In this document: positions 1 through 20,000 of the stretch, piece by piece
Position numbering within the stretch: the first letter of the stretch is position 1
Layout: the number at the start of each line of letters is the position of its first letter
The notes under the pieces: model-generated
Database searches by the model: none
What the model was told of the DNA's origin: nothing
Seen by the model: only the letters and a program-made list of their open reading frames with translations
Program-made: the position numbers and the translations under genes
IMG/VR virus record: IMGVR_UViG_3300020048_000090
Source: an uncultured virus (IMG/VR IMGVR_UViG_3300020048_000090)
Taxonomy: Duplodnaviria; Heunggongvirae; Uroviricota; Caudoviricetes
Reading direction: 5' to 3' (one strand)
DNA: 20,000 nucleotides

Positions 1-149
1 AATTCATCATAATGACCTGCCCATAGCAATATAATATCTACTACTAGAGTACCAGAGGTAATATCGCTTATATTTACTCTTACATCTCTAGCTTTAGCTA
101 CTGCCCAATCAAGAGCAATACCTGTTAGTTCATTAGTTTTAATTTTCAT
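1..149 (-). CDS. NinX-like / DUF2591-type phage protein, N-terminal part (runs off the window)
   Basis: ATG at 149 overlaps the ATPase stop (ATGA). Translation MKIKTNELTGIALDWAVAKA... matches the 'xELxGxALDWAVAKA' N-terminus typical of NinX-like phage proteins. Not in the ORF track. Confidence 0.6.
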   Translation of the reverse strand, partial: MKIKTNELTGIALDWAVAKARDVRVNISDITSGTLVVDIILLWAGHYDE

Positions 150-1162
150 ATCAGTGTCTCTTTTGCATGAGTTTTAATCCATTGCTTAACAGCAGGTAAT
201 GCATATAACTCTTTATTACGTTTAATAGAGTTAATCCAAGTTACTATTTGAAAGTCTAATGGAAGTCTTTCAATAAACTTAGTAAGAGCTTCAATATTCT
301 TTTCATTCATATTAGCTGAGATTAATCCAGTAAATGCATACAGAATATCTGGAGTCTCTTTAATAGGAATTCCAGTTGGATTAGCTGTAATTGATTTAAT
401 AGTAGGAAGGGATTCATATATCTCTGTATAGCCTTTAAACTCTCTAGCAGCACCTTCACCTACAGTACCAGCAAGGATGATTGTATCTGTCAATGATAGG
501 TTTGGTTTATCTTTGATAATGTTGTTTACAAACTGCCAAGTTCTAGGACTGCTATAAGTATTATCAGTATGGTTTGGATTAAAGTTGTGTAATAGCTCTG
601 GTCTAAATTCAATGAAGCTAGTGATACGAGTATCCATACCAATGCTATTAGCCCACTCTAACCAATCTTTATTATTTACTACTAGGTTGAAGTGAATCAT
701 CCTTGATTGCATAGCTGTACTCATACGATTAACAATTGCCTTATCTGTAGACTTGTTTCCTGCTGCTACGATAGCTACCCTATCGTGTAGCTTATATTGC
801 CCTACCATACGGTCTAGAATCAGCTTATAGCTGGCACTCTGGGTAGCTAGAGAAGCACTGGAGAGTTCATCTAAGAATAGAAGTATTCCATCTTTACCTT
901 TAGGTATTGGATCACCTTCAATTGGGAAGATAATAGGTGGTGTGAATACAGTTTTACCTTCATGGATTGTAGGAAATCCATTTAGATCTACGCTATCCAT
1001 CTGACTAAGACGTACATCAATAAGATGTAGATTTAGATTATTGGCTACCTGTCTTACAATATCGCTTTTTCCGCAGCCCGGAGATCCACTAATGTAAGGT
1101 ACTAGACGAGCATACAATACATCCATAATTGCTTCAGGCAATTGTTTGGTAGTAATGTTCAT
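146..1162 (-). CDS. MoxR-like AAA+ ATPase (N4 gp24-like)
   Basis: Walker A GSPGCGKS, Walker B LLFLDE, AAGN sensor, MQSRMIHF arginine-finger region, SPRTW motif. Size and position downstream of RNAP II fit N4-like phages. Confidence 0.88.
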   Translation of the reverse strand: MNITTKQLPEAIMDVLYARLVPYISGSPGCGKSDIVRQVANNLNLHLIDVRLSQMDSVDLNGFPTIHEGKTVFTPPIIFPIEGDPIPKGKDGILLFLDELSSASLATQSASYKLILDRMVGQYKLHDRVAIVAAGNKSTDKAIVNRMSTAMQSRMIHFNLVVNNKDWLEWANSIGMDTRITSFIEFRPELLHNFNPNHTDNTYSSPRTWQFVNNIIKDKPNLSLTDTIILAGTVGEGAAREFKGYTEIYESLPTIKSITANPTGIPIKETPDILYAFTGLISANMNEKNIEALTKFIERLPLDFQIVTWINSIKRNKELYALPAVKQWIKTHAKETLI

Positions 1163-1171
1163 GGTTATTCC

Positions 1172-1522
1172 TTAGATTGACCAAGTCTTTGAGTTAGCAC
1201 TCTTTGTTTTGATATCTGGGACAGTATCTTCTAGATAACTGATTGAACTATCTAACATCTCTTTAGCTATAGAGTCTTTCCATCCAGGATGTTCACAACT
1301 CTGATAGCTTAACGATTTCATCAGTAGATAAGCATCTACATCAGATAGCTTAATAGCTTCTTTAGTGTTACATTCAGTAATAGGAGTATTCTCCTCATAC
1401 CTGTAATTAACACTTAAGATATTTTCTTTCTTGAGAAGATCAGCTATTTGGTGTGTAACAATTTTACGAATAAATACTGCTACGCTGGCAATATGTTTAT
1501 CTGTTGCAATCCATGCACTCAT
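1172..1522 (-). CDS. conserved phage hypothetical protein
   Basis: 116-aa ORF in the co-directional run with an ENxxSVNYRY...YQSCE..W pattern recalled from phage hypotheticals. Confidence 0.7.
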   Translation of the reverse strand: MSAWIATDKHIASVAVFIRKIVTHQIADLLKKENILSVNYRYEENTPITECNTKEAIKLSDVDAYLLMKSLSYQSCEHPGWKDSIAKEMLDSSISYLEDTVPDIKTKSANSKTWSI

Positions 1523-1540
1523 GATTGATCCAATGGGAAT

Positions 1541-1576
1541 GCCTCTAGGAAGCCTTTATAAGGCCTTAGAAGCGAT
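1541..1576. repeat. copy 1 of 3 of an imperfect hairpin repeat (other copies ~8288-8324 and ~10292-10326)
   Basis: gcctctaggaagcctttataaggccttagaagcgat compared with gcttctacaagcctcttagaggcctatagaagcgat and gctctagaagcctctataaggcctctagaatcgtt. Confidence 0.7.
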
Positions 1577-1601
1577 TGTTTTAGGGAATTGAGGTGAGAC
1601 T

Positions 1602-1623
1602 ATCGAAAGAAAGCCGAAGGCTT
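1602..1623 (-). promoter_or_regulatory. candidate N4 vRNAP-type hairpin promoter (template on + strand)
   Basis: atcgaaaga-AAGCC-GAA-GGCTT: 5-bp stem with a C-GAA-G triloop. A matching motif lies at 7034-7055. Confidence 0.5.
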
Positions 1624-1630
1624 ATAAGGA

Positions 1631-2086
1631 CTACTCTTCTACTTCAATTTCAGTCCAAGGAGCTATACCAACTATCTTAGAACTAAAGTCTTCAGCTACT
1701 GCTTCTTCATTTGGGTAGAAGACACATGTTGTAAAGTATCTACCAGCAGTATCTTTAAGTACCCATTGCCATAACAATACTTTCTTTTTAGTCTTTGGTT
1801 TATCTCTGATTGCATAACGGTCTGGTGCTTCTGTAAATTGCCAATAATCTCCAGAATGCCAACAATCATCTCCATAAGGAACACCATTTTTATCTTTAGC
1901 TAGTCTAATCTCTTTATTTGGATCTTTAGCTGCTTCTTTTAGTTCTCGATATGGATCATGGATGCGATATGTATTTCCTGGATGCCAATTTGGTAATAAT
2001 GTTTTAATAAATACTCCGGGAGCTTCTTCATATTCAATTTCAGCTCCTTTTGCCCATTCCATAATCAAATTATAATGTACATGCAT
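1631..2086 (-). CDS. phage hypothetical protein
   Basis: 151 aa, GGAG RBS upstream. HxxLIMEWAKGAEIEY...PNW...YRI pattern with an internal W...YxIxD repeat. Confidence 0.75.
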   Translation of the reverse strand: MHVHYNLIMEWAKGAEIEYEEAPGVFIKTLLPNWHPGNTYRIHDPYRELKEAAKDPNKEIRLAKDKNGVPYGDDCWHSGDYWQFTEAPDRYAIRDKPKTKKKVLLWQWVLKDTAGRYFTTCVFYPNEEAVAEDFSSKIVGIAPWTEIEVEE

Positions 2087-2095
2087 TTTAATCTC

Positions 2096-2356
2096 CTAGT
2101 AGTCGTAATACTCTGCTTGTCTATGGACTAGAAATTCTTCTAGTAATCTAGACTTAACATTTTCATCTATATATTTCTCTAACCAAGCTGCAGGATAACC
2201 TCTCTTGTCTAATAACTGGAATTCAAACTCCTCATGTTCTGGTGCTATAGCATCTCCATAACCTGATCCAGTAACCTTCATAGGCATATCTGGAGAGTAC
2301 ATAGTAACTACACATTTACATGAAATACCATTAACCTTAGTATCGAATACCCTCAT
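2096..2356 (-). CDS. conserved phage hypothetical protein
   Basis: 86 aa with AGGTG RBS; LLDKRGYPAAWLEK motif. Confidence 0.75.
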   Translation of the reverse strand: MRVFDTKVNGISCKCVVTMYSPDMPMKVTGSGYGDAIAPEHEEFEFQLLDKRGYPAAWLEKYIDENVKSRLLEEFLVHRQAEYYDY

Positions 2357-2366
2357 ATTGCACCTA

Positions 2367-2630
2367 TTAAAGTGTTTTCAGAAGTTTCTGTAGCTTTACA
2401 TTTATCTGACGTTTCATTTCTGTATGTAGAGTAGCTTTAATATCTTCTATATTTGATAGTTCCTCTTCAATGATCTTATCTAACATTGGTTTGAATCTAA
2501 CAGTTAACTCTTTACGAATTACATTTTGAGTCTCCCAGTTGTTTACATACTCATTTATAACACTAATTGTTCTATTTTTAACTAATGTATTAAATGCTTC
2601 TTCAGGTATATCTATTTCAAGTTTCATAGT
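2367..2630 (-). CDS. hypothetical helical protein
   Basis: In-operon ORF (track 2367..2639). The start codon is uncertain (ATG at 2639 or 2627). Confidence 0.6.
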   Translation of the reverse strand, partial: TMKLEIDIPEEAFNTLVKNRTISVINEYVNNWETQNVIRKELTVRFKPMLDKIIEEELSNIEDIKATLHTEMKRQINVKLQKLLKTL

Positions 2631-2631
2631 A

Positions 2632-2829
2632 TCACTCAAACATATCTAAGATTTCTTGTGGATAACTACTACGTAATGATGATCCAACGCTATTCAATAT
2701 CTTTGAATCTGGTAGCTCAGCTAAAGCTTTACGTTCTAGGGCATCATATTCAGAATCTGAAATAATTGGATCATCTAGACAATAGTAGTTAAATCTATGG
2801 ATTAATACTTCTTTTTCTAACCAGTGCAT
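2632..2829 (-). CDS. stand-alone NAD+-dependent DNA ligase N-terminal (domain Ia)-like protein
   Basis: HRFNYYCLDDPIISDSEYDALER...PDS...VG matches the LigA domain Ia signature (HxxxYYxxDxPxISDxEYDxL). Only 65 aa, AAGGAG RBS, no KxDG adenylation motif. Confidence 0.8.
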   Translation of the reverse strand: MHWLEKEVLIHRFNYYCLDDPIISDSEYDALERKALAELPDSKILNSVGSSLRSSYPQEILDMFE

Positions 2830-2855
2830 TGATAGCTCCTTAAGTTGTTAGGGTT

Positions 2856-2889
2856 GTCAGGAAAGAGTGATTCCATGCCTGACTCATGG
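2856..2889 (-). promoter_or_regulatory. predicted H-type RNA pseudoknot upstream of the ligase-domain gene
   Basis: Minus strand CCATG-A-GTCAGG-CATGG-AATCACTCTTT-CCTGAC: S1 5 bp, L1 1 nt, S2 6 bp. Confidence 0.6.
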
Positions 2890-2934
2890 TGAAGGAGAGA
2901 GCTAATTAAAGCTCCTGGCACATTGCTTTACAGA

Positions 2935-3315
2935 TCACTCACCCACATCAGCAATACCAGCATTGCCCGAACTCATTACATTGTTAAATGATTTCTTTCT
3001 AAAGACATGTAAAGGTTTATTGTGATGTATGTAATCACTAACTGAGTTAATAAGTATTCTACGTAATACTGACTTATCTAAGTTTAATAGATCACAATAC
3101 CAACTAAATGTCATCTTCTCTTTACTATCAGACATTACCCAATATAAGTCTCCATATACAGGTAATCTTTCAGGTATTGCTTTCTTATCTTTTCTAGCTT
3201 TCTTTATTGCTAGATGCCTTCTCATATAAACGATTAATTGTTTAGAAGCTTGATCTAATCCATCTAACAATACTGCAGCACATAAAGTAAGCAATCCCTG
3301 ATGATCTTCAGACAT
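2935..3315 (-). CDS. hypothetical protein
   Basis: 126-aa ORF in the operon, with a W..SD....TFSWYCDLLNLD segment. Confidence 0.65.
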   Translation of the reverse strand: MSEDHQGLLTLCAAVLLDGLDQASKQLIVYMRRHLAIKKARKDKKAIPERLPVYGDLYWVMSDSKEKMTFSWYCDLLNLDKSVLRRILINSVSDYIHHNKPLHVFRKKSFNNVMSSGNAGIADVGE

Positions 3316-3478
3316 AAGCTTTCAGATGTATCTTGTTAATACGATAAGATCTACTCTGTTCTGTATATAGTTCCATGAGTATTACATAGGTATCTTTTGC
3401 TAACTCATCTAATCCAAGCTTCTTAGCTTGCATATAGATATTAGCTAATACAACAATTGAATCATTTAATTCTTTCAT
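3308..3478 (-). CDS. small hypothetical protein (56 aa, MKELNDSIVVL...)
   Basis: Hand-translated; AAGGA RBS upstream; stop overlaps the start of the next gene. Confidence 0.55.
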   Translation of the reverse strand: MKELNDSIVVLANIYMQAKKLGLDELAKDTYVILMELYTEQSRSYRINKIHLKAYV

Positions 3479-3596
3479 TTCTACTATTCCTTATACTGAC
3501 TGCTACTTTCCAAGGACTCCAACCATTACCTAGAAAGTAAGCTACTGTTTTTAATGCTGTTAAGTTTCTAATCATTTATATCCGATTTTCTGTTAT

Positions 3597-3857
3597 TTAC
3601 TTTTCCAAACGATACAAAGGAATTGAAGATTCAAAGTCACGATCATTATCTTGTTCCCATGAACTATCATCATCTGGCCATATTGTATGGAAATAATCCA
3701 CTAATATAAGTTTAGGTTCTGGCTTATCTAGCTCTGTTTTGAGTGCTTTTATAGCTTTCCAGCACTTCTCATAGCTAAACTCACAATCACCCTCAAAATC
3801 ACCTCTATGGACTGTTGTTAGGGCATCATAAGCTATTTGCATCACTTCTCTGCTCAT
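3597..3857 (-). CDS. hypothetical protein
   Basis: 86 aa; ATGA overlap with the upstream gene; MSREVMQxAxDAL and IPLY motifs common in phage hypotheticals. Confidence 0.7.
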   Translation of the reverse strand: MSREVMQIAYDALTTVHRGDFEGDCEFSYEKCWKAIKALKTELDKPEPKLILVDYFHTIWPDDDSSWEQDNDRDFESSIPLYRLEK

Positions 3858-4258
3858 TCTATCACCTTAAATTTAAATGTAGCTGGTTTGTCTATTTCAT
3901 ATAAACCAAATACTTTAGCAATACATACTTGCTTTTCTGTACCAGTAAGAAGAATGTCTTGACTAAATCTAATAGCTTCATCCATTGTAAAGGTTTCTAG
4001 AGTATCTGGTACATCAGTAATAACAACATAATTGTTACTATCTTTTTGTTTATTTGCTAGTTCTTCTTTTAAGTTTTGGATTGTTATATAGTCTTTATTT
4101 TCCCTAAGTACTAGTTTGTCATAGTTAACTTTAATTTGTTGAAGCTCACTATATACACTATTATTTTCATTAATTAGTGTTTTAGTAGTTTCTTCTAATG
4201 TATCAATATAACCAAGTACTTCTTGCATAGACATTTTATTAAGCACATCTTTATTCAT
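3854..4258 (-). CDS. coiled-coil hypothetical protein
   Basis: 134 aa, AAGGA RBS, heptad-like N-terminal half. Confidence 0.7.
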   Translation of the reverse strand: MNKDVLNKMSMQEVLGYIDTLEETTKTLINENNSVYSELQQIKVNYDKLVLRENKDYITIQNLKEELANKQKDSNNYVVITDVPDTLETFTMDEAIRFSQDILLTGTEKQVCIAKVFGLYEIDKPATFKFKVIE

Positions 4259-4267
4259 TTTAGTTCC

Positions 4268-4651
4268 TTAAAGTTTAGATATTGCAGTTACAATAGCTAA
4301 CCTTGTAGCTTCTGCAGCATCTGTTAGTAATGGTTCACAACACAATACATTATGTGAATCAGAGATATAGACATAATCTTTAGTATACTGAATATTCAAT
4401 TTATATTTAGTAACTAGATTCATACTATCTCTAGGATCAGTAGTAGGAAACCAAGGGATATCTAACCATAAATGAGTTCCATCCCAATCATGTTTAATAC
4501 CTTCTTTATCTGCTACTTTCATTAATATTTCAGTAACTCTATCCATTTTATTCTTCCTAAAAGAGATATAAGGAGCATTCCATAGGTTTATTGGATCAAA
4601 TGTTAAGTCAGGCCAATGTAGTTTCATAACTATTCTTTCAATGCATTCCAA
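4268..4651 (-). CDS. NinX-like phage protein (true start possibly 4546, MDRVTEIL)
   Basis: WFPTTDPRDSMNLVTKYKLNI...ATRLAIVTA resembles the NinX-type W-x-P-x-T-D...L...I and RxAI motifs. Confidence 0.55.
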   Translation of the reverse strand: MECIERIVMKLHWPDLTFDPINLWNAPYISFRKNKMDRVTEILMKVADKEGIKHDWDGTHLWLDIPWFPTTDPRDSMNLVTKYKLNIQYTKDYVYISDSHNVLCCEPLLTDAAEATRLAIVTAISKL

Positions 4652-5001
4652 GACCTAACTAGAGAAGCTTCTACATCTTTAAAGTTCTTTGTTAGCTCAG
4701 CAGGAGACATAGCATAAGCTTTTAGTTCATACCATATCTCATTGTATTCTCCTCTAATACCTATCTCTACAGATTCATGTACAGAATCTTGTATATTGTA
4801 CTGGAAGGGAACAACAACTAGTTGTGCTCCTGATCCATTAGTTTCACAATCTCTAGCTGGTATTTCAGATGTTCTATATGCTTGCCATTCACATGTATTA
4901 CTTTTATCTCTAAGAGTATTAATACCAAACTTGAAATGTTTCTTAGTTAAGAAATCATGTAATGCTGGCATTCTAGTGGTATGAGGTTTAGGTGGCATCA
5001 T
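4630..5001 (-). CDS. hypothetical protein
   Basis: Track ORF 4630..5070. The start is more likely at 5001, overlapping the upstream stop (ATGA). Confidence 0.65.
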   Translation of the reverse strand: MMPPKPHTTRMPALHDFLTKKHFKFGINTLRDKSNTCEWQAYRTSEIPARDCETNGSGAQLVVVPFQYNIQDSVHESVEIGIRGEYNEIWYELKAYAMSPAELTKNFKDVEASLVRSWNALKE

Positions 5002-5255
5002 GGTTCGTCTTGGAGCATCTCTGATATTTCTTCTAAGGTCATATGAGCTAAGTCTTCCCATTTGACCCATATACAGTCATGGAAAGCTTTGATAGATGCT
5101 TCTATACGCCTATGTTTTTCGTTAATCTCTTCTAAATAGATTTCTCTTAATTGTTCTCTCATGTTTGTATGAGCTTTAATAAGATCTTCTACAGTTAGAA
5201 TTTTACTTAACCCTAGATAGGTAGAGTAATCTTCTAGTAACTCTTTATCTGTCAT
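4998..5255 (-). CDS. hypothetical protein
   Basis: 85 aa with AAGGAG RBS. Confidence 0.7.
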   Translation of the reverse strand: MTDKELLEDYSTYLGLSKILTVEDLIKAHTNMREQLREIYLEEINEKHRRIEASIKAFHDCIWVKWEDLAHMTLEEISEMLQDEP

Positions 5256-5352
5256 GCTAATCTCCTTTGGTTGATTGGTTCCGTTACATCATTTATTGTC
5301 TCAAATGTACGGTTTCCATAAACAGACATATATAATAGTTTAAAATACTTTA

Positions 5353-5616
5353 TTAAGTGTTAAACCTACCATCAAATAGTAATTTTTTATTATATAATTT
5401 AATATCATCAGATATATTTAAAAAATAAACATCTTCAATTACTGTTCCATCTTCTAAATAAATCTTTATTTTATATATTAAATTATTTATATTTTCTAAT
5501 ATGCTTATAAATACTTTATCTTTTACATATATTTTAGAGGTGTTTTTAAAATCTTCACAATCTGCTATTGTAAAGTCTTTTTCTATATAGTATCGTATAC
5601 TTTTCAAGTTACTCAT
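5353..5616 (-). CDS. very AT-rich hypothetical protein
   Basis: 87 aa, I/K/N/Y-rich, visibly more AT-rich than its neighbours; weak RBS. Confidence 0.5.
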   Translation of the reverse strand: MSNLKSIRYYIEKDFTIADCEDFKNTSKIYVKDKVFISILENINNLIYKIKIYLEDGTVIEDVYFLNISDDIKLYNKKLLFDGRFNT

Positions 5617-5653
5617 TACTATACTCTTTAAAAGATATATTACATTGATTGGA

Positions 5654-5726
5654 TACCATCTCTAAGCACATTTACTGCTATGCTACATATTGACTGGTTC
5701 TGCCCCAGTGTCTCTTAGAGAGGGTA
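5654..5726 (-). ncRNA. circularly permuted tRNA-elbow-like RNA (T-arm before D-arm)
   Basis: TACCCTCTCTAAG-AGAC-[ACTGG GGCAGAA CCAGT]-CAATATG-TA-[GCAT AGCAGTAA ATGT]-G-CTTAGAGATGGTA; the 13-bp closing helix has one mismatch. Confidence 0.55.
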
Positions 5727-5731
5727 ATTGG

Positions 5732-5866
5732 ATAGGATGGCTGGTACTGATCTCCAGCTTACGATTAACTACTGCACTTGCACGGGATAGCAGCAACCCG
5801 ATCCTTGTGCCATGACAAGTCGCACGCATGGCGGCGTTAGCGTATCAGTCTACGCATTCATCCTAT
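5732..5866 (-). ncRNA. structured ~135-nt RNA with tRNA-like outline and loop-loop pairing
   Basis: ATAGGATG/CATCCTAT closing stem; GCGT-AGACTGAT-ACGC and GCTGG-AGATCAGTA-CCAGC hairpins with complementary loops (ACTGAT/ATCAGT); GC-rich internal hairpins. Confidence 0.75.
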
Positions 5867-5868
5867 AA

Positions 5869-5929
5869 TGAGACTGGTTGGATTTGAACCAACGACATAC
5901 TACATTCTACCAAACTGAACTACAGTCTC
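5869..5929 (-). ncRNA. tRNA-like RNA lacking the anticodon arm
   Basis: GAGACTG-TA-GTTC AGTTTGGTA GAAT-G-TAGT-ATGTC-GTTGG TTCAAAT CCAAC-CAGTCTC-A. Acceptor, D and T arms are intact; only 4 nt replace the 17-nt anticodon arm. Confidence 0.8.
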
Positions 5930-5934
5930 ATTGC

Positions 5935-6066
5935 TGGTGGGTCTGAGAGGCATTGATCCTCTAATCAACGAAGTATATTTACCCTAAATTGCTTTTCTGC
6001 TGGGCTATTCCCAACAATAGTACGATTTAGGTATTCCGTTGCTTTAACTTATTAAGTTACAGACCC
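5935..6066 (-). ncRNA. 132-nt tRNA-like RNA with encoded CCA and a greatly expanded anticodon-arm domain
   Basis: GGGTCTG...CAGACCC-A-CCA acceptor; AGAGG ATCAATG CCTCT T-arm; ~75-nt paired insert (CAACGG/TCGTTG, CCTAAAT/ATTTAGG, TGTTGGG/CCCAGCA). Confidence 0.75.
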
Positions 6067-6091
6067 TTTACTTACAATTAAATATGCTTTA

Positions 6092-6163
6092 TAGACTTGC
6101 CCAGAATCGAACTGGGAATAAAAATTTAGAAGATTTCTGTGATATCCGTTTCACTACAAGCCT
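6092..6163 (-). tRNA. trnR: tRNA-Arg (anticodon UCU), CCA not encoded
   Basis: AGGCTTG-TA-GTGA AACGGATA TCAC-A-GAAAT CT TCT AA ATTTT-TATT-CCCAG TTCGATT CTGGG-CAAGTCT-A. AGA codons are frequent in the window's genes. Confidence 0.9.
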
Positions 6164-6190
6164 ATAAAGCATACTTAATTTAATACTATC

Positions 6191-6331
6191 TTATTCAGGT
6201 ACAAATGATTTATACAAATCAACTACCCATCCATCTGTACCAGCAAACTTAACTGCTGTAAGTCTATTCTTATAGACTCTCCAGCAACCATCTGCTCGAT
6301 ATGCTTTCCATTTATATAGTTTAGTGGTCAT
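6191..6331 (-). CDS. small hypothetical protein (46 aa, MTTKLYKWKAYRADG...)
   Basis: Hand-translated; AAGGA RBS; overlaps the end of the upstream gene. Confidence 0.5.
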   Translation of the reverse strand: MTTKLYKWKAYRADGCWRVYKNRLTAVKFAGTDGWVVDLYKSFVPE

Positions 6332-6590
6332 GTAAATTTCCTTTATAAAATGATTCTAATGCTTTATACAAGTAAAAAGCTTCATCATAATCTAGATTAA
6401 ACTTTTTAGCTTTACTTGTATTGTAAGAAGGTATTTTAACAGAAAGACTGTTACCTGTGTTCTTAAGTTTTAATGCAGGATTACCTATGAATGGTGGAGT
6501 ATAGCCTGCATCATATGATACAACTATTTTATCTTTACCTACATTTAGGTCTAGACAGTAGCCATCATCATCTTGTATTAGTTTATTCAT
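6321..6590 (-). CDS. hypothetical protein
   Basis: Track ORF 6321..6623; the GGAG RBS supports a start at 6590 (MNKLIQDD). Confidence 0.65.
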   Translation of the reverse strand: MNKLIQDDDGYCLDLNVGKDKIVVSYDAGYTPPFIGNPALKLKNTGNSLSVKIPSYNTSKAKKFNLDYDEAFYLYKALESFYKGNLHDH

Positions 6591-6963
6591 TACTATCTCC
6601 TTTAGAGAATGTTTTAGTAACAATTAATTCTTCTGTTTCTATGCAGTTAAGGTGGTATGCAGTATTGATCCAATCATTACATTCATTACCACTTAAAATG
6701 TATGTCCAACCTACCCATGTACCATCTGGTAGCTTATCCCCTAAAGATTCAATAACATCTTTGTAATTCTTGTATACAGGTATATTAGTACTTCTGGAAT
6801 AGTCTAATACATCTTCTTTAGCATCTAGATATTCTTTTGAGTTAATTAACTCATCTGGATACATACTATCTATATCTTCTAAAGGATACTTATGTTGTTC
6901 TAGGTTATTCCACAACCTATACTTTGATACTATTAACCATTTTACTTTCTGTGATGGTGTCAT
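6583..6963 (-). CDS. phage hypothetical protein
   Basis: Track ORF to 6996; the GGAG RBS supports a start at 6963. Contains an LPDGTWVGWTY motif. Confidence 0.7.
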   Translation of the reverse strand: MTPSQKVKWLIVSKYRLWNNLEQHKYPLEDIDSMYPDELINSKEYLDAKEDVLDYSRSTNIPVYKNYKDVIESLGDKLPDGTWVGWTYILSGNECNDWINTAYHLNCIETEELIVTKTFSKGDSNE

Positions 6964-7033
6964 TATGTTCTCCAAAGTTGATAAAAACATCTCCATGATA
7001 TTTATTGTTGTATCTTTTATTCTTCTTTTTTCA

Positions 7034-7055
7034 ATCGCGAGACAGCCGGAGGCTG
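7034..7055 (-). promoter_or_regulatory. candidate N4 vRNAP-type hairpin promoter (template on + strand)
   Basis: atcgcgaga-CAGCC-GGA-GGCTG: 5-bp stem with a C-GGA-G triloop. Shares ATCGnnAGAnAGCC-GNA-GGCT with 1602-1623. Confidence 0.5.
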
Positions 7056-7112
7056 CTTAGTCTATAATGAAAACACGATCTTTTTCAAAGATAGAGTTTA
7101 TATTTAGGAACT

Positions 7113-7156
7113 AAAAAAAGAACAAAAGATACCCAATAAAGGATATCTTCTGTTCT
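7113..7156 (-). terminator. intrinsic terminator after RNAP II subunit 2
   Basis: Inverted repeat agaacaaaagatacc...ggatatcttctgttct followed on the minus strand by a T7 run. Confidence 0.7.
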
Positions 7157-7160
7157 AGTT

Positions 7161-8123
7161 TTAGCTCAGCATATACTCAGATTCTAGAATATCTTGATAC
7201 AGTTCAGGATGTGTATAGGATAGTTCTATACGTTGTCCTGTTAGTTGTTCAACAATGTCTTCCAATAAATTACTAGCAGCTATTTCAGCTACTATATCCC
7301 TATAGAAGATACGAATCTGATTCATATACTTTGGATGAGTCCAGAAGCTATCATGGATATGAGCTAATTGAAATCCTGCTTTATTAGCTCTTCTAACCAT
7401 TTCTCTAGATACATAAGCATCAACAGAATGTACTACGTTAGCTAGTAGTGAAGTACTATTCTCATCAGTACCAATATCTTTCCAACGATAGGTAAATGAT
7501 GTACCAAATACCTCAATACGTTTCATCTTATGGATCATGGTTGGTAGTATAACTACATGACCATCTGGCAATGTGAAACTATGTGCTAGTGCATCACTAT
7601 CCCAGCATTGCTTCAATAGACCACCTATCTCACCTAATATAGGTACAGTCTTCTCTACTGCATACAAGAATGCTTTAAGCTCAGGAGTACCTTCACCAAA
7701 TGTCTCTTTAGGAGCTTTAATACTCCCATACATCATAGCTACTAAAGCAGGTTTAACATCATCTCTAGAGACATTAACTGTCTTGATTTGATCCATAATA
7801 TTAGTATAGAGATCTTCTCTCTTACCAGTATTAATGAGATTACAAGTCTTAGCAGATATTCCACACTTACCTAGAGCAGCCATGATTTGAATACCTGATG
7901 CTGATGCATCTAAAGCCATGATATAACCAGATTTCCTAGGATTCCTATACATATCTAATGCTTTGATATATAGGTATTTAGTCTTACCTTCAGGTACTAG
8001 ACTCTCTAGCTGGTGATCATTGTCTTTCACCCATTGGATTCTCTCATCCCAAGTAAGCTTATCATTGCCTGCATGATTAGCGAGATCAATGGCTAGCCAA
8101 GTATAACTGTTGAATTGTTGCAT
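7161..8123 (-). CDS. heterodimeric T7-like RNA polymerase II, catalytic subunit (N4 gp16/RNAP2-like)
   Basis: Motif A LDASASGIQI, motif B RDDVKPALVAMMYGS (Rx3Kx7YG), NVVHSVDA, motif C IHDSF; N-terminal DKLTWDERIQWV. Confidence 0.93.
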   Translation of the reverse strand: MQQFNSYTWLAIDLANHAGNDKLTWDERIQWVKDNDHQLESLVPEGKTKYLYIKALDMYRNPRKSGYIMALDASASGIQIMAALGKCGISAKTCNLINTGKREDLYTNIMDQIKTVNVSRDDVKPALVAMMYGSIKAPKETFGEGTPELKAFLYAVEKTVPILGEIGGLLKQCWDSDALAHSFTLPDGHVVILPTMIHKMKRIEVFGTSFTYRWKDIGTDENSTSLLANVVHSVDAYVSREMVRRANKAGFQLAHIHDSFWTHPKYMNQIRIFYRDIVAEIAASNLLEDIVEQLTGQRIELSYTHPELYQDILESEYMLS

Positions 8124-8125
8124 GA

Positions 8126-8266
8126 TTAATCCTCTATGTATTGATTCAATCCATATTCAGCATTATTAGGTGGTTCATTACATTCACAGTAGAAGAACTC
8201 ATCAAATGATGCATCTAAGAAGTCTTCACTCCAAGGGAAGTAATACTGTTCGTTGATAAATTCCAT
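8126..8266 (-). CDS. small acidic hypothetical protein (46 aa, MEFINEQYYFPW...)
   Basis: Hand-translated; GGAG RBS; ends 2 nt before the RNAP2 start. Confidence 0.55.
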   Translation of the reverse strand: MEFINEQYYFPWSEDFLDASFDEFFYCECNEPPNNAEYGLNQYIED

Positions 8267-8346
8267 GATAACAATCTCCATAAGAATGCTTCTACAAGCC
8301 TCTTAGAGGCCTATAGAAGCGATTTAAATCAATTGGGAATACTAGA

Positions 8347-8694
8347 CTAGTAAGGAACTACATAAACCGTTAAATCATACTGTTTGGCTAAGTTAATCAT
8401 GTGTCTTGTACCATTGGATTGACCATCCCAGAATATCAAAGCATGAGTAGCTACATTAGCCATGCTTTCATTGCGTTTATAACCAGCAGACTTACCATAC
8501 TTATCCCAATTAGCAGGCATACGAATTAGCTTCAAGCCATACTCTTGAGCCAATACTTCTCCTAGCCTATCAGCACCTCTAGCTGTGCCTGAGATAATGG
8601 TTATATCTTTACTGTTAATGTATTTATCAAATGATTCTTTCATCAATTGATAGTCATTGAACTCTCTACCACCTGCAATAATCAGTTTCATCAT
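8347..8694 (-). CDS. DUF2493 / YspA-like SLOG-family protein
   Basis: LIIAGGREF, IISGTARGADRLG, PANW..YGKSAGYKRN..MA and FWDGQSNGT motifs. Confidence 0.85.
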   Translation of the reverse strand: MMKLIIAGGREFNDYQLMKESFDKYINSKDITIISGTARGADRLGEVLAQEYGLKLIRMPANWDKYGKSAGYKRNESMANVATHALIFWDGQSNGTRHMINLAKQYDLTVYVVPY

Positions 8695-9506
8695 AGCTCT
8701 CCAGTAATATCTTCTTCATCATTAAAGTCTAACAATGCCTTGTTGTATCCATCTGACTGTAGATTGATATGATACCCTAAGGAATACATCCTGCCTCTCT
8801 TGTCAAATTGCCATATAAACCATAGTGGTATATCAGCATATTTGGCATATGTATCTTTACTATCATCTACAAACTTCCTGAATTGCTTATGGCTATCAGG
8901 ACTCTTGAATTCTTTATTTGGTTGATGCTCTTGTTCTAGAATCAGTGGATTGAGTTTCCACTTAATCTCTTGAAGCATATTTAGGACATCTAAAGCTTGT
9001 GGCTTATCATGCCTATTATGCATTGAACCTAATACACAATGTAGTGGTGTATCGTAGTAACCACCATCATCATTTGCTTGCCATTTCTTTGGTTCTACTA
9101 ACATAGGTGGAGCGTAATTACGAAGAGCTATATATTCATATGTGCTTGATTCCAATATATAATTGGATTCAATCATGATATGTTCACCTAACACTGCTTC
9201 ATAATGTAACCCTTCACAAGCTTGGATTACATCACTAGCATTAGCTAGCTGTTCTTCATAGCTACATTTAGATAACTTAGTAGCTAATTTACCTAATAAC
9301 TCTTGTATCTGTTGATTGAATCCAACAGTATTAAACAAGAGTTGTCTAGCTACTTCAGATGATTCATTGAGCTTAGCAAGTCTTGTATTCTTGCTATCCC
9401 ACCATTGAGTACTCTTAAGAGTATCAATAGCTTGGATCATAGAATCCAATGATATGTCTTTACATTCTTGATGTAGCTTAAGCTCTAGTAGATCTACATA
9501 ATCCAT
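8691..9506 (-). CDS. heterodimeric RNA polymerase II, subunit 1 (N4 gp15/RNAP1-like)
   Basis: PPMLVEP, GGYY and DKRGRMYSLGYHINLQ (DxRGRxY) motifs; ~270 aa; lies upstream of RNAP2. Confidence 0.92.
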   Translation of the reverse strand: MDYVDLLELKLHQECKDISLDSMIQAIDTLKSTQWWDSKNTRLAKLNESSEVARQLLFNTVGFNQQIQELLGKLATKLSKCSYEEQLANASDVIQACEGLHYEAVLGEHIMIESNYILESSTYEYIALRNYAPPMLVEPKKWQANDDGGYYDTPLHCVLGSMHNRHDKPQALDVLNMLQEIKWKLNPLILEQEHQPNKEFKSPDSHKQFRKFVDDSKDTYAKYADIPLWFIWQFDKRGRMYSLGYHINLQSDGYNKALLDFNDEEDITGEL

Positions 9507-9522
9507 GATTGTTCTCCAGTGA

Positions 9523-9549
9523 TAGACAGTTTAGTGACTTGTCTAGGTC
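9523..9549 (-). promoter_or_regulatory. predicted compact H-type pseudoknot just upstream of the RNAP1 RBS
   Basis: Minus strand GAC-C-TAGACA-A-GTC-ACTAAAC-TGTCTA (S1 3 bp, S2 6 bp). Confidence 0.55.
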
Positions 9550-9558
9550 TGACTAGTA

Positions 9559-9831
9559 TTACTGCTGAGGTACTACTGGTGCTGGTAGTGCTACAGGTTC
9601 CTGTAGCTTCTTCAACTTGCTGTCATTCTTAAGTTGCTCTTCTTCAACCCATTGAGTTACACCAGCATGTGCTACCTGCATACTCTCCTCAAACATTTCT
9701 GCTGCGTGAAGAGTTCCTCTTGATACCGTTTGCCCTGTTTGAGCGAACATGAGGATGGTATTAACCAATGCATTCCAGATTAATTTGATACCAGTGAAAA
9801 ATCCTACTTTCTCTTGTACTTCGTATTGCAT
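9559..9831 (-). CDS. amphipathic helical early protein (possibly N4 gp1-like)
   Basis: The GGAG RBS supports a start at 9831 (MQYEVQEKVGFF...); similar in layout to 12744..12941. Confidence 0.65.
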   Translation of the reverse strand: MQYEVQEKVGFFTGIKLIWNALVNTILMFAQTGQTVSRGTLHAAEMFEESMQVAHAGVTQWVEEEQLKNDSKLKKLQEPVALPAPVVPQQ

Positions 9832-9985
9832 TTTATATCTCCAGTAAGGTACGGATTTGTACCAATAAACAAAACAGGAGCAGATAAACAAGTAGAAGAG
9901 AGGGAAAGGAGAGAAGGTGTGCCATACTATCTTTTCCTATAACCTTTAAACCTCCATATACCCGTAGGTATACAGAGGCTTATTG

Positions 9986-10135
9986 TTATAGTTGATCAAG
10001 CTTATCCAATAGACAATCATATTCATATTTGTCTATTAAACCGCTTTCTAAAGACCAACGCATTGCATCTATTAGCTCTTCATTGGATATAATTTCATAC
10101 CCAATCAGATCCATAAAATCACTGATTGTGTCCAT
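9986..10135 (-). CDS. small acidic hypothetical protein (49 aa, MDTISDFMDL...)
   Basis: Hand-translated; GGAG RBS. Confidence 0.55.
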   Translation of the reverse strand: MDTISDFMDLIGYEIISNEELIDAMRWSLESGLIDKYEYDCLLDKLDQL

Positions 10136-10277
10136 GATAGTGTTCTCCAAGCAGTACTAATAAAACCATAATGATATATGGCACGAATAGGCTAAGTACT
10201 ACGCTGCCTAAGTTCATTCCAACGAATAGCGTGGCTATTGATAACAATAAACCAATTACCATTATTAAATAGAACAT
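10119..10277 (-). CDS. small two-TM membrane protein (52 aa)
   Basis: MFYLIMVIGLLLSIATLFVGMNLGSVVLSLFVPYIIMVLLVLLGEHYHGHNQ; GGAG RBS. Confidence 0.6.
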   Translation of the reverse strand: MFYLIMVIGLLLSIATLFVGMNLGSVVLSLFVPYIIMVLLVLLGEHYHGHNQ

Positions 10278-10350
10278 AATGTTCTCCAATAGCTCTAGAA
10301 GCCTCTATAAGGCCTCTAGAATCGTTTTAAACAGCATAAGGTAGGCTACC

Positions 10351-10515
10351 CTATGCTCCAATGACTTCTATCGCTCTATAGCGATAATCTTCGTACTCAT
10401 CGCTTTTCTCATCAGATTCTTTCTTAGCTTCTTTTTCAGAAGCATGAATAGATATTAAAGTCCATCCATAGTAAGGATCATCAGATGCTCTCTCAACTAC
10501 ATATACAATTTTCAT
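10351..10515 (-). CDS. small hypothetical protein (54 aa, MKIVYVVERASDD...)
   Basis: Hand-translated; AAGGA RBS. Confidence 0.6.
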   Translation of the reverse strand: MKIVYVVERASDDPYYGWTLISIHASEKEAKKESDEKSDEYEDYRYRAIEVIGA

Positions 10516-10567
10516 TTGTTTATCCTTTATAGCCCTATACCCGAAGGTATAGAGCTATGGTTAGTGA

Positions 10568-10822
10568 TTAGAATGCAATATCATCTTCAGTTTGATTTCC
10601 TGCAATCCAAACTGTCCCTGTGACAACACCTTCTTTTATAAGACGATTGAATAGTTCAATATCTTTTAAGAATTTATTGTCTAAAGCTCTGTCTGCATAC
10701 AATGGTATGCCAACTTTGAAACTATGTTTCTTATTGTTTTTATCAACAATATGAATATTGATGTAACCATCAGCAAGTTTACGATTGCTAGAAGATGTGG
10801 TATTGCTTTCAACTGTACGCAT
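10568..10822 (-). CDS. N4 gp2 / Drc-like ssDNA-binding RNAP II cofactor
   Basis: Start 10822 (GGAG RBS). S/T/N-rich N-terminus, then KLADGYINIHIVDKNNKKH...GIPL and an acidic-aromatic C-terminus (DDIAF), as recalled for gp2-family proteins. Lies upstream of RNAP II. Confidence 0.65.
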   Translation of the reverse strand: MRTVESNTTSSSNRKLADGYINIHIVDKNNKKHSFKVGIPLYADRALDNKFLKDIELFNRLIKEGVVTGTVWIAGNQTEDDIAF

Positions 10823-11243
10823 GATAAATCTCCAAATAAAATAAAATGAATAAATAAGTGAATAGATAGCACAGCAGGCTATCCAATAGACAAAACCTGA
10901 TAAGTAAGACAACACCCAACTACAACAATCTTATGGAGGAGATGTGTAGTTAGGTATCTAAGGTTATTGAGCAGACTCTCATTTACTGTCTGCTGTTTCG
11001 ACTGCACCTATGAGCATCCGAGCTAGTCTCGTACTAGCTTAAGGCCTGATTCTTTCTTGGTACTACTCGGTTAGGTATCAGGCTACCTATAGTTGGGAAT
11101 AAACATATTTATCTCCATGTATTATCCAATAAACAAAACCTGATGCTTAAGGGATTAAAACTATCCTATCTACTATCTTGTGTGATTTTGAATAGATAAG
11201 TGGATAGATAACCACCATCCATAAGGACAGTGGTTATCTATTT

Positions 11244-11498
11244 TTACCACTTTGCTCGCTTTTCTACTAACCTACGAGCAATTCCCATAGGAGTCCAGTG
11301 ACTCCGATGGCTAGTAGCCATCACTGTCAACGTCTCATGTGCTACTGCTAGGATGCTTTCCACGCATCCCCAATATGCCACATTCCTCAAATGACCCTGT
11401 GGAAGCTGGGCTAACTGCTCCCAAGCTTGTAATACATAGCCAATCTGCTGCATTGGTGAACCAGCTATTGTTGCTTCTAACTTCATATTTACATACAT
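11244..11498 (-). CDS. early hypothetical protein
   Basis: The GGAG RBS supports a start at 11498 (MYVNMKLE). Confidence 0.6.
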   Translation of the reverse strand: MYVNMKLEATIAGSPMQQIGYVLQAWEQLAQLPQGHLRNVAYWGCVESILAVAHETLTVMATSHRSHWTPMGIARRLVEKRAKW

Positions 11499-11514
11499 AA
11501 TAGTCTCCAAGTTG

Positions 11515-11721
11515 TTAATAGCAGTTACCGCTGTAATGGTAACCATCATGGAATTGCAGAGTGAATGTGGACTCATCTGGGAAGATTACCTTCCCATAGT
11601 CAGGACTCATACAAAGGAACTTGTTTCTGTAGTCCACAGTTCCTCCTGCTTTCTTAATGGCTTCTATAGCCATTAAGTTGTTGCTTGGTAATGCTAAACT
11701 AAATTCCTGTGCTTGTGACAT
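11515..11721 (-). CDS. early hypothetical protein
   Basis: The AGGAG RBS supports a start at 11721 (MSQAQEF); downstream of the promoter motif at 11768. Confidence 0.65.
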   Translation of the reverse strand: MSQAQEFSLALPSNNLMAIEAIKKAGGTVDYRNKFLCMSPDYGKVIFPDESTFTLQFHDGYHYSGNCY

Positions 11722-11795
11722 GGTATTTCTCCTGAAATTAAATAAGTTGAGATAGGCTATCCCAACACCAATAGACAAAACCTGTCTATCATAAG

Positions 11796-11835
11796 AATAA
11801 AAAGGAATAGATAAAGGGACAATGTCCCTATATCT
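11796..11835 (-). terminator. intrinsic terminator, near-duplicate of 12063-12108
   Basis: agataaagggac-aat-gtccctatatct hairpin followed by a minus-strand T-rich tail. Confidence 0.65.
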
Positions 11836-11836
11836 G

Positions 11837-12016
11837 TTAAGGCATGATTGTTGCAATCATTACCTTCTGGTTTAACAATTCTGTTTCTCTTTTGAGAAAC
11901 AAAGTGAAGTCGTAGTACAACTCACTATACCGCTTGTTAGTACCTTCCTCCCACCATATTATTTCATATGGTTGTGGGTATTGTTTTAGTTTTTGAATCA
12001 GTTGAGCTATCGTCAT
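11837..12016 (-). CDS. early hypothetical protein (59 aa, MTIAQLIQKLKQYP...)
   Basis: Hand-translated; GGAG RBS; MTxxQLIxKLxxYP N-terminus common in phage small proteins. Confidence 0.65.
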   Translation of the reverse strand: MTIAQLIQKLKQYPQPYEIIWWEEGTNKRYSELYYDFTLFLKRETELLNQKVMIATIMP

Positions 12017-12062
12017 GATAGTCTCCAGTAACTGGCAGGATTGCCAATAGACAAAACCTGCT

Positions 12063-12108
12063 AAATAAAAAAAGAAAATAGATAAAGGGACAAAGTCCCT
12101 TATCTATT
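12063..12108 (-). terminator. intrinsic terminator
   Basis: aatagataaagggac-aaa-gtcccttatctatt hairpin plus a minus-strand T-tract. Confidence 0.7.
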
Positions 12109-12253
12109 ACTTCACTGCAAATACAGCAAATACAGCATTGGGATATAATTCCAATACTGATTGCTGAAAACCCGTTAAGGGTTCAAGACAACTGAAGAAG
12201 AGGCTAAAAGCCTCCTCATCTTTTTGATCCAAAGACCAAATAAGTTCATACAT
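12107..12253 (-). CDS. early hypothetical protein (48 aa, MYELIWSLDQ...)
   Basis: Hand-translated; AAGGAG RBS; downstream of the promoter motif at 12282. Confidence 0.6.
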   Translation of the reverse strand: MYELIWSLDQKDEEAFSLFFSCLEPLTGFQQSVLELYPNAVFAVFAVK

Positions 12254-12299
12254 GATGAACTCCTTGTAGCAGGCAACATTGCCAATAGACAGAACCTGA

Positions 12300-12710
12300 A
12301 GCTATAAGAGATATATAAGGTTAGCTAGCTATATTGTTGTTTATTATTAAACATAGTTAATACAACTAAACATATCTAAATAGTGTTAATAACAGTTAAA
12401 CATACATTAAACATACTTAACATAGCTATACATAGCTATAGATATATTAACCTGTTTAATATATCTTAATATATCTTTATAGCTTAATAGTACTTATAGT
12501 AGCTATGTACTCTTTATAAGATATTGTAAGATAGTACTTGACAGATACATCTTATTACATATATAATAGAGATGTAGCCCAGAAAGAAAGATTATACTAA
12601 TATAATCATATAGTTATAGTAATAAGAGCTACATATCTGTTATACCTCTCTCTATCTTGTCTGTCTCTCTGTTGTGTGTTTGTGTGTTGTTGTGTGCTTT
12701 AGTGTGCTAA
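12300..12710. repeat. non-coding AT-rich low-complexity region with short direct repeats
   Basis: Repeated (t/c)taaacata, tandem catagctata and a GT-rich tract gttgtgtgtttgtgtgttgttgtgtg; no ORF in the track. Confidence 0.7.
12538..12567 (+). promoter_or_regulatory. consensus sigma70-type promoter
   Basis: TTGACA (12538-12543), 18-nt spacer, TATAAT (12562-12567). Confidence 0.6.
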
Positions 12711-12743
12711 AGCCTTATAGGACTCCAACAGGAGTCCTATAGG

Positions 12744-12941
12744 TTACTTCTTCTGCTCTGGTGGTTCTGGTAGAGCCTTGAATTTGTTTAAGTTACGTTC
12801 TTGTTCCTCCCGGAACTCTTGGGCATTGACATGAACGCCTTTGGCGTACTCTTCTGCTGTTTCGTTGATCTCAGCGAATGCTGAGAACAGTGCGACGATT
12901 GCTCGTTTCGCACTGCTAAAGATGCCACGATCGTGGGACAT
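12744..12941 (-). CDS. first early gene, amphipathic helical protein (possibly N4 gp1-like)
   Basis: AAGGAG RBS; followed by a strong hairpin at 12713-12743; degenerate promoter motif at 12981. Confidence 0.7.
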   Translation of the reverse strand: MSHDRGIFSSAKRAIVALFSAFAEINETAEEYAKGVHVNAQEFREEQERNLNKFKALPEPPEQKK

Positions 12942-13166
12942 GATAATCTCCTTAGGAGTTGTAGCACTGAGGCCTCAGTACCATTAAACAGAACGTATAA
13001 CGATCTTTTTATATAGCTTGATAGGGGGGGATACCAAGATATAGGAATTAACATGTGTAAGTACTTGGTTGATACCAAATTATGAATTTTCCACCAAGAT
13101 TTCAACTTTTAGTTGACTAAATAAGCTAACATAGTCTATATACTATCTATTTACATAGGAGCTGAA

Positions 13167-13856
13167 ATGTCTGATGCTTTAACCATTGAGCAATTCCAAA
13201 GAGTCTTACCAGTAGCTATCAAAGGTAGAGTAACTGATGAGGTTGTAGAGGGAATAAATAAACTCTTACAGGAACCTGAGCTTAGAGATAGCTTTAGAGA
13301 AACACTACTATCTTATGGATCAGTAATGGCTGATGGTAAGTTTAAGCTTGATAGCTATATAGATGCTTGCAGGTATGTTAGTTATAAGCTTCTTGGATCA
13401 ACTAATGTAGAAGCCTATATCAAGACATTCCCAGATAGATATCAGAAGCTAATAGATGAAGGTGCTCCTGATGGACATTTACATTCTTATGCTTCTATGT
13501 ACAATAAGAATATGCTGGTTAATAAGATATTTGAGCAGACTCTAATTCCTACTCATGTAATTAATGCTGATGTATATCAGAAAGCTATTAATGTTCAAGC
13601 TTATCTTATGCTTAATGCTGATAGTGAGAAGGTAAGGACTGATGCTGCTAATAGCTTACTCAATCATTTGAAGAAGCCTGAGACTAGTAAGGTTCAATTG
13701 GATATCAGCTATAAGGACGATAGGACACTAGACGATCTAAGAGCTACTACACAGGCTCTGGTAGAGCAGCAGAAGAGATTGCTAGAAGAGAGAGTAATCA
13801 ATGCTAAAGATGTAGCAGAGAGCTTTATAATTAATAGTGAGGTAGAAGATGTTTAA
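13167..13856 (+). CDS. N4 gp69-like protein (putative terminase small subunit)
   Basis: 229 aa, AGGAG RBS. YxDAxRYVSYKLLG...TFPDRY...SEKVRTDAANSLLNHLKKPE pattern, located just upstream of terL as in N4-like phages. Confidence 0.8.
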   Translation: MSDALTIEQFQRVLPVAIKGRVTDEVVEGINKLLQEPELRDSFRETLLSYGSVMADGKFKLDSYIDACRYVSYKLLGSTNVEAYIKTFPDRYQKLIDEGAPDGHLHSYASMYNKNMLVNKIFEQTLIPTHVINADVYQKAINVQAYLMLNADSEKVRTDAANSLLNHLKKPETSKVQLDISYKDDRTLDDLRATTQALVEQQKRLLEERVINAKDVAESFIINSEVEDV

Positions 13857-14076
13857 TAGTATTAATCCTGGTATTGTATTTATAGATGATAAGTACATTA
13901 ATATGGATAGTGTTTATAATATGAGTACTAGAGGATTATCAATACAATTGGATTACTATAGTGGTGAAAAGGAGTTAATACAGTTTGGTAGTAATCAAGA
14001 GTTACATAAAGCATTTGCTAAATTAGCTGCTGCTAGTAATGCTTTAGAATTTGGAACTAATTATGTCCCAAGATAA
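13849..14076 (+). CDS. hypothetical protein
   Basis: 75 aa, GAGG RBS, overlaps both neighbours. Confidence 0.6.
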   Translation: MFNSINPGIVFIDDKYINMDSVYNMSTRGLSIQLDYYSGEKELIQFGSNQELHKAFAKLAAASNALEFGTNYVPR

Positions 14077-15655
14077 ACAAACTGTAGAGCAATGGTTAAA
14101 TACAGTTAGCTATAGTAATGATAAAGATTATCTACCTTCTAACTTTGCTTTAGAGTTTGTAACCTTTATTAAGCTAGTTAATGGTGGTACTGGTGAAGAG
14201 AATAAGACTCCTGTATTGCATTTTAAGATGTTGGATCTAATACCGGGTAAGAAGAAGAATATAGCCAATATGGTATTCAGGGGAGCAGCTAAGACTACTC
14301 TTATGGGTGAGTATTTGTTCTTGTATCTTGCTGTTTATGGATCAATCCCTGGATTTGGTAAGGTTCCTCTAGCTTTATATGTCTCAGATAGTATTGAGAA
14401 TGGTGTAAAGAATATGAGAAAGAATCTTGAGTATAGGTGGGAGAATAGTGATTTTCTAAAGAAGTATGTACCTAAAGTTAAGTTTACTGATATTAGGTGG
14501 GAGTTTACTAATATTGAGGGTAATACTTTTATTGTGAAAGGTTATGGCGCTAGTACTGGTGTTAGGGGTAGTAAGGAAATGGGTAGTAGACCTGTGCTAG
14601 CAGTGCTAGATGACTTGATTAGTGATGCTGATGCTAGGTCTAAGACTGTTATTGCTGATATTGAGGATACAGTCTATAAGGCTGTTAATTATGCTTTGCA
14701 TCCTACCAAGAGTAAGGTGATCTGGAGTGGTACTCCTTTCAATGCTAATGATCCATTGTATAAAGCTATTGGATCAGGAGCTTGGCATGTGAATGTCTTT
14801 CCTGTATGTGAACAGTTTCCTTGTACTAGAGAAGAATTTAAAGGTGCTTGGGATGATCGTTTTACTTATGATTATGTTAGAAATGAATATGATAAGGCTG
14901 TATTGAGTGGTAAGGTTTCTGGATTTAATCAGGAGTTGATGCTACGAATTATGTCAGAAGAAGATAGGTTAATTTTAGATAATGATATAACTTGGTATAA
15001 GAGAGATACTGTTATAAAGAATAAGAATCTCTTTAACTTTTATATAACTACTGATTTTGCTACTAGTGAGAAGACTAGTAGTGACTATTCTGTTATATCT
15101 GTATGGGCTTATAGTAGTAATGGTGATTGGTTGTGGGTAGATGGTGTATGTAAGAGACAATTAATGAATAAGAATGTAGATGATTTGTTTAGATTGGCTC
15201 AAACATATAAGCCTCAACTGGTAGGAGTTGAGGTTACTGGTCAGCAAGGTGGATTTATTCCTTGGATTCAAGATCAGATGCTTACTAGGAATATTTATTT
15301 TACTTTTGCTAGTGAAGGAAATAATAATACTCCTGGTATTAGACCTGCTACTAACAAGATGCAAAGATTTAATGTTGTAGTTCCTTGGTTTAAGTTGGGT
15401 AAGATATGGTTTCCTGAAGAGATGAAGACTCATCCTGCTATTGTTGAGGCTATGGAAGAGCTTAGCCTAGCCTCTCCTAATGCCTTTAAGAGCAGGCATG
15501 ACGATTGGATAGACACCTGTAGCCAACTAGCAAGCCTAAAGGCTTGGAAGCCTTCTGAACAGGTTCCTTTTGTGCTTAAGGATAAGGAAAAAGATATATG
15601 GGAATTGGATATGCAAGAAGATGATTCTGGAAACTTGCATTCTTATATTGTTTGA
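14063..15655 (+). CDS. terL: terminase large subunit (N4 gp68-like)
   Basis: Walker A-like FRGAAKTT, Walker B VLDD, GTPF coupling motif, nuclease TTDFA...DYS and HDDWID motifs. Start at 14063 or 14051. Confidence 0.93.
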   Translation: MSQDKQTVEQWLNTVSYSNDKDYLPSNFALEFVTFIKLVNGGTGEENKTPVLHFKMLDLIPGKKKNIANMVFRGAAKTTLMGEYLFLYLAVYGSIPGFGKVPLALYVSDSIENGVKNMRKNLEYRWENSDFLKKYVPKVKFTDIRWEFTNIEGNTFIVKGYGASTGVRGSKEMGSRPVLAVLDDLISDADARSKTVIADIEDTVYKAVNYALHPTKSKVIWSGTPFNANDPLYKAIGSGAWHVNVFPVCEQFPCTREEFKGAWDDRFTYDYVRNEYDKAVLSGKVSGFNQELMLRIMSEEDRLILDNDITWYKRDTVIKNKNLFNFYITTDFATSEKTSSDYSVISVWAYSSNGDWLWVDGVCKRQLMNKNVDDLFRLAQTYKPQLVGVEVTGQQGGFIPWIQDQMLTRNIYFTFASEGNNNTPGIRPATNKMQRFNVVVPWFKLGKIWFPEEMKTHPAIVEAMEELSLASPNAFKSRHDDWIDTCSQLASLKAWKPSEQVPFVLKDKEKDIWELDMQEDDSGNLHSYIV

Positions 15656-15688
15656 TCTATATTGACTCAAAGTTTTTAGGAGTTAGTT

Positions 15689-16381
15689 ATGCTGGTATCT
15701 GAGTTCAAAGAATATCTAGCTTATGGTGAGTTATCCCAACTGAATGTAGGTAATTTGTTGATAGATACTGAACATTATCCTAGAATGATTAGTAGTATTA
15801 ATCTTGGATTACTGGAATTGTATAAAAGGTTTCCAGTTAATCTTAAAGAAGTGAATGTTCAGCTTCAGGATTGGAGAACTGAGTATGTAATTCATAGCTC
15901 ACGTGCTATTTCTACTATGCCTGTAGGTGGTGATCCAAGAAACTTCTATGTTATGGATTCAGTCTACTATCCTTTTAAGGATGATCTTATTAAGATTGAG
16001 GCTGTCTTTAATGAGAATGGTGAAGAGTTACCAGTTAATGATGAGAATATGAGGTATTCTGTCTTTACTACTGGTCATAATGTGATTAATCATCCTTATC
16101 CAGATAATGAGAATATTATCTTGGTTCAATATAGAGCTAGTGCTGTTAAGCTAGATTCAGATGCAGATGATGACTCTGATATTGATATTCCTCCTCAGTT
16201 TACTGAAGCTCTAGTGAATTATGTAGCTTATAGGATGTTTGCTGCTATTAATATGAATAGTGCTGAAGCTGTTAATTATTATGCTAAATTTGAAGCTGCT
16301 TGTGCTTTACTTAATAATTATGGTTTATGGCATAAAGATTCTAGAACTAACATGAGATTGGAGAATGCAGGATGGGTATGA
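15689..16381 (+). CDS. N4 gp67-like virion protein (head-tail adaptor type)
   Basis: LAYGELSQL, INLGLLELYKRF, ALVNYVAYR motifs and a C-terminal GWV; directly after terL. Confidence 0.8.
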   Translation: MLVSEFKEYLAYGELSQLNVGNLLIDTEHYPRMISSINLGLLELYKRFPVNLKEVNVQLQDWRTEYVIHSSRAISTMPVGGDPRNFYVMDSVYYPFKDDLIKIEAVFNENGEELPVNDENMRYSVFTTGHNVINHPYPDNENIILVQYRASAVKLDSDADDDSDIDIPPQFTEALVNYVAYRMFAAINMNSAEAVNYYAKFEAACALLNNYGLWHKDSRTNMRLENAGWV

Positions 16382-17646
16382 GAACTGGCGTAAATGCACC
16401 AGCATTGCTGGTAGATAAGTATATCAATAGTGCTTATGATACTGTTAAAGTAGTAGCTGATAATATTGGTGATGTAAATATTGTAGCTGACTTAGCTGAA
16501 GTACCTGAATCAGCTTTATATGTAGTAGCTGATTTGGATACTGAAATTAGAGCTATTGCTGATAATCCAGAAGGTTTTGTATGGGTTACTAATAATACTA
16601 ATAAAATAGATAGGTTACATACTTCTGTAACTCAAATTGATAGAGTATATACTTCTATTGATAAAGTTGATGATGTAGCTGACAGTATTGTGGCTGTTGA
16701 TTATGTTTATGATAACATTCAACCTATCCTTGGGTTTCAAGAAGATTTACAAACTGAGGGATTTACAGGATTTGTAGATTTTGTAGAAACTAAGGTTAAT
16801 GATGCTATTAATGCTCAAGCATTAGATGCTTATGTAGCTGGGTCTAATATCATCCAACAAAGGTTTGTTACCACTACAGCTACTAATATCATTCCATCAG
16901 CACATGCTATTGATAATAATGTATGTAATGTTTATGTGAATGGTGTGTATCAAGATAAGAGTACTTATGCAGTAGATATTACTGGATTTAATATTGTATT
17001 TGTAGATGATTTAAGTATTGGTTCTGTAGTTAATATCCATTCTAGTGATGTATCTTTATCTGTTGATCCAGAAGCTTTTGTATTAGATTTGATTAAAGCA
17101 GTACCTACCCTTTATTCTAAGACAGTAACAGAATGGATTGCTGCTGGTAATTATACTGGTGGTACAAATACATTGGATTTGTCTACTATTCTTCCTTTTG
17201 TGATAGGAGAATCTTCTCTTTATAGTTCTATTTCAGTTTTTGTTAATGGAGTATTTCAAGCACCTTTACATGGTTATTCAATTGGTGGTACTTATGGGAA
17301 TAATCTGATTATCTTTACAGAGACTTTACCAGTAGATACTGTTTTAAGTTTTATTATTGGATATGTACTTCCAGTTCCTACTATTAGTACTACGTTGAGT
17401 AAAGCTAGTGGTTCTTGGATTGTTGGTACATCTGTAGGCATTACTGTAGGTACTGGTAAAACTACAGTTGATACATCCAGTCAAGGAATATCCTATATAC
17501 CAGCAGAGAGACAATTACAAGTATTTGTGAATGGTCTTTATCAGAGTATTGCTGCTATTACATATGTTGAGGCATCTGCTACATCTATTGAGATTAACTC
17601 TGAGTTGATTGCTGGAGATGTTGTAGATATTTTTAAAATTGTTTAA
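16372..17646 (+). CDS. tail appendage / fibre-attachment virion protein
   Basis: N-terminal LVDKYINSAYDTVKVVADNI (N4-like appendage anchor), then helical repeats and three V(Y/F)VNG(V/L)(Y/F)Q beta modules. Confidence 0.7.
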   Translation: MGMRTGVNAPALLVDKYINSAYDTVKVVADNIGDVNIVADLAEVPESALYVVADLDTEIRAIADNPEGFVWVTNNTNKIDRLHTSVTQIDRVYTSIDKVDDVADSIVAVDYVYDNIQPILGFQEDLQTEGFTGFVDFVETKVNDAINAQALDAYVAGSNIIQQRFVTTTATNIIPSAHAIDNNVCNVYVNGVYQDKSTYAVDITGFNIVFVDDLSIGSVVNIHSSDVSLSVDPEAFVLDLIKAVPTLYSKTVTEWIAAGNYTGGTNTLDLSTILPFVIGESSLYSSISVFVNGVFQAPLHGYSIGGTYGNNLIIFTETLPVDTVLSFIIGYVLPVPTISTTLSKASGSWIVGTSVGITVGTGKTTVDTSSQGISYIPAERQLQVFVNGLYQSIAAITYVEASATSIEINSELIAGDVVDIFKIV

Positions 17647-17691
17647 TGGATTATAGAAGTATTTAATTAATAGTTTAATAAAGGATATAAA

Positions 17692-19736
17692 ATGGCTCTT
17701 ACAAATGTAAAAGATTGGCAAGTGGAAGTTTCTGGAAGTACTTTAGGTGATAACTTACAAGAGATAGTTACTGGTATTGCTGGTGAGAATGGTGCTGCTA
17801 ATATTGGTTATCTTCCTGCTGGTACAGGTGTTAGTACAGATCGTAGTGTGCAGGATAAGCTAAGGGAGAGTGTTAGTGTTTTTGATTTTGGTGCGGTAAT
17901 TGATGGGACTGATTCATCTCCTGCTATTCAAGCATATATAGACTTATGTGATATTGCTGGATATTCTTATGCGTATTTTCCATCTCATAATATTGATTAT
18001 CTAATAAATACACCTATTAAATTTGAAGTAGCGGATTTTAGAATTTTCGGGGATGCAGGTGTTCGTCTTGTACATCCTTTTCTAGATGGAACTTCCAGGA
18101 CTATGAGAAAAGGTGCATTAGTCGCAGGTACAACAGCGACTTCAATTTTTGAATTAGGTGGGTATAAAACTAGACCCGGTTATGACACAGCACCTTATCC
18201 TCCTAATCCAACGAGAAATTACACAGGTTCCTATACAGTAGAAAATATTGCTATGCGTGGAACAACTAATTATTTTTCTAATGGAATTGAATTAGCCTGT
18301 TTGCAGAACGGTCCTGATCGCCCATTTTTTATAAAAAACTGTTCAGGTTATAACCTAAAAAATGGTATATATATTCCCCCTGCTCCTACGGTGGGTGTTA
18401 CTACTATGGGGTCTGTAATATCAATACAGAATTGTGGTTATAGTTTTTGTGATAGAGGTATTTTTGTTGAGGGGCCTGTATATGGTGCAAGCATACTTGA
18501 TAATAATTTAGAGGCAAATGCTTCAGGATGTATTTGGGGTAATTTGAATGGTGCGGTACGTATCCAAGATAATTTACTTCAGTCCTCAAAAAATCCAATT
18601 AACTTAACTCCAGCAGAATCTTTGTCTTTAAAAGCGTCAGGTAATTATTTTGAGTATCATCCCACTTCTGATTACTTATACCAAGTTACAGGCTCTGCTA
18701 CCTATCTCCCATACGATATTGATATTTCAGGGGATATTGATGGCGGTGGTGATCTGCCAGCATACCATGTTAGTTTAGTAAATGGCGGTAGATGGAAAAT
18801 AAATATAGATAGTCCTACTCTTATTAGTACAAATGAAGCAACTAACACCTTTGTAATTAGAAAGGGGAGTAATTGTTTTGCTGGTGGTAATATTAATATT
18901 GGTCAACTGGTATCCCCTATTGTTGCTTATGTTGATAATGCATTCTTACGAACAGATCATGATAGTGGGTGGATTTATGATTACCCAAGTAATCCTGCTG
19001 TTACCTACCAAGGGGATACTCCAATTGGAAATGTAGATATTGTTGATTTAGCAGATGGTATTACNNNNNNNNNNTATCAATGCAGGAACTTCTATAGCAG
19101 GAAAATTAGTATGTAACACCTTTATGATACGTGCAAAAATGGATACACTTGTTGAATCTTGTGTATTACAAGCAAGGTTATCAGGTGGAACTTTTGTAGC
19201 TGGTCCTGGTGATATTATGCGATATGTACAACAAGATATATCTACCAGTGATTGGTGTATGGTGGCTATTATATGGAAACCTATAAATAATGTAGCTACA
19301 TTTGAGTTTTTTGTTGATGAATCTTTTAGGGGTATTTTTGAAGTAGCAGGAGTTACTACAAAAGTATATGGTGCGTATGAAGGTGATGGTACTGATCCTA
19401 TTATGTCAATATCACCTGTACCGTTAAAACCAAAGAGTTTATCTGCATCTAATGCCAATGGTAGCTACCAAAAATTATCTGATGGTACATTAATTTGTTG
19501 GAATAGTTTTGGTAGTTCAACCTCAGTAGGTTCTTCTGGTACTGTACAAGGGCTGAATATATATACGAATACTTCTGCTTGGACATTTCCACATGCTTTT
19601 ATAAGTACCCCTACTATTGTTTGTTCATCTAGTCAAAATGGGGCAAATCTTATGGTTGCAGCACAAGCACAATCAGTAGGTATTACCGGGGCCAATATAG
19701 TTTCAACGAGTTTAACTGCTCCCTCGGATTTTTCTA
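17692..19736 (+). CDS. tailspike / tail fibre protein, probably one gene interrupted by an N gap at 19065-19074
   Basis: N-terminal GAANIGY...RSVQDKLRESVSVFDFGAVIDGTDSSPAIQA head-binding/beta-helix entry motif. The post-gap frame has a C-terminal NGSYQKLSDGTLICW...WTFPHAF fibre-tip domain. The true end is hidden by a second N gap. Confidence 0.75.
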
Positions 19737-19877
19737 NNNNNNNNNNATCCATCAGTACCTATTTTTTCTCTAAGTTATAAGTAATTCAATGAATAATCCT
19801 TGAAATGTTACTAGTGCAAACACTAACCTTTGAATTAACTCTGGTGACTATACGTTGCCAGAGGGTAGGAGTATAGA

Positions 19878-20000
19878 ATGATCACATCTAAACAAGCACT
19901 AGAACACTACGGTGATCCAAAACTAGAAAAGAGTATGGTACTGACGGATGTACCTACCCATCTAGAGATTGGAGTCATTCCAAAGAAAGTCTACTGTAAT
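19878..20000 (+). CDS. probable M15-family peptidase endolysin, N-terminal part (runs off the window)
   Basis: AGGAG RBS. MITSKQALEHYGDP...DVPTHLEIGVIPKKVYCN resembles the N-termini of phage M15 peptidases, but the catalytic residues are not in the window. Confidence 0.5.
   Translation, partial: MITSKQALEHYGDPKLEKSMVLTDVPTHLEIGVIPKKVYCN

Follow-up and report, generated by a model that had tools for sequence, protein, structure and literature searches.

Stable RNAs with a tRNA-like outline have been known from phages since the 1970s and, to our knowledge, none of them has an assigned function. Outside this group, tmRNA combines a tRNA-like acceptor/T domain and a CCA with a long helix that replaces the anticodon arm, and in the engineered "tRNA scaffold" RNAs and in mascRNA a tRNA body lets the tRNA enzymes excise and stabilise a cargo located at the position of the anticodon arm. 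Phage T5 has three annotated tRNA-like stable RNAs in its tRNA region, RNA1 (144 nt), RNA2 (125 nt) and RNA3 (73 nt), all with functions unknown. In phage T4, RNAC (species 1 RNA, 139 nt) and RNAD (species 2, 119 nt) are encoded by genes located directly after tRNA-Arg, a position also held by the 132-nt gene described here, and a review gives their roles as unknown (PMC3014915). In the accessible parts of the literature consulted, no assigned function was found either for such RNAs or for phage tRNA-like decoys. The 132-nt element analysed below is, in our view, probably a real gene for a small RNA that is framed as a tRNA and does not decode, a reading that is put forward with some reserve.

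The window, i.e. the whole stretch of 20,000 nt that was analysed, belongs by its gene content to a divergent N4-like phage from fresh water. The large terminase has 68% identity to its counterparts in N4-like phages of Enterobacter, Erwinia and Pectobacterium, the N4-type RNA polymerase II (RNAP2) is split into two adjacent ORFs, and the stretch was found in lake or freshwater metagenome runs (17 studies account for the 20 runs listed, and one run is possibly the window's own source). All genes from about position 13,100 down to position 1 are on the minus strand; short runs of N, which appear as XXXX in the translated ORFs, occur at about 19050-19780 in a tail-fibre-like region. An ORF-free stretch (5617-6320) contains, in the order of transcription, a tRNA-Arg(UCU), the 132-nt RNA and three further units of 61, 141 and 73 nt (Table 1), and family searches with the flanking ORFs gave no informative family. 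The tRNA-Arg lies inside a 24-nt inverted repeat (arms at 6076-6099 and 6157-6180, 92% complementary) that extends its acceptor stem. In the 61-nt unit, 13 positions of the tRNA model are replaced by 1 nt, meaning that the anticodon arm is missing or reduced to a few nt; this unit has a canonical D arm, T arm and acceptor stem, lacks an encoded CCA, and shares with the 132-nt RNA five of the seven letters of its acceptor 5' strand (GAGACUG). The 141-nt unit has a T-arm-like hairpin (GCUGG-AGAUCAGUA-CCAGC), and the 252-nt stretch that contains it (5617-5868) folds no better than its shuffles (z -0.58).

Table 1. Features of the RNA cluster and parts of the 132-nt RNA, in the order of transcription.
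Feature	Window coordinates	Strand	RNA positions	Basis or composition
tRNA-Arg(UCU), upstream neighbour	6091..6164	minus		ARAGORN; Rfam tRNA 57.8 bits
132-nt tRNA-framed RNA gene	5935..6066	minus (6066 -> 5935)		fold and matches of the R1 model to tRNAs
Acceptor stem, 5' strand GGGUCUG	6060..6066	minus	1-7	7/7 pairs with 5939-5945, probability 0.98-1.00
D-position mini hairpin UAACUU-AAU-AAGUUA	6045..6059	minus	8-22	pair probabilities 0.67-0.99
Arm in place of the anticodon arm (rod), 76 nt	5966..6041	minus	26-101	MFE fold, pair probabilities
50-nt core of the arm	5988..6037	minus	30-79	recurs on other contigs with unlike flanks
T arm AGAGG-AUCAAUG-CCUCU	5946..5962	minus	105-121	aligns to T arms of real tRNAs (R1 alignments)
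Acceptor 3' strand CAGACCC, discriminator A, encoded CCA	5935..5945	minus	122-128 (3' strand)	direct reading
61-nt tRNA-like unit, 5 nt past the CCA of the 132-nt RNA	5869..5929	minus		Rfam tRNA 49.3 bits
141-nt unit, GC-richer	5727-5867	minus		closed by AUAGGAUG/CAUCCUAU
73-nt hairpin unit	5654-5726	minus		closed by a 13-nt inverted repeat

The initial annotation had proposed at this place a CCA-terminated mimic of tRNA with a structured domain replacing the anticodon arm. Its coordinates proved correct, with the minus strand as the one that encodes the RNA (positions in the RNA are obtained as p = 6067 - window coordinate), and the predicted fold supports such a mimic. The perfect acceptor and T stems were recovered as described (7/7 Watson-Crick and 5/5 pairs, respectively), as were the non-canonical T-loop AUCAAUG, which has A where U54 is normal, the pair G3-C70 in place of the alanine G3-U70, and the long interrupted helix with its cap, which spans 76 nt. 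From its base upward, this arm is composed of P1 (7 bp), a 3 x 10-nt internal loop, P2a (7+2 bp), an A-rich 4 x 4 loop and an apical 8-bp hairpin, UUGUUGGG-AAUAG-CCCAGCAG, while the D position is occupied by a hairpin of 6 bp having a 3-nt loop without G18G19. Direct reading of the 3' letters of the neighbours also bore out that an ACCA end is encoded only once in the cluster, the tRNA-Arg being followed by A-UAA and the 61-nt unit by A-UUA.

The MFE of the 132-nt RNA, which adopts a four-way layout, is -42.8 kcal/mol as compared to a mean of -24.7 kcal/mol for dinucleotide-preserving shuffles (n=200), none of which was as stable (0/200; z -4.66); the fold exceeds what is expected by chance. 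The arm region taken alone (71 nt, window 5975-6045) gave a z of -3.66. In the ensemble, the main helices consist of pairs with probabilities of at least 0.80, apart from U13-A17, which tops the D-like hairpin and reaches 0.67, and the fold was unchanged when the entire 704-nt ORF-free stretch (6320..5617) was folded. A pairing of the apical loop with an upstream motif, which had also been proposed, stood in part only: the loop AAUAG (58-62) is indeed complementary to CUAUU (47-51) but the two do not pair in the ensemble (probability 0.00), and the corresponding pseudoknot was dropped, with -2.6 kcal/mol as against -10.4 kcal/mol for the apical hairpin and no linker left.

Homology shows that the frame descends from an ordinary phage tRNA gene: a covariance model of the RNA matches tRNAs minus the arm, and the acceptor stem of the RNA is almost identical to the one in the tRNA(CAU) of the nearest relative. 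The model, R1, was made from the single 132-nt sequence and its fold and was run against 66 sources (660,004 bases), namely the window, the T4 locus and 64 IMG/VR loci that surround RNAP2 homologues. Seven matches were obtained at E <= 10, which correspond to the RNA itself on both strands, to four ordinary tRNAs (L025, 45.5 and 31.7 bits; L002, 44.6 bits; L055, 20.8 bits) and to one weak match at E 4.1; those of 45.5 and 44.6 bits have an E of about 1e-7. The two tRNA alignments displayed run from end to end of R1, with 56 model positions of the arm reduced to 1 nt, and over all alignments to real tRNAs 56-74 arm positions are replaced by 1-19 nt. In the end-to-end matches with the arm deleted, tRNA homology was found for the acceptor stem, the discriminator, the CCA and the T arm; moreover, the strands at the base of the arm (ACGGA/UUCGU) and the letters of the variable region align with the anticodon stem and the variable loop of related tRNAs.

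The nearest relative, L002, has an RNAP2 that is 56% identical, the best of the 64 loci in the RNAP2 alignment search, and carries at the syntenic spot a tRNA(CAU), a tRNA-Arg(UCU) and a tRNA-Leu(UAA). Its tRNA(CAU) starts with GGGUCUA and ends with UAGACCCACCA, and the acceptors of this tRNA and of the 132-nt RNA differ by a single base pair: six of the seven letters of the 5' strand are the same and the 3' end ...AGACCCACCA is identical. All three tRNAs of L002 (7292-7542) carry an encoded CCA, and together they may serve codons that end in A, namely AGA, UUA and, provided that the CAU tRNA belongs to the lysidine-modified Ile type, AUA; of the three tRNAs, the window retains the Arg decoder alone in recognisable form. 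With RNAP2 alone as query no closer relative was found in IMG/VR, closer RNAP2 relatives (95, 89, 85 and 77%) existing only on contigs of 1.3-2.2 kb, and a search with the AAA ATPase gave five loci at 45-50%. Of the 64 loci, 60 were scanned with ARAGORN, which called a tRNA in seven and tRNA-Arg(UCU) in four of these seven.

The rod is an addition that occurs in none of the relatives reached. The R1 search did not find it in any of the 64 related loci, nor in five whole records of relatives, in which tRNA matches were likewise obtained with the arm deleted. Its uniqueness, together with the intact tRNAs at the equivalent spot of L002, the loss of canonical residues from the D-loop and the T-loop, and an adjoining 61-nt unit that also lacks the anticodon arm, would fit a recently wrecked tRNA gene, i.e. 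a functionless pseudogene that arose by insertion into the anticodon arm and decay of the D arm in a recombination-prone cassette region. This is the main rival to a gene for a non-decoding RNA and we hold it to be rather unlikely: all helices are intact (acceptor 7/7, T stem 5/5, reshaped D hairpin 6/6), the rod is itself very stable (z -3.66), and phage genomes are generally known to keep ca. 130 nt of junk seldom for long.

Membership in known RNA classes was examined in several ways. No match to the Rfam tRNA model (RF00005) was found over 5935-6066 at the gathering score or at E <= 10, and ARAGORN in its default, relaxed (-ps80) and mitochondrial (-mt) modes called the tRNA-Arg alone and missed the 132-nt RNA. 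One option left by the initial annotation was a tRNA with an unusual intron, which would be spliced to a working tRNA of ca. 76 nt, for instance one reading AUA or AUG. The alignment of the arm base with the anticodon stem of related tRNAs would agree with this, as would the nearly equal acceptor stem of the L002 tRNA(CAU), but no intron-bearing tRNA was returned by ARAGORN with -i, -io or -i -ps90, the tRNA-Arg being the only call at lowered thresholds, and Rfam gave no intron. A group I intron would need more than the 76 nt of the arm, as had been noted, and a cmscan of 5000-7000 at E <= 10 for such introns or for self-cleaving ribozymes yielded only tRNA and chance-level matches. In addition, the internal loop is 3 x 10 nt and forms no bulge-helix-bulge, a readable 7-nt anticodon loop with U33 and purine 37 is not found at the arm base unless cut sites are chosen arbitrarily, and the D-loop (3 nt, no GG) and T-loop (A54) are unlike those of a working bacterial tRNA. 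Splicing to a decoding tRNA was thus considered very improbable. Taking the D-position hairpin for the anticodon arm was also rejected: read with a 7-nt loop, it would present the anticodon AAU and leave the body with no D arm, an implausible arrangement for bacteria.

That the RNA is not a tmRNA was confirmed by ARAGORN, with empty results in the default mode and with -m -ps90, and by the lack of any Rfam tmRNA match. A chargeable mimic of another kind, i.e. a mini tmRNA-like or aminoacylated RNA acting on the ribosome or in aminoacyl transfer, would make use of the encoded ACCA, the perfect acceptor stem and A73. The tmRNA searches, the lowered threshold included, speak against it, as do the pair G3-C70 instead of G3-U70 and a structure devoid of anticodon, pseudoknots and tag-like reading frame, and such a role is hardly credible. 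As far as the identity elements allow a prediction, charging of the 132-nt RNA would be unlikely because it has G3-C70, offers the Met and Ile enzymes no anticodon and lacks a canonical elbow. Altogether, the ARAGORN intron and tmRNA checks and the covariance-model search, all of which had been suggested with the initial annotation, detected no intron-tRNA, no tmRNA and no second copy of the whole RNA.

A resemblance to YrlA, the bacterial Y RNA (RF02553), was discarded at 21 bits (E 0.24) as compared to a gathering score of 69; the weak match is explained by the fact that two tandem tRNA-like units would alone produce it. Indeed, it runs from the T arm of the 132-nt RNA into the D arm of the unit that follows, and a Y-RNA-like composite of the two was dropped as well.

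Contigs covering 4800-7200 were compared in RNA libraries of two studies (X9 and X16 from one, X20 from the other) and in a DNA run (X18). The 132-nt gene shows no difference in X9 (5868-5986 and 5994-6072), X16 (5697-5986 and 5994-6072) and X18 (5921-6071), whereas the contigs of flanking ORFs differ at 17 of 1248 positions in X9 and at 19 of 1192 in X16, i.e. by 1.4-1.6%. About two differences would be expected in 132 nt and none was observed (P about 0.12-0.17), which is a weak sign of constraint on the gene; over 5697-6072, a single difference was found as compared to 5-6 expected. This identity in three runs next to variable flanks is a further point against a wrecked tRNA gene.

The neighbouring units behave as cassettes that are either present or absent. 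In contigs of two RNA-library runs, a joint 6072->6187 skips a whole module of 114 nt (6073-6186) composed of the tRNA-Arg and its inverted repeat, and a joint 5726->5868 with four other letters skips the 141-nt unit, a DNA contig being in agreement. Further downstream, an RNA-library contig (window 5255-5645) has 17 other letters in place of the ORF at 5353-5616 (87 aa, no family). A DNA contig that covers the 61-nt unit continues past 5932 into unlike sequence and some strains therefore hold something else at this place, the 132-nt gene being dispensable for them; the presence of other sequence at the site is also what a wrecked tRNA gene would allow. No joint was found inside 5935-6066 in the four runs, a count that leaves room for splicing since contigs can drop rare forms. 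Coverage in X20 is confined to 5610-6095 and that of X9 and X16 is nil over 6096-6176, missing cover to which no evidential weight is given. In X9 and X16, contigs over the cluster were 1.5-2.9x as deep as those of the flanking ORFs, contig depth being a measure that cannot rank genes. The RNA libraries may contain DNA, the flanking ORFs occur at similar depth, and contigs are not suited to read transcription or RNA ends.

The 50-nt core of the rod was also found outside the 132-nt gene, in short contigs of ca. 102-106 nt that have the same unlike flanks in X9, X16 and X20, and hence in two studies. The two flanks, as far as can be judged from the 25-31 letters printed, would be able to pair with each other (about 8/9), and the 3' flank appears to resemble the CAGACC-AC-A end of the 132-nt RNA, which suggests a smaller relative sharing the rod core. 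Recurrence of the core in three RNA runs speaks against the rod being random filler, and the presence of the core elsewhere counts against a wrecked tRNA gene. The core of the 73-nt unit (5662-5718) likewise recurs with unlike flanks in three RNA runs.

In JGI metagenomes, a 21-nt pattern from the rod core gave one match, in a GC-rich contig (L066) of 1046 nt that has no Rfam match and in which the shared region (448-482) falls within an open frame of 172 codons. This contig has the apical hairpin exactly (21 nt) and, if small gaps are allowed, also the AUCG...GCAAU helix beneath it. Exact patterns gave no match in IMG/VR, whether taken from the T arm/acceptor (27 nt), from the core (pieces of 24, 20 and 25 nt) or from the neighbouring 73-nt hairpin unit (22 nt), and two 20-nt core patterns gave none in GTDB genomes. 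In blastn searches against phage GenBank records, nothing was found at E <= 1e-5 with 5700-6200, and the 132 nt alone gave chance-level matches only (E = 5). A complementarity scan of the 132-nt RNA against both strands of the window found nothing beyond matches of 10-11 nt.

In the reading favoured here, of a real gene for a non-decoding RNA, the anticodon arm of an ancestral tRNA would have become a rod of 76 nt with three helices, the D arm being reduced to a mini hairpin, with conservation of the parts that are read by processing enzymes, namely the 7-bp acceptor, A73, the encoded CCA and the T stem. By analogy with bacterial and T4 tRNA clusters, the cluster would be transcribed as one minus-strand precursor. 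Established tRNA biology suggests that RNase P would cut before G6066 and again before G5929, where the following unit starts after a spacer of 5 nt, and that 3' exonucleases would then trim this spacer to the CCA, so that a stable RNA of ca. 132 nt may accumulate. Excision by RNase P is probable on these grounds, although the T-loop without U54 and the D-loop without G18G19 form a non-canonical elbow, at the place touched by RNase P and tRNA enzymes, and this counts against our reading. The 132-nt RNA should not decode codons because it has no anticodon loop and because the usual elbow contacts are missing. Most likely, the tRNA frame would be a handle for processing and stability, and the rod, above all its 50-nt core, would be the working part, either binding a protein or acting as a decoy.

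A bolder proposal takes the frame as a natural chassis and the 50-nt core as a portable effector, lake phages swapping cassettes that deliver a hairpin decoy or a toxin sink; the anticodon-less CCA end would then soak up toxins that attack tRNA acceptor ends (toxSAS/CapRel and MenT/AbiEii types). The core would then sit in at least one other short RNA, that of the contigs of ca. 102-106 nt, which have a higher depth figure in lake RNA libraries and whose ends can pair as well. We consider this proposal improbable. As described in the reports, toxSAS FaRel2 and CapRel are defence toxins acting on tRNA acceptor ends (10.1101/2024.07.05.602228, PMC9712102), and so is MenT (PMC10435456, PMC7450476). 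Since toxins of this type are described, a CCA-ended decoy directed against them is conceivable, and if such RNAs truly were decoys against tRNA-directed defences they would represent a new class of RNA anti-defence factors. The 132-nt gene sits where RNA units come and go as cassettes in natural populations, and the recurrence of the rod core provides a concrete handle, since aligning its contexts could reveal the selected part and point to a binding partner.

When compared to ordinary phage tRNAs, and especially to the L002 tRNA(CAU), the 132-nt RNA is alike in its acceptor stem, discriminator, CCA, variable-region letters and T-arm outline, and differs in having no anticodon loop, a 3-nt D-loop, A54 and 56 extra nucleotides. 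Unlike tmRNA, it has neither pseudoknots nor a tag frame. The tRNA scaffolds and mascRNA are engineered or eukaryotic, whereas the 132-nt RNA is natural and phage-encoded and its frame would play a comparable part as a handle. T4 rnaC has paired ends and a T arm, with a long extra arm instead of the decoding arm, like the 132-nt RNA, but the situation is opposite for two features, T4 rnaC having a canonical T-loop and no encoded CCA. T5 RNA1 and RNA2 share with it the paired ends, the T arm and an enlarged middle; RNA1, unlike the 132-nt RNA, keeps a canonical D arm and T-loop, and the T5 RNAs have weaker fold z values (-1.8 and -1.2). At the sequence level no homology to the T4 or T5 members was detected, R1 scores being within or below the tRNA range: T4 rnaC scored 10.4 bits (E 0.44) as compared to 8-24 bits for eight T4 tRNAs, and T5 RNA1 scored 11.3 bits as compared to 5-30 bits for the real tRNAs in the comparison. 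T4 belongs to the Straboviridae whereas the phage studied here is N4-like. Several features by which phage tRNA-like stable RNAs are recognised were found at this locus, namely a position inside the tRNA cluster and on the tRNA strand, paired ends, a T arm and no usable anticodon arm; a further one, accumulation as a discrete RNA processed by RNase P, is predicted for it. The 132-nt RNA would thus most likely be the same kind of object as the T4 and T5 RNAs, a kind that forms no sequence family and that would hereby extend to an N4-type podophage from lakes, with a clear tRNA ancestry.
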